A stretch of DNA of 51,529 nt from Candidatus Uhrbacteria bacterium (GTDB lineage: Bacteria > Patescibacteriota > Patescibacteriia > UBA9934 > GWF2-40-263): the NCBI GenBank assembly GCA_016209325.1, contig JACQWJ010000036.1, positions 1 to 51,529 on the forward strand. Direction: 5' to 3'. Below, one piece after another: positions 1 to 51,529 of the stretch (position 1 is the first letter of the stretch; each line of letters begins with the position of its first letter). The notes beneath the pieces are model-generated. The model had not been told where the DNA came from. It saw only the letters and a list, made by a program, of their open reading frames with translations, and searched no databases. Both the position numbers and the translations under genes were made by a program.

Positions 1-93
1 ATCAAAGTATCGGATGAAGCACTCGCTGCCGTGAAGCTTGAACGGGACGCTTTTCACGGGGAGTGGAACTACAGAATTTATCCTGAAACTTGA
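1..93 (+). mobile_element. 3' end of an ISAzo13-family-like DDE transposase gene, cut by the window edge
   Basis: Frame +1 reads IKVSDEALAAVKLERDAFHGEWNYRIYPET*. The ...FHGEWNY.I.P tail matches my memory of ISAzo13-type transposase C-termini. Only 30 codons are visible. Confidence 0.45.
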
Positions 94-170
94 TTAAGTT
101 GTTTTGTTACTGTGCCTAAGGGCTAAGACAGGGCGAGCCGTCCTCCGGATTGAGCCAAATGATAATCGGG

Positions 171-941
171 TTAGAGCACCGACTCCAAGATGACGGGATA
201 CCGCTCACCACCTGCCACCACTTTTTCCAGAAACAGGCGGAGGATGCGGGAGGCGTCGGGGCTCGGGCGGAGCGCCGCGCGGAAGGCATCCTGGGTCTCC
301 TTGGGAATGCCGTAGTTCTTGCCGTAGTAGTCGATGCGGAACATCATGCCGTCCTCGTCCATTTCGGGATGGATGATCATGGCGTACAGGGGCTCGCCGG
401 GAAACGTGTAGGCCTGGATGGGGCTCCGTTCGCTTGAGACGAGATGCACCGCCCCCGCAGGCATGACTTCCAAATGGTCCTTGTGCCCGAGCTGGGCGTC
501 GAACCGGTCGGGAAGCTGTGAGAAGATCGGGCACGCGGCGGCGGCAGGCGTCTTTGAGACGAGAAACGTACCCGTCTCCTGACGCTCCAGATCATGCTTC
601 AATTCCCCACCGAGGGCGAGTGTCACGAACTGGGCACCGAAGCAGACGCCGAGCGTAGGCAGCCCGCGGCGGCGGGCTTCACGGATGAGGGTCTTTACCT
701 TCTCCGCGACCTCGGGAATGTGGCCCTGGGTCAACAGGTAATCCCCACTGCCGCCAAGCATGAGCGCATCAACGCCGTCCAACAAGGAGAAATCCAAATC
801 CGCCTCAAGGGCGTTCACAGCCCTGATTTGATCCAAGCGCATGCCGGCATGCGCGGCAAAACCTTCGACTTCGTGTTCGCACACAAGGGGATCGGGACGA
901 AATTGGAGGAGGAGGATGCGGAGGGTATCTGTAGAAGGCAT
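171..941 (-). CDS. class I glutamine amidotransferase (GuaA-like / COG0518-type GATase1)
   Basis: 256-aa ORF. Nucleophile elbow GVCFGAQ and His-Glu pair in IIHPEMD. Length is typical of a standalone GATase1. Confidence 0.8.
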   Translation of the reverse strand: MPSTDTLRILLLQFRPDPLVCEHEVEGFAAHAGMRLDQIRAVNALEADLDFSLLDGVDALMLGGSGDYLLTQGHIPEVAEKVKTLIREARRRGLPTLGVCFGAQFVTLALGGELKHDLERQETGTFLVSKTPAAAACPIFSQLPDRFDAQLGHKDHLEVMPAGAVHLVSSERSPIQAYTFPGEPLYAMIIHPEMDEDGMMFRIDYYGKNYGIPKETQDAFRAALRPSPDASRILRLFLEKVVAGGERYPVILESVL

Positions 942-965
942 AATGTTCGGTATTCAAGCTACGGC

Positions 966-994
966 ATCATACACAGGCGTTTTTGAGAAAACAA
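966..994 (-). promoter_or_regulatory. candidate sigma70-type promoter for the GATase gene
   Basis: Minus strand TTGTTT (989-994), 17 nt, TATGAT (966-971), about 24 nt upstream of the ATG at 941. It lies just downstream of the ATP-grasp-1 terminator. Confidence 0.35.
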
Positions 995-1001
995 GACTCT
1001 C

Positions 1002-1036
1002 AAAAAAAGAAAAAAGACCCAGGAGTGCTGGATCTT
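1002..1036 (-). terminator. rho-independent terminator after ATP-grasp paralog 1
   Basis: Minus-strand stem AGAUCCAG/CUGGGUCU followed by UUUUUUCUUUUUUU, 17 nt after the stop at 1053. Near-duplicate of the terminator at 2738-2771. Confidence 0.6.
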
Positions 1037-1052
1037 CGAAGAAAAAAGAACG

Positions 1053-2411
1053 TTATGAGGCGGGAGCCTCCAGTCGATGAAGAGCGGCCCAGAGGAGCTC
1101 CTCGGCTCGTGCGATGTTACTCGCGATGGCGACGAGGATGCATCCCGGTGCGTCCAGTGACAAAGCGCCGGGCTTAACGAGCAGAATCCCCTCCGTGCTA
1201 TTTGGTCCGAACACGATATCGCCATACCCGTCCGGGTGATCCGCAAGAACCCGCACGACGTCCCGCCAGTGTCGAGCCGTCGCGGGGTGGCAGGCATGCA
1301 TCACCACGCAGGGATGGGGAACCCTGCCGGAGTCAGCAACTTGAGAACGCACGCTTGCGGCGTACGTTCCCGCCGTCTTGCGCACGTTTGCCTCCAAAAA
1401 ACAGACGTGGAAGGAAGATCGACCGTCAAACGTGACGATCACGTCGAACCCGACATACCCGACGCATTGGGCCTGCCAGAGGTGTTGCGCGAACTCCTCG
1501 CTCTGTCGCCAAACCTCCTCCACGATCCGCCCCCGAACTTCTTCCGGCCAATGCGCGGGAAGAGCGTCCCATTCGTCGGTGCAGACCGCGTTGCCTTGGT
1601 GTTCCCCGGCGACTGTATACTGCTTGGAAAAGAAGATCCGCTCCATCGCATTCGGAGCCAACGGAACGTAAAGCTGACAGGAAGCCACACAGACCTCTTC
1701 TCCTTCGTCGCCCACGTGGGCTTCGATAATGAGACGACGCTCCCCGAGGAACTGTTGAAGGTATGTATCGATGACCTGTCGGAGAGTATCACGGGAGATG
1801 AGGAGGGTCCCGATCCCCGACTCCATGTCGGGCCTTTTGAGCCAGACCTTGGGGTAGCGTTCCAGGAGATCACGCAGGTGCCGACGCACCTCCTCCTCCG
1901 TCATCCCGAAGCGGTGCTCCGGGAAGCAGTGACTGAGACCGAGCGCGCCCGCTTCGATACGGAAGTATTCCTTGTCGTCGAAACGCTGTGCGATTTGGTA
2001 CCAGTCATCATACGTTGGAGTTCTCAGCTTGTGCCTGGGAGGGTCGATTATCCTGATGCAATCCTTCCAGGCCAAGCTGGCACCCGTAAATGTCTCGAAC
2101 GTCGCCCCATTTGCGAGCTGGGAACGAAGCCATGCACATTCTGCCGGATCATTTACGATCGCGTCGAGGATTGAACAATCCCGCGCATCTACGACCCGAA
2201 GTCCCCTTACGCCGATTCCGCTCGGAAGCAGGTGTTCCTGATGGTACTCACGCAGACTCGCGGCGTTATCATCCGAACCATCCACGTAAGCGATGGTGTC
2301 TTTACCTTCTAGCAAGGTACGTTGGGCATACACCGCGACTCCTGGAATGTGCCCCTTAAGCACGTGTTGATAATGAAAGAGACAATCGGCAACGATGCGA
2401 GCTCCAAACAT
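1053..2411 (-). CDS. ATP-grasp superfamily ligase, paralog 1 (carboxylate-amine/peptide ligase type)
   Basis: 452 aa. KRPDMESGIG (nucleotide-binding strand-loop) and FLEANVRKTAGTY (E-x-N Mg/ATP motif). Alignable along its length with ORF 2795-4171. GGAGG SD 5 nt upstream of the ATG. Confidence 0.65.
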   Translation of the reverse strand: MFGARIVADCLFHYQHVLKGHIPGVAVYAQRTLLEGKDTIAYVDGSDDNAASLREYHQEHLLPSGIGVRGLRVVDARDCSILDAIVNDPAECAWLRSQLANGATFETFTGASLAWKDCIRIIDPPRHKLRTPTYDDWYQIAQRFDDKEYFRIEAGALGLSHCFPEHRFGMTEEEVRRHLRDLLERYPKVWLKRPDMESGIGTLLISRDTLRQVIDTYLQQFLGERRLIIEAHVGDEGEEVCVASCQLYVPLAPNAMERIFFSKQYTVAGEHQGNAVCTDEWDALPAHWPEEVRGRIVEEVWRQSEEFAQHLWQAQCVGYVGFDVIVTFDGRSSFHVCFLEANVRKTAGTYAASVRSQVADSGRVPHPCVVMHACHPATARHWRDVVRVLADHPDGYGDIVFGPNSTEGILLVKPGALSLDAPGCILVAIASNIARAEELLWAALHRLEAPAS

Positions 2412-2533
2412 GACAGCCTCCGGTTGTGGCGTGGGTGATATGTTCGATTGGACGAGAACGGTCGGTCCTCCCGGATTGGAGGACCGGGAACGGCGCGAAG
2501 GATTCGCGCGATTCCTGGGTGTCCAAGGGTCGG

Positions 2534-2570
2534 AAGAAAAATGAAAGCCGCCGGTTTTTACCGGCGGCTT
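2534..2570 (-). terminator. hairpin plus U-tract inside the leader of ATP-grasp 1 (attenuator or terminator)
   Basis: Minus strand AAGCCGCCGG-uaaaa-CCGGCGGCUU followed by UCAUUUUUCUUCC, about 134 nt upstream of the start at 2411. Confidence 0.5.
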
Positions 2571-2599
2571 GATCTGTGGGGCTTGTGACGCGAGGCGTG

Positions 2600-2683
2600 C
2601 TACAAACGACCAAATCTTACCACCGGGAGGTCCAGTAGGCTAAGAAGGCCGAGAAGGTTGTTTGAACGAAAGTCGCGGTGCAT
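2600..2683 (-). CDS. mini-ORF P1 (27 aa, MHRDFRSNNLLGLLSLLDLPVVRFGRL); coding status uncertain
   Basis: ATG lies 9 nt after the predicted -10 box and has no SD (would be leaderless). Same position as the mini-ORFs in the other two cassettes. Could equally be non-coding leader RNA. Confidence 0.2.
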   Translation of the reverse strand: MHRDFRSNNLLGLLSLLDLPVVRFGRL

Positions 2684-2692
2684 ATCGATTCG

Positions 2693-2721
2693 AGCGTAGC
2701 AAACCGCATGGAAAAGGTCAA
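2693..2721 (-). promoter_or_regulatory. candidate extended -10 promoter of cassette 1
   Basis: Minus strand TTGACC, 17 nt, (TGc)TACGCT. Same TGnTACGyT box as at 4462 and 6840. Confidence 0.45.
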
Positions 2722-2737
2722 ACGACGCAATTTGGAT

Positions 2738-2771
2738 AAAAATGAAAAAAGACCCAGAAAGACTGGATCTT
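2738..2771 (-). terminator. rho-independent terminator after ATP-grasp paralog 2
   Basis: Minus-strand stem AGAUCCAG/CUGGGUCU plus UUUUUUCAUUUUU, 24 nt after the stop at 2795. Confidence 0.6.
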
Positions 2772-2794
2772 GAAGTCGAAAAAAGGACGTGGCG

Positions 2795-4171
2795 TCAGCA
2801 GCCTGCCTCGAGGCGAGCGGCGGCGGCGTTCATGAGTCGTTCGGCCTCTTCCGGAGTGGAAGCAACCGACATGACGATGCACTTGGGATGACCCTGCTTC
2901 CGAAGAAGCCTCGGATTCAGGACAAGGACGCCGCGATGTTCTCGATTCATCGCCAGGTCCCCAAACCCGTCTCGATCGCTCTCGGAACCCAAAAGACTGA
3001 CCGCCTTCTCCCAGTGATCGATTCCGGAATGTGGATGACAGTTCCTCATGGCGACGCAGGGCTTCAGCGTATGACCGAACTGTTGCACCTGCCAGCGGAC
3101 GCTTTCCGGATACGTCCCGGCGGTTTTGCGCGCGTTGGCCTCTAACAGAAAGAACTGGAACGAGAGACCATCGGAATTCAGTGCCGTGATAAAATCAAAC
3201 CCGATATGCCCGACGTACCCACGCTCCTGTGCGTCTCTGACGAACGTCTCGGTGGTGTGCCATGCCGTCTGGGTGATTGCCTGGCGGGTGGAGTAGTCCC
3301 ATGTCGCGGGAAACGCGTCCGCCTCGTCATGCGGAATCATATTCCCCTGGTGAATCGTGCCGTCGCAGTACTGGCGGCTCAAAAAGCGCCGTTGGGGTTT
3401 CTTGCCGGGCGGAGGAACATACCATTGGACCGAACCGACCGCCTTTTCCTCGCCGTCGATCCACCGCTCAACGATGAGATTTCGCGATCCTTGGGCGTAC
3501 TTGCGAAGGAAGGGAAGAAGACCGGCCCAGGAACGAGTGTCGTGCAGGACATGGAATCCCACGCCGCTTTCCAGGTCAGGCCTCTTGACCACAATTCGGG
3601 GATGACGGAGGCGGAGACGGAGGCAGTCCCAGATAGTTCCCTGAATTCCATGGGAAAAGGTATGCGCAGGAAAGACGTCGCTCCTGCCGATCTGACGGGA
3701 CAGACGACGAAATCCCTCCTTGTCATGCAGTGTTTTGGCCACATCCCACGGCGCCGTACGGATACGTTCCGAAGGAATCTGGAGTTCGGCAAGAAGACGC
3801 CCCCATCCTGGAGAAGCTCCGGTAAACGTCTCAAGAGTGGCGTCCAGGTCGAAAAAAAGTTCTCTGTACAGACGATCACGATGCTCGGGATCGGAGAGAA
3901 TCCCGTCGAAGAGGTTTCCGGACCCCTCGACGAATCTGAGCTCTTTGGCGCCCAGGCCGAACGCCCGCAGATACCGGTGATGGTCACTCATGTATTGAAG
4001 ATGAGGACCTCCCTGAAGGTAGACTGCGCCGTAAGGCAGAACTTCTGCCCGATCGGGATACAGCTCGATCCCGTCAATCTCCCCAATATGGAGGCCGTCC
4101 GCATTGGGGGTCGTGAAAACACTCATGTCGTCGATGGCCCTTCTGTGAAGGGTGGGGAATACGTTTCGCAT
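2795..4171 (-). CDS. ATP-grasp superfamily ligase, paralog 2
   Basis: KRPDLESGVG and LLEANARKTAGTY. Shares ETFTGAS and the C-terminal ...RLEA with paralog 1. Start trimmed to ATG 4171 (MRNVF...), which has GGAGAG 4 nt upstream. The track ORF extends to a GTG at 4339. Confidence 0.65.
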   Translation of the reverse strand: MRNVFPTLHRRAIDDMSVFTTPNADGLHIGEIDGIELYPDRAEVLPYGAVYLQGGPHLQYMSDHHRYLRAFGLGAKELRFVEGSGNLFDGILSDPEHRDRLYRELFFDLDATLETFTGASPGWGRLLAELQIPSERIRTAPWDVAKTLHDKEGFRRLSRQIGRSDVFPAHTFSHGIQGTIWDCLRLRLRHPRIVVKRPDLESGVGFHVLHDTRSWAGLLPFLRKYAQGSRNLIVERWIDGEEKAVGSVQWYVPPPGKKPQRRFLSRQYCDGTIHQGNMIPHDEADAFPATWDYSTRQAITQTAWHTTETFVRDAQERGYVGHIGFDFITALNSDGLSFQFFLLEANARKTAGTYPESVRWQVQQFGHTLKPCVAMRNCHPHSGIDHWEKAVSLLGSESDRDGFGDLAMNREHRGVLVLNPRLLRKQGHPKCIVMSVASTPEEAERLMNAAAARLEAGC

Positions 4172-4286
4172 CTTACTCTCCGAGTGGGGGTGAAACGAAT
4201 CACGTGGACAGGAAGGCGACTCCAACAGGTGAAGCCGCCTTCCGTCCCCGCGAAAATGGACCAGCAATGAAAGGAACGGATCGAAA

Positions 4287-4315
4287 GAGCCGTCGGACCA
4301 GGGTCCGGCGGCTCT
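4287..4315 (-). terminator. 13-bp hairpin in the leader of ATP-grasp 2 (attenuator or terminator)
   Basis: Minus strand GAGCCGCCGGACC-cug-GGUCCGACGGCUC (one mismatch) followed by UUUCGAUCCGUUCCUUUCAUU. Lies between the mini-ORF stop (4339) and the start at 4171. Confidence 0.45.
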
Positions 4316-4338
4316 CGTTGTATCTGCGCTTATGAGCA

Positions 4339-4449
4339 CTAGAACATCGTCGAGGCCACCGGAGTGCCAAGAATGACAAGCATAATGACGATCATGTCGA
4401 CATTACGGCTCACCAGCTTCTTGTGCATTCCAGTGGTTGCGGAGAACAT
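4339..4449 (-). CDS. mini-ORF P2 (36 aa, MFSATTGMHKKLVSRNVDMIVIMLVILGTPVASTMF); hydrophobic, coding status uncertain
   Basis: ATG lies 12 nt after the predicted -10 box. One predicted TM-like stretch. Same cassette position as P1 and P3. Confidence 0.25.
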   Translation of the reverse strand: MFSATTGMHKKLVSRNVDMIVIMLVILGTPVASTMF

Positions 4450-4461
4450 AGTGCTATTTAA

Positions 4462-4490
4462 AACGTAACATGGGGTATGTGGAGCGTCAA
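4462..4490 (-). promoter_or_regulatory. candidate extended -10 promoter of cassette 2
   Basis: Minus strand TTGACG, 17 nt, (TGt)TACGTT. Confidence 0.45.
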
Positions 4491-4554
4491 GAATCGACGG
4501 GGAAAAGGGGAAGCAAGAGGTGTAAGGGGCGTAGGGGGACGGTTGGGGATTCAA

Positions 4555-4650
4555 ATGTCGAATCTGGCATGCCTACTGGCAGGCAGGCGAATAGGCGAAT
4601 GTGGGTTGGGTGGGACAAGGGGTAAGATCCTTCCCGAGGCGGTCAGGATG
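4555..4650 (+). repeat. partial copy (A) of the GGCGAATAGGCGAATGTGG palindromic repeat family
   Basis: GGCGAATAGGCGAATGTGGGTTGGGTGG (4586-4613) is identical to 5243-5270. Flanked by the CTGGCAGGCAGG motif. Confidence 0.6.
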
Positions 4651-4679
4651 GTGGATTGCTTTGGGTTGTAAAAAGGATG

Positions 4680-4904
4680 TTAGGAAAGATGAACTTGCAG
4701 GACTTCCAAAGACACTCCGATGTCATCCAGGATACCTCGAAGGGTACCAAGAGGGATTTCTTTTGAGTGCATCGGAATGACGGCCATACGGCCGTCGGTG
4801 TGGCGGTAAATCGCATGGCTTCCGCGTTGCCTGACCAATGCAAAACCGAGACACTGAAGCGCGGATGCCAGCTGTCTCGGCTTGATGAGCGGTGGCTTAG
4901 GCAC
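4680..4904 (-). CDS. hicA: type II toxin HicA (mRNA interferase)
   Basis: (V)PKPPLIKPRQLASALQCLGFALVRQRGSHAIYRH... is a classic HicA N-terminus with the GSH motif. GTG start at 4904 overlaps the hicB stop by 8 nt. Confidence 0.8.
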   Translation of the reverse strand: MPKPPLIKPRQLASALQCLGFALVRQRGSHAIYRHTDGRMAVIPMHSKEIPLGTLRGILDDIGVSLEVLQVHLS

Positions 4905-5151
4905 GCTTCTTTGCGGGGACGCGGGGCCGTTCCATGGATACGGTGTGGAACGTCTCGAAGCTTTCGTCACGGGGGATGGCGTCCCCCCGGTCGTTCAAGA
5001 CTTCCAAGTAGAGCTCCATGGCTTCCTGGACATGGACGCGCGCCTGCGTAATGGTCTTGCCAACGGTATGGCAACCAGGCAGGGCTGGGACGTAGGCATG
5101 AAAGTGCTTGCCGTCCGGCTCGATGATAACGCGGTAGGTGTATTGATTCAT
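4897..5151 (-). CDS. hicB: type II antitoxin HicB (UPF0150 family)
   Basis: MNQYTYRVIIEPDGKHFHAYVPALPGCHTVGKTITQARVHVQEAMELYLE... is the hallmark HicB fold sequence. Only the last 84 codons of the 271-aa track ORF are plausible. Confidence 0.8.
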   Translation of the reverse strand: MNQYTYRVIIEPDGKHFHAYVPALPGCHTVGKTITQARVHVQEAMELYLEVLNDRGDAIPRDESFETFHTVSMERPRVPAKKRA

Positions 5152-5210
5152 AAAAAATACTGGAATGCAAGTAAAACGTATCACACCCACGAGCCTATTA
5201 AAAGGACGCG

Positions 5211-5372
5211 TGAGCGATTGGGGGTCCGAATGGCGAATCGTGGCGAATAGGCGAATGTGGGTTGGGTGGTTGGATTTTGTTGTAGAGAGGGGTAACCCCT
5301 CCTTAGTCCTCCCCTCAGGCGAGGGGAGGAAATACGATTCCAGATTCGTCATTTGCTTCCAGGCAGTTTTTG
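5211..5372 (+). repeat. full MITE-like copy (B) of the palindromic repeat family
   Basis: Left arm is CGAAT-rich (GAATGGCGAATCGTGGCGAATAGGCGAATGTGG). Central hairpins are GAGGGGtaaCCCCTC and CCTCCCCTCaggcGAGGGGAGG. Right arm is ACGATTCCAGATTCGTCATTTGCTTCCAGGCAGTTT. Confidence 0.65.
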
Positions 5373-5404
5373 GGAAAAAGAAAAAGAGGGTGGAAGACAC
5401 CCTC
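5372..5404 (-). terminator. rho-independent terminator after ATP-grasp paralog 3
   Basis: Minus-strand stem GAGGGUG/CACCCUC overlaps the stop codon and is followed by UUUUUCUUUUUCCC. Confidence 0.55.
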
Positions 5405-6602
5405 AGGAGAGTCGGAGCTTGCGCTCCTCGACTCGTGAGACGAGATCGAGAAGCTTGGTTGTGGTCGGGGCGATGGCCACCCCGTAGGAGAAGCCCCTGC
5501 CCGGAGCCGTCTCGACCTTGGGAAGGAAGCAGAAGGGGACGAACCCCCAGCCTTCCCCGCGACGGAACAGGAGGTCGCGGAAGTGGCCTTCGAGGTCGTG
5601 GATCGTCGCGCCGGTCGGCACGGCGAAGCTCCGCATGTCGAAAGCGAAGCGAGCACTTTTTCCGCCGTACCAGGTCTGCAGCGCTTCGAGGGCGTAGGAG
5701 GCGGCGGTCCACCTCGCGTTGACTTCGAGAGCCCAGACGAGCGACTTGAAGAGATCACAGAGGAAATCGACGGAACCTCTGCCGAAATATCCAATATCCT
5801 TCAGGCGAACGACAATCCGTCGCGTGATCTCCCGCATCTTGAGTCGGAGACGGATCGGGAGTTCCGGAGCGCCGTCCAGTCCGACTCCTGCGGGACGCCA
5901 GTTCCCGCAGTGCGTTTTATGGTCTTTAACATGTTGGCGCGTAACGGGACCGATCGCGACCCGGCCGTTCTGGTCGATCGAGAACTGGACACTCGCGTCG
6001 ACCAACGCGTCTCCCCCGATGTCCGTCTGAACAACGTAGGAGTCTGGCGGAAGGTCCAGTATGGGATCTCCCGGTTGGAGAACCCATTGATATAGACCAC
6101 TCGCGGAGTCGGCCGCCTTGATCCGAGGAACCCCTCCCTTCTCACGGATGCGCGCCACGGCGGCCGGAACATCGTCCCGAGTCTGGCACACGATTCCGTA
6201 AGGGAGGCAGTTGTCCGGATCGTTACCGAAGGCCTTCTGAAAGAAAACCTTGCTGTTTACCATGAGCGAAAACTCCCGCACGGGGCAACGCAATCGACAA
6301 CTGACACCGGCAGCATCTCGATGAAGGGACACGGACGTTCCGGAAAACGGATCGATTTCCCTTCCCTCGAGACCCGTCAAGCTGTTCCGCACGTTCGCGA
6401 CGGGCGTAGGCCCGATGCCCAAGCGATTCAGAAGGAGCACTTCGTCCTGAACAGAACCCTGCGGTTCTTCCACGACGACGATGTCGTTAGCGTCCGCGCA
6501 CAAGAGCGCGCGGCGATCGAATTGACTAAGAAGCTCAAGGCTGAACGCCGTGTGACGGATAACATCTTTCGTTCTGTGACAGTAGACACGTTGTCGACTC
6601 AT
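5403..6602 (-). CDS. ATP-grasp superfamily ligase, divergent paralog 3
   Basis: 399 aa. RIKAADSASGLY and ALEVNARWTAASY (E-x-N motif, same context as paralogs 1 and 2). GGGGAGG SD 7 nt upstream. Confidence 0.55.
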   Translation of the reverse strand: MSRQRVYCHRTKDVIRHTAFSLELLSQFDRRALLCADANDIVVVEEPQGSVQDEVLLLNRLGIGPTPVANVRNSLTGLEGREIDPFSGTSVSLHRDAAGVSCRLRCPVREFSLMVNSKVFFQKAFGNDPDNCLPYGIVCQTRDDVPAAVARIREKGGVPRIKAADSASGLYQWVLQPGDPILDLPPDSYVVQTDIGGDALVDASVQFSIDQNGRVAIGPVTRQHVKDHKTHCGNWRPAGVGLDGAPELPIRLRLKMREITRRIVVRLKDIGYFGRGSVDFLCDLFKSLVWALEVNARWTAASYALEALQTWYGGKSARFAFDMRSFAVPTGATIHDLEGHFRDLLFRRGEGWGFVPFCFLPKVETAPGRGFSYGVAIAPTTTKLLDLVSRVEERKLRLS

Positions 6603-6685
6603 CGGAAACCTCCCCGATTATTGGGTTGTAGGGAAATGTTTGTCTCGTCTCAGAGATGTGGGAGCAAAACTCGCCACACCTCACT

Positions 6686-6726
6686 CAAAAAGACAAAACC
6701 AAACGGCCGCCCTTCCGGGCGGCCGT
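6686..6726 (-). terminator. hairpin plus U-tract in the leader of ATP-grasp 3 (may also terminate dnaE)
   Basis: Minus strand ACGGCCGCCC-ggaa-GGGCGGCCGU followed by UUGGUUUUGUCUUUUU. Confidence 0.6.
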
Positions 6727-6754
6727 GCTTTGCTTGCGTATTCCTTACGCCTGC

Positions 6755-6826
6755 TCAACGACGAAACCACCCGGCTTGGGGAAAGCCGAAGGTAAACAGG
6801 GGAAAGATGAAATTCTGCGTCGTCAT
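6755..6826 (-). CDS. mini-ORF P3 (23 aa, MTTQNFIFPLFTFGFPQAGWFRR); coding status uncertain
   Basis: ATG lies 13 nt after the predicted -10 box. The start and stop codons sit in opposite arms of a long-range helix. Confidence 0.2.
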   Translation of the reverse strand: MTTQNFIFPLFTFGFPQAGWFRR

Positions 6827-6839
6827 ACGAGCAGGGGTG

Positions 6840-6867
6840 AGCGTAGCATGTTGGCTGAAACTGTCAA
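6840..6867 (-). promoter_or_regulatory. candidate extended -10 promoter of cassette 3
   Basis: Minus strand TTGACA, 16 nt, (TGc)TACGCT. Confidence 0.45.
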
Positions 6868-6870
6868 TCG

Positions 6871-6985
6871 TTGAGAGCGATTGGGGGGCCGAAAAACGAA
6901 TCATGGCGAATAGGCGAATGTGGATTGGGGTGGTTGGGAAGGTGTGACCCCTCCTTAGTTCTCCCCTCGGGGGAGGGGAGGAAAA
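6871..6985 (+). repeat. copy (C) of the palindromic repeat family
   Basis: TGAGAGCGATTGGGGGG...GGCGAATAGGCGAATGTGG...CCCCTCCTTAGTTCTCCCCTCGGGGGAGGGGAGG. Ends 5 nt from the dnaE stop codon. Confidence 0.65.
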
Positions 6986-6990
6986 CAACT

Positions 6991-9900
6991 TCATCCCTTC
7001 ACCCACCGCACATGCTGGCGGCCGACGAGGGAGGCCAAGGCGTCGAGGAAGGCGTCGGAGACGGCGACGGCGTAGTCGGTCTGGACGCGGCGGGGCTTGC
7101 CCTGGGACTCAAGGATGAAGCAGACCCGCTCGGGACCGGGGGCGGAGGTGAAAAGCGAGCGGAGCTGCTCCACGAGGTCGTGCGCGGGCTTGCCAACGAG
7201 GACGATCTCGAGCCCGAGCAGCGGAGGCGCTGACGCGGGAACTGCGGCGGACGGCAGGGGAGCCGAGGGTGACCCGGCGGCCGCATCCGGGGGCGTGGCA
7301 GGCGGGACGGAAGCGGCGTGCGCCGGCGGAGGCGTGGGATCGGCGGGCGCGGACGCGGCCTGGCCGCCCCCGTCCATCCTCAGCCATGCGAGGGCCTGGT
7401 CCACATTGTCCTCGTCGACGAGGAGGAAGTAGTTGGCGAGAAGCTTCGGTTCCTCGCCCTCGCGGCGGGAGACCTTGGCCCCCACGATGACCACACGCTC
7501 GGGCAGGAGGAAATCCTGGGAGGAGAGGAAGACCTTGGGGAAGCACACCACCTCGGTCTTCGTCCGGCCGTCCTCAAGTTCGACGAAGGCCATACTGTCG
7601 CCCTTCTTCGTGACGATCTTCTTGACCGAGCTTACGAGGCCCCCGCAGCGGACGACCGCCCCCTCGGGAGAGGCGACGGCGTCGGCAAGGGAGATGACGA
7701 AGGACGCGAGGCGAGGCGCGACGGCGTGGTAGGGGTGGGCGCTGACGTACAAGCCGAGGACTTCCTTCTCCCACCCGAGGAGCTCGCCGCGCTTGGCCGC
7801 CGCCGAGGCCGGGCGCAGGCGGAGCTTCTCCTGGACAAGGGCCGGGGCGAGGTCGAAGAGCGACGACTGGTTCTGGGAGGACTGCTGCTGGGCCTGACGG
7901 TTGAAGAGGAGGATCTGGTCTACGTTGTCGAGAAGTTGGCGGCGCTCGCCGAAGCGGTCGAGGGCCCCGGACTTCGCGAGCGCCTCGAGCGACTTCTTGT
8001 TGAACGCGCGGTGATGGACGCGCTCGGCGAAGTCCGTCAGGTCGATAAACGGGCCGCGGGCCTCGCGCTCGGCGATAATCGCCTGAATGACTTCTTCCCC
8101 CAGGTTCTTAATGACGAGCAGGCCGAAACGGATCGTCTGGTCGTCGATGTAGGTGAAGGTGGAAAGGGACTCGTTCACGTCGGGCGGCAGCACCTTGATC
8201 CCCAGCCGCTCACACTCCTTGACCGCATCGGCCACCGTGTCGAGGTCGCCGGACTCGGCGGTCATGAGGGCCGACATGTACTCGGCGGGGTAATTCGCCT
8301 TCAAGTACGCCGTGTAATAGGCGATCATGCCGTAGCTCGCGGCGTGGGCCTTTCCGAAGCCATACGCAGCGAATGGTTCGATCAGCTTCCAGAGTTCCTT
8401 TGACTTCGACGCGGACAATCCGCCCGCGACCAACCCATCGATCAGCTTGTCCTTCTGTTTCTGCATTTCCTCCGGGATCTTCTTTCCCATCGCTTTGCGT
8501 AACTTGTCCGCCTCGAGCCATGAGTACCCGGCCATCTTGATCGCGATGAACATCACGTCTTCCTGGTACACGATCACGCCATACGATGATTCCAAAAACT
8601 CCTTCATCCGCGGGTCGAGGTAGCTCACGAGGGACGGGTCGTGCTTCCTCCGGATGTACTCGGGGATCGACTCGATCGGGCCCGGGCGGTAGAGGGCGAC
8701 CATGGCCATGATGTCCTCGATGCGCTCAGGACGGAGCTCCATGAGGTACTTCGTCATGCCGTCGCCGTTTAACTGGAACGTACCCATGGTGTAGCCCTTC
8801 GCGAGGAGCTCAAACGTCTTCGGATCGTCGACGGGAATCCGCTCGAGGTCGATGTCGAGATCCTTGATGTGCTTCAGGATCTTCACCGCGTCCCCGAGAA
8901 TCGAGAGGTTCCGGATCCCGAGGAAGTCCATTTTGAGGAGGCCCGCAGCTTCCACGGACTTCATCTCATACTGGGTGATGACCTTCCCTTCCTTGGTTTC
9001 CACCTGGAGGGGCGTGAACTCGGTCAGGGGCTCGGGAGAGATGACGACGCCGGCGGCGTGGATCGAGACGTGGCGGGCGCAGCCCTCGATGCGGCGCGCG
9101 AGATCTATGAGGCGCTTCACCTGGGGGTCGGCGTCGTACTGCTTCTTCAGGTCCTCCGCCTCCTCGAGCGCACGCTCGAGAGTCATGGGAAATCCCTGGC
9201 TGCCCATCGGGACCAACTTCGCGATCTGGTCGACAAAGCCGTAGGGGATGCCGAGCGCGCGGCCGACGTCACGGATGCTCCCGCGCGCCATCATGGTCCC
9301 GAACGTACAGATCTGGGCCACCTTATCCTTGCCGTATTTCTCGGTGACGTAGGCCAGCATCTCGTCGCGGCGGTTGTCGGCGAAGTCCGCGTCAACGTCC
9401 GGGGCCGAGGGGCGCTCAGGGTTCAGAAAGCGCTCGAAGGGGAGCTTGTAGCGGAGGGGATCCACGCTCGAGATGCCGATCGCGTAGCTGACAAGCGAGC
9501 CGGCGGCCGATCCGCGGGTGGTGGTCACAATACCGTTCTTCCGGGCCCACTCGATGTAGTCGGAGACGATCAAAAAGTAGGGGGCGAACCCCTTTACCTC
9601 GATGACGGAAAGCTCGTAGTCAATGCGCTGCCGCATCTCCTCGGTGAGCTCAGGGACCTTGCGGGCAAGTTCGGCATACGCCCGCTGACGCAGGTACTCC
9701 AAGTGGGTCAGCCCATCAGGCACTTCGAAGTGGGCGAAGTTCCATTTTCCAAGCTCGAACGTGACGTTGCAGCGGTCGGCGATGACGCGGGTATTCTCGA
9801 TCGCTTCCGGAACGTCCTTGAACTGCTCTTCCATCTCCTGCGGCGAAACGAATGAGGCATCGTAGTCATATGCCTGCAGGCGCTCGAACTGTTCCAAGGT

Positions 9901-10629
9901 CTTCCCTCCCTGCACGCACTGAAGAATCTTCCAGGCCTCGGCCTCGTCGGGCTTCAGGTAGAAGGCGTTCTTGGTCGCGACGACGGGCACGCCGAGCTCC
10001 TTCCCAAGCTCGATCAGCTGCGCGTTCACGGCCGCCTGCTCGGGAATCTCGGGGCGGTCGACAAGCTCAAGGTAGAAGTTTCCCTCGCCGAAAATCTGGC
10101 GGTACTCGCCGATGAGCGCGACTGCGTGCTCGCGGTTCCCCATCTGGAGGGCCTGGTCGATGTCGCCGAAACGTCCGCCCGACAAGGCGATGAGGCCGTG
10201 GGACTTCCCAAGACAAAACTCCCGCAGGAGCTCTTTGTCGATGCGTGGCTTGTAGTAGAAGCCCTCGAGAAATCCGAGGGACGAAAGGCGGACGAGGGTA
10301 CGATACCCGTCGTTGTTCTCCGCGAGGAGCACCAGGCGGTTCGGCTTCGTGTCGATGCGCGCGCGCTTCTGGTGCCGCCCAGCCGGAGCCACATAGGCGT
10401 CCATGCCGACAATGAGCTTCACACCCTCGTCCTGCGCCTTCTGGTAGGCCTCGATGACCCCGTACAGCGTGCCGTTGTCGGTGAGGGCAAAGGTGTCCAT
10501 CCCCTTCTCCTTGGTCGCCTTAATAAGCGCCTTCACCTTGGGAAGCGCCTCGAGCAACGAGTAGTGACTATGGACATGCAGGTGGACAAAGCGACTGAAA
10601 GGCATAGGAAAAGGGGGAAAAGAGACCAC
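6991..10629 (-). CDS. dnaE: DNA polymerase III alpha subunit
   Basis: PHP motif HLHVHSHYSLLEA at the N-terminus and the usual DnaE core along the length. Start is either GTG 10629 or ATG 10605. Has an unusual P/A-rich linker and extra C-terminal module. Confidence 0.93.
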   Translation of the reverse strand: MVSFPPFPMPFSRFVHLHVHSHYSLLEALPKVKALIKATKEKGMDTFALTDNGTLYGVIEAYQKAQDEGVKLIVGMDAYVAPAGRHQKRARIDTKPNRLVLLAENNDGYRTLVRLSSLGFLEGFYYKPRIDKELLREFCLGKSHGLIALSGGRFGDIDQALQMGNREHAVALIGEYRQIFGEGNFYLELVDRPEIPEQAAVNAQLIELGKELGVPVVATKNAFYLKPDEAEAWKILQCVQGGKTLEQFERLQAYDYDASFVSPQEMEEQFKDVPEAIENTRVIADRCNVTFELGKWNFAHFEVPDGLTHLEYLRQRAYAELARKVPELTEEMRQRIDYELSVIEVKGFAPYFLIVSDYIEWARKNGIVTTTRGSAAGSLVSYAIGISSVDPLRYKLPFERFLNPERPSAPDVDADFADNRRDEMLAYVTEKYGKDKVAQICTFGTMMARGSIRDVGRALGIPYGFVDQIAKLVPMGSQGFPMTLERALEEAEDLKKQYDADPQVKRLIDLARRIEGCARHVSIHAAGVVISPEPLTEFTPLQVETKEGKVITQYEMKSVEAAGLLKMDFLGIRNLSILGDAVKILKHIKDLDIDLERIPVDDPKTFELLAKGYTMGTFQLNGDGMTKYLMELRPERIEDIMAMVALYRPGPIESIPEYIRRKHDPSLVSYLDPRMKEFLESSYGVIVYQEDVMFIAIKMAGYSWLEADKLRKAMGKKIPEEMQKQKDKLIDGLVAGGLSASKSKELWKLIEPFAAYGFGKAHAASYGMIAYYTAYLKANYPAEYMSALMTAESGDLDTVADAVKECERLGIKVLPPDVNESLSTFTYIDDQTIRFGLLVIKNLGEEVIQAIIAEREARGPFIDLTDFAERVHHRAFNKKSLEALAKSGALDRFGERRQLLDNVDQILLFNRQAQQQSSQNQSSLFDLAPALVQEKLRLRPASAAAKRGELLGWEKEVLGLYVSAHPYHAVAPRLASFVISLADAVASPEGAVVRCGGLVSSVKKIVTKKGDSMAFVELEDGRTKTEVVCFPKVFLSSQDFLLPERVVIVGAKVSRREGEEPKLLANYFLLVDEDNVDQALAWLRMDGGGQAASAPADPTPPPAHAASVPPATPPDAAAGSPSAPLPSAAVPASAPPLLGLEIVLVGKPAHDLVEQLRSLFTSAPGPERVCFILESQGKPRRVQTDYAVAVSDAFLDALASLVGRQHVRWVKG

Positions 10630-10650
10630 GGCGGATCTCTTTTTTGCTTC

Positions 10651-10953
10651 CTAGGATACTTTGTCTTCCACATCGCCGGACTTGTGGTCGCGCTTCTTCT
10701 CGACCGCGTACTCGACCACCCGCTTGACGCCCTCGGCCAGGATGCCGATGCCGGAGGTGGCCTTCTCGAAGCGGCCCTTGATGGAGGTGAGGGCTTCCTC
10801 GATGCGGCCGATCTTCTCGCGGGCGTCGGCCATGGTCTCGTTGACGTTCTTCAGGATCATGGCGATCTGCCAGATGAGCCAGCAGACGAAGGCGGTGAAC
10901 CAGAGCGCGCAGAAGGCGAGGACGATGAAGAGGATATCTTTTGATTCGAACAT
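10651..10953 (-). CDS. small N-terminally anchored coiled-coil membrane protein (DUF948-like?)
   Basis: 100 aa. One TM (ILFIVLAFCALWFTAFVCWLIW) followed by a helical, charged segment. Confidence 0.5.
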   Translation of the reverse strand: MFESKDILFIVLAFCALWFTAFVCWLIWQIAMILKNVNETMADAREKIGRIEEALTSIKGRFEKATSGIGILAEGVKRVVEYAVEKKRDHKSGDVEDKVS

Positions 10954-10957
10954 ACAG

Positions 10958-11489
10958 AGAGACGATTGAGGAGCGAATTACGAATCCGGACGAATATGCG
11001 AATGTGGACGGATTTCCCCTCCTTCCCTAAGGAGGGGACTAAGGGGAGGTCACTTCTTACAAGCGTTTCCAATGGCTTCCAAGACTCCCTCCAAGTTATC
11101 AAAAACATCACGATTGGAAAACCGAATGACTTGGAGACCGACGGAGGCGAGGTACTCCGACCGACGCTGGTCATACGCTTCGGCCTCTGGCGTCCCGTGC
11201 GCATTTCCGTCAAGCTCTACGACCACTCTCGTTGCAGGACAGTAAAATCAACGATGTAGGGACCGATGCCTTGCTGACGACGGAATTTATATCCCATCTG
11301 CTTACCCTTCAGATGATTCCAAAGAACGACCTCGGCAGGAGTCATTTCATTTCTCAACGCGCGACGCCGGGAAAGGTTAATCGGATCGTTGAAGAGGACT
11401 CCCATAGGTGTGACCTCCCCTTAATCCCCTCCTTGAGGAAGGAGGGGAGATATGACCATGTTCGGCATTCGGACCCCCAATCGCTCTCA
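10958..11489. mobile_element. DUF559 endonuclease gene bracketed by inverted copies (D, E) of the palindromic repeat
   Basis: Inner ends: CCCCTCCTTCCCTAAGGAGGGGACTAAGGGGAGGTCA (11016-11052) versus the reverse complement of 11411-11447, CCCCTCCTTCCTCAAGGAGGGGATTAAGGGGAGGTCA. The outer arms are CGAAT-rich on both sides. Confidence 0.6.
11050..11405 (-). pseudogene. DUF559 (Vsr-like) endonuclease-domain gene with a -1 frameshift in a T-run
   Basis: Frame A: ...ALRNEMTPAEVVLWNHLKGKQMGYKFRRQQGIGPYIVDF. After the run at 11244-11247 (4 T where 5 would keep frame) the other frame reads PATRVVVELDGNAHGTPEAEAYDQRRSEYLASVGLQVIRFSNRDVF...*. Could be a homopolymer assembly error. Confidence 0.7.
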
Positions 11490-13946
11490 TCTCATCGTAG
11501 CAGAAAAACGGGCGGTCAACACCTGACGCAGGGATTCCATACAGGCGTCTACTTCCTCGGACGACAGGGTCTGATCGTCGGCCCGGAACTCCAGGTGGAG
11601 CGCGAGGGATTTCTTGCCCTCCGGAATTCCCTTCCCCGCGTACGTGTCGAACAGCTCGACATCGACCAAAAGGGGTGCGGCGGCATGCATGGCGAGCTCG
11701 AGATCCGTGTAGGTGACGTCCTTATTGACGACGAACGCAAGATCCCGCTTGACTGAAGGGAACGGCGGAATCGGATGGTAGGTCAGTTCCCGCGCCGGAA
11801 AGGCGGCAAGCAACGATAGGTTTACCTCGCCAACAGCAACCTTGGCCTCGATACCGAGGTCTGTGGCCCGTTGCGGTAATACTTCTGCGAGGTAACCTAC
11901 CGCTTCGCCATCCACAGTAATCGCGGCGCTACGTCCAGGATGCATCCAAGACGCAAGGTCAGACATGGGGAGGAAGGTTGGGGTGTATCCCAACGCACGG
12001 AGCGCGCCCGCGCACAGACGTTTCAGTTCACGGAACGGAAAGATGTCGCCCTTCTTCGCGAAGACGAGTCCGAGTACATGGTCTTGATGAGGAAGCGGCG
12101 ATCCTCCTTCCCCGTTTTCGTCACCAGGAATTTCAGGAACGTACGTACGAGCCACCTCGAACAGGCGAACCGTGTCCGTTTGTCGTTGATTCTTTTCGAC
12201 GTTCTCGAGTAAGTTCGGCACAAGCGTCCGGGCAACATACGGCCGCTCTTTGGAAATAGGATTGGCTAATTGAATGTACCGCGCGGCGTCTTCCCCCAAA
12301 TAGGCAAGCGTGGCAGGACTCGTAAAACTATAATTATACGTTTCGGTTGCCGCGAAACGTTCGGCGAGAATCGAACGCACACGCCGTTCCAGTACCCGCA
12401 TGGGATCCGGTGTGGGCGGCCTGAGGTCCATGCGTGGGAGCGTAGGGGGTATACGCTCATAGCCGTAAATACGCGCCACTTCTTCAACGAGATCCTCGAA
12501 AATCGAAATATCCTTGGTCGCACGCCAACTCGGAATGGTTACAAGATATGCTTCTCCGTCCTGTTTCAAGCCGAATCCCAACCGCTCAAGGATGCCGATG
12601 GCGGTATCAACGGGAATGTTCACACCCAATTTCTGATCCAGACGTTCCAAAGAAAATGGAATCGGACCCTGTTTCAGCTCAAACCGACCGACATCCACGA
12701 CGGGCGAGGCGACCCGCGCGCCCGGAACAAGTTCTAACAGGAGTTCTACCGCACGACGCAGGGCCAGGTCGGACAGATTCGGATCTAGTCCTTTTTCATA
12801 CCGCAAGGATGCTTCGGAACGCAGTCCCAAACGTTGGGATGTTTTACGGATCCAAGAAGGGTGAAAATTTGCGGATTCCAAAAATACGGTCGTGGTTTCC
12901 TCACCGATTTCGCTGTTGTGCCCACCCATAACCCCCGCCAAGGCCACAGCCTTCTTTGCGTCCCGGATGACGAGATCGGACGGACCGAGTTCCCGCTCGG
13001 TATCATCGAGGGTCACGAACCGCTCGCCGGACACAGCGGGACGGACCTCGATCTCGATCGTGCGCGGCTTACTCAACACGTTCTCCAACTTGGCGGCATC
13101 AAAGGCATGGAGTGACTGCCCAATTTCCAGCATCACATAATTTGTCACGTCAACAACAATGTTGACAGGGCGCACACCTACGGCCCGCAGACGTTTTTGC
13201 ATCCACTCCGGAGACGTTTCGATGCGGATGCCGTCGAGGACAACACCCATGTAACGCGGGCAGGCAGCAATGTCGGTTACGTTCACCAATACCTCATACT
13301 CCGTTTCCTCTGAAACAACGGGCGGCCGTCGGTCCTTGAAGGTCGTCCCAAGGAGTGCCCCAACCTCGCGTCCCATGCCACGATGGCTGAAGAGGTCCGG
13401 ACGGTTGGTGAGTGATTTGTTGTCCACGTCAAATACGACATCGTCGAGTCCCAAGACTTCCGCAAGCGGCGTGCCTGGCGGGGCATCCCATCCGCTAAGG
13501 TCGACGATTTCGCGCTCACCTTCGTTTCCAGTGGCTGTGCCGATCTCGTTGGCTGCACAAATCATACCGAACGACTCAACGTCGCGCAGCTTTGTCAATT
13601 TGATTTCAACTAGCTCCCCTTCCCCGTGCCATTTGACCCTAGCCCCCACCAGGGCAACCGCGACCTTCATGCCCGCCAAAAGATTCGTGCCGCCGCATAC
13701 TATTTGCAACGGTTCCCCTTGTCCCGCATCCACCCGGCATACGCGGAGCTTGTCCGCATTGGGATGCGCTTCAACCGCAAGAAGGACGCCCACCACGATC
13801 CGTTCCAACGGGGCGGCCTGGGACGAAATTTCTTCCACCTCCACCGTGCTCAAGGTAATACGACGGGCGAGTTCCTCGTCGGACAGGTCTTCGGGAAGCT
13901 CGACAAATTCTTGGAGCCACTTCTTGGAAACCAACATACCATCCAT
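11487..13946 (-). CDS. pheT: phenylalanine--tRNA ligase beta subunit
   Basis: 819 aa with tRNA-binding N-terminal domain, B3/4, B5 and C-terminal FDX-ACB-like regions. Immediately follows pheS. Confidence 0.93.
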   Translation of the reverse strand: MDGMLVSKKWLQEFVELPEDLSDEELARRITLSTVEVEEISSQAAPLERIVVGVLLAVEAHPNADKLRVCRVDAGQGEPLQIVCGGTNLLAGMKVAVALVGARVKWHGEGELVEIKLTKLRDVESFGMICAANEIGTATGNEGEREIVDLSGWDAPPGTPLAEVLGLDDVVFDVDNKSLTNRPDLFSHRGMGREVGALLGTTFKDRRPPVVSEETEYEVLVNVTDIAACPRYMGVVLDGIRIETSPEWMQKRLRAVGVRPVNIVVDVTNYVMLEIGQSLHAFDAAKLENVLSKPRTIEIEVRPAVSGERFVTLDDTERELGPSDLVIRDAKKAVALAGVMGGHNSEIGEETTTVFLESANFHPSWIRKTSQRLGLRSEASLRYEKGLDPNLSDLALRRAVELLLELVPGARVASPVVDVGRFELKQGPIPFSLERLDQKLGVNIPVDTAIGILERLGFGLKQDGEAYLVTIPSWRATKDISIFEDLVEEVARIYGYERIPPTLPRMDLRPPTPDPMRVLERRVRSILAERFAATETYNYSFTSPATLAYLGEDAARYIQLANPISKERPYVARTLVPNLLENVEKNQRQTDTVRLFEVARTYVPEIPGDENGEGGSPLPHQDHVLGLVFAKKGDIFPFRELKRLCAGALRALGYTPTFLPMSDLASWMHPGRSAAITVDGEAVGYLAEVLPQRATDLGIEAKVAVGEVNLSLLAAFPARELTYHPIPPFPSVKRDLAFVVNKDVTYTDLELAMHAAAPLLVDVELFDTYAGKGIPEGKKSLALHLEFRADDQTLSSEEVDACMESLRQVLTARFSATMR

Positions 13947-13949
13947 CCT

Positions 13950-14969
13950 TCAAAATTGCGCAAGAAATCGCACGTCTCCGCTCTGCATGAGACGGCTATC
14001 ATCGATGCCGTACTTAAGCATGGCCAGACGGGACAGACCGAAACCGAATGCAAAGCCTTGATACGTGTTCGGATCCAACCCGCCCGCTTCCAGAACCCTG
14101 GGATGAACCATGCCGCCCGGCATGGCTTCCAACCACCCGGTGTTCTTGCACACCCGACATCCCTCTCCGGCACACAAAAAACAATTCAATTCTCCACGGA
14201 CCCCCGGTTCGACGAACGGATAAAACTTGGGCATGAGCCGCAACTTGGTATCTGGACCAAACAGATGGACCGCGACAGCTTCCATGACACCCTTCATGTG
14301 CGAGAAGGTGATGCCTTTATCGATAACCAACCCCTCCAGCTGGTAAAACGTGTGCTCGTGACGGGCATCGGTCGCCTCGTTGCGGAAACACCGGCCCGGC
14401 GCAATCATTCGGATCGGTGCCCCGTACTTACGCATAGCCCGAATCTGGACAGGCGACGTTTGGGTACGCATTACCTGATCCGGATGGCCCTTGATATAAA
14501 AAGTGTCCTGCATGTCCCTGGCCGGATGGTCGGGCGGCATATTCAGAGCCGTAAAGTTGTAATAATCGCTTTCGAGTTCTGGTCCGTCGAGCACCATGAA
14601 CCCCATCGAAATGAACAAATCCTCAAGTTTCTGCTGAATCAAGGTAACCGGATGGATGTGACCAATTGACTCCTCCGGAAACACAGGCGCAGTCACGTCG
14701 ATCCATTCCTCTTCGCGGACCGCGCGCGAGCGAAGCTCCGATTCCGCGCGAGCGAACGCCTCTTCCATGGCGCGCTTGGCCTCGTTGGCGGAAGGGCCGA
14801 CGGCCCGGCGTTCGTCTTCGGATAGGTCCTTGAGACCCGTCATGAGATCGGCTAGACGCCCTTTGCGACCGAGGAATTCCGTACGGACGGATTCCAGGAT
14901 GTCCTTATCTTGCGCCGCCGAAAGGGCCGCATCGAAGGCCTTTTTCAGTTCATCAAATTTCTGGTGCAT
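13950..14969 (-). CDS. pheS: phenylalanine--tRNA ligase alpha subunit
   Basis: 339 aa with class II aaRS motifs (HPARDMQDTFY, FRNEA...H.F.Q.EG, GFAFGFGLSRLAM). Confidence 0.95.
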   Translation of the reverse strand: MHQKFDELKKAFDAALSAAQDKDILESVRTEFLGRKGRLADLMTGLKDLSEDERRAVGPSANEAKRAMEEAFARAESELRSRAVREEEWIDVTAPVFPEESIGHIHPVTLIQQKLEDLFISMGFMVLDGPELESDYYNFTALNMPPDHPARDMQDTFYIKGHPDQVMRTQTSPVQIRAMRKYGAPIRMIAPGRCFRNEATDARHEHTFYQLEGLVIDKGITFSHMKGVMEAVAVHLFGPDTKLRLMPKFYPFVEPGVRGELNCFLCAGEGCRVCKNTGWLEAMPGGMVHPRVLEAGGLDPNTYQGFAFGFGLSRLAMLKYGIDDSRLMQSGDVRFLAQF

Positions 14970-15068
14970 ACACAGCAGTTCTCGAATGGGATCTATTTGA
15001 CGAGATTCGATACGTTCGCTATTATTCAGGCATCACCAACGGAAAGCAAGCCCTGTAAGGTCCCGTCC

Positions 15069-15209
15069 TTACGGGGCCCTTTCTTTTACAGCAAGCCTGT
15101 CGCGAAGATCGTTCATGTAACGAAGGAATAGGCGCATGTTCTTGAACTTCAGGAGTCCTGAGAACCGGCGGTTGAGATTCTGACTGTCGATGAAGGCGTA
15201 ATTTTCCAT
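15069..15209 (-). pseudogene. 46-codon ORF resembling the N-terminus of an NYN/LabA-like domain (remnant?)
   Basis: MENYAFIDSQNLNRRFSGLLKFKNMRLFLRYMNDL... resembles the (A/I)FIDG.NL ... (K/R)F(R/K).(Y/F)L pattern. Its stop sits in a 10-bp hairpin (15052-15077). Confidence 0.2.
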
Positions 15210-15218
15210 GACAAGACC

Positions 15219-16337
15219 CTAGCCTCCTGCGAAATTCTTTACATTGCTCAGGAAATCGCCGCTGAAACGGACGATGTCACGATAGGTCACGAGCAGCACG
15301 AGGGCCATGAGCAGGCCGAATCCGAGGTTGTGGACCACAGCCTCGATCCGCTCGTTGACCGGGCGGCGGCGGATCTTCTCGATGAGGAGGAAGAGGATGC
15401 GCCCGCCGTCGAGCGCCGGAAACGGCAGAACGTTTACGATCGCGAGGTTGATGGAAAGCACGGCCGCGAACTGGAGCAAGTACGTGAACCCGAGCTTCGC
15501 CGCCTCGCCTGTCATGACCGCAATCCCGACGGGTCCCGCGAGGTCGACCGCGATCGTCTGATGGACGACGAGGTTCGAGAGCAGCTGGCCGAAGGCGCGG
15601 AGCACTTCCCAGGTGAGGAGGCCGGCCAGGACGAATCCCTGGACCAGCGCTTCGTACCAGGGATAGGAGATAAGGGCAGTCGTGACGAGCCCGACCCCCA
15701 CGCCCACGGTTCCCGCTTCGGATAGGGGCTCGGCCCGCATGATGGCCGTCACGTATTCGCCCTCCCCGCGCTTCAGACTCAGGGAAACGTCGCTCTCGCT
15801 ATGGGAACGGATGTAGGCGCGCGCCTCGTCGGAAGAGGTGAAGACCGTCCCGTCGATGGACACGAGCGTGTCTCCGCCCTGGACGCCGGCGCGGGCCGCC
15901 GGACTCTCCGAAAGGACCGAGGCGACATGCACGACTTCCTCGGATACCCGCGCGCGGGGTGAGACGTCGTCGCCGACGACCGTCGGCAGGCCGACCATGA
16001 GTCCGATCGACAACAGGACGCCCGCGAGCAAAAAGTTCATGGCCACACCTGCAATCAGCACGATAAACCGCTTCCACGCGGGCTTCGAGGCAAAGCTGTC
16101 CGGATCATGGGCCTGATCCCCGGACTCGCCCTTGATCTTCACGAACCCACCAAGCGGAATCCAGTTGATGGAATAGACGGTGTCCCCCCGTTTCACACCC
16201 CACAGTCGGGGTGGAAACCCGAACCCGAACTCTTCGACCTTCATGCCCGCCTTTTTGGCCGTCACAAAATGCCCAAACTCATGGACAAAGACGAGGATGG
16301 ATAAGACGAGGAGAAACAAAAGAATGGTACCGATCAT
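15219..16337 (-). CDS. rseP: RIP metalloprotease RseP (site-2 protease, M50) with PDZ domain
   Basis: HEFGHF zinc motif in TM1, a central PDZ-like segment, and C-terminal NLLPFPALDGG. Confidence 0.9.
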   Translation of the reverse strand: MIGTILLFLLVLSILVFVHEFGHFVTAKKAGMKVEEFGFGFPPRLWGVKRGDTVYSINWIPLGGFVKIKGESGDQAHDPDSFASKPAWKRFIVLIAGVAMNFLLAGVLLSIGLMVGLPTVVGDDVSPRARVSEEVVHVASVLSESPAARAGVQGGDTLVSIDGTVFTSSDEARAYIRSHSESDVSLSLKRGEGEYVTAIMRAEPLSEAGTVGVGVGLVTTALISYPWYEALVQGFVLAGLLTWEVLRAFGQLLSNLVVHQTIAVDLAGPVGIAVMTGEAAKLGFTYLLQFAAVLSINLAIVNVLPFPALDGGRILFLLIEKIRRRPVNERIEAVVHNLGFGLLMALVLLVTYRDIVRFSGDFLSNVKNFAGG

Positions 16338-16393
16338 ACGGGAGGCATTCTATAGGAAATGATCTGAAAATCAAAGGACAGCTCGGACGACTC

Positions 16394-17761
16394 TCAGACC
16401 ACGTTCACCAGAGAGACAATCTCATCACGTTTCGCTTCCATGGTTTTCTGATCGACTGCCTCCAAGTTCACCCGCAGCAGCGACTCCGTATTTGACGCGC
16501 GCACGTTGAACCAGAAATCCGGATAGGTGATCGTGATGCCGTCCAATTCGCTGACAGTGCCCTCGGAAAAATGCGCCTTGATCCGCGCGAGGACCGCGTC
16601 CTTGTCCGCGACGCGGAAATTCAGCTCGCCGGAATGGGCGTAACGGCGGTAGGGGCGGATGAGGTCGGCAAGCGTTTTTTGCTGCCGGGTTATTTCCTGG
16701 AGGATCTGGACCGCGACGGTGACCGGGCCCTCGTAGACGCCCGTCGGGAAGGCGTAAAAGAAATGGCCCGAGGACTCGCCGCCGAAGACGGCATTGACTT
16801 CGCGCATGTGCTGCTTGATGAGGGAATGCCCGACTTTGGTGACCACTGGTTGGCCGCCGGCCTCGCGAATCATGTCTTCCGTAATCTTGCCGGGCCGGAT
16901 GTCGTAGCACACGGTCGCGCCCGGATGGTCGCGGAGGACGATCTGGGCGAGGAGGCCACGCAGGATCGCGGGAGGAACGATCTCGCCCTCGTTGTCGACG
17001 AAGAAAATACGATCCCCGTCGCCGTCGGTCGCGATCCCGATGTCAGCCTGCATCTCCAGAACGCTCTTCTGGAGGTCAGCCATGTTTTCTTCCTTGAGCG
17101 GGTCGGCTTCGTGATTCGGAAACCGACCGTCAAGGTCCCAATAGAGACGGGTCACGTCGGCCGGCACCTTCTCGAAGAGGGCTTCGAGATACTCCGCACC
17201 CATGCCATTGGCGGTATCTGCAACAATCCGAAAGCGATTGACGGGAGACACTCCGGCAACGGCGAGCTGAGACGCGACCGCATGCTCGGTCATGCCTGAA
17301 ACAGTCTGAACGGTTCCCGGGACGTCCGCGGGTGTGAAGGCGCCGCGCTCCACAAGATCGGCGATGTCCAGCATGCCGGTCGGGCCGCCGATCGGAACGG
17401 CACGGTCGCGCGTCAGCTTGAAGCCGTTGTAGGTTGCTGGATTGTGGGACGCCGAGACGACGATACCCCCGTCCGCTTCGAGATGGCCGACGGCGTCATA
17501 AAATGTAGGTGTGGAAACGAGGCCGATGTCGAGGACGTCGGTACCTCCTTCGGTCAGTCCCGCGATCAGACGCTCTGCGAGCTCTGGAGAGCTCTCCCGC
17601 ATGTCGCGACCGACAACGACGCGCAGGCGCTTGTCCGGCAGCTCGGCCTGGCGGAAGGCGGCATAGGCCTGGCCGAGCGAAAACGCCCCTTCCGGCGAAA
17701 TTTCGGTCCCCACGAGCCCCCGGATGTCATAGGCTTTGAACACGTGACACGGCATGCGCAT
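16394..17761 (-). CDS. phosphomannomutase/phosphoglucomutase (alpha-D-phosphohexomutase)
   Basis: FKAYDIRG, active-site SASHNPATYNGFK, metal loop DGDGDR, GGESSGH. Confidence 0.88.
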   Translation of the reverse strand: MRMPCHVFKAYDIRGLVGTEISPEGAFSLGQAYAAFRQAELPDKRLRVVVGRDMRESSPELAERLIAGLTEGGTDVLDIGLVSTPTFYDAVGHLEADGGIVVSASHNPATYNGFKLTRDRAVPIGGPTGMLDIADLVERGAFTPADVPGTVQTVSGMTEHAVASQLAVAGVSPVNRFRIVADTANGMGAEYLEALFEKVPADVTRLYWDLDGRFPNHEADPLKEENMADLQKSVLEMQADIGIATDGDGDRIFFVDNEGEIVPPAILRGLLAQIVLRDHPGATVCYDIRPGKITEDMIREAGGQPVVTKVGHSLIKQHMREVNAVFGGESSGHFFYAFPTGVYEGPVTVAVQILQEITRQQKTLADLIRPYRRYAHSGELNFRVADKDAVLARIKAHFSEGTVSELDGITITYPDFWFNVRASNTESLLRVNLEAVDQKTMEAKRDEIVSLVNVV

Positions 17762-17768
17762 ATGATGA

Positions 17769-17797
17769 TTGACGTTGGAAGCAAAATCCCCTAGGAT
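17769..17797 (+). promoter_or_regulatory. candidate promoter for lemA-htpX-clpC
   Basis: TTGACG, 17 nt, TAGGAT, about 43 nt upstream of the lemA ATG. Confidence 0.35.
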
Positions 17798-17839
17798 AAG
17801 ATCAGATTATTCTATAGAAAGAGCTATTTATTGTCACCT

Positions 17840-18394
17840 ATGTTCACGCCCTTGTGGATCGTCCTCGGAGCCGTCGCGCTCATTGCGATTTGGTTCGTTG
17901 CGACCTATAACCGCCTCATTCAGTCCCGGAACCGCGTGGACGAGGCCTGGTCCGACATCGAAGTGCAGATGAAGCGCCGCTACGATCTCATTCCGAACCT
18001 CGTCGACACCGTGAAGGGCTACACCAAGCATGAGGAGGGTGTGTTCACAAAAGTGACCGAAGCCCGCACGGCCGCCATGTCGGCCACCACCCCCGCAGAC
18101 CACGCCAAAGCTGAAAACATGCTGTCCTCTACGCTCAAGTCGCTGTTCGCGGTGGCCGAAGCCTACCCACAGCTCCAGGCTGTCCAAAGCTTCGTCGATC
18201 TCCAGCACAACCTGACCGACGCCGAGGACAAAATTCAGGCTGCACGCCGCTTCTACAACGCCAACATCCGCGACTTCAACACCATGCTCCAGGTCTTCCC
18301 GACGAATCTGATCGCGGGCATGTTCGGCTTCCTGAAGCGCGAATTCTACGACGCGCCCGACATCGTGAACGAGGCGCCGAAAGTCCAGTTCTAA
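17840..18394 (+). CDS. lemA: LemA family protein
   Basis: N-terminal TM then YNRLI..RNRVDEAWSDIEVQMKRRYDLIPNLV, the typical LemA signature. The track start at 17831 is a TTG; ATG 17840 is preferred. Confidence 0.88.
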   Translation: MFTPLWIVLGAVALIAIWFVATYNRLIQSRNRVDEAWSDIEVQMKRRYDLIPNLVDTVKGYTKHEEGVFTKVTEARTAAMSATTPADHAKAENMLSSTLKSLFAVAEAYPQLQAVQSFVDLQHNLTDAEDKIQAARRFYNANIRDFNTMLQVFPTNLIAGMFGFLKREFYDAPDIVNEAPKVQF

Positions 18395-18435
18395 AATCTA
18401 TTTGGACCACGCGTTCTTCTTGAGATCTCGCAATC

Positions 18436-19338
18436 ATGTACTCCGAAATCACCGCCAACAAGCGCAAGACCTTCGGCCTCATGGCCGCGTTCATCCTCCT
18501 CGTCCTCGGCCTGGGCTGGGCGCTGGGGGAATATTTCGGCTCCCCGAGTGGAGGCCTCATCGCCGCCGGCGTCGTGGCGGCCGTCATGAACCTGATCGGG
18601 TACTTCCAAGGAGACAAGGTGGCGCTCGCGGCCTCGGGCGCCAAGCCGATCGAGCGGCGGGACAACCCCCAGCTCTACACCCTGGTCGAAAACCTGGCGA
18701 TCGCCTCGGGACTTCCGACCCCCAAGGTGTACGTCATCGCCGACCCGTCCCCGAATGCGTTCGCGACGGGACGGGATCCCTCCCATGCCTCGGTCGCGGT
18801 CACGACAGGGCTGCTTGAGATCATGGATCGCGCAGAATTGGAAGGCGTCCTGGCCCACGAGATGTCCCACGTGAAAAACTACGACATCCGCGTCATGACG
18901 ATCGTTGTGGTCCTCGTCGGAACCATTCTGCTCCTGTCCGACTGGCTGCTGCGCATGACCGTCTTCGGAGGGCGCCGCGACAGCGAGAAGTCGTCCGGCC
19001 AACTCGGAGTCATCCTCCTTGTCATTGGATTGGTGCTTGCGATTCTGTCTCCCCTGCTTGCCGAGCTCATCAAGCTCGCCGTCAGTCGGAGCCGGGAATA
19101 TCTCGCGGACGCCTCCGGGTCGCTTCTGACCCGCTACCCCGACGGCCTGGCTCGGGCGCTCGAAAAAATCGCGGCCCACGACCGGCCACTTCTCCGCGCC
19201 AACCACGCGACCGCCCACCTGTTTCTCGCCAACCCCTTCGACCCCCATGTGACGAAAAAGTTCGAGCAGTTGTTCAGCACCCACCCTCCGATCGAGGAGC
19301 GGATCGCCCGCCTGAAAAAGATGGGAACGACCGTATGA
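18436..19338 (+). CDS. htpX: zinc metalloprotease HtpX (M48)
   Basis: HEMSHV zinc motif, four TM segments, C-terminal STHPPIEERI. Confidence 0.9.
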   Translation: MYSEITANKRKTFGLMAAFILLVLGLGWALGEYFGSPSGGLIAAGVVAAVMNLIGYFQGDKVALAASGAKPIERRDNPQLYTLVENLAIASGLPTPKVYVIADPSPNAFATGRDPSHASVAVTTGLLEIMDRAELEGVLAHEMSHVKNYDIRVMTIVVVLVGTILLLSDWLLRMTVFGGRRDSEKSSGQLGVILLVIGLVLAILSPLLAELIKLAVSRSREYLADASGSLLTRYPDGLARALEKIAAHDRPLLRANHATAHLFLANPFDPHVTKKFEQLFSTHPPIEERIARLKKMGTTV

Positions 19339-21851
19339 TGCCCCATGAAATCGTAGAAAAATTCACAAGCCACCTGAAGAGCGTCCTCACCCGGGCGCTC
19401 TGCTTGGCCCTGGAAATGAAGCAGACCAATGTTCAGCCGGAGCACCTCCTGTGGGCGCTCGGGACGGAAAAAGGCTGCGTGGGAGCCGAAATCCTGCATA
19501 AGTGCCACGTGAAACCCGACGCCCTGCGGCGCCTAGCAGGAACAGCACCGGAACGGCAGAGCGCGCGCCTGCCTCGGCCGGAACGGATCGAAAACCCGTC
19601 CCTGTCCCCGGCGGCGAGACGCACGCTCGAAAAAGCCGTCCTGTCGGCCACACATCACGCGCACGCCTACGTGGGAACCGAGCACCTCCTGTCCGGGCTC
19701 CTCGCGGTCAAGGACCGGAGGCTCGAAACGTTCTTCGCGCGAGAGCAGGTGAGCCAAAAGGCTATGGACGAACATCTGAACGTGGTCCTGAGGAGCGTGT
19801 CCAAGTTTCCCGAGCTGGCGCGGACTATGGGCGAACCAACGACGGGGGTCCGGAACCTCCCGGAACAGCGCGAAGAAGGCGAGACGGATGCGGAAGGGGA
19901 CAGACAGAAGACCCCGGCCCTGGACTATTTCGGCCGTGACCTCACGGCCGCCGCACGGGGAGGGCACATCGACCCCCTCGTCGGCCGCGACGCGGAGCTC
20001 CGCCGGGTGACCGAAATCCTGTGCCGGCGCACCAAGAACAACCCACTCCTCCTCGGGGAGCCGGGAGTCGGAAAGACGGCCATCGTCGAGGGACTCGCCC
20101 TCCGGATTACCGAAGGCTCCGTCCCGTCCGCGCTCCAGGGGCGGCGCGTCGTGGCCCTCGACCTCGGGCTCGCAGTGGCGGGCACCATGTACCGGGGCGA
20201 GTTCGAGGCGCGCCTGCACCAGATCATCGAGGAGGCACGCGCGCATCCCGAGGTCATCCTGTTCGTCGATGAGGTACACACGATCGTCGGGGCCGGCTCG
20301 GCTTCCGGCTCGATCGACGCGGCCAACATGCTGAAACCGGCGCTCGCGCGGGGCGAGATCCGCTGCATCGGCGCGACGACGCTGGCCGAGTATCGTAAGC
20401 ACGTAGAACCGGACGCGGCCCTCGAGCGCCGTTTCCAACCCGTCATGGTGGCCGAGCCGCGTCCGGACGAGGCCGTGCGCATCCTGGAGGGCCTGGCCGC
20501 AACCTACGAGCGCTTCCACGGCGTCGCGATCGAACCTGCCGCCCTGCGCGCGGCTGTTGACCTGGCGGTTCGTTACCTGCCCGACAAGCGCCTGCCCGAC
20601 AAGGCCATCGACCTCCTCGACGAGACGGCTTCCGCTGTGCGTATCCGGACCGGGGGCGGGTCGTCCGCTGACCGGGAGCGAGAAGTTGCGCGCGAGCTCC
20701 AGCGGCTGCGCGAAGCCAAGCAGGCCGCCGTGGCCGCCGAACGGTACGAGGAAGCCCTAAAGCTACGCGAAGAGGAACGGGAACGTCAGGAGGAGCTCGC
20801 GCGCCTACGCGCTTCCGCCGTGCCGGCCGCCGCGCTCCCCCTGACCGCCGAAGACGTGCGGCAAACCGTCGCCCGCCTGACCCGCCTGCCGCTCGCCGCT
20901 CTCGAGGAAAACGCACGAGCCACGCTCCTCTTCCTGGAGCGGGACTTGAACGCCCGAATCGCGGGACAGGAGGCGGCCGTCCGCCAGGTGGCCGAAGCCG
21001 TACAACGGGCCTCGACCGGCGTTGGGAATCCCCGCCGGCCGTGGACGTCGCTCCTGTTCGTTGGCCCTTCCGGTGTGGGCAAGACCGAGCTGGCCCGGGC
21101 CGCGGCCGAGGCCGTCTTTGGCGACCCGAAGGCACTCGTGCGCCTCGACATGTCCGAATTTGGCGAAAGCCATAGTGCCTCGAAGCTCCTCGGATCCCCC
21201 GCCGGTTACGTGGGATACCGCGAGTCGACGAAACTCGCCGACCAGCTCCGGCAGCGTCCGGCGAGCGTGGTCCTATTTGACGAGCTCGAAAAGGCCCACC
21301 CCGACGTGCAGCAGCTCCTCCTCCAAATCCTCGAGGAAGGCGAGCTGACCGACGGCGCGGGAAGCCGCATGAGCTTCCGCCACGCCCTGGTCATCCTGAC
21401 CTCGAACGTCGGATCCGAACGGCTCGAGGGGACGCGCCTCGGTTTTTCGGCGGGAGCGGAGAGTGGCGGGTCGCATCTTCGAGAAGATCTGCGACAGGCG
21501 CTCGAGGAACGGTTCCGTCCGGAACTGGTGAACCGGCTCGACTACGTCTGCGTCTTCGAGCCGCTGACCGAGACGGCCCTGCGGGCGATTGCCGCGCGCC
21601 AGCTCGACGAACTGCGGGACCGCCTGGCGGAGCGGGGGACGGTCTTGTTGTGGGAGCCTTCCGTGGTCCAGGCGATCGCAGCGCGCGCCGCGTTGAGCAA
21701 GCTGCGGGCGCGTGAAATCCGGACGAGCATCCAGTCTCAGATCGAACCTCTCCTCGCCCGACACCTGCTTGAGCATTCAGGCCATGAGTCTATCCACGTC
21801 GCCTGGAAGGACAACGCGTTCTGTCTTTTGACCGAGAACGCGACTTCCTAA
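19335..21851 (+). CDS. clpC: AAA+ chaperone, ClpC-type Clp ATPase
   Basis: Clp_N repeats, two Walker A motifs (GEPGVGKT, GPSGVGKT), and a short middle domain with the UVR-like ERYEEALKLREEER. ATGA overlap with htpX. Confidence 0.88.
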   Translation: MMPHEIVEKFTSHLKSVLTRALCLALEMKQTNVQPEHLLWALGTEKGCVGAEILHKCHVKPDALRRLAGTAPERQSARLPRPERIENPSLSPAARRTLEKAVLSATHHAHAYVGTEHLLSGLLAVKDRRLETFFAREQVSQKAMDEHLNVVLRSVSKFPELARTMGEPTTGVRNLPEQREEGETDAEGDRQKTPALDYFGRDLTAAARGGHIDPLVGRDAELRRVTEILCRRTKNNPLLLGEPGVGKTAIVEGLALRITEGSVPSALQGRRVVALDLGLAVAGTMYRGEFEARLHQIIEEARAHPEVILFVDEVHTIVGAGSASGSIDAANMLKPALARGEIRCIGATTLAEYRKHVEPDAALERRFQPVMVAEPRPDEAVRILEGLAATYERFHGVAIEPAALRAAVDLAVRYLPDKRLPDKAIDLLDETASAVRIRTGGGSSADREREVARELQRLREAKQAAVAAERYEEALKLREEERERQEELARLRASAVPAAALPLTAEDVRQTVARLTRLPLAALEENARATLLFLERDLNARIAGQEAAVRQVAEAVQRASTGVGNPRRPWTSLLFVGPSGVGKTELARAAAEAVFGDPKALVRLDMSEFGESHSASKLLGSPAGYVGYRESTKLADQLRQRPASVVLFDELEKAHPDVQQLLLQILEEGELTDGAGSRMSFRHALVILTSNVGSERLEGTRLGFSAGAESGGSHLREDLRQALEERFRPELVNRLDYVCVFEPLTETALRAIAARQLDELRDRLAERGTVLLWEPSVVQAIAARAALSKLRAREIRTSIQSQIEPLLARHLLEHSGHESIHVAWKDNAFCLLTENATS

Positions 21852-21897
21852 GCCGCTTAAATCGACATGCCGTGCTCCCGCATGGCCACGTTCGTCT

Positions 21898-22959
21898 ATG
21901 GAGGCTGCCAATCCGACATACTCGTCCCTGCCCGCGCGCAGGCCCGCTCCCCCGCCGTCTCCCCGCTCCCTGTCGGAGGCGGGAGCGCAGACGCACGCGC
22001 GGATCGCGGCCAAGGGCCTGGAAACCGAATCGGCATGGGTCGGTCGTCTACGGCACGCCACGGCCCAAGAGCGGCTGACGAAGCCGTCTCCGGCGGCATC
22101 GGTCCCTGCTTCCCCGCGCGGCCTGCGCGGAGTGGCGAGCCAGGCGTTCACCCAACGGATGGCCGCGGTGCCGGACGGCGTTCCCGTCGAAGGACAGCGG
22201 CAGCTGCAGGAGAACGTGCTGCGTGAGCGCCTCCAGGCCAGCCGGCTGACGACCCAAAAACATCCCCCTCTCTCCCCCTTGTCATTCAATCCGGCTGCGG
22301 CCAACGCCAACTTGGGACGTATCCGGGCCGCGCGAAAAAACCCGGAGACCACTCCCGAAGACGCGGAACTTCTGGAAGAGGCAGAAGCGTCACCCGAGCA
22401 GGGGATCGCGCGCCAGCTGGCCTTTCGCCTGTCCCTCCGGCGCCAGCAGCAGATGGACCGCATGCGCGCCCTAACGGGGCAAAGCGAGGAGGACAAGGCG
22501 AAAGCCGAGCTGCAAAAACAGGTACGCAAAGCCGCCAAGGCGGCCATTCGGCGCGGCGTCCAGTATCTCTTCACCTCGATCGCGAACGTCCTCACGGTCG
22601 GAACCGCCGGAGTCGCGATCGTCGTCACAATTTTCATCTACGCCTTTTCGCTTCTCGACCTCAACATCCAGATGATTTGGGGGTATTATATTACCAAGAA
22701 AAAAAGCCTGTTCTTCCCGCCCCTCGAATGGGCCCCCCTACCCATCCCGCTGCCTGACATCGTTCTGCACGCGCTCGTGGTGTTCGTCGACATCGCTCTC
22801 TTTCTGGGACTGATGGCGGTCGGTATCAGTATGTTCATCATGCTGTTCGGACCCATGCTTGCCGCACTCCTCGGACCGGCAGCTGCCCTCACGCTGTTTA
22901 CCAATCCAGCCTTCCTGAATATCATGTCGAACGTGGCGGCAAACGTCATTGCATTCTAA
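21898..22959 (+). CDS. membrane protein: P/A/R-rich N-terminal half, multi-TM C-terminal half
   Basis: The C-terminal 130 aa form 3-4 hydrophobic helices (VGTAGVAIVVTIFIYAF..., VVFVDIALFLGLMAVGISMFIMLF...). The N-terminal boundary is uncertain. Confidence 0.5.
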   Translation: MEAANPTYSSLPARRPAPPPSPRSLSEAGAQTHARIAAKGLETESAWVGRLRHATAQERLTKPSPAASVPASPRGLRGVASQAFTQRMAAVPDGVPVEGQRQLQENVLRERLQASRLTTQKHPPLSPLSFNPAAANANLGRIRAARKNPETTPEDAELLEEAEASPEQGIARQLAFRLSLRRQQQMDRMRALTGQSEEDKAKAELQKQVRKAAKAAIRRGVQYLFTSIANVLTVGTAGVAIVVTIFIYAFSLLDLNIQMIWGYYITKKKSLFFPPLEWAPLPIPLPDIVLHALVVFVDIALFLGLMAVGISMFIMLFGPMLAALLGPAAALTLFTNPAFLNIMSNVAANVIAF

Positions 22960-22966
22960 CGCGAGT

Positions 22967-24193
22967 ATGACAGAACGCACCAAAAAAATCCTGGCGATCC
23001 TCGCCTTCCTCGCTTCCGTGGTGGGCATCGGTACCGCCCTCTATGTTCTGTTTTTCGCGCCAGCTCAGGAACCGCCAGCCCCGACCGTCGGGGAGGAAGC
23101 CTTCGGGGAAGGCGGTTTGCCCACGGCGGGCCTCGGCGACTTTGTTGCCATCGAATCCGACAACGGCGGACAAGGAACGGTCCTCCCTCCTGCGGACGAA
23201 ATCGCCCGGGGCGGACTGACGAAGACGACGATTCTGACCGCCGCGCCCGTTACGTCGATCGGAGGTTCGGACGGGGGAACGGACGTCAACTACTACGATC
23301 CGGCCGACGGGCGCTTTTATGCGACCGACGCCGACGGCAATGTACATGCACTATCTCCGGAGAAATTCCCCGCCGTTTCTTCGGTCGCTTGGAACGGGGA
23401 AGGAAATAAGGCTGTACTGGAATTTCCGGATGGCTCGAACGTCGTCTACGACTTTGAAAACGAGCGGCAGGTGACCCTTCCCAAACACTGGGAGGAGTTC
23501 GCGTTCTCCCCCGTCTCCGACCGCATCATGGCAAAGAGCCTCAGCATCGATCCCGGTAACCGCGCCCTCGTCGTCTCAAACGCTGACGGCTCGAATGCGC
23601 GTGCGGTCCAGGCGCTCGGGGAAAACGCCGACAAGGTCCAAGTGAATCCCTCGCCCAATCGCCAAGTCATCGCCTTTTCGGACACCGGGGAGGCACAAGC
23701 CGGGTTCGGACGCAGCATGATCCTCCCGCTCGGGGAAAACCAGGAAAACTTCAAAGGTTTGATCGTCGAAGGTCTCAACTTCCAGCCGCTCTGGAACCCA
23801 CGGGGAGACGTGCTTGTGTATTCGGTGGCAGGGGAAACAAGCGGGTACAAACCGCTCCTGTGGGCCGTGGACGGTTCCCCGAACCAACTCGGCAACAACC
23901 GTCGGAGCCTTGGCGTCTATACCTGGGCCGACAAGTGCGCGTTTGCGGACCAGACTGTCCTTTACTGCGCGGCTCCGCCCGACCTGCCGGAAAACGCGGG
24001 ACTGCAGCCCGTCCTGGCCGCCTCCCTTCCAGACGTCCTGTACCGCATCGAGCTCGACATCGGACGCGCGACGGTCGCCGCCCGACCCGCGACGGACACG
24101 ACGATGCGAAACCTGCGCGTGGCGTCCGACGGGTCGGTCCTGTATTTTCAAAACGCTCTGACCGGCCGCTTGGAGGCCATTCGACTCAAGTGA
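22967..24193 (+). CDS. membrane-anchored TolB-like (PD40/WD40-like) beta-propeller protein
   Basis: N-terminal TM (ILAILAFLASVVGIGTALYVLFF). Repeated FSP..D.I / PSPN.Q.IAFS / WNPRGD.LVYS blades. Confidence 0.7.
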   Translation: MTERTKKILAILAFLASVVGIGTALYVLFFAPAQEPPAPTVGEEAFGEGGLPTAGLGDFVAIESDNGGQGTVLPPADEIARGGLTKTTILTAAPVTSIGGSDGGTDVNYYDPADGRFYATDADGNVHALSPEKFPAVSSVAWNGEGNKAVLEFPDGSNVVYDFENERQVTLPKHWEEFAFSPVSDRIMAKSLSIDPGNRALVVSNADGSNARAVQALGENADKVQVNPSPNRQVIAFSDTGEAQAGFGRSMILPLGENQENFKGLIVEGLNFQPLWNPRGDVLVYSVAGETSGYKPLLWAVDGSPNQLGNNRRSLGVYTWADKCAFADQTVLYCAAPPDLPENAGLQPVLAASLPDVLYRIELDIGRATVAARPATDTTMRNLRVASDGSVLYFQNALTGRLEAIRLK

Positions 24194-24194
24194 T

Positions 24195-24857
24195 ATGCAA
24201 CACCGCTGGCTTACCCTCTTTAGCATCGGATTTTTGGCGGTCATCGTCTTCGCGCTGTTCTTTTTGCGCCTCCAGCCCGTACGACCCCGCTTCGCGCAAA
24301 CCGCGCAGCCGACGGAAACGGCCGTGACAACGGAACCAAGTGTGCATGTCCGGAATCCGGCCAAAGGAGCGAAGGAACCGCGCGTGACGCTGGTGGAATT
24401 CGGCGACTTCCAGTGCATGCCCTGCAAGGACATGGCCGAATCCATCGACGTACTCCTCAGAACGATTCCCGAAGTTCGCATGGTCTGGAAAAATATGCCA
24501 AACGAGTCTGCCCACCCGCTCGCGACCCCAACGGCAATCGCAGCCCACTGCGCGGCGGACCAGGGAAAATTCTGGGACTACCACGATGCCCTGTATGCAC
24601 AACAAGCCACACTGTCGGAATCTCTCTTCCCTTCTCTCGCAAAAGAACTGGGGCTCGATATGAAACGGTTTGAACAGTGCTACGCCAACCGCGACCCGCT
24701 TCCCTTGATCAAGAAAGACTTTGAAGAAGCCTTGGCTCTCCAACTGAGCGCGACGCCGACCATCTTCATCGGCGAGGAACGCATCGTTGGACTTGCGTCC
24801 GCGGAGGAACTCATAACCGCAGTGCGCCAGGTACTCGCTTCACAGCCCGCCTTATGA
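24195..24857 (+). CDS. membrane-anchored DsbA-family thioredoxin-fold oxidoreductase
   Basis: N-terminal TM. Active site FGDFQCMPCK (CxxC). Thioredoxin-like C-terminus ...PTIFIGEERIVG. Confidence 0.8.
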   Translation: MQHRWLTLFSIGFLAVIVFALFFLRLQPVRPRFAQTAQPTETAVTTEPSVHVRNPAKGAKEPRVTLVEFGDFQCMPCKDMAESIDVLLRTIPEVRMVWKNMPNESAHPLATPTAIAAHCAADQGKFWDYHDALYAQQATLSESLFPSLAKELGLDMKRFEQCYANRDPLPLIKKDFEEALALQLSATPTIFIGEERIVGLASAEELITAVRQVLASQPAL

Positions 24858-26143
24858 AGCGCCTAGCCGTCCTCATCGGACTTCTCCTCACGCTGACGAC
24901 GGTTGGCTTCGAAACGCGCATGGCCCAGGCCGGCAGCTGCGTCTGCTCCGATAAACAGGACGCTTGCCAGGTGTTGACGTCCGCGAGCACCGAGTCCTGC
25001 GACCTCGTTTGCCGGAGCAGCCTCGGAGCTGCCTTCGGCTCGAGCGCCTATTCGGAGCCCACGACGGCCGGCGCGGAGCAGTTAAAGTCCGCGTGCGCGG
25101 CGGCGACCGAGAAGGCAGGGGAGAAAACGGTCGAGCAGGGCACCTACCAGAAGCCCGTTCTCGGTGTTAACATTCCAACCATCTCGTTTTCCGACGCCAC
25201 AAAGGACGGGCGGTTCCTGAAAATCAACTTCCTCGCCGAATACGTCACGGGCGCGTACCGCTTCATGCTTTCGGTCGGATTCACGATTGCCGTCATCATC
25301 CTCATGGTGGGCGGCTTCCAATACGTCCTCCACTGGGACGTCGCCAAGGCCAAGAAGCGGATGACGGAAGCGCTGATCGGTCTCGTGCTCCTCATGTCCG
25401 TCACAATTCTCCTGTACGCGGTCAATCCCCAACTCATCCTGTTCAAGCCGCTCAGCATCGAGCACATCGACGAACTTCGGCTTTCAACGGCGACGGACGG
25501 AGAAGAAGGCGGCGGAACGCGGTCGAACAACCTCAGCGATTTGCCCGCCCAGTGCAAGGACGTGGTCACAGAAGCCAAGACGGAAGGCAAGTGCGATATG
25601 ACAAACGGCGCGAAGTTCAGCTCACCCACCGGGAAAGGACCGAATTGCGGCAAGCACCACTGGCAGGACGGAGGTGCCGAGTGGGATTACAAAAAGATCA
25701 CGAACCTCGACTACGCGGCCGGCTGGGGACAGGCGATCATAGCCCCATTTGACGGCGTCGTGACCTACGCCAAGCAGACCGACGCGACGAACCGCTGCGG
25801 GAACAGGATTTATCTCAAGGGCAGCGGGGCGGACATCACCATCTGCCACGCCAAAGACTTCCTCGACGGATCGAACAGCTACCAGGGCGCGCATGTCGTA
25901 AAGGCGGGGGACGTCCTCGGGCACATCGGCGGCAACTGCTGCCAGGGAGAAAACCCGCCTGGAGACTGGGCGGCTGCCAAGGGAGGCTGGTGCAAGAAAC
26001 CCGGTCCCGCCTGTTCCGATCCGACCAAGGCAGAAAGCTGCAACTGTCAGCCGATCGAGCAGGCCGGCAACACCTCGGGCCCGCACGTCCACGTGACCTG
26101 GAATCCCGTAGGGGGGAATCTCCTCGCCTGCCTTGCCGATTAA
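24854..26143 (+). CDS. Cys-rich secreted/membrane protein with pilin-like 2-TM segment and C-terminal M23 (LytM) peptidase domain
   Basis: Signal peptide. Two TM helices resemble my memory of CPR 'T4SS pilin' proteins. HHWQD (HxxxD) and SGPHVHV (HxH) M23 motifs. At least 15 Cys. Confidence 0.7.
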   Translation: MKRLAVLIGLLLTLTTVGFETRMAQAGSCVCSDKQDACQVLTSASTESCDLVCRSSLGAAFGSSAYSEPTTAGAEQLKSACAAATEKAGEKTVEQGTYQKPVLGVNIPTISFSDATKDGRFLKINFLAEYVTGAYRFMLSVGFTIAVIILMVGGFQYVLHWDVAKAKKRMTEALIGLVLLMSVTILLYAVNPQLILFKPLSIEHIDELRLSTATDGEEGGGTRSNNLSDLPAQCKDVVTEAKTEGKCDMTNGAKFSSPTGKGPNCGKHHWQDGGAEWDYKKITNLDYAAGWGQAIIAPFDGVVTYAKQTDATNRCGNRIYLKGSGADITICHAKDFLDGSNSYQGAHVVKAGDVLGHIGGNCCQGENPPGDWAAAKGGWCKKPGPACSDPTKAESCNCQPIEQAGNTSGPHVHVTWNPVGGNLLACLAD

Positions 26144-26159
26144 CTGCTGAAAAAAAAAC

Positions 26160-26186
26160 GCCGGGACCCGTTTCCCGGCTTTTTTG
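26160..26186 (+). terminator. rho-independent terminator
   Basis: GCCGGGAcccgttTCCCGGC followed by TTTTTT. Also preceded by an A-run, so possibly bidirectional. Confidence 0.7.
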
Positions 26187-26208
26187 ATCGTGGTAGGATG
26201 CCCGGCAT

Positions 26209-27546
26209 ATGTTCGCCTGCGAGAAATGCGACGCCCAATTCCCCAAATGGTCCGGCCGCTGCCCCGGGTGCCAGGGTTGGGGCACTTTGCACGAGGAAGC
26301 CGAGGCGGCTTCTGGAAGCGCGCAGGCGGCGGTGGCCCGCGCGACCCCGAAAAAAGGGGTGCGACTCGCGGACGTTGAAACCACCCAGCACGTCCGGATC
26401 TCCGCGGGAGACGAAGAAGTGAACCGGGTCCTTGGAGGTGGTGTCGTTCCCGGCAGCCTCATGCTGCTCTCGGGCGAACCGGGCATCGGCAAGTCGACGC
26501 TCGTGGCCGCGATTGCTTCCCGGTTCGGTAAGGGGCCGGAAGCGGGCGGCGCGGTCCTGTACGTCTCCGGCGAGGAGTCGGCGGTCCAGCTGTCGAGCCG
26601 CTTCCAGCGGTTGGGACAGGCCTTCGGACACGTGGAGTACCTGGAGGCGGAGCCCGTCGAGACGATCGCGGCCACGATTGCCAAGGAAAAGCCGGCGCTC
26701 GCGATCATCGACTCGATCCAGACCGTCCCCTCAAGCGAGCTCGACGGCACCCACGGCGGCAGCCCGAACCTGCTCCGATACGCGACGAATGTCCTGCTGC
26801 AGTGCGCCAAAAAGACGGGCGTGCCGATCCTCGTGATCGGCCAAGTGACAAAAGAGGGAACAATCGCGGGACCGAAAACGCTCGAGCACCTGGTGGACGT
26901 CGTCCTGTCGCTCGAAGGCGATCCGGTCCACGCGTTTCGGATCCTCCGCGCAACGAAAAACCGCTTCGGTTCGACCGACGAGGTGGGCGTGTTCGAGATG
27001 GGAGCACAGGGACTCGTCCCCGTCGCGAACCCGTCGGAGCGCTTTCTCGCCGAACGTATGGCGGTCCCGGGTTCCGTCATCACGACGCTCCAGGAGGGGT
27101 CACGCGTGTTTCTGGTCGAGGTCCAGGCGCTCGTCGAGAAGAGCTTCTATCCCACCCCGGTCCGCCGCGCCTCGGGGTTCGACCAAAACCGCCTACAGAT
27201 GCTCCTCGCGATCCTCTCGAAGCGGGCCGGGGTCCGCCTCGGCGACCACGACGTGTATGTAAACGTGATCGGCGGCATGCAGCTGACCGAGCCCGCCTCG
27301 GACCTCGCCGTCTGCGTCGCCCTCCTGTCGGCGACTTCCGGCAAAGCGGACGCGGAGCCGACGGTCTATATAGGCGAAGTCGGCCTCGGCGGCGAAGTCC
27401 GCTCCGTCCCCCAGTGCGAGCGCCGCCTCACCGAAGCCGCACGGCAGGGGATGACGCGGGCGGTGGTTCCGATAAAGAATAAGACAGCCATAGCGGGATT
27501 AAAAATAGAAACAGTGGAAAGCGTTAAAGAAATCCGTTCCTATTGA
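26209..27546 (+). CDS. radA: DNA repair protein RadA/Sms
   Basis: N-terminal zinc ribbon CEKC...CPGC, Walker A GEPGIGKST, KNRFG motif, Lon-like C-terminal domain. Confidence 0.93.
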   Translation: MFACEKCDAQFPKWSGRCPGCQGWGTLHEEAEAASGSAQAAVARATPKKGVRLADVETTQHVRISAGDEEVNRVLGGGVVPGSLMLLSGEPGIGKSTLVAAIASRFGKGPEAGGAVLYVSGEESAVQLSSRFQRLGQAFGHVEYLEAEPVETIAATIAKEKPALAIIDSIQTVPSSELDGTHGGSPNLLRYATNVLLQCAKKTGVPILVIGQVTKEGTIAGPKTLEHLVDVVLSLEGDPVHAFRILRATKNRFGSTDEVGVFEMGAQGLVPVANPSERFLAERMAVPGSVITTLQEGSRVFLVEVQALVEKSFYPTPVRRASGFDQNRLQMLLAILSKRAGVRLGDHDVYVNVIGGMQLTEPASDLAVCVALLSATSGKADAEPTVYIGEVGLGGEVRSVPQCERRLTEAARQGMTRAVVPIKNKTAIAGLKIETVESVKEIRSY

Positions 27547-27635
27547 CTTTTTCGAGCCGTTCCTATTCCTACGCACATTCACTCAAACAGACGGAGGAGA
27601 AAGGTCATGCAGCAGGGTGGCGATTTTCTTTTCCT

Positions 27636-27790
27636 GGAAACTGCCTGTCTGGGAATTGCCAAAACGAATATGGATCGGAAACGTTTTCCCCTCCTTCCCC
27701 AAGGCTCGCCCGTTGGGCTACGCCCAACGGGAGGGGATGAAAGGGGAGGAGATACGATACAAATTCGTATTTCGTCTCCAGGCAGTTTCC
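27636..27790. mobile_element. 155-bp MITE-like element (copy F) with perfect 12-bp terminal inverted repeats
   Basis: GGAAACTGCCTG (27636-47) and CAGGCAGTTTCC (27779-90). Sub-terminal arms ACGAATATGGATCG / CGATACAAATTCGT. Central CCCCTCC...GGAGGGG and CCGTTGGGCtaCGCCCAACGG hairpins. Ends 3 nt from the recG stop. Confidence 0.7.
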
Positions 27791-27793
27791 ACG

Positions 27794-29848
27794 TCACTCC
27801 AAATGCACGTCCTCGAACGTCTGCGTAATCCTCTCGCGGACGAGCGGGTGCTGTTCCAAATTCGGGTCCTTGTCCATGAGCCAGCGGGCCCAGTCGCGAG
27901 CTTGCTTCATGAGGTCGGTGTCGGACAGGGTTGCGAGGCGGAAGTCGGGGAAGCCGGACTGGGCGCTGCCGAAAATGTTGCCGCTGCCGCGGATCTGGAG
28001 GTCCTTTTCGGCCAACTCAAACCCATCCTGGCAGGCGACGACGGCCTCGAGGCGATCGCGGCCGGCGATGGTCAGACTGTCAGGACAGAGAAAGCAGAAC
28101 GAGGCCTTGTCCGAACGTCCCACGCGGCCGCGGAGCTGGTGGAGCTGTGCTAGGCCGAAGCGGTCGGCGCCGAGAATGACCATGACGGTCGCATTCGGCA
28201 CGTCCATACCCACTTCGACCACCGTCGTGGAGACGAGCACGTCGAGCGCACCAGCCGCAAAGTCGGCGATGACCGCGTCCTTTTCCTGAGCCTTCAATTG
28301 GCCGTGAAGGATGCCGACCTTAAACCCCTTGAGAGGACCCGCCGACAGACGCTTCGCTGCTTCCTTTACGGACTGGGACCCGATCTGATCGGACGGATCG
28401 ATGAGGGGGCACACGACGTATGCCTGGTGCCCCACTCCGAGCTCCCGCTTCAGTGCCGTGTGCATCTCCCCTTCTCCACCGGGCGGCACGAGGTGCGTCT
28501 CAATCGGCTGGCGTCCAGCTGGACGTTCGTTCAGAACGGACACGTCCAAGTCGCCGTACAGCGTCAGTGTCAGGGAGCGCGGAATGGGCGTCGCTGTCAT
28601 GGAAAACAGGTGCGGGACGCGGTCGCCAGCGCGGGTCAGGAGCGCGTGGCGTTGCTCGACGCCGAAGCGGTGCTGCTCGTCGATCACGACGAGCGCCAGA
28701 CGGTCGAAGTGGACATCCTCCTGGAGGAGCGCGTGCGTGCCGACAACGCAGCACGCCTCTCCCGTCTCAAGCGAGGAGAGAAGTTCCTCCCGTTTCACGG
28801 ATTGGTCCCCGACGTATGCCTTTCCATGAGTGAGTAGAGCGACTTCCCGGGCGGGCAAAAAGGCAGAAAAGGCCCGGTGTTGCTGCCCAGCCAGAATTTC
28901 GGTGGGAGCGAGATAGACGACCTGGCATCCCGCCTGCATGACAGCTTGGGTGAGCATGGCCGCAACGACGGTCTTGCCGGACCCCACGTCCCCCTGGAGC
29001 AAGCGGTTCATAGGGGTCTCCTCGGAAAGATTCTGCACGGCTTCCCACACAGCCTTACGCTGGGCGGTCGTGAGCGGAAACGGGAGCGAAGCGACGAACG
29101 CACGCAGACCGTCGACGTCGATCGGGACGGAATACGCGGGACGGACCACGCGGTCGCGCCGCACCTGGGCAAACAGGAGCTGATGGAGGAACAGCTCGTC
29201 GAACTTCAAACGCCGGACAGCACCTTCCAGATGCGCCGCGGAATCGGGCGCATGGATGGCCGTAAGCGCATGCGTCAGCTGGGGGAATGCCTCGCGCTCA
29301 ATGATGTCTAATGGAAGCCAATCTGGAATCTCTGAGGCAGCAGCCAAGGCAGCATGAATGACCCCGCGCACACGGCGCTGGGTCAGCGATCCTGACAATC
29401 CGTAGATGGGAACCAGACGTCCGGTGTGGATGTTGCGCCCAGGAGGCTCCTGAACCGGATTCACGAACTGCGTGACACCGAACTTCCGGTTGACGCGTCC
29501 AGCGATCGCCACCTTCGTCCCGGGCGGCAGGGCCTGCTCAAGGTAGGCCTGATTGAACCACACGATCTTCACGCTGCCCGTCTCGTTTTCGAGCACGGCT
29601 TCGGTCAGCGTCATCCGCCCGTTCTTCGCCCGGCGGTTGGTCAGGGTGACGATGGTGCCAACGACCGTCACGGTGTCGTCATGACGGAGGCGCGGAATGG
29701 GCTTCGTCTGGGAAAAATCCTCATAGCGGTACGGAAGATGCCAAACGAGGTCGCGGACCGAAACGATCCCGAGACGCTGAAAGTCCTTGTCGAATACCGG
29801 CCCAACGCCCGACAGGTCACGGACCGATGTTCCCAGATGCACGGCCAT
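27794..29848 (-). CDS. recG: ATP-dependent DNA helicase RecG
   Basis: Wedge/OB N-terminus, GDVGSGKT, DEQHRFG, QLHQLRGRVGR. Start trimmed to ATG 29848 (MAVHLGT...) so it does not overlap the upstream gene. Confidence 0.92.
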   Translation of the reverse strand: MAVHLGTSVRDLSGVGPVFDKDFQRLGIVSVRDLVWHLPYRYEDFSQTKPIPRLRHDDTVTVVGTIVTLTNRRAKNGRMTLTEAVLENETGSVKIVWFNQAYLEQALPPGTKVAIAGRVNRKFGVTQFVNPVQEPPGRNIHTGRLVPIYGLSGSLTQRRVRGVIHAALAAASEIPDWLPLDIIEREAFPQLTHALTAIHAPDSAAHLEGAVRRLKFDELFLHQLLFAQVRRDRVVRPAYSVPIDVDGLRAFVASLPFPLTTAQRKAVWEAVQNLSEETPMNRLLQGDVGSGKTVVAAMLTQAVMQAGCQVVYLAPTEILAGQQHRAFSAFLPAREVALLTHGKAYVGDQSVKREELLSSLETGEACCVVGTHALLQEDVHFDRLALVVIDEQHRFGVEQRHALLTRAGDRVPHLFSMTATPIPRSLTLTLYGDLDVSVLNERPAGRQPIETHLVPPGGEGEMHTALKRELGVGHQAYVVCPLIDPSDQIGSQSVKEAAKRLSAGPLKGFKVGILHGQLKAQEKDAVIADFAAGALDVLVSTTVVEVGMDVPNATVMVILGADRFGLAQLHQLRGRVGRSDKASFCFLCPDSLTIAGRDRLEAVVACQDGFELAEKDLQIRGSGNIFGSAQSGFPDFRLATLSDTDLMKQARDWARWLMDKDPNLEQHPLVRERITQTFEDVHLE

Positions 29849-29906
29849 ACGGGCCCATCGTACTGTTCCCGTCCGAAAGAGGCAAAAAAGACTCCACCCA
29901 GGGTCA

Positions 29907-31007
29907 TCAGGCAGCTTGACTCTCTGCTGCCTGATGGAACGGACGCGCGGGAGCCGTGAATCCGTCGATACGGATCTTACCCGCGGATTCCGGAACGGCA
30001 GCCTCGATGGCTGCGCGGCAGCGTTCCAGCTCCGCACGGAGTACATCGGCAGAAAAGGTTGAATCGACTCCGCTCTCCCCAGGTTTGGCAACGTAAATGA
30101 GCGCGAATGGATTCTCTTTCGTGAATGCCAGGCCGCTCTTTTTTACCTGATCGTCCGAAAGGGCACCCTCCGCTTCATACTGTTCGCTAAAGGCGATCTT
30201 CACGGCGAGTACCAAGGCATCCATGGCCTGCTCTGCGGTCAAGATGCGGCGTGTGATGCTGAATCCCGCCGGCATCCATTCCTGCCAAGCCGCGTTTCCG
30301 GTATCGAGCCGGCCGGTAGCGTCGTAGTAGGCGGCGCGGCCTGGATGGTCCCCGGAAATTTTCGCGTGCCCTCCATACTCGATGCCTAACTCGGCGGCAA
30401 GCGTTGTGCCGTAGGCTCGAGCGATCTCATCATCGGTTTTCCCAGTGGAAAGCTCGGGATGCGCGGCCGCAAACGCCTGGACCGCTCCACAGCCCGTATG
30501 GGTATAGACCTGCTTGATTCCGACCGCCTTGAGCTCGGCACGGAACGCGGCCTTCTCCTCGTCCTTCAGCAGGATGCCAGATCCGGGAACACGGAACGTG
30601 CCCGCGGCCCGACGCTCGTCCATGCAGCAGAGGCACGGCTTCTCGTCCGTAAACGCGTCTTCGAGCTCTGGGTACCGCTCCACGTAAGAAGCCACGCCTC
30701 CTACGCTTTCCATTTCCTCAAGAATGCGAGCGTCATACGCATGAATGAGATCTTTTGCCCGTTCCGTCTTCGGTCCGAACGGAACGGCCGCCTCAAACTG
30801 ATCCCGGTAGGACCATGGCCAGACTGGTTCTGGAGCGTGCGTCAAACCGTCGTCTGAGTCGGGTGCCCGACCAGGAACCTTTCCACGGACAACTTCGGGG
30901 TCCGGACTTTTATCGCGGGAGGGTTCTCTCTCAAGAAAAAAATCTTCAAATCCGGGAAGTTCAGATCCAAACATATGCGTTATACCATCCACAAATAACC
31001 AATGCAC
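29907..31007 (-). CDS. hypothetical protein with beta-carbonic-anhydrase-like Cys/His/Cys zinc motifs
   Basis: CCMDER (C-x-D-x-R) and, 42 aa later, HTGCGA (H-x-x-C-G). Start uncertain (GTG 31007 or ATG 30974). Confidence 0.35.
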   Translation of the reverse strand: MHWLFVDGITHMFGSELPGFEDFFLEREPSRDKSPDPEVVRGKVPGRAPDSDDGLTHAPEPVWPWSYRDQFEAAVPFGPKTERAKDLIHAYDARILEEMESVGGVASYVERYPELEDAFTDEKPCLCCMDERRAAGTFRVPGSGILLKDEEKAAFRAELKAVGIKQVYTHTGCGAVQAFAAAHPELSTGKTDDEIARAYGTTLAAELGIEYGGHAKISGDHPGRAAYYDATGRLDTGNAAWQEWMPAGFSITRRILTAEQAMDALVLAVKIAFSEQYEAEGALSDDQVKKSGLAFTKENPFALIYVAKPGESGVDSTFSADVLRAELERCRAAIEAAVPESAGKIRIDGFTAPARPFHQAAESQAA

Positions 31008-31141
31008 GAATTATTCTTCTGGGAATCTTGCGGCAATGCAACAGTTGCTTGGCTACGGATGGATTAAGGAACAATGTGCATGAGTTAATTGAGAATGGTA
31101 TTAATTAACGGTTTCCGCATCAGAATACAGCAAAATCCACT

Positions 31142-31171
31142 AAAAAGAAAAACCGCCACCCGCAAGTGACG
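31142..31171 (-). terminator. terminator after tRNA-Arg
   Basis: Minus strand CGUCAC-uugcgg-GUGGCG followed by GUUUUUCUUUUU. Confidence 0.5.
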
Positions 31172-31178
31172 ACTTTTC

Positions 31179-31255
31179 TGGTGCGCCCAGCACGACTTGA
31201 ACGTGCGACCCTCAGCTCCGCAAGCTGATGCTCTATCCAACTGAGCTATGGGCGC
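31179..31255 (-). tRNA. tRNA-Arg (anticodon GCG), CCA encoded
   Basis: Reverse complement GCGCCCA-TA-GCTC-AGTTGGATA-GAGC-A-TCAGC-TTGCGGA-GCTGA-GGGTC-GCACG-TTCAAGT-CGTGC-TGGGCGC-ACCA folds as a cloverleaf. Anticodon loop is TT-GCG-GA. Confidence 0.88.
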
Positions 31256-31435
31256 TTACATGTAAAACGTTTTTATTTTGCCCATTTTGAGCTTGCGGGG
31301 ACCCCGTTTGTGTTCACCGTCCTTATGAAGGACGCCTCGCAAAAACTGCACCCCGCGCACCCAAACTGGTCTAAAATAAAGAACGTTTTACCACTCTTTC
31401 CTATACACATTGACCAAAAGGAGCAGGCTTTGAAC

Positions 31436-31951
31436 TCAGAGTTTATACAGCCTTCGGATCATATCCGTCAAGGTCTCGTCGGTCCGGTTCAGGTTTTCCG
31501 GGCAGTACTGGAGGAGGATGCCGCGGACCTCGTTGGGGTCCGTGTCCTCAAGTGGGATCGAGACCATGGGGTGCCACAGCTTCTGGAAGTCGAGGTACAG
31601 AAGCTTCACATCCGGCGGACTGTAGGCGATCGAGAAGTCCTTCATCTCCTGGTAGTCGTGGAAGGAATTGCCGATGACGACCCCCGTCGTCGTCAGTACG
31701 ACGTCCACTTTCTCCGGGTCCTGGAACGTCGAAAGAAGGGTGATGATCCCGACCATGAGGATGATGACCGCGAACAGGAAGTTGGCCGTGGCGATCGCGT
31801 ACACGATGAGCAGGACACCGACGACCGCCCCCGCTATGTACCAGGTGCGGGACCGTTCGTGACGGGGATACTCGTCCACCTCCCAGGACAGGAGCGGACT
31901 GCCGTACATAGCCGGAGACACGGGGGTGTCGGAATGGATGACGGGGTCCAT
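31436..31951 (-). CDS. membrane protein (2 TM plus C-terminal soluble domain)
   Basis: 171 aa. TM hairpin WYIAGAVVGVLLIVYAIATANFLFAVIILMVGIITLL. Same strand, 85 nt downstream of the CDPS fusion gene. Confidence 0.5.
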   Translation of the reverse strand: MDPVIHSDTPVSPAMYGSPLLSWEVDEYPRHERSRTWYIAGAVVGVLLIVYAIATANFLFAVIILMVGIITLLSTFQDPEKVDVVLTTTGVVIGNSFHDYQEMKDFSIAYSPPDVKLLYLDFQKLWHPMVSIPLEDTDPNEVRGILLQYCPENLNRTDETLTDMIRRLYKL

Positions 31952-32036
31952 AAGATTATGCCTTTTTGTTGCAGGTCTCCATGATACCGCGAACGGCCCG
32001 CGCCGTCACTTGGATGTCGGAGATTCCGACATAGAC

Positions 32037-33476
32037 CTAGCCATCTACAATGAACGTGCCGTCCCTGCCCGTGTACTTTCTGATCAACCTTGCGACGGTT
32101 CCGTCCTGCTTCAGCAATGCCAATTCCTTGTCCAACAGCGCTTTCAGCCTGGATTCGCCACGCTTCAGCATGAATGTGTTCTCGTACACGCGAATCAGGT
32201 CTGCCGAAGTCGCCACGAGTTTGACCAATGAAGCCTTATTGAAGTGTTCCGCGAGATACGGCTCGACGAACGTGAAGTCGGCGCGATTCTCGGCCACGCA
32301 CTTCAGGCCTTCGGCGTTGTCCGACAGCTGCGGAACCCGGACGCGGCGATGACGGGGAAAGTCCGCCTGCGCGATGGAGTCGGAGATGTCGTTTTCCTTC
32401 ACGGCGACGCGTGCGTTCTCATCGGCCGCTATCTGTGTGGTCGTCCTCCCATCATCGGATCGCGTCCAGACGAATACCGGACTTCTGAAAAGGGACGTGG
32501 AAAAATCCGCCTGCGCTTTCCGCTCGGGAGTGGGCCACACGATACTGCCGAACAGATCGAAGCGGTTCTGATTGAGCCCATCCACGATAACGCCGTACCC
32601 TATCTCCTCGGACCACCGGACCTGCCACCGGTATTTTTTGGCGATCTCGATAATGATCTCGTAGCAAATGCCGGAAAAGTTGTCGTAGTCCCGGTCGTAC
32701 ATGAAGGACGGGATGGAGTTCGCGAAGCCAACCCGCAGGATGCCCGTCTTTTCTATCCTGTCCAAGACGTCCGAAAAGGGCCCTTCGTTTTCCTCGCCTT
32801 CAAGTCCCCACATGGGGTTGTAGGTTTCGTAAGGATTCTCGACGAGCAGGAAGTCGAGGTGCGGCTTCGGAACGCCGTCGAACGTTCCCGCGATGTAGTT
32901 CTCGTACACGTGCCAGTTCTTATGGTAGACGTAGATGACTTGGTCGACTCCAAGGTACGTAGGGGCGAATTCCAAAAAGGCGAATTCCGACAGCAGGTAG
33001 TGGACGGCGATCCCCGTGGCCTTCTCGAGGTCCGGAATGTCCTTCTTTGAACCCTCCAACACCGCCCGTGTCGTGGCGTCTGCACTCGCATGGAATTTGT
33101 CGTTGCCGTGATAGAGAACCAAAACGCGTTCGTAAGCCTCACGATAGACGGGACGGTTTTCCACTTCCCGTTCCCAATCGAAAATCCTTACCACGTCTTC
33201 GCCATAGCCAAGGTCCTCCATGGCTTTGCGCACGCGGTTCTTGAGCCCGTTGCCGCGCGGGATGGCCTTGTCGCGCCGCGCGCGGTTTTCGGGATACCCG
33301 AACGCGACGTAAGTGGATATCGCGGGAACGTCGGCAATCAAAACGGCGACCCGCCCAAACCGCTCCACGACGGTTTTCAAGAGGTAATGAACCTCCTCGT
33401 CCTTGAAGTAGCCATTGCCCGGGCTCATCCCGATGATGGGATAGGTTGTCGGATCGATGGATATCATAGGACTCAT
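32037..33476 (-). CDS. tRNA-dependent cyclodipeptide synthase (CDPS, NYH-type) fused to a family-3 solute-binding (SBP_bac_3/PBP2) domain
   Basis: N-terminal about 230 aa: IIGMSPGNGYF (compare AlbC GISAGNSYF with catalytic Ser and Asn40), HYLLSEFAF (Y178/E182 equivalent), VYH (Y202-H203). C-terminal about 240 aa: ILRVGFANSIPSFMYD...GICYEIIIEIAKK...NRFDLFGS...TPERKAQADFSTSLF...LKQDGTVARLIRKY, typical of amino-acid-binding SBPs. Confidence 0.75.
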   Translation of the reverse strand: MSPMISIDPTTYPIIGMSPGNGYFKDEEVHYLLKTVVERFGRVAVLIADVPAISTYVAFGYPENRARRDKAIPRGNGLKNRVRKAMEDLGYGEDVVRIFDWEREVENRPVYREAYERVLVLYHGNDKFHASADATTRAVLEGSKKDIPDLEKATGIAVHYLLSEFAFLEFAPTYLGVDQVIYVYHKNWHVYENYIAGTFDGVPKPHLDFLLVENPYETYNPMWGLEGEENEGPFSDVLDRIEKTGILRVGFANSIPSFMYDRDYDNFSGICYEIIIEIAKKYRWQVRWSEEIGYGVIVDGLNQNRFDLFGSIVWPTPERKAQADFSTSLFRSPVFVWTRSDDGRTTTQIAADENARVAVKENDISDSIAQADFPRHRRVRVPQLSDNAEGLKCVAENRADFTFVEPYLAEHFNKASLVKLVATSADLIRVYENTFMLKRGESRLKALLDKELALLKQDGTVARLIRKYTGRDGTFIVDG

Positions 33477-33796
33477 CCTGTTTGGTCCCGCATGCGCTCG
33501 AGAGCACGCAACACCGTAGCGGCGACGAAATCTTTGCGTGCTTCCGCCAACACAGGCAATGTCGCCAAAACAGAGGCATTCTTTGTGGGAAGCAGTTCCA
33601 CCTTTCCGCTAGCATAGTCCGTCAGGTGGGTGAGAAATTCATCAAGCCACGATGGCGTAACGGTGAGCACACCATCGAAGTCGATGTGTATCGGCTCGTC
33701 AGAACGAAGCTGTGGACGCATGGCATTGAACGCCTCCTGTCCTGCTGGGCGGGAAATAAGCACGTTTCCAAATTTTTTCAGTTGAATGGTTTGCAT
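33473..33796 (-). CDS. STAS-like protein (DUF4325-type)
   Basis: 107 aa. GNVLISRPAGQEAF...IHIDFDGVLTVTPSWLDEFL matches my recollection of the DUF4325/STAS pattern. Its stop overlaps the CDPS start (ATGA). Confidence 0.6.
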   Translation of the reverse strand: MQTIQLKKFGNVLISRPAGQEAFNAMRPQLRSDEPIHIDFDGVLTVTPSWLDEFLTHLTDYASGKVELLPTKNASVLATLPVLAEARKDFVAATVLRALERMRDQTG

Positions 33797-33807
33797 ATCT
33801 CTAAATC

Positions 33808-34533
33808 TTAAAAGAGGATAACGGCATACGTTCCACGGATATTTTCGTCGGTCATCTTGATACGCATCGATCCGGGGCCTACGGGAATGTGAACGGCACC
33901 GATCCCCGAACGAAACAAGAGACCGATCTCCTTTGATTCCGCGACGGCACGGACGACTTTGAGTCCGTTCCCGCGCTTTTCTGGATTTCTTCCCGAAACG
34001 ATTTCCGTAAACGCCACATGAAGAGCGTCGATGTCCGTAGCCAGGTTCGGCCGAACGTGTTGCAGTGTCGCTTTGACGCCGCGTCCGCGGTCTGCCAGAA
34101 CGATGACCCGTTTAGCCACGTCGTATCCATAAAATACGCCCTGAACGTCAGGCCAATTGCCAACGTTGTGCGCGAAAGAATTGTCGCCGATTTCCCCGGC
34201 GACGAGCGTGAGAAGCGATGCCAATTCTTCGGAGATAGAGCTCTCCCGCTGAAGTTCGGCACCCATCTTGGCCACGCGGCTCGTGAAACGATCTGGTCGC
34301 TCGCAATAATATGTGTCGGAGAGTTCCGGCGCCCATGCGCTTGTTGCCCACGCACGTCCCAATAGCTGGAGATCGATGGCAAAACGCTTCAGGTTTTCTA
34401 ATCCGTAGTAGCGCTGCTTGCCCACGCTTCGTTCAGCACGAAGCTTACCGGATTTTTCCCAGTTGCGCAGAGTTTGCACGGATACGCCCAGCATCTGTGC
34501 AGCCACACCTATGCGTACGTTTTTCTCAACCAT
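33808..34533 (-). CDS. MerR/excisionase-type HTH fused to a GHKL (SpoIIAB/RsbW-like) ATPase/kinase domain
   Basis: HTH VRIGVAAQMLGVSVQTLRNWEKSGKL. N-box GEIGDNSFAHN, G1 box DRGRGV, G2 box KRGNGLKV. Confidence 0.7.
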   Translation of the reverse strand: MVEKNVRIGVAAQMLGVSVQTLRNWEKSGKLRAERSVGKQRYYGLENLKRFAIDLQLLGRAWATSAWAPELSDTYYCERPDRFTSRVAKMGAELQRESSISEELASLLTLVAGEIGDNSFAHNVGNWPDVQGVFYGYDVAKRVIVLADRGRGVKATLQHVRPNLATDIDALHVAFTEIVSGRNPEKRGNGLKVVRAVAESKEIGLLFRSGIGAVHIPVGPGSMRIKMTDENIRGTYAVILF

Positions 34534-34542
34534 AGTAATGCT

Positions 34543-34605
34543 AGGTTAAGACAAAAACCTATAAAAGTCAAGAAAATCTTATAGGTTTAATATGAAAACC
34601 TATAA
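34543..34605 (-). promoter_or_regulatory. promoter with palindromic operator upstream of the HTH-GHKL gene
   Basis: Minus strand TTGACT (34566-71), 17 nt, TAACCT (34543-48), 9 nt before the ATG. Perfect inverted 10-mers AAACCTATAA (34555-64) / TTATAGGTTT (34579-88) bracket the -35 box. A third copy lies at 34596-605. Confidence 0.5.
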
Positions 34606-34897
34606 ACCTGTTATCGATGTTTTTGCGCGCGTGAAGGGTTGCATTCACAGGCCTTCGTGTGACCGATGCGCGAGGATGGCGCGAGAATCATGTCATCCTT
34701 CTTTGGAAAATCGGCGACATTGTTCGTTACAAGAACAGCTCCTCTTTCATTTCGCGTATAATGGACCGGATATGGAGGATGGCAGGTTCACAGAACCCTA
34801 TTATATCAAGGGGAAAAGTGCCAAAGTTTAGTTCTATATAGACATCATACCGAGAAACGGGACTCCGTAAACTGAAACGTGGTAAAATAGCCACGTT

Positions 34898-35227
34898 GTG
34901 AAACAAAAACTCAAACAAAGACAGGTAAGGGAACTGGAGGAAATCATTGTTGACGGGGAACGTAAAAGTCCCGAGATCCGTCGGGCTCAAGTCGTTCTGT
35001 TGTTAAATGAAGAGGTTCCTGTTGCCTCCATTCACCGCATCACCCGTTTCAGCAAAACACGGATATTTGCTATCCGTGCGACCTATTTGAAGTGCGACAC
35101 TGATGCCTTGCGAGATAAACGCCAAGGTAAACCAAAAGAGCTGCTTACGAAGAAGCAGCGCGACGAGATCGTGAGTATCGTCGGTAAGAAAACACCCAAA
35201 CAACTCGGATTCGTAAGTGAATTTTGA
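34898..35227 (+). mobile_element. IS630-family transposase fragment (N-terminal HTH part only)
   Basis: ...EIRRAQVVLLLNEEVPVASIHRITRFSKTRIFAIRATYLKCDTDALRDKRQGKPKELLTKKQRDEI... matches the IS630/Tc1 HTH_Tnp layout. The ORF stops after 109 codons and there is no DDE domain. Confidence 0.6.
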
Positions 35228-35414
35228 ACGAGCGGCATTCTTGGAATCAGTCCTGTTTCATAGTGTGGGGACTATAGTCGAAGCCAACCGCTACGGCGCG
35301 AACGGCACCCCCTTCTCGGTCATCCTCGACAAGGATGGAAACGTCCTCAAGGTGATCGACGGTTTATATTCCGCTCAGGAGCTGCTTGACCAGGTGCTTC
35401 AGGAGCAACTCTAG
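35217..35414 (+). pseudogene. C-terminal fragment of a thioredoxin-fold (TlpA/redoxin-like) protein
   Basis: ...YGANGTPFSVILDKDGNVLKVIDGLYSAQELLDQVL resembles the Y.V.G.PT.(F/V).ID..G.(V/I) redoxin C-terminus. No CxxC-bearing N-terminal part is present. Confidence 0.4.
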
Positions 35415-35432
35415 ACGTTCACTCCAACTCTT

Positions 35433-35945
35433 ATGCGTCTGCCCACGCGCAAATCGGAAATTCTGCGTCAGGTCAAGGAAGGAGATGAGGATCGCTACCT
35501 CACTCCCGCCTCGATTGAGTGCATAAAGCGCGAGATCGACGACCTCGTCGGCCGCCAGCGTCCGGAAGCCGCGGCCGAAGTCCGACGGACGGGCGAGATG
35601 GGCGACTTCTCCGAGAACGCCGCCTACCAGATGGCCAAGGGCCGCCTGCGCCAGATTAACGGTCGCGTCGCCAAGCTCGAGGAGCGCATCCGCTACGCCA
35701 TTCCGATCGACACCTCATCCGGTGGGTCCGGCCGCGTCCGCATCGGCTCGACCGTTGTGCTGGAATGCGGCGGAAAACAGGTCACGTACGAGATCCTCGG
35801 CTCGCAGGAGACGAATCCCCTGAAGGGCCGCATCTCGTACCTGTCCCCCCTCGGCGTGGCGCTCATGGGGCATGCGGCTGGAGACATCTTGACACTCGAA
35901 GTCGGTGGGAACCACGTTCCCTACGTCATCGTCGATGTGCGGTAA
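35433..35945 (+). CDS. greA: transcription elongation factor GreA
   Basis: GDFSENAAYQMAKGRL coiled-coil tip motif and C-terminal FKBP-like ISYLSPLGVALMGHAAGD. Confidence 0.88.
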   Translation: MRLPTRKSEILRQVKEGDEDRYLTPASIECIKREIDDLVGRQRPEAAAEVRRTGEMGDFSENAAYQMAKGRLRQINGRVAKLEERIRYAIPIDTSSGGSGRVRIGSTVVLECGGKQVTYEILGSQETNPLKGRISYLSPLGVALMGHAAGDILTLEVGGNHVPYVIVDVR

Positions 35946-35968
35946 CTCGTACGCCTTATTTTTTTCGT

Positions 35969-37231
35969 ATGTCTGAACGTCCGTTTCACGAGACGATGCT
36001 GGAAATACTGAATGTCGAAAAAAGCGAACGGCGACTTCAGGATCTTTTTCTTAAGAGCGAGTCGATTACCGAAGTCCAGCTGGAGGTCTTTGTCGACGGA
36101 TTGGAAAAAGAAATGCGCGAGCAAATTTCCTCTATCGCCTCGGAGGACGAGCGCATTTCCGTTGTTCTGACCCTTTTGCAACGGAAGACCGTGGTTGACC
36201 CACGAGCCGTCATTCGTTCCATCAAGGAGCGCGGCGGCTTTGCCAAGGTCGCGCAGGAAGAAGACGATGGCGAGGTGGAACTAGACATCAGGACGAGGAA
36301 CCAGAACGGAGGCGTGCAGCGAGAGTATCTGTGGACCGACGATGCTGATGTCGAGGTGGCAGTTCAGCAGCTTCAACGAGGTATCCTAACCAAGCTACGC
36401 CACCGGTTCCGCCAGGAAGTCTGGGAGGACCGAATGGCTCTCCATGCCCTTTCCCACATCATTAAGGTCGGGGAGGTCTTCAAGCTCCTCGGGGGAGATG
36501 TCATGAAGATCACCCCCGAATGGATGGCACCCTACGTGCAAGCCAATCACCGCGCTTTGAAGAGACTGTACACGCTTCCAGAACGCAGTCCCTACGTTTC
36601 CTATGCCCTTCTCGAACGTGAGGTGGGCGAGGTTGATGGGGTTATTGAAGCATTCGAGATTCAACGGAACTTGAATTTCGACACCTTAGACGCCTTGCTT
36701 TACGACCAGGCGGGGCCCCCTTCTCTTGTCAAAACGGTTGGGTACGTTTTTGACTACGTCCGAGGCCTCGTGTTTCTGTTTGAGCGCGGGTTTGCGTTGA
36801 CCGACAATACGTTGGACAACATCGGGGTAAGCCGCGAAAATGGAACGGGTTTTGTGTTCGATTTCGGTGCGCTGTTTCAAGCCGCCGACGCCGTTCCCGC
36901 CTTCATCACCAAAAAAGACTATGGCGCACCTGAAGTGAGACAGAATAGGCTGCATCCAGCTTCAGAGGCAGGCGTCGCTTATGAGATAGGTGCATGCCTG
37001 CATTTTATTCACGCCGCCTACAGCGATCTTTCCCTACCATTTTCTGAGCGCATGGTTCTGCGCCTCGTTTCCGTGTTGGCGCACGACCTTACCGAAGAGA
37101 AGCCACAATTCCGTCTTCCTCTTTTCAAAGTATTGCAAAACCTGGAATATATCTGCCAAGAGATCAAGCGTGTCGGATTGGATGCGGATATGGCGCAATC
37201 GACGTCCACGGCGGGTAAAAAGGTTGCATAA
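35969..37231 (+). CDS. hypothetical protein with degenerate protein-kinase-like C-terminal domain
   Basis: LTDNTLDNIGV (D...N catalytic-loop-like, no HRD His), FDFGAL (DFG) and YGAPEV (APE). Start trimmed to ATG 35969 after the greA stop. Confidence 0.45.
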   Translation: MSERPFHETMLEILNVEKSERRLQDLFLKSESITEVQLEVFVDGLEKEMREQISSIASEDERISVVLTLLQRKTVVDPRAVIRSIKERGGFAKVAQEEDDGEVELDIRTRNQNGGVQREYLWTDDADVEVAVQQLQRGILTKLRHRFRQEVWEDRMALHALSHIIKVGEVFKLLGGDVMKITPEWMAPYVQANHRALKRLYTLPERSPYVSYALLEREVGEVDGVIEAFEIQRNLNFDTLDALLYDQAGPPSLVKTVGYVFDYVRGLVFLFERGFALTDNTLDNIGVSRENGTGFVFDFGALFQAADAVPAFITKKDYGAPEVRQNRLHPASEAGVAYEIGACLHFIHAAYSDLSLPFSERMVLRLVSVLAHDLTEEKPQFRLPLFKVLQNLEYICQEIKRVGLDADMAQSTSTAGKKVA

Positions 37232-37297
37232 GTCCCCGTGTCTCCCTTATTTCGACCGTCCAGACCCGCATCTTGCGCATTCCTCCACATTCATACC

Positions 37298-37326
37298 AAA
37301 AACCACCGGAGCGATCCGGTGGTTTT
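37298..37326. terminator. bidirectional rho-independent terminator
   Basis: AAAACCACCGGAgcgaTCCGGTGGTTTT, with an A-run and a T-run on either side, between convergent genes. Confidence 0.7.
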
Positions 37327-37338
37327 ATGATTCAAGGA

Positions 37339-37551
37339 TTACTCGTAATACACCCCGCTGCTGTCCTCGCTCCAACCCTTCATGTGCAAGACCCAGGACG
37401 GGTTCGTTGCAACGGTCTTAAATGCGCCCGTCTTCAGGTCGAGAACGTACACGGCGCCATGTTCGTTGTCCGGGCCGACGACACTCACGAACGCGAGGAG
37501 TGAAGCGTCATCCGGGGAAAACGTGAAGGCACCGATTTGTGGCTCCTCCAC
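37339..37551 (-). pseudogene. C-terminal fragment of a PD40/TolB-like beta-propeller protein
   Basis: IGAFTFSPDDASLLAFVSVVGPDNEHGAVYVLDLKTGAFKTV is a single PD40 blade. The upstream reading frame is broken. Confidence 0.4.
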
Positions 37552-37744
37552 GGCATTTGGAACGGTCCATTGCGTCGGAGACGCGGATCATGCTGCACAA
37601 ACGGGAGTTGTGCAACAAAGCCGTCCCAAAGCGTTCAATGGTCGGCTCGATGACGGAAAAAAATTCGAACGGTCCTCCGGGAGAATTGATGTGCACCCTG
37701 CAGGGCCCGCCAGTCTCTTGCAGCGCCATCAACAATTTCGCCAT
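37508..37744 (-). pseudogene. fragment of a ClpP/SppA-type (S14/S49) serine peptidase
   Basis: ...CRVHINSPGGPFEFFSVI... contains the INSPGG motif. A GTG preceded by AAGGAGG at about 37795 opens a frame that stops after 8 codons, so the gene appears frameshifted. Confidence 0.3.
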
Positions 37745-38009
37745 GCCGTCTCTGTTGATTCATCCGGAAAAATCGATAAGCCGCACGTCGTCCTCCTTGT
37801 TCTGCGATTCTTCTATGGAACATGCCTATAGATCGCACACTATGAAACGGGACTACTCAACTATTCCCTGAGCCTGTCGAAGGGGCGAAATAGGGACGAG
37901 AAGTCCACTTTCATAATGTGACCACTATAGATGGTAGTAAAAGCGCCAACACAGACGTAGAAAAGTATCATTCGGAGGGGTCACACGTCAACCGCATCGG
38001 TCCTATGGC

Positions 38010-39461
38010 CTACAATGCCGCGAGGTCGAGGGTCTGGTCGAAACGGATCTGGTGGACGAAGTCCTCGGCGTGGCTGACCACGATGAGCGCGCCCTCGTAG
38101 GCGTTGAGCGCCCGGGCGATGACAGGCAGGTGGCGGAAGTTGATGTGGTTCGTGGGCTCGTCGAAGATGAGGAGGCTGGGCGCCTGGAGCACAAAGCGTG
38201 CGAAACACAGGAGGCCCTTCTGACCCTCGGACAGGGTGCCAACCTCGGTGCGGAGCGCGTCGCTGTCGAGCAGGAACTGCGCCGCCGTGCGGCGGACCGT
38301 CTCGTTGTCGGGTACCTCCATGGCGGACTCGAGCGCCTGGTAGGCCGACTGCCCGAAGTCGAGGCCGGAGAAGTCCTGCCGGTAGTAGCCGACCTTCACC
38401 TCCGCGGCAATCTTGGCTCCGGGATCTGATCCCCCTGCCAGGGTCCGAAGCAAGGTGCTTTTTCCAATGCCGTTTGGCCCTGCCACGAGGAGGTGCTGAC
38501 CCTTACGGAGCTTGATGTCGACTTCGACGTGCCTGGCTTCGTGGTTCTTGATGACCTTGAGCGAACTCAGACTAACAATGACCTCGGAAAAAGGCTGGGC
38601 AGGAATGACGAAGTCCTTAATGGTCCGGTCGTCACGCTTCACGTCCACCATGTTGTCCTCGGCGTCTGCGACCTGTTCGCGGAGCTTGGCCGCGAGCTTG
38701 CGCATTTTGCCTCCTTTGTGCGCGAAGAAGTTGACCTTGTCCTTGCGGTCCTGGATGCTCTTCAGGAGCTGGGCATTCTTGGCACGGTCACGTTCCACGC
38801 GGGCGGCAATCTCGCGCACCACGTCGTCGTAGTTGCCGTCGTATTTTTCCACCTTGCCCGTGAACACGTCGAGGTGCAACACGCCCTCGGTGAACGCGTT
38901 TAAGAAGTCCGCGTCATGGGAGATGACGAGCACCGTCTTCGGGTACATGATGAGGAACGCGGTCAGGTGGTCGATACCGTCGCGGTCGAGGTTGTTCGTC
39001 GGCTCATCGAGGAGCAGGATGTCGGGCTCCTGAATGAGGGCGTATGCCAAAAGGAGGCGCGCTTGTTGGCCGCCCGAAAACGCGCCCACCTTCTTGTCGA
39101 GGGGGGCGGAGAGATTCACGACATCCAGGACGTCCTTGATGCGCTTGTCGAGGTCGTACGCCACATCAGGAAACGCGTGCGCGAAGTAGTCCCGGATGGT
39201 TTCCTCGAGGTGCTCACGGGACATGACCTGCTTGGCCGTGGCGATCGTCGTCTTGAGGGGTAGGTGGATTTTTCCTTCGTCGGGCTTCAGCTCGCCCGTG
39301 ATCAGCTTGAAGATGGTACTCTTCCCCGCCCCGTTCTGGCCCATGACCGTGAACTTGGTGTTCTCACGCATCGAAAAGTCGGTCTCGTCGAGGATGGGAT
39401 TGTCCTCGCCATAACCGAACGACACGCCTTCGAACCGAATGACGGTATTGCCGTGTTCCAT
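38010..39461 (-). CDS. ABC-F family ATPase (two ABC cassettes, no TMD)
   Basis: Walker A motifs GQNGAGKST and GPNGIGKST, signature motifs FSGGQQARL and LSEGQKGLL, and an inter-domain linker. Start trimmed to ATG 39461 (MEHGNTVIRF). Confidence 0.88.
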   Translation of the reverse strand: MEHGNTVIRFEGVSFGYGEDNPILDETDFSMRENTKFTVMGQNGAGKSTIFKLITGELKPDEGKIHLPLKTTIATAKQVMSREHLEETIRDYFAHAFPDVAYDLDKRIKDVLDVVNLSAPLDKKVGAFSGGQQARLLLAYALIQEPDILLLDEPTNNLDRDGIDHLTAFLIMYPKTVLVISHDADFLNAFTEGVLHLDVFTGKVEKYDGNYDDVVREIAARVERDRAKNAQLLKSIQDRKDKVNFFAHKGGKMRKLAAKLREQVADAEDNMVDVKRDDRTIKDFVIPAQPFSEVIVSLSSLKVIKNHEARHVEVDIKLRKGQHLLVAGPNGIGKSTLLRTLAGGSDPGAKIAAEVKVGYYRQDFSGLDFGQSAYQALESAMEVPDNETVRRTAAQFLLDSDALRTEVGTLSEGQKGLLCFARFVLQAPSLLIFDEPTNHINFRHLPVIARALNAYEGALIVVSHAEDFVHQIRFDQTLDLAAL

Positions 39462-39509
39462 AGTACGGGCACGAGTAAACCAGAAAAATGATGAACGTGC
39501 AAGGATGTC

Positions 39510-39545
39510 AGGCAAATACCAAAGGACCACCGCGCGCGGTGGTCC
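39510..39545 (-). terminator. terminator after the zinc-ribbon gene
   Basis: Minus strand AGGACCACCGCG/CGCGGUGGUCCU palindrome followed by UUGGUAUUUG. Confidence 0.5.
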
Positions 39546-39557
39546 TGTCTTTCTCGT

Positions 39558-40256
39558 CTACTTCTTTTTTCCCGCCGCCTTTTTCTTGACTTCCTTCTTC
39601 GGGGCCGCGGTCTTGGCTTTCAGTGCCTTCTCTTCGGGAGCGACCGGCTTCTTTTCTTCCTTCTTCAGTTCCTTGACGATGGGTTTCTCCTCCTTCACGG
39701 GCGCCTTCTCTTCTTTTTTGTAAGGCGCTGCCGTGGATCCGGCCGGAGCCAGCGCCTTCAGGAGCGCGTCAAACTTGGCGTTTAGTGCCTTCAGTTGTTC
39801 GGCAACTTGTGAGTCGACCCGTGAGTCGACGCCTCCCCGGTTCTGAGTGGGGCCTCCGCTTGCGCCAAAGCACTGGCGGCAATAGACTGGCTTCTCGCCC
39901 GTGGGCTTGAAGGGTACCTCGCACTGGGTGCCGCACTTGGCGCAGGTCACGTTGTACATCCGCTTGTCGTCAAACGAGAACTTTTCCGGGCGAGAATCCC
40001 GGAATCCTCCCGATCCGCCTCCGCCCTCCTCGTCCTTGCGGAAGCAGTTGGGGCAGAACACCGGCCGTCCGGGAGCCGGTTTGAACGGAACCTCGCAGGA
40101 GTTCCCACATTCGCTGCAGGTCGCCTGATGCATGGGCGGGCGTTCCCCGTCCCGTCCGCCGGGTCCGCGTCCCCACGAGCCACCTCCCCCTCCGCCTCCG
40201 AACTTCCGGCCGCCCCCGAATCCTCCGGAGCCGCCGCCACGATTTCCGTACGCCAT
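39558..40256 (-). CDS. tandem CxxC-x17-CxxC zinc-ribbon protein with Gly-rich N-terminal and Lys-rich C-terminal tails
   Basis: CSEC-17-CPNC and CAKC-17-CRQC, both with CEVPFKP inside. GGGSGGFGGG N-terminus and KKEEK/KKKAAGKKK C-terminus. Confidence 0.75.
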   Translation of the reverse strand: MAYGNRGGGSGGFGGGRKFGGGGGGGSWGRGPGGRDGERPPMHQATCSECGNSCEVPFKPAPGRPVFCPNCFRKDEEGGGGSGGFRDSRPEKFSFDDKRMYNVTCAKCGTQCEVPFKPTGEKPVYCRQCFGASGGPTQNRGGVDSRVDSQVAEQLKALNAKFDALLKALAPAGSTAAPYKKEEKAPVKEEKPIVKELKKEEKKPVAPEEKALKAKTAAPKKEVKKKAAGKKK

Positions 40257-40600
40257 AATGTAATGTTGTCCGCGCGTTGCGCATTTTTATTTAGAACTGC
40301 TGGAGTCTACTCCCGTTCGTGAAAAAAAGCAATAGACAACCCCTCGTTCTTGCGAGGGACACGGATTCGGTCTTCTGGCATAGATCGAATCCGTCGAGTA
40401 TCATCATTACCTTAGGTATTCCTTGAACACTCATATGGGTTCTCACTTTTACCAACACCTCCCTGTCCGAACGGGCGCCTTAAAAGATCTTCTACGCATG
40501 AATTAAATTCCTCAACTGTGGTAGACTGTAAGCAGGAATTAAAGAATCAAACCACAAGAGGAATAAGGATGTTATTTGTGGAAGGTGCCTCAGGGACGAC

Positions 40601-40864
40601 ATGACGAACAAAGCGAGGAAGCTCGCAGAGACGCTGAAAAAGACACGGGCGGACATCCAGGCGAGCGTGCAGCGTGTGTTCGGACGTGTGGCCGAGGACC
40701 TCGAGACCGCCTACCTCGAAGTAAGCGGCGAGCTCGCAGCCCGTGTGGACGACCTGAAGTCCCGCGCCGAGCTAACAAAAGAGAAGTACGGCGAAACCGT
40801 GGCACAGATCGTGGATGACTTTTCGAAGCTCCGCGGATGGAGCAAGAACAGGCTGCAAAGCTGA
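40601..40864 (+). CDS. small all-helical hypothetical protein
   Basis: 87 aa, charged with amphipathic heptad-like composition. No recognisable motif. Confidence 0.35.
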   Translation: MTNKARKLAETLKKTRADIQASVQRVFGRVAEDLETAYLEVSGELAARVDDLKSRAELTKEKYGETVAQIVDDFSKLRGWSKNRLQS

Positions 40865-40993
40865 AGGAGGACCTGACGGTCGGACTGGAAGGACTTCGAG
40901 AATACGCACGACAAACAGGAACAGGATCCACACCATGGTCACCAACACTAGCCACCCATCCCCCGCACCACGGGGGATTTCGTTTCAACCCGT

Positions 40994-41968
40994 ATGAAAC
41001 CGACGTCCGTCTTCGACACCTACTGGAAATTCGCCGCCGAACGCCAGGCGATCTTTTTTCGCAAACTCGAAGGGCGGCCGGGACCGTGGACAGACGATCC
41101 CATCTTACGGGCACACAAGTTCACGAACGCCTACCGAGCGGCGGATCGTGTGAGTCAGTATCTGATCCGACGCGTCATCTACGCGGGCGACCAAGCACCG
41201 CGGGAAGTCTTTTTTCGTACCGTCCTGTTCCGTCTCTTCAACAAGATCGAGACCTGGGAACTGCTGCGGTCAACACTCGGAGAGATACGTAGTGACACCT
41301 ACCAGTTCGCGCAGTACGCGAACGTTGTCGAACAAGCGATGCGCAACGGAACCAAAATATACTCGGCCGCCTACATCATGCCAGCGCGTGCCCAGGACCT
41401 CCGTTCAAGCCGTAAGCACGAAAACCACCTGCGCCTTTTGGAGCGCATGATGCGCGAACGGATCGCGGAACGCGTCATGGAAGCACCAAACCTCCGCGAT
41501 GTCTTTCTCCTATTGCGCAGCCTTCCGATGCTGGGCGACTTTCTCGCGTACCAACTGGCGATCGACCTCAACTATGGCCCGCACGTCAACCATTCGGAAA
41601 TGGCATTTGTCGTACCAGGTCCCGGCGCGTACGGTGGCATCCGGAAATGCTTTTCGGATCTCGGAGGCTGTTCTGAAGCGGACGTGATCCGCTGCGTCTG
41701 CGAACGGCAGGAAGAAGAATTCAAAAAGCGCGGCCTACTCTTCCAAACCCTCTGGGGCCGCCCCCTCCAGCTCATCGACTGCCAGAACCTCTTCTGCGAA
41801 GTCAACAAGTACGCCCGCCTGGCGCATCCGGACATCCCCGACCCGATAGGTCGAACACGCATCAAGCAAAAATACCGCCCTATCTCGGAACCTATCGAGT
41901 ATTGGTTTCCGCCGAAGTGGAGGCTGAAGGCGAGTCAAACTGTTTCCAAAAAAATGGGCTCCGCATAA
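40994..41968 (+). CDS. putative DNA base hypermodification protein (aGPT-Pplase-like)
   Basis: PWTDDPILRAHKFTNAYRAADRVSQYL, LFRLFNKIETW, GDFLAYQLAIDLNY and VPGPGAYGG match my memory of the alpha-glutamyl/putrescinyl-thymine pyrophosphorylase family. Not verified. Confidence 0.4.
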   Translation: MKPTSVFDTYWKFAAERQAIFFRKLEGRPGPWTDDPILRAHKFTNAYRAADRVSQYLIRRVIYAGDQAPREVFFRTVLFRLFNKIETWELLRSTLGEIRSDTYQFAQYANVVEQAMRNGTKIYSAAYIMPARAQDLRSSRKHENHLRLLERMMRERIAERVMEAPNLRDVFLLLRSLPMLGDFLAYQLAIDLNYGPHVNHSEMAFVVPGPGAYGGIRKCFSDLGGCSEADVIRCVCERQEEEFKKRGLLFQTLWGRPLQLIDCQNLFCEVNKYARLAHPDIPDPIGRTRIKQKYRPISEPIEYWFPPKWRLKASQTVSKKMGSA

Positions 41969-41985
41969 TCTTCCACAAAAATCTG

Positions 41986-42441
41986 CTACGCGGTCGGCGT
42001 AAACAGGTCGGCCGCCTCGTCTTTCGCCTTCGAAGCGCGTGCGCGGCGGGGAGGGGCGGACGGCTCACGCGGCTTGGCGGCCAGGTACGCGGCGAGGAGA
42101 AGGGCCAGGAAGTTCCCAGACTCGAGAAGAACGGACGCGGTCGACAACTTGTCCTTCGGCTCTGACCCGTCGATGAGGGCGAAGACGGCCATGCCTACGG
42201 CGAAGTCCAGGGCGATCCAGATCAGAATCGGGCCGATACGCTGCGAAAGCGTCCGCGCGAAGCCGGGGCGGAAGTAGAGCCACCCGAACAGGAGGTAAAA
42301 AAACGGGGCGTTCAGGAGACCGACCAAAAGAAAAAAGTCGTTGAACTGCAAAACGGTCCACGCGATGACCGCGACGGCATTGGCCGCGTAGGAGGCGATG
42401 AAGGAGGCGAGCCAGAGGAAAAGAAGACGACGGATGTGCAT
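41986..42441 (-). CDS. 4-TM membrane protein
   Basis: 151 aa with four hydrophobic helices and a basic C-terminal tail. Confidence 0.5.
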   Translation of the reverse strand: MHIRRLLFLWLASFIASYAANAVAVIAWTVLQFNDFFLLVGLLNAPFFYLLFGWLYFRPGFARTLSQRIGPILIWIALDFAVGMAVFALIDGSEPKDKLSTASVLLESGNFLALLLAAYLAAKPREPSAPPRRARASKAKDEAADLFTPTA

Positions 42442-42575
42442 AGAATATCAGTAGGACTTACGCATTTGAGCCTAGTTCTAGGAGCAGGCGAGCACCGGAG
42501 TAAGCCGTACTTAGAGGTACGACGTCGAGGAGCGGAGCCTGCGACAACGAAATAGGCCAAAGGCGGAAGTCCTAA

Positions 42576-43733
42576 TCAGGAAAAAAGATCAAATAGGGCG
42601 TAGACCATCCCGCCCAAAAAGACGGCGACCAGCCCCCAGCTGACGACGTTTGGGACGTCGAGACAGGTGCGTGTGCGGCACACAGGACTCCTCTGGAGGC
42701 GCTCGTAGGTCAGAATGAGAAGGATCCCGACGCATCCGCCGAGCACGGCGCCGAGGAAGCCGATGAGGTGGATGAACTCGCGGGCGCCGAGGAGGAACGC
42801 GGCGGTCGGCACGGCGAGAGTGAGGAGCCAGGCCTTACGAAGCCCTATGCCGTAGTCGAAGCGAAACGTGCTTTGGAGCTGGATCGTGAGTTGGGAAAAA
42901 ATGGATGCGACCGTCAGAGAACCGAGCACGGCTCCGGCGATGGCAAACGTGCGCCCAAGAAGAGGGACCAGACCGTCGAACGCCTTCTCAGTCGTAAAGA
43001 TCCCGGTGGCGCCGACGACAGCGAATGCGAACGTGGCGTACAAGAAGATGATGATAGCCTGACCGACGACGAGCGCATGCGGCAGGCGTGATGCTTGTTT
43101 GCCGAGGATGTCCTTCATCTCGGGCACGACGCCGAGGCCGGACAGAGCAAAGACGATCACGCCGTACGGCACGAACCAGTGAGGGGTCGAGACGCGCGCA
43201 AGGTTTCCGAGATCGACGTAAGGCAGCGCGGCCAGACTCATGAACGCGAACAGGAACAGCAGGACGGCGACGATCGGCGTCTCAGCCTTGGACAGCTGGG
43301 AATTTCCCCGAAACGTCAGGAGACCGACTAGCACGACCAGGCCCAGATGGTACCAAACGACGGATCCGCCGAGGACGGGCCCGAGCAGAGTAAACAAAAA
43401 TTCGCCCCCCAGAATGACGTACGCCACCATGGCTCCCCACGTATAGGCCATGAACAGAACGGTCGCGATGCCTCCCCAGGGCGAACCGAGGTAGTGCTTC
43501 ACATATCCAGCGATCCGGTAACGTCCGGGCGTCTGCACAGCCACTTCGGCGTACATGAGCTGAAGAGCCAAGAGGAGTCCTCCGACAACCAAGAGCTCCA
43601 GCAATCCCAAAAGGTAGCCGCTCCGCGCAAAGGCGTAAGGGATGCCGAAGACGCCGACCCCGATGACGGAACCGACCATGGTGCCCACAGCGCGAAACCA
43701 CGGGATGTTGGGATGCGCCGGAATTTGTCGCAT
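42576..43733 (-). CDS. amino-acid permease (APC-superfamily, aromatic/Aa_trans-like)
   Basis: 385 aa, about 11 TM, with N-terminal GTMVGSVIGVGVFGIPYAFARSG typical of amino-acid transporters. Confidence 0.6.
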   Translation of the reverse strand: MRQIPAHPNIPWFRAVGTMVGSVIGVGVFGIPYAFARSGYLLGLLELLVVGGLLLALQLMYAEVAVQTPGRYRIAGYVKHYLGSPWGGIATVLFMAYTWGAMVAYVILGGEFLFTLLGPVLGGSVVWYHLGLVVLVGLLTFRGNSQLSKAETPIVAVLLFLFAFMSLAALPYVDLGNLARVSTPHWFVPYGVIVFALSGLGVVPEMKDILGKQASRLPHALVVGQAIIIFLYATFAFAVVGATGIFTTEKAFDGLVPLLGRTFAIAGAVLGSLTVASIFSQLTIQLQSTFRFDYGIGLRKAWLLTLAVPTAAFLLGAREFIHLIGFLGAVLGGCVGILLILTYERLQRSPVCRTRTCLDVPNVVSWGLVAVFLGGMVYALFDLFS

Positions 43734-43783
43734 ATACAGCCCATTATAGCATTCTCTTGAATCCCACAGGAAGCCCGAGTAAG

Positions 43784-45247
43784 ATGAGCGAGCTTATGGC
43801 TGTTGAACGCATTCCTCCCCAAAACCTCGAGGCGGAACAATCGCTTCTCGGTAGCCTACTGATCGATCAGGAGGCCTTTTTCAAGGTAGCGGACGTTACC
43901 CGTTCGAACGACTTTTACCGCGACAGCCATCGGAAGGTATTCGAAGCCATGCTCGATCTCCACGCCAGGCACGAACCGATCGACATCCTGACGCTCGGCA
44001 ACCGTCTCGAGGAACTGGGACAGCTTCAACACATCGGAGGACGGGCGTATCTTGTGGAACTCGCCAACACGATTTCCACCGCAGGGAACGTGCTGCAATA
44101 TGCCTTGATCGTGCAAAAGAAAGCCACCCTCCGACGTCTGCTCACGGCGGCAGGCGACATCACGACCCTCGGCTACAATGAGGCCGAGGACATCGACGTG
44201 GTGCTCGACGAGGCTGAACGCAATCTGTTCGCCGTGTCCCAGCAGTTCCTCCGTAACAGTTTTATCGCGATCAAGAACGTGCTCGCGGACGCCTTCGAGC
44301 GCATCGACGAGCTTCACCAGGAGCGCGGCAAAATCCGCGGGGTGCCCACCGGCTATACCGAACTCGACAACTTGCTTGCTGGCCTTCAAAAATCCGACCT
44401 CGTGATCCTCGCCGCCCGCCCGTCGGTCGGAAAGACGAGTCTGGCCATGGATATCGCACGCAACGTCGCTGTGAAGTCAAAAATTCCGGTCGGTGTCTTT
44501 TCGCTCGAAATGTCCAAGGAACAGCTGGTCGACCGTATGATTTGCGCCGAAGCCGGCGTCGACATTTGGAAACTGCGCACCGGCCGCCTGTCAGACCGCG
44601 ACGACGACTTCCCACGGATCGGTCACGCGCTCGGAAAATTATCCGAAGCTCCAATTTTCATCGACGATTCCCCGACCTTGAACATTATGCAAATCCGCGC
44701 CAAAGCGCGTCGTCTGCAGGCAGAAAATGGTCTCGGTCTTATCATTGTTGACTATCTTCAACTCCTGGAAGGACGCATGCGGAGCAATGGAGACAATCGT
44801 GTCCAGGAAATCTCCGAGATCAGCCGCGGTTTGAAACAGGTGGCCCGCGAGTTAAATGTGCCCGTCCTCGCCTTGTCCCAGCTCTCGCGTGCCGTCGAAC
44901 AGAGTAAGCCCGCGATCCCCAAGCTCTCGCACCTGCGCGACTCAGGCTCCATCGAGCAGGACGCCGATGTCGTGCTCTTCATCTACCGCAAAGCCGCGGA
45001 CATGGGCTACCGCCAGGAGGAGCTCTCCCCCGAGGAAAAACACGTCGCCGAGATCCACATCGCCAAACACCGCAACGGTCCCACGGGTATGGTCCGCCTC
45101 TTCTTCGACGGCCAACGCACCACGTTTCGCAACCTCGAGACCCGCCGTGCCGCGATCCCGAACGCCCCACCCGGACCAATGCAACCCGGAGGACCTCCCC
45201 AACCACCACGGTCCGTGCCACCCCCGCCGGTGGATGCAATGACGTGA
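43784..45247 (+). CDS. dnaB: replicative DNA helicase DnaB
   Basis: PPQNLEAEQSLLGSLL, Walker A ARPSVGKTS, SLEMS, LSQLSRAVE. Pro-rich C-terminal tail. The track start at 43757 is a TTG; ATG 43784 is preferred. Confidence 0.93.
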   Translation: MSELMAVERIPPQNLEAEQSLLGSLLIDQEAFFKVADVTRSNDFYRDSHRKVFEAMLDLHARHEPIDILTLGNRLEELGQLQHIGGRAYLVELANTISTAGNVLQYALIVQKKATLRRLLTAAGDITTLGYNEAEDIDVVLDEAERNLFAVSQQFLRNSFIAIKNVLADAFERIDELHQERGKIRGVPTGYTELDNLLAGLQKSDLVILAARPSVGKTSLAMDIARNVAVKSKIPVGVFSLEMSKEQLVDRMICAEAGVDIWKLRTGRLSDRDDDFPRIGHALGKLSEAPIFIDDSPTLNIMQIRAKARRLQAENGLGLIIVDYLQLLEGRMRSNGDNRVQEISEISRGLKQVARELNVPVLALSQLSRAVEQSKPAIPKLSHLRDSGSIEQDADVVLFIYRKAADMGYRQEELSPEEKHVAEIHIAKHRNGPTGMVRLFFDGQRTTFRNLETRRAAIPNAPPGPMQPGGPPQPPRSVPPPPVDAMT

Positions 45248-45285
45248 AGGGGTTAGCCCCTAATAACCTAATCCCTAACCCCCCA
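45248..45285. repeat. hairpin repeat, left copy flanking ybaB
   Basis: AGGGGTTAGCCCCTAAT followed by AACCTAATCCCTAACCCCCC. Confidence 0.6.
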
Positions 45286-45296
45286 CACACACGGAT

Positions 45297-45596
45297 ATGT
45301 TCAACAAAATCAAAGCCATCAAAGATCTGCGCGACCAGGCCAAGAAGATGCAAAACGAACTTTCCCAGATTTCCGCCGATGGTTCCGGCTCCTGGGGCAA
45401 GGTGAAGGTCACCCTCGACGGGAACCAGCAAGTGCTCTCGATCGAGATTGCCGACGAACTCCTGACCGACAAGGCGAAGCTCCAGGATGCACTCAAAGAA
45501 GCCTTCAACGACGCCGTCAAGAACATCCAGAAAAAGATGGCCCTGAAGATGAAGGACATGGGCGGCCTCGACGCGCTAAAGGGATTGGGAATGTGA
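45297..45596 (+). CDS. ybaB: nucleoid-associated protein YbaB/EbfC
   Basis: 99 aa with ...QAKKMQNEL...GKVKVTLDGNQQVLSIEI..., the canonical family pattern. Precedes recR as usual. Confidence 0.88.
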   Translation: MFNKIKAIKDLRDQAKKMQNELSQISADGSGSWGKVKVTLDGNQQVLSIEIADELLTDKAKLQDALKEAFNDAVKNIQKKMALKMKDMGGLDALKGLGM

Positions 45597-45604
45597 TCGT
45601 GGAG

Positions 45605-45645
45605 GGATTAGGGGCTAACCCCTAATCCCCAACACCCCTACCCCT
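45605..45645. repeat. hairpin repeat, right copy flanking ybaB
   Basis: ATTAGGGGCTAACCCCT (45607-23) is the exact reverse complement of 45248-64. Followed by AATCCCCAACACCCCTACCCC. Confidence 0.6.
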
Positions 45646-45651
45646 ACGGAC

Positions 45652-46257
45652 ATGCGCCGCTTTCCCGAACCCATCCAAAACCTCGTGAGCGCGTTTATGC
45701 GCCTGCCGGGCGTGGGCCCGAAGACGGCCTTACGCTACGTTTTCGCGCTCCTCAAGATGTCCAAATACGATGTGACTCAGATGGCGCGGCTCATGCAGGA
45801 GCTGAGTGAGCGGATCGCGGTCTGCCGGGAGTGCTTCAGCTACACCGAAGGGCGCAACATCTGCGAATACTGTTCCGATCCCAAGCGTGATCCGCGCCTC
45901 CTCTGCGTTGTCGAAACCTCGCGGGACATTTCGACCATCGAAAATACGGACGCGTTCGCGGGCAAGTACTTCGTCCTGGGAGGCACGTTGAATCCCATGG
46001 AAGGTATGACGCCCGACGTGCTGAACGTTCATCCACTTTTGCAAAAAATTAGCGCTTCCCCCGCCCTGGAGGAAATCATCCTCGGCTTCTCCCCGGACGT
46101 CCACGGCGAAATGACCATGCTGTACCTCACTAAGCAGCTCCGCCCCCTCGAACGGAAAATCACGCGGCTCGCCCGTGGCCTCCCGACCGGCGCCAGTATC
46201 GAGTTCGCCGACGAAGTGACCCTCGGCGACGCGCTGCGCGGAAGACGGGAGACGTAG
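45652..46257 (+). CDS. recR: recombination protein RecR
   Basis: HhH LPGVGPKTA, C4 zinc finger CRECFSYTEGRNICEYC, Toprim domain. Confidence 0.92.
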   Translation: MRRFPEPIQNLVSAFMRLPGVGPKTALRYVFALLKMSKYDVTQMARLMQELSERIAVCRECFSYTEGRNICEYCSDPKRDPRLLCVVETSRDISTIENTDAFAGKYFVLGGTLNPMEGMTPDVLNVHPLLQKISASPALEEIILGFSPDVHGEMTMLYLTKQLRPLERKITRLARGLPTGASIEFADEVTLGDALRGRRET

Positions 46258-46280
46258 GTGTTCACGCAGCGCTGGCTGGA

Positions 46281-46586
46281 TCATGCGACGAAGGACGACA
46301 AGACTTCTCGCAACAGACGTTCCAACAGCCTGAGAGGCATGCCGGACGTACTGTCGGTCGTACCTTGGAATATGTGAACGTAATCGCTTACGGGTGGTTC
46401 CTCGACGCGGACCGCGCCTGAACAGTGGAAGATGCGGCCGTCCGCGATCAAGGCGTCGATGACAGATTCGGGCAGCGGATCAATAGACCAGCCTGAACAA
46501 TGAAATATGCCCCTGGCGCCCCGTAATCCCATGCCTTCCAACGGATCGTCCCCCGGCGATATTTCCCCCGAAATTTTTCCTCCCAT
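46281..46586 (-). CDS. short protein resembling the C-terminal half of a Maf-like nucleotide pyrophosphatase
   Basis: ...FHCSGAVRVEEP..YVHIFQGTTDSTSGMPLRLLERLL resembles ...AGAY.IQ....FI..I.G....V.GLPL..L..LL. Only 101 aa, so possibly truncated. Confidence 0.3.
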   Translation of the reverse strand: MGGKISGEISPGDDPLEGMGLRGARGIFHCSGWSIDPLPESVIDALIADGRIFHCSGAVRVEEPPVSDYVHIFQGTTDSTSGMPLRLLERLLREVLSSFVA

Positions 46587-46602
46587 TCCTCCATACGTCG
46601 AC

Positions 46603-47856
46603 CTATTCGATAATCCCCCCGCCGATCATTTCCTCGCCGTTGTAGAAGACGACTGATTGGCCCGGGGTGATGGCGCGCTGGGGTTGGGTGAAGGTGACGT
46701 GAACAGAAGACGCAGGACCCCCTCCTGTCTCCCCCTTCGTAAGGGGGAGAGAACTCGACGGGAACCCCTCGCCGGCAACCTCCCCTAGCCCCTCCTTGGC
46801 AAGGAGGGGGATCGAGACGGTGCACGGCTGGAGCTGCTGGCGGTAACGGACACGGGCTTGGTAGGTCTTCCCTTCCTCCGGCGCTTGGAACCAGTTGCAT
46901 TCGGTAGCAGTCAATTCTGTTTTAAACAGGACTTGGTGGAAATTGCTGGAGACGACAAGTTGGTTCATCTTTGCGCGCTTTTCGACGACGTAATAGGGCT
47001 GCGGCTGGCCGCCGATGTTCAGGCCCTCGCGCTGGCCGATGGTGTAAAACGCGATGCCCTCGTGCCGGCCGACGACCGCGCCATCGGTCGTAACGATGTC
47101 GCCCGGATTCTTCGGGATGCGCGCCTGCAGGAATGAACGGATGTCGACTTCGCCCACGAAGCAGATGCCCGTACTGTCCTTCTTGTCCGCAACCAGCAGG
47201 CCGAGGGCGTGGGCCTTCTCGCGGACCTGCGGCTTGGTCAAATGACCGATCGGAAACAGGACGCGCGAAAGGACGGCCGACGGAACGGCCCAGAGGAAAT
47301 AGGTCTGGTCCTTGTTCACGTCCGTGCCTGCGAGAATACGGTACGGCTCGGGAGATTGCTTCGTCCCACGCCGTGCAGGCCAAGGGCCAGCACCGGCAGG
47401 TCCTCGCAAAGACGAAGAGGACACAATTCGGGCGTAATGCCCTGTCGCGACGAATGCGCAACCGAGCTTGTCCGCCTCCTTTACGAACAGGTCGAACTTC
47501 ACGAAGCGGTTGCACATAACGTCCGGGTTCGGTGTCCGCCCTGCGGCGTATTCGCGAAACATGGCGTCGACGACGTCGCGGCGATACTGTTCCTCAAAGT
47601 CGAACGTCAAAAACGGGATGCTGAGCTGGGCTGCGACGCGCATGGCGTCCCTGCGCTCCTGCCTCCACCCGCACTCGGAAAACCCCTCTCCAACCTTGTC
47701 CGGATCGACACACTGGGGGCCCTCGACGTCTCCCGACCAGTTCTTCATGAACGCCCCGATCACCTCGTACCCCTGTTCCAACAACAACGCCGCGGACACC
47801 GACGAATCGACGCCGCCCGACATGCCGACGAGAACTTTTGGTTTCATGCCTGTCAT
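46603..47856 (-). CDS. mnmA: tRNA 2-thiouridine(34) synthase MnmA, carrying two repeat-derived in-frame insertions
   Basis: PP-loop VGMSGGVDSS, TGHYAR, KDQTYFL, C-terminal PQRAITPGQSVVFY. Confidence 0.9.
   Translation of the reverse strand: MTGMKPKVLVGMSGGVDSSVSAALLLEQGYEVIGAFMKNWSGDVEGPQCVDPDKVGEGFSECGWRQERRDAMRVAAQLSIPFLTFDFEEQYRRDVVDAMFREYAAGRTPNPDVMCNRFVKFDLFVKEADKLGCAFVATGHYARIVSSSSLRGPAGAGPWPARRGTKQSPEPYRILAGTDVNKDQTYFLWAVPSAVLSRVLFPIGHLTKPQVREKAHALGLLVADKKDSTGICFVGEVDIRSFLQARIPKNPGDIVTTDGAVVGRHEGIAFYTIGQREGLNIGGQPQPYYVVEKRAKMNQLVVSSNFHQVLFKTELTATECNWFQAPEEGKTYQARVRYRQQLQPCTVSIPLLAKEGLGEVAGEGFPSSSLPLTKGETGGGPASSVHVTFTQPQRAITPGQSVVFYNGEEMIGGGIIE
46708..46812. repeat. CCCCTCC...GGAGGGG palindromic repeat copy (G) inside mnmA, in frame
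   Basis: CCCCTCCTTGGCAAGGAGGGGG and CTCCCCCTTCGTAAGGGGGAG hairpins. Translated as IPLLAKEGLGEVAGEGFPSSSLPLTKGETGGGPAS. Confidence 0.65.
47352..47415. repeat. second repeat family (TTGCGAGGA...GAAGCAATC) inside mnmA, in frame
   Basis: Minus strand TCGTCTTTGCGAGGACCTGCCGG...GGGACGAAGCAATCTC, translated as SSLRGPAGAGPWPARRGTKQS. Its termini resemble the copy at 51329-51389. Confidence 0.55.
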
Positions 47857-47886
47857 AACGAACGGAAATGGTCATATGACTTTGAC

Positions 47887-48675
47887 TCAAAACAAAAACA
47901 GAATCAATGCCGCCAATGAAATCCGGTAAACAGCAAACCACGCATAACTCGCCCCTTTCATGAGCTTCAGAAGGAAACGGATGGCGAAAAAGCCAGAAAC
48001 GAAGGCGGTCACAAAACCGGCGACGAGCGGCAGGGGCTCCACGTACGCCTGGCCGGTTGCGAGGTCAAGGATGGCCCCAGCCCCGGCCGCAGCCGTGGCT
48101 GGAACCCCGAGGAGAAACGAAAACGTTGCGGCCGTCTCCCGATTGAGACCCGAAAACAATCCGGCTGTGATGGTCACGCCGGAACGTGACGTTCCCGGTA
48201 GAAGGGCGAGGGCTTGGGTCGCACCGATGCCGAGCGCACGCTTCCAGCCGACCAGTCGGACGTCGCTCAGAGCTCCTTTTGAGACGAGGCGGTCGGCGAT
48301 GAATAGTAGGATACCCCAAAACCCAAGGGAAAGAGCCACCAAATGGGAGGAACGGAAAACGACCTCGATCATATCCTTGAACACGAAGCCAATCACCAAG
48401 ACGGGCAGCGTGGAAACGACGATCATCCACCCGAGCCTGCCCCACGGGTCCGTTTTCCAACGCGCCAGACCTCGGACGATCTGCGCGACCTCGGTCCACA
48501 GGGCCGCCAGGATGGCCGCGAGGGTTGCTAAATGGATGGCTGCGTCAAACGCGAGATCCTGGGTTTCCCAACCGAGGAGCCGGGGAACGAGGATCAGGTG
48601 TCCCGAGCTGGAGACCGGAAGAAATTCGGTCAGGCCCTGGACGATGCCAAGGACGGCGGCTTGGAAGACGGACAT
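47887..48675 (-). CDS. uppP: undecaprenyl-diphosphate phosphatase
   Basis: GIVQGLTEFLPVSSSGHL N-terminal signature, PGTSRSG motif, 8 TM. Confidence 0.92.
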   Translation of the reverse strand: MSVFQAAVLGIVQGLTEFLPVSSSGHLILVPRLLGWETQDLAFDAAIHLATLAAILAALWTEVAQIVRGLARWKTDPWGRLGWMIVVSTLPVLVIGFVFKDMIEVVFRSSHLVALSLGFWGILLFIADRLVSKGALSDVRLVGWKRALGIGATQALALLPGTSRSGVTITAGLFSGLNRETAATFSFLLGVPATAAAGAGAILDLATGQAYVEPLPLVAGFVTAFVSGFFAIRFLLKLMKGASYAWFAVYRISLAALILFLF

Positions 48676-48681
48676 ATGCCG

Positions 48682-49551
48682 TTAAGCCGCCTGCGTCTCC
48701 AAAATAGGTTCCTCTTTTGTGGAAACCGTTGGTGTATCAGCGTTAGCGTCTTGTTTCGTTTCTGTTTCTCCGACCTCATGAACAACATTCAGTGTTGTCT
48801 CTTGCGGACGGGCAGAGGCGCGATCAGTTTCCAATGCAGGTTCTTCTGTTATTTCTATTTCTTTCATCTGTCGGATAAGTTCTGCAAAGTCTTCATGCGT
48901 CGAGGTTGCATCCGAACCATCATTCGCGATTCTTGGGATGAAAATGGGGGCCTCTAAGTCCCCTCCCATCAATTCTTCCTTAAAAAGAGTGAGGTATGGA
49001 ATATCGCCTGCCTTGCCCGTCATAACTGCTTCCCAAATCTGGGACAGACTCGGTTTCTTAGGTTTCTCGGGGGCAGGAAATGGTCCTCGATCAATGGCAT
49101 CATGAAGAAGAGTGACTTGCCGTTTTAGAAGGGAGATGGCGTCCGTGAGTTGTACAAGGATCAGACGATCCTTCGGATTTTCCGCGGGTTTCAGGCGTTG
49201 AAGCAGACGATACAACTGCTCTTCGGTCCATTCATGAATACGCGCGACACATTCTCTGTATGCGTCGGCTTCGGCGCGCGAGGAAAGGTGCGGCCGGACG
49301 TAACGCGCCGCAAGAACGTCCAAAAGGACCTCGAGCTCCTCGCGGTCTTCCGGCATTTCCTTCTCGCGCTGCCAGCGACCTGCGGCTTCCTGTTCCAGGA
49401 CGGCCAAATAGCGCTCAGGCGTCATGCCGTTGGCGAGTTGTGATTCGACGTGGGCCGCAACGGTTTCCCGCTTCCGCTGAATATTGTTTGGATCTGCATC
49501 TGGTCTTGAAGTAAACGCGCCTTCGTTTCTTTCGGTCATAGAAAATCTCAC
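48682..49551 (-). CDS. acidic hypothetical protein
   Basis: 289 aa, E/D-rich, helical N-terminal half. Follows the Cys-rich gene with a 2-nt gap. Confidence 0.45.
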   Translation of the reverse strand: MRFSMTERNEGAFTSRPDADPNNIQRKRETVAAHVESQLANGMTPERYLAVLEQEAAGRWQREKEMPEDREELEVLLDVLAARYVRPHLSSRAEADAYRECVARIHEWTEEQLYRLLQRLKPAENPKDRLILVQLTDAISLLKRQVTLLHDAIDRGPFPAPEKPKKPSLSQIWEAVMTGKAGDIPYLTLFKEELMGGDLEAPIFIPRIANDGSDATSTHEDFAELIRQMKEIEITEEPALETDRASARPQETTLNVVHEVGETETKQDANADTPTVSTKEEPILETQAA

Positions 49552-49553
49552 TT

Positions 49554-51320
49554 CTACTTACTCATACCAATAGTATCCCGCATTTGTCTGTTTGGTTCAA
49601 CCTCTTGTTCTAGAAAGCGCAGGTAACAAGGCCTACAGACGACCTTACGTTCGGCAAACGTACCGTTTCCGTAAGCCTGAATTGATACTCGACAGAAGGT
49701 GCATACCACCGCTTTCTGGGTTGGCATGTTGGAAAGCCGAACCAGCTTCTTCAAACGACTGAGGAAGTGCTCGTTTGGAAGCGGAAGGTCACGCGATCGG
49801 TAGAAATCCACTTCCTGGGAGGTAATCGTGAATTGACGCTGGAGACGGGAATCAAAAATGGGCTTTCCGATCCAGGATGCGGCCTCTGGATCGCGACTGC
49901 TGTCTGGAAGCGCAGAGACGTCGATTCCGGTGTCGGAGACGACAAGAATGCCGCCGCGACGGAGATCAAACACGGGAGCGTGAAACACATTCATCTCTTC
50001 CTTGGAATACCCGAAAAACATGTCCCCCAAGGAGAATTGGAATCCGTTCTGGGAAAGGTCAGCTGGGAAAAACCGTCCGTACTCGCCGCGCTCGAGCATG
50101 GCGCCCTTCAGCACATCGACCCGTTCCCAGTACTCCTGTTCAGCATATTGGACGTTGAATAGGCACCATTTCTTCCGCTTGAGGCCTACGCAGCCGAAGC
50201 ATGACTCGCAGTCGTAGCAGTTGATGCAGTACTCCATGTCCCGCGAACGCCAGATACGCAGACAAAACCGGAGGTCCTGACTGGAGACAGAATCGCACGA
50301 TCCGTAGATGCCGCTTCCCCACACGAGCCAGGTGGAAAACGCCGACTGCTCCTGCTCCATCGTGATCCAGCACCAGTCACAGTCAGTGCAAGTGGTGACC
50401 AAGTACCCATCGTGACAGCGGACGGATTCGTACATGTACTCGCCCGAGTAGTCCTCGGACTTGTGGTTGAAGTCCGGCGGCCAGACAGCATCCTGCAAGC
50501 ATTTCAGGAATTGCGCGCGCTGCGCTTCAAAAACAGTGCGCGACGAGAGATCGACCGCGGCGACACGGCGCTCCCATTCCTCCTTTGTCAGCTGCTCGTT
50601 GAACCACAGGTACTTCTTGTTCCTCTGGTTGGTGGCACCGAAGCATGACTCGCAGTTCCTGCAGTCGAAGAGGAACCGCGAGCCGATACAGTCGTAGCTC
50701 TCGAAGACAAAGGCGCAGTCGTACAGGTGGTCGGCACGGTTGACGGCATGACAGAACCTGCTGAAACGGACATTCGCCACGTCGACGGAATCCTCCGTCT
50801 CGTAGGCCGTATACGCATACGACAGACGCCGGCTGAGGCCCGAGCCGAAGACCATGTACCCGTCCTCGCATTTGATAAAGTCGACGCCGATCGAGCGCTG
50901 GTTGCTTCCATCGTCATGCAGCGCGCCGACGGGAATGGAGCGGGCCAGCGACCGCAGCTGGTCGAAAAAAGGGCGCCCGGGATCCGCGTCCGGCCCGGAA
51001 CAGAGATATTCCGCGTCCATCCATTCGCGGTCCGAGACGACCTGGTAGGGACTGTCGGGATGGACGAACGTCAAGATTGGCTGCCCCGTCTTGGCATGTG
51101 GTTTCTTCCACAAGACCGTGCCTGCGCCGAATCCAAGAAGAAATTTCAAGCGCACCGTCGGATGGATGTCCGAAGGGGGAACGTTGAACTGGCGGTACCA
51201 GCCGATCTCGCGCTCCGTCATGTCCCAGGCTTGGCCGGTGAGACGACAAACGCGCAGGCGCGGTTGGAGGGTGTCGAGGATGGGTTTGATCTTGGCGTCG
51301 TAGGTGGGAGTGTGGGACAT
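49554..51320 (-). CDS. Cys-rich repeat protein with internal duplication and C-terminal zinc ribbon
   Basis: Two homologous blocks: DCRNCESCFGATNQRNKKYLWFNEQLTKEEWERRV and NCYDCESCFGCVGLKRKKWCLFNVQYAEQEYWERV. C-terminal CTFC...CRPC. Confidence 0.6.
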   Translation of the reverse strand: MSHTPTYDAKIKPILDTLQPRLRVCRLTGQAWDMTEREIGWYRQFNVPPSDIHPTVRLKFLLGFGAGTVLWKKPHAKTGQPILTFVHPDSPYQVVSDREWMDAEYLCSGPDADPGRPFFDQLRSLARSIPVGALHDDGSNQRSIGVDFIKCEDGYMVFGSGLSRRLSYAYTAYETEDSVDVANVRFSRFCHAVNRADHLYDCAFVFESYDCIGSRFLFDCRNCESCFGATNQRNKKYLWFNEQLTKEEWERRVAAVDLSSRTVFEAQRAQFLKCLQDAVWPPDFNHKSEDYSGEYMYESVRCHDGYLVTTCTDCDWCWITMEQEQSAFSTWLVWGSGIYGSCDSVSSQDLRFCLRIWRSRDMEYCINCYDCESCFGCVGLKRKKWCLFNVQYAEQEYWERVDVLKGAMLERGEYGRFFPADLSQNGFQFSLGDMFFGYSKEEMNVFHAPVFDLRRGGILVVSDTGIDVSALPDSSRDPEAASWIGKPIFDSRLQRQFTITSQEVDFYRSRDLPLPNEHFLSRLKKLVRLSNMPTQKAVVCTFCRVSIQAYGNGTFAERKVVCRPCYLRFLEQEVEPNRQMRDTIGMSK

Positions 51321-51328
51321 AGGAATGG

Positions 51329-51389
51329 CGTCATTGCGAGGAACACGCTTTCACGTTATGACCTGCCTGCCGGCAGGCGAGGCAATCCC
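51329..51389. repeat. intergenic copy of the TTGCGAGGA...GGCAATC repeat family
   Basis: CGTCATTGCGAGGAAC...CCTGCCGGCAGG(palindrome)CGAGGCAATCCC, just upstream of the start at 51320. Confidence 0.55.
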
Positions 51390-51529
51390 GTGGGGATGAA
51401 AATCATACATGGGGAAACCCACTCCTGTCCGGTTAACTTTTTGATCATCTCTCTTTTAGAACAAACCTAAGCGTTATTTTTTAGAAAAAAGATTTTTCGA
51501 TTTCAAAAAAGGTTGGGATGATTGATGGG

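What the first reader, a model, noticed from the sequence alone, without database searches (positions are those of the whole stretch)
32037..33476. CDPS catalytic core fused to a periplasmic-type amino-acid-binding domain with no signal peptide
The N-terminal about 230 aa carry the residues that define AlbC-like CDPSs: GMSPGNGYF (catalytic Ser, Asn40), YLLSE (Tyr178/Glu182 equivalents) and VYH (Tyr202-His203). This places it in the NYH subgroup. The C-terminal about 240 aa have the SBP_bac_3 layout. SBPs are normally exported, but here the domain follows a cytoplasmic enzyme, so it probably acts as an intracellular sensor or allosteric domain. CDPS fusions of this type are not something I recall being described.
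Basis: partly seen in the sequence, partly recalled or inferred. Interest (0 to 1): 0.8.

Follow-up and report, generated by a model that had tools for sequence, protein, structure and literature searches.

The report
Cyclodipeptide synthase fused to amino-acid-binding domain
A gene in a tiny-celled groundwater-type (CPR) bacterium joins an enzyme that makes cyclic dipeptides from charged tRNAs to a nutrient-binding domain normally found outside the cell; the fusion is real, widespread and strongly conserved in these bacteria, has only been listed in a spreadsheet and never studied, and probably lets an amino-acid-like molecule control the enzyme.

Summary
ORF 32037-33476 (-) encodes a 479-aa protein (probable start Met4, 476 aa). 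It has an N-terminal NYH-type cyclodipeptide synthase (CDPS) and a C-terminal SBP_bac_3 domain. There is no signal peptide and no TM segment.

All six AlbC catalytic/subfamily residues align and are invariant or nearly so in 120 homologues. It is not an assembly chimera: at least 120 protein clusters (51-74% identity) from CPR/Patescibacteria, including a closed 808-kb genome, have the same architecture. The host here is Uhrbacteria-like.

The fused SBP domains form one clade nested among signal-peptide-bearing SBPs and keep the same cleft signature, including the carboxylate-binding Arg (R319) and an acidic residue at the amine-binding position (E405). The cyclohexadienyl-dehydratase general acid is absent. 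No neighbouring gene is conserved across 10 loci.

Best reading: a self-contained cytoplasmic CDPS whose captured binding domain senses an amino-acid-like ligand and gates synthesis. This is inferred, not shown.

The novelty claim is overstated. Gondry et al. [quoted passage not shown] Product, ligand and coupling remain unknown.

The parts
32037..33476 (-). Whole ORF of the CDPS-SBP fusion protein (479 aa from the first ATG; probable true start Met4 at 33467, 476 aa; stop codon 32037-32039)
32832..33443 (-). CDPS domain, aa 12-215 (NYH subfamily). Catalytic S18, N21, Y160, E164, Y184, H185. Pockets P1 IGLAWFLY and P2 TAVGKWH. Basic alpha-4 helix R65-K84
33423..33425 (-). Codon of the catalytic serine S18 (AlbC Ser37)
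   Evidence: Ser in 116/116 ungapped family members
32769..32831 (-). Family-specific inter-domain connector, aa 216-236: conserved (EN)PYETYNP-WGLE motif followed by a short acidic loop, the only low-confidence internal segment of the model. It lies outside both Pfam domain matches
32052..32768 (-). SBP_bac_3 (type II periplasmic-binding-protein fold) domain, aa 237-475. Invariant cleft residues E290, G293-Y294-G295, W314-P315, R319, D363, Q383, E405, N433
32520..32522 (-). Codon of R319, equivalent to the alpha-carboxylate-binding Arg85 of AncCDT-1 and related amino-acid SBPs
   Evidence: Arg in 120/120
33473..33796 (-). Upstream 107-aa DUF4325 (STAS-like) gene. Its stop lies 5 nt before the probable start of the fusion gene. 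Probably co-transcribed in this genome, but not conserved next to the fusion gene elsewhere
33808..34533 (-). Upstream 241-aa gene with a MerR HTH and a weak HATPase_c_2-like region. Local context only; not conserved in other loci

Best explanation
The gene encodes a soluble cytoplasmic two-domain protein. The N-terminal half is a catalytically competent NYH-type cyclodipeptide synthase. It takes two aminoacyl-tRNAs, forms an acyl-enzyme on Ser18 and releases one specific cyclodipeptide; the same product is expected across the family because the specificity pockets are nearly invariant. The C-terminal half is a Venus-flytrap binding domain captured once from an exported amino-acid-type solute-binding protein, with loss of its signal peptide. 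It still binds a small zwitterionic or cationic amino-acid-like ligand in its cleft. Through the conserved rigid connector, cleft opening and closing is coupled to CDPS activity, so cyclodipeptide output reports or depends on the intracellular level of that ligand. Shown here: the architecture, the catalytic and cleft residue conservation, the cytoplasmic location, the single origin and the absence of partner genes. Inferred: ligand binding, allosteric coupling, and the identity of product and ligand.
For: CDPS competence: domain scores are well above the curated cut-offs. S37/N40/Y178/E182/Y202/H203 equivalents align and are conserved in 116-120 of 120 homologues. The basic alpha-4 helix residues are conserved, and P1 is [IV]G[LMF]AWFLY with a P2 core of T-x-V-G-K-W-x throughout; my mapping reproduces the published pocket strings for OGY85379.1 exactly. 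Binding-type cleft: R319 (120/120) sits at the carboxylate-binding Arg85 position, E405 (117/120) at the amine-binding Asp170 position, and S/T365 at Ser133; W314 and D363 are invariant. The same signature occurs in the nearest stand-alone relatives (31-39% identity). These carry signal or anchor peptides, and at least one sits in an SBP-permease-ATPase operon. The SBP half of the model superposes on closed, liganded amino-acid SBPs with TM 0.82-0.88. One obligatory unit: all 120 listed homologues have both domains. The fused SBP domains form a single clade. Divergence of the two domains is correlated (r=0.65), and the connector has 7 invariant residues. The AF2 model has pLDDT 92.5 and pTM 0.87 over both domains. 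Self-contained: no neighbouring gene recurs across 10 loci. Cytoplasmic: no signal peptide or TM segment, and the aa-tRNA substrates are cytoplasmic (established CDPS biochemistry).
Against: There is no direct evidence of ligand binding or allostery. The canonical 'GTTS' carboxylate/amine-binding loop is replaced by E-N-D-I-S, and Thr80 by Trp, so the ligand may not be a standard alpha-amino acid. No CDPS has been reported to be allosterically regulated (my knowledge; nothing found). In the known C-terminal CDPS fusions the partner is a tailoring enzyme (P450, methyltransferase), not a sensor.
Confidence: 0.45

Rival explanations
1. Product capture: the SBP-derived domain binds the cyclodipeptide made by the CDPS half (or a charged-side-chain cyclodipeptide). 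This would give feedback inhibition, prevent re-binding, or hand the product to an exporter.
For: The two domains are obligatorily fused with a rigid conserved connector. Exporter genes (MFS, EamA) lie directly downstream in some loci. The aromatic cleft residues Y294 and W314 could stack on a diketopiperazine ring. No separate tailoring or carrier genes are conserved.
Against: The invariant Arg319/Glu405 pair occupies the positions that bind the free carboxylate and ammonium of an amino acid, and a diketopiperazine ring has neither group. The same cleft signature is found in exported transporter SBPs of organisms without this CDPS, which argues for a nutrient-type ligand. Exporter adjacency is not conserved.
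Confidence: 0.2
2. Catalytic tailoring domain: the SBP fold has become an enzyme (as cyclohexadienyl dehydratase did) that modifies the cyclodipeptide or makes a precursor. The protein would then be a two-step biosynthetic fusion, like the CDPS-P450 or chorismate mutase-CDT fusions.
For: The best solved sequence and profile matches are in the AncCDT/CDT lineage. Enzyme-SBP-fold fusions exist (chorismate mutase/CDT, 8cq3/8cq4). Other C-terminal CDPS fusions are tailoring enzymes. There are several invariant polar cleft residues (E290, K360, E361, D363, E405) and no other tailoring gene nearby.
Against: The defining CDT general acid Glu173 is Leu/Ile/Thr here (L408: L91, I19, T8 of 120). The supporting residues Lys100, Asn128 and Asn133 are Val/Ala, Lys and Ser. 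The polar cleft signature is shared with exported SBPs encoded in a transporter operon, so it is a binding signature, not a catalytic one. AncCDT-1, the top match, is a non-catalytic binding protein.
Confidence: 0.15
3. Structural or tRNA-handling module: the domain binds no small ligand and instead serves as a scaffold, for example stabilising the CDPS, mediating oligomerisation, or contacting one of the two tRNA substrates.
For: The high pTM suggests tight packing of the two halves. The CDPS lacks about 19 N-terminal residues present in AlbC and YvmC. The SBP half is near-neutral (pI 6.9) with 35 K+R, whereas the CDPS half is acidic.
Against: The residues that are invariant in the SBP half are concentrated at canonical ligand-cleft positions (R319, W314, D363, E405, N433). 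A pure scaffold would not need to preserve them, and they are the same ones conserved in the transporter SBPs.
Confidence: 0.1
4. Artefact: an assembly chimera or a frameshift-fused pair of genes.
For: None found.
Against: The same full-length architecture occurs in at least 120 clusters from many samples and assemblers, including a closed 808-kb Nomurabacteria genome (CP064958.1) and contigs up to 627 kb. The connector is conserved. GC content shows no break across the gene.
Confidence: 0.01

Closest known systems
NYH-subfamily cyclodipeptide synthases (AlbC, YvmC, BtCDPS, Rv2275)
   Same: The N-terminal half has the same family HMMs, the same catalytic Ser/Tyr/Glu/Tyr and the Asn/His NYH signature, and a basic alpha-4 helix. 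The best solved match is YvmC 3oqh at E=4e-16.
   Different: It carries an about 260-aa C-terminal SBP domain plus connector and lacks about 19 N-terminal residues. The pocket strings (IGLAWFLY / TAVGKWH) belong to no characterised specificity group. It is not a cYY synthase, despite that label on some members: NF052540 scores 58 bits against a cut-off of 300.
[quoted passage not shown] 2018 (PMC5816076)
   Same: Same family and architecture. OGY85379.1 = P0009 is 67% identical over 99% of the length, with pockets VGLAWFLY / TAVGKWT.
   Different: The window protein is a new, Uhrbacteria-like member; its closest cluster is 74% identical. The paper gives no activity, ligand, structure or interpretation for the extra domain.
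Other C-terminal CDPS fusions (CDPS-P450 'CDPS 71', CDPS-methyltransferase; Gondry et al. 2018)
   Same: An NYH CDPS at the N-terminus with a second domain fused at the C-terminus. The isolated CDPS part of CDPS 71 is active.
   Different: In those fusions the partner is a known tailoring enzyme class acting on the product. Here the partner is a non-enzymatic binding-protein fold with a conserved ligand cleft.
Exported class-II (SBP_bac_3) amino-acid-binding proteins of ABC importers, nearest solved: AncCDT-1 (cationic amino-acid binder), TTC0807, EhuB
   Same: Same fold (TM 0.82-0.88), a conserved carboxylate-binding Arg, and an acidic residue at the amine-binding position. An uncharacterised exported subfamily shares the whole cleft signature at 31-39% identity.
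   Different: No signal peptide or lipobox, no adjacent permease or ATPase, and fusion to a cytoplasmic enzyme. The 'GTTS' loop is replaced by 'ENDIS' and Thr80 by Trp.
Enzymes carrying an SBP-fold module: MltF (regulatory SBP_bac_3-like module on a lytic transglycosylase) and chorismate mutase/cyclohexadienyl dehydratase fusions
   Same: An SBP_bac_3-type module is covalently joined to an enzyme. The MltF model gives a sub-threshold hit (NF008112, E=7e-9) and CM/CDT structures appear among the matches. That the MltF module acts as an allosteric regulator is from my own knowledge, not tested here.
   Different: Those proteins are exported or periplasmic. CDT's SBP fold is catalytic through Glu173, which is absent here. 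None involves aa-tRNA-dependent chemistry.

Membership tests
Cyclodipeptide synthase (Pfam PF16715 / NCBIfam TIGR04539) | Family HMM score above the curated cut-off | tested here: met
   PF16715 102.7 bits (cut-off 27); TIGR04539 124.7 bits (cut-off 45)
Cyclodipeptide synthase (Pfam PF16715 / NCBIfam TIGR04539) | Catalytic Ser37 (acyl-enzyme nucleophile) and Tyr178, Glu182, Tyr202 (AlbC numbering) | tested here: met
   S18, Y160, E164, Y184 align to AlbC 3oqv. Conserved in 116/116 (ungapped), 119/120, 120/120 and 120/120 homologues
Cyclodipeptide synthase (Pfam PF16715 / NCBIfam TIGR04539) | Basic patch on helix alpha-4 for tRNA binding | tested here: met
   R65, R67, R68, K70, K79, R81, K84 lie in predicted helix 63-89 and are conserved as K/R across the family. 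That this patch binds tRNA is from the CDPS literature, not tested here
Cyclodipeptide synthase (Pfam PF16715 / NCBIfam TIGR04539) | Formation of a cyclodipeptide from two aminoacyl-tRNAs | not testable with these tools
   Needs heterologous expression and LC-MS
NYH subfamily of CDPSs | Asn40, Tyr202, His203 (versus X40/Tyr202/Pro203 in the XYP subfamily) | tested here: met
   N21, Y184, H185, invariant. Gondry et al. list the family member OGY85379.1 under 'NYH CDPSs'
Cyclodityrosine synthase equivalog (NCBIfam NF052540), the label some sources give family members | Equivalog HMM score above the cut-off | tested here: not met
   58.4 bits against a cut-off of 300
SBP_bac_3 / class-II amino-acid solute-binding proteins of ABC importers | Family HMM score and two-lobe Venus-flytrap fold | tested here: met
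   PF00497 70.7 bits (cut-off 26.4). Foldseek TM 0.82-0.88 to liganded SBPs
SBP_bac_3 / class-II amino-acid solute-binding proteins of ABC importers | N-terminal signal peptide, lipobox or membrane anchor (export) | tested here: not met
   The domain starts at about aa 237, behind a cytoplasmic enzyme. There is no hydrophobic N-terminus or TM segment. In contrast, 122 of 130 non-fused relatives have one
SBP_bac_3 / class-II amino-acid solute-binding proteins of ABC importers | Encoded with ABC permease and ATPase genes | tested here: not met
   No permease or ATPase next to the fusion gene in the window or 9 other loci. A stand-alone relative does have them
SBP_bac_3 / class-II amino-acid solute-binding proteins of ABC importers | Alpha-amino-acid-binding motif (Arg85, Asp170, Ser/Thr at 80/132/133; AncCDT-1 numbering) | tested here: inconclusive
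   R319 and S365 are retained. Asp170 is Glu (E405), Thr80 is Trp (W314) and Thr131 is Asp (D363). This is compatible with an amino-acid-like ligand but not the canonical motif
Cyclohexadienyl dehydratase (CDT/PheC) | General acid Glu173 | tested here: not met
   Position 173 maps to L408 (L91, I19, T8, F1 of 120)
Cyclohexadienyl dehydratase (CDT/PheC) | Supporting residues Lys100, Asn128, Asn133 | tested here: not met
   V334, K360, S365

The most novel reading that the evidence does not exclude
A self-contained, cytoplasmic 'sense-and-signal' enzyme of CPR episymbionts. A binding domain taken from a nutrient importer measures the intracellular level of an acquired amino-acid-like solute and directly gates tRNA-dependent synthesis of one diffusible cyclodipeptide. 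Nutrient status would thus be converted into a small-molecule signal or effector without any dedicated regulator, tailoring enzyme or exporter. This would be the first allosterically ligand-gated CDPS and a rare conserved secondary-metabolite function in ultra-small genomes. It appears more conserved than a core aaRS subunit: 51-74% identity among the top 120 clusters, against 44-62% for PheT.
Probability: 0.2. Interest if true: 0.8.

Novelty: new variant of a known kind. Interest (0 to 1): 0.55.

Why it matters
CDPSs are treated as stand-alone, unregulated enzymes whose context comes from neighbouring tailoring genes. Here the only conserved partner is a covalently attached ligand-binding domain, and the protein is kept, with unusually high conservation, in CPR/Patescibacteria genomes that have shed most biosynthesis. 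If the domain gates activity, it would link amino-acid or aa-tRNA supply to production of a diffusible cyclodipeptide in obligate episymbionts. It would also be a documented case of an exported transporter SBP being re-used as an intracellular sensor on an enzyme, and a natural ligand-switchable CDPS for biocatalysis. The questions are directly testable with two constructs (full length and CDPS only) and a ligand screen.

Tried and rejected
- **Assembly chimera or gene-fusion artefact:** rejected, because the architecture recurs in at least 120 clusters and in a closed genome.
- **Membrane topology with the SBP outside the cell:** rejected, no TM segment or signal peptide.
- **CDT-like dehydratase:** rejected as a member; Glu173 and its supporting residues are absent.
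- **Conserved biosynthetic gene cluster:** BLAST of all window neighbours (24-42 kb) against 9 other loci found nothing shared but the fusion gene. Pfam contexts differ at every locus.
- **Upstream genes:** the DUF4325 and MerR/HATPase genes are not homologous to the Kerfeldbacteria upstream gene.
- **Dedicated tRNA gene partner:** tRNA genes are often nearby, but their identities vary (Arg, Met, Leu, His, Ser, Val) and several loci have none. Treated as coincidence.
- **Anti-phage defence system:** no PADLOC hit for the fusion; only an HTH-level hit for the MerR gene.
- **Product prediction from P1/P2 pockets:** no characterised group matches. The nearest pocket strings in the accessible sheet are an inactive enzyme (VGMAWFFF) and a cPR synthase (VGLPWFFF). 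The cLL/cYY/cFX sheets were cut off in the stored file, so the product is left open.
- **Ligand identification via solved structures:** a profile of the fused plus exported subfamily still hits the reconstructed AncCDT proteins best, and no natural liganded close relative exists. NCBIfam gives only sub-threshold EhuB, LAO and cystine hits.
- **Inter-domain geometry:** model coordinates and PAE are not exposed, so cleft orientation could not be analysed.
- **Promoter/terminator scan:** not above chance for promoters (3 found, 2.5 expected).
- **Literature:** no paper combines CDPS with 'solute-binding' or 'candidate phyla radiation'.
Full report
**1. Observation**

The window contains an uninterrupted 479-codon ORF at 32037..33476 on the minus strand. 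Pfam assigns aa 14-203 to CDPS (PF16715, E=3e-29, 102.7 bits, cut-off 27) and aa 247-470 to SBP_bac_3 (PF00497, E=1e-19, 70.7 bits, cut-off 26.4). NCBIfam TIGR04539 (tRNA-dependent cyclodipeptide synthase) scores 124.7 bits against a cut-off of 45.

Against solved structures, the N-terminal half matches YvmC (3oqh, E=4e-16), BtCDPS, AlbC and Rv2275. The C-terminal half matches amino-acid-binding SBPs and the AncCDT series.

In the HMMER alignment to AlbC the active-site residues map as follows:

| AlbC | This protein |
|---|---|
| S37 | S18 |
| N40 | N21 |
| Y178 | Y160 |
| E182 | E164 |
| Y202 | Y184 |
| H203 | H185 |

The probable start is Met4 (base 33467). An AGGA lies 8 nt upstream of it, and the homologues' N-termini align there.

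There is no signal peptide and no transmembrane segment. The most hydrophobic 19-aa window is a core beta-strand of the CDPS. The N-terminal hydrophobicity index is 0.41, against at least 2.07 in exported relatives.

**2. Not an artefact, and a family**

A search of about 5.8 billion proteins returned 201 hits. The best 120 clusters all carry both Pfam domains, cover 77-99% of the query (114 of them at least 93%) and are 51-74% identical. The names attached are Kerfeldbacteria, Uhrbacteria, Nomurabacteria, Parcubacteria and Patescibacteria. One lies in a closed 808-kb Nomurabacteria genome.

The window itself is ordinary chromosomal DNA: DnaE, PheT, RseP, GlmM, a Clp ATPase, RecG, GreA and an ABC-F protein. 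It comes from an Uhrbacteria-like CPR bacterium, since the best named PheT hits are about 61% identical.

Across 120 members:
- The catalytic residues are conserved in 116-120 sequences.
- The mean top-residue frequency is 0.72 in the CDPS half, 0.65 in the SBP half and 0.65 in the connector.
- The connector has 7 invariant positions in the ENPYETYNP-WGLE element, which belongs to neither Pfam model.
- Divergence of the two halves from the query is correlated (r=0.65).

The fusion protein's top-120 identity range (51-74%) is higher than that of PheT (44-62%). These are not matched genome pairs, so this only suggests strong constraint and/or lateral spread.

**3. CDPS half**

I mapped the published P1/P2 pocket positions onto the family. 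The mapping reproduces exactly the strings Gondry et al. give for OGY85379.1 (VGLAWFLY / TAVGKWT). The window protein is IGLAWFLY / TAVGKWH.

P1 is nearly invariant ([IV]G[LMF]AWFLY) and the P2 core is T-x-V-G-K-W-x, so the family probably makes one product. No characterised specificity group has these strings.

The label 'cyclo(L-tyrosyl-L-tyrosyl) synthase' that some sources apply is unsupported: NF052540 scores 58 bits against a cut-off of 300. The basic alpha-4 helix residues are conserved.

**4. SBP half**

The AF2 model built from a 48-sequence alignment is confident: pLDDT 92.5 and pTM 0.87. The only low-confidence parts are residues 1-3 and the acidic loop at 226-228.

The SBP half superposes on closed, liganded SBPs: AncCDT-1 with TM 0.87, a Trp-binding SBP with 0.82, and cystine, Arg and Gln binders at about 0.85. 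Open forms give only about 0.6. No solved structure combines CDPS and SBP.

Mapping to AncCDT-1 numbering gives:

| AncCDT-1 position | Role | Here | Conservation |
|---|---|---|---|
| Arg85 | binds carboxylate | R319 | 120/120 |
| Asp170 | binds amine | E405 | 117/120 |
| Ser133 | binding motif | S365 | S/T 110/120 |
| Thr80 | binding motif | W314 | 120/120 |
| Thr131 | binding motif | D363 | 120/120 |

The cyclohexadienyl-dehydratase general acid Glu173 (Clifton et al., bioRxiv 10.1101/157495) corresponds to L408 (L/I/T). Lys100, Asn128 and Asn133 are also absent. The domain is therefore not a CDT.

**5. Origin of the SBP half**

An exhaustive HMMER search of 1.84 billion representatives with aa 225-479 found 1356 relatives:
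- The best are fused proteins or fragments of them.
- Next come proteins of 280-300 aa at 31-39% identity.
- These have N-terminal signal, anchor or lipobox sequences and share the cleft signature: E290, G-[YWF]-G, W314-P, R319, [DE]-G-[DE]363, P-Q383, F-x-E405, N433.

One of these (MBL1430690.1, Robiginitomaculum) heads an SBP-permease-ATPase operon. Another is an orphan in a CPR-like ribosomal-protein neighbourhood.

In a neighbour-joining tree the 11 fused domains, plus two N-terminally truncated fragments, form a single clade. Of the 130 other sequences, 122 have signal or anchor peptides.

This indicates one ancestral capture of an exported SBP, with loss of its export signal and retention of its ligand cleft. 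Curated NCBIfam models give only sub-threshold hits (EhuB, LAO, cystine SBP, MltF). A subfamily profile still hits the reconstructed AncCDT proteins best, so the ligand cannot be named.

**6. Context**

In the window the gene follows a 241-aa MerR-HTH/HATPase-like gene and a 107-aa DUF4325 (STAS-like) gene with almost no spacing. It precedes a small membrane protein and tRNA-Arg.

None of these, nor any other window neighbour, recurs beside the fusion gene in 9 other loci. Those loci variously have a methyltransferase, aminotransferase and radical-SAM gene; an Asp/Glu racemase plus MFS transporter; an aaRS; NUDIX; EamA; or plain housekeeping genes. The upstream genes of the window and of the Kerfeldbacteria locus are unrelated.

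There is no PADLOC system and no consistent tRNA partner. The conserved functional unit is the fusion protein alone.

**7. Mechanism**

The shown facts are:
- an intact CDPS;
- an intact binding-type cleft inherited from transporter SBPs;
- a conserved, structured connector;
- a cytoplasmic location;
- no conserved partner genes.

The best-supported inference (0.45) is that the SBP module binds an amino-acid-like solute, and that its open/closed state modulates CDPS activity. Retention of the Arg/acid pair that recognises a free carboxylate and ammonium argues for a free amino-acid-like ligand rather than a neutral diketopiperazine. That is why I rank product capture lower (0.2).

A catalytic tailoring role (0.15) is weakened by the absence of the CDT catalytic residues and by the sharing of the cleft signature with genuine transporter SBPs. 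A pure scaffold or tRNA-handling role (0.1) does not explain the cleft conservation. A chimera is excluded.

**8. Literature and novelty**

Gondry et al. [quoted passage not shown] No paper in the searchable library links CDPS with solute-binding proteins or with CPR. A 2026 review of aa-tRNA-dependent enzymes does not mention fusions.

The architecture is therefore catalogued but functionally unexplored. The window protein is a new member of that catalogued subfamily. The subfamily itself is a variant of the CDPS kind, with an unprecedented non-enzymatic partner domain.

**9. Verdict**

Interest is moderate (0.55). The feature is real, conserved, unexplained and readily testable, but it is already visible in databases and flagged in a 2018 supplement.

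Noticed in passing
window 33473-34533 (-): Two tightly packed genes lie directly upstream of the fusion gene: a 241-aa MerR-HTH protein with a weak HATPase_c_2-like region, and a 107-aa DUF4325 (STAS-like) protein. The pair resembles a partner-switching kinase/antagonist pair. It is found next to the fusion gene only in this window. PADLOC gives only an HTH-level hit (mad1).
   Followed up: partly
L008 8001-8579 (Ca. Kerfeldbacteria JACPGJ010000004.1): A 192-aa ORF that is an in-frame internal-deletion remnant of the CDPS-SBP gene. Residues equivalent to aa 4-91 (72% identity) are joined to aa 361-476 (56% identity), and most of both domains is lost. This looks like a decaying copy.
   Followed up: partly
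window 29907-31007 (-): A 366-aa ORF with no Pfam hit contains 'CMDER' (CxDxR) and 'HTGCG' (HxxCG) motifs reminiscent of beta-carbonic anhydrases. This was seen by eye only and not tested.
   Followed up: no
window 31179-31255 (-) and 31146-31179 (-): tRNA-Arg (anticodon GCG), about 800 bp downstream of the fusion gene, followed immediately by a strong terminator-like hairpin (15-bp stem). tRNA genes of differing identity also lie near the fusion gene in L009, L011 and L012.
   Followed up: partly
window 31436-31951 (-): A 171-aa predicted membrane protein lies 85 bp downstream of the fusion gene, with a hydrophobic stretch WYIAGAVVGVLLIVYAIATANFLFAVIILMVGIITLL and only sub-threshold bPH/DUF3040 hits. 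It is not found in other loci.
   Followed up: partly
family-wide: The CDPS-SBP protein appears better conserved across CPR lineages (51-74% identity in the top 120 clusters) than the housekeeping PheT of the same window (44-62%). Together with the complete lack of synteny, this suggests unusually strong constraint and/or lateral transfer among CPR bacteria.
   Followed up: partly
L013 5001-5867: P0131, the closest stand-alone relative of the fused SBP domain (39% identity, same cleft residues), is a membrane-anchored orphan SBP. It sits inside a ribosomal-protein/NusG/SecE cluster of a CPR-like contig, with no ABC transporter genes beside it.
   Followed up: partly
window 39558-40256 (-) and 35765-37231 (+): A 232-aa protein with two treble-clef zinc-finger repeats (PF23477, E=1e-30), and a 488-aa ORF with no Pfam hit that overlaps the 3' end of greA. 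Neither was examined further.
   Followed up: no
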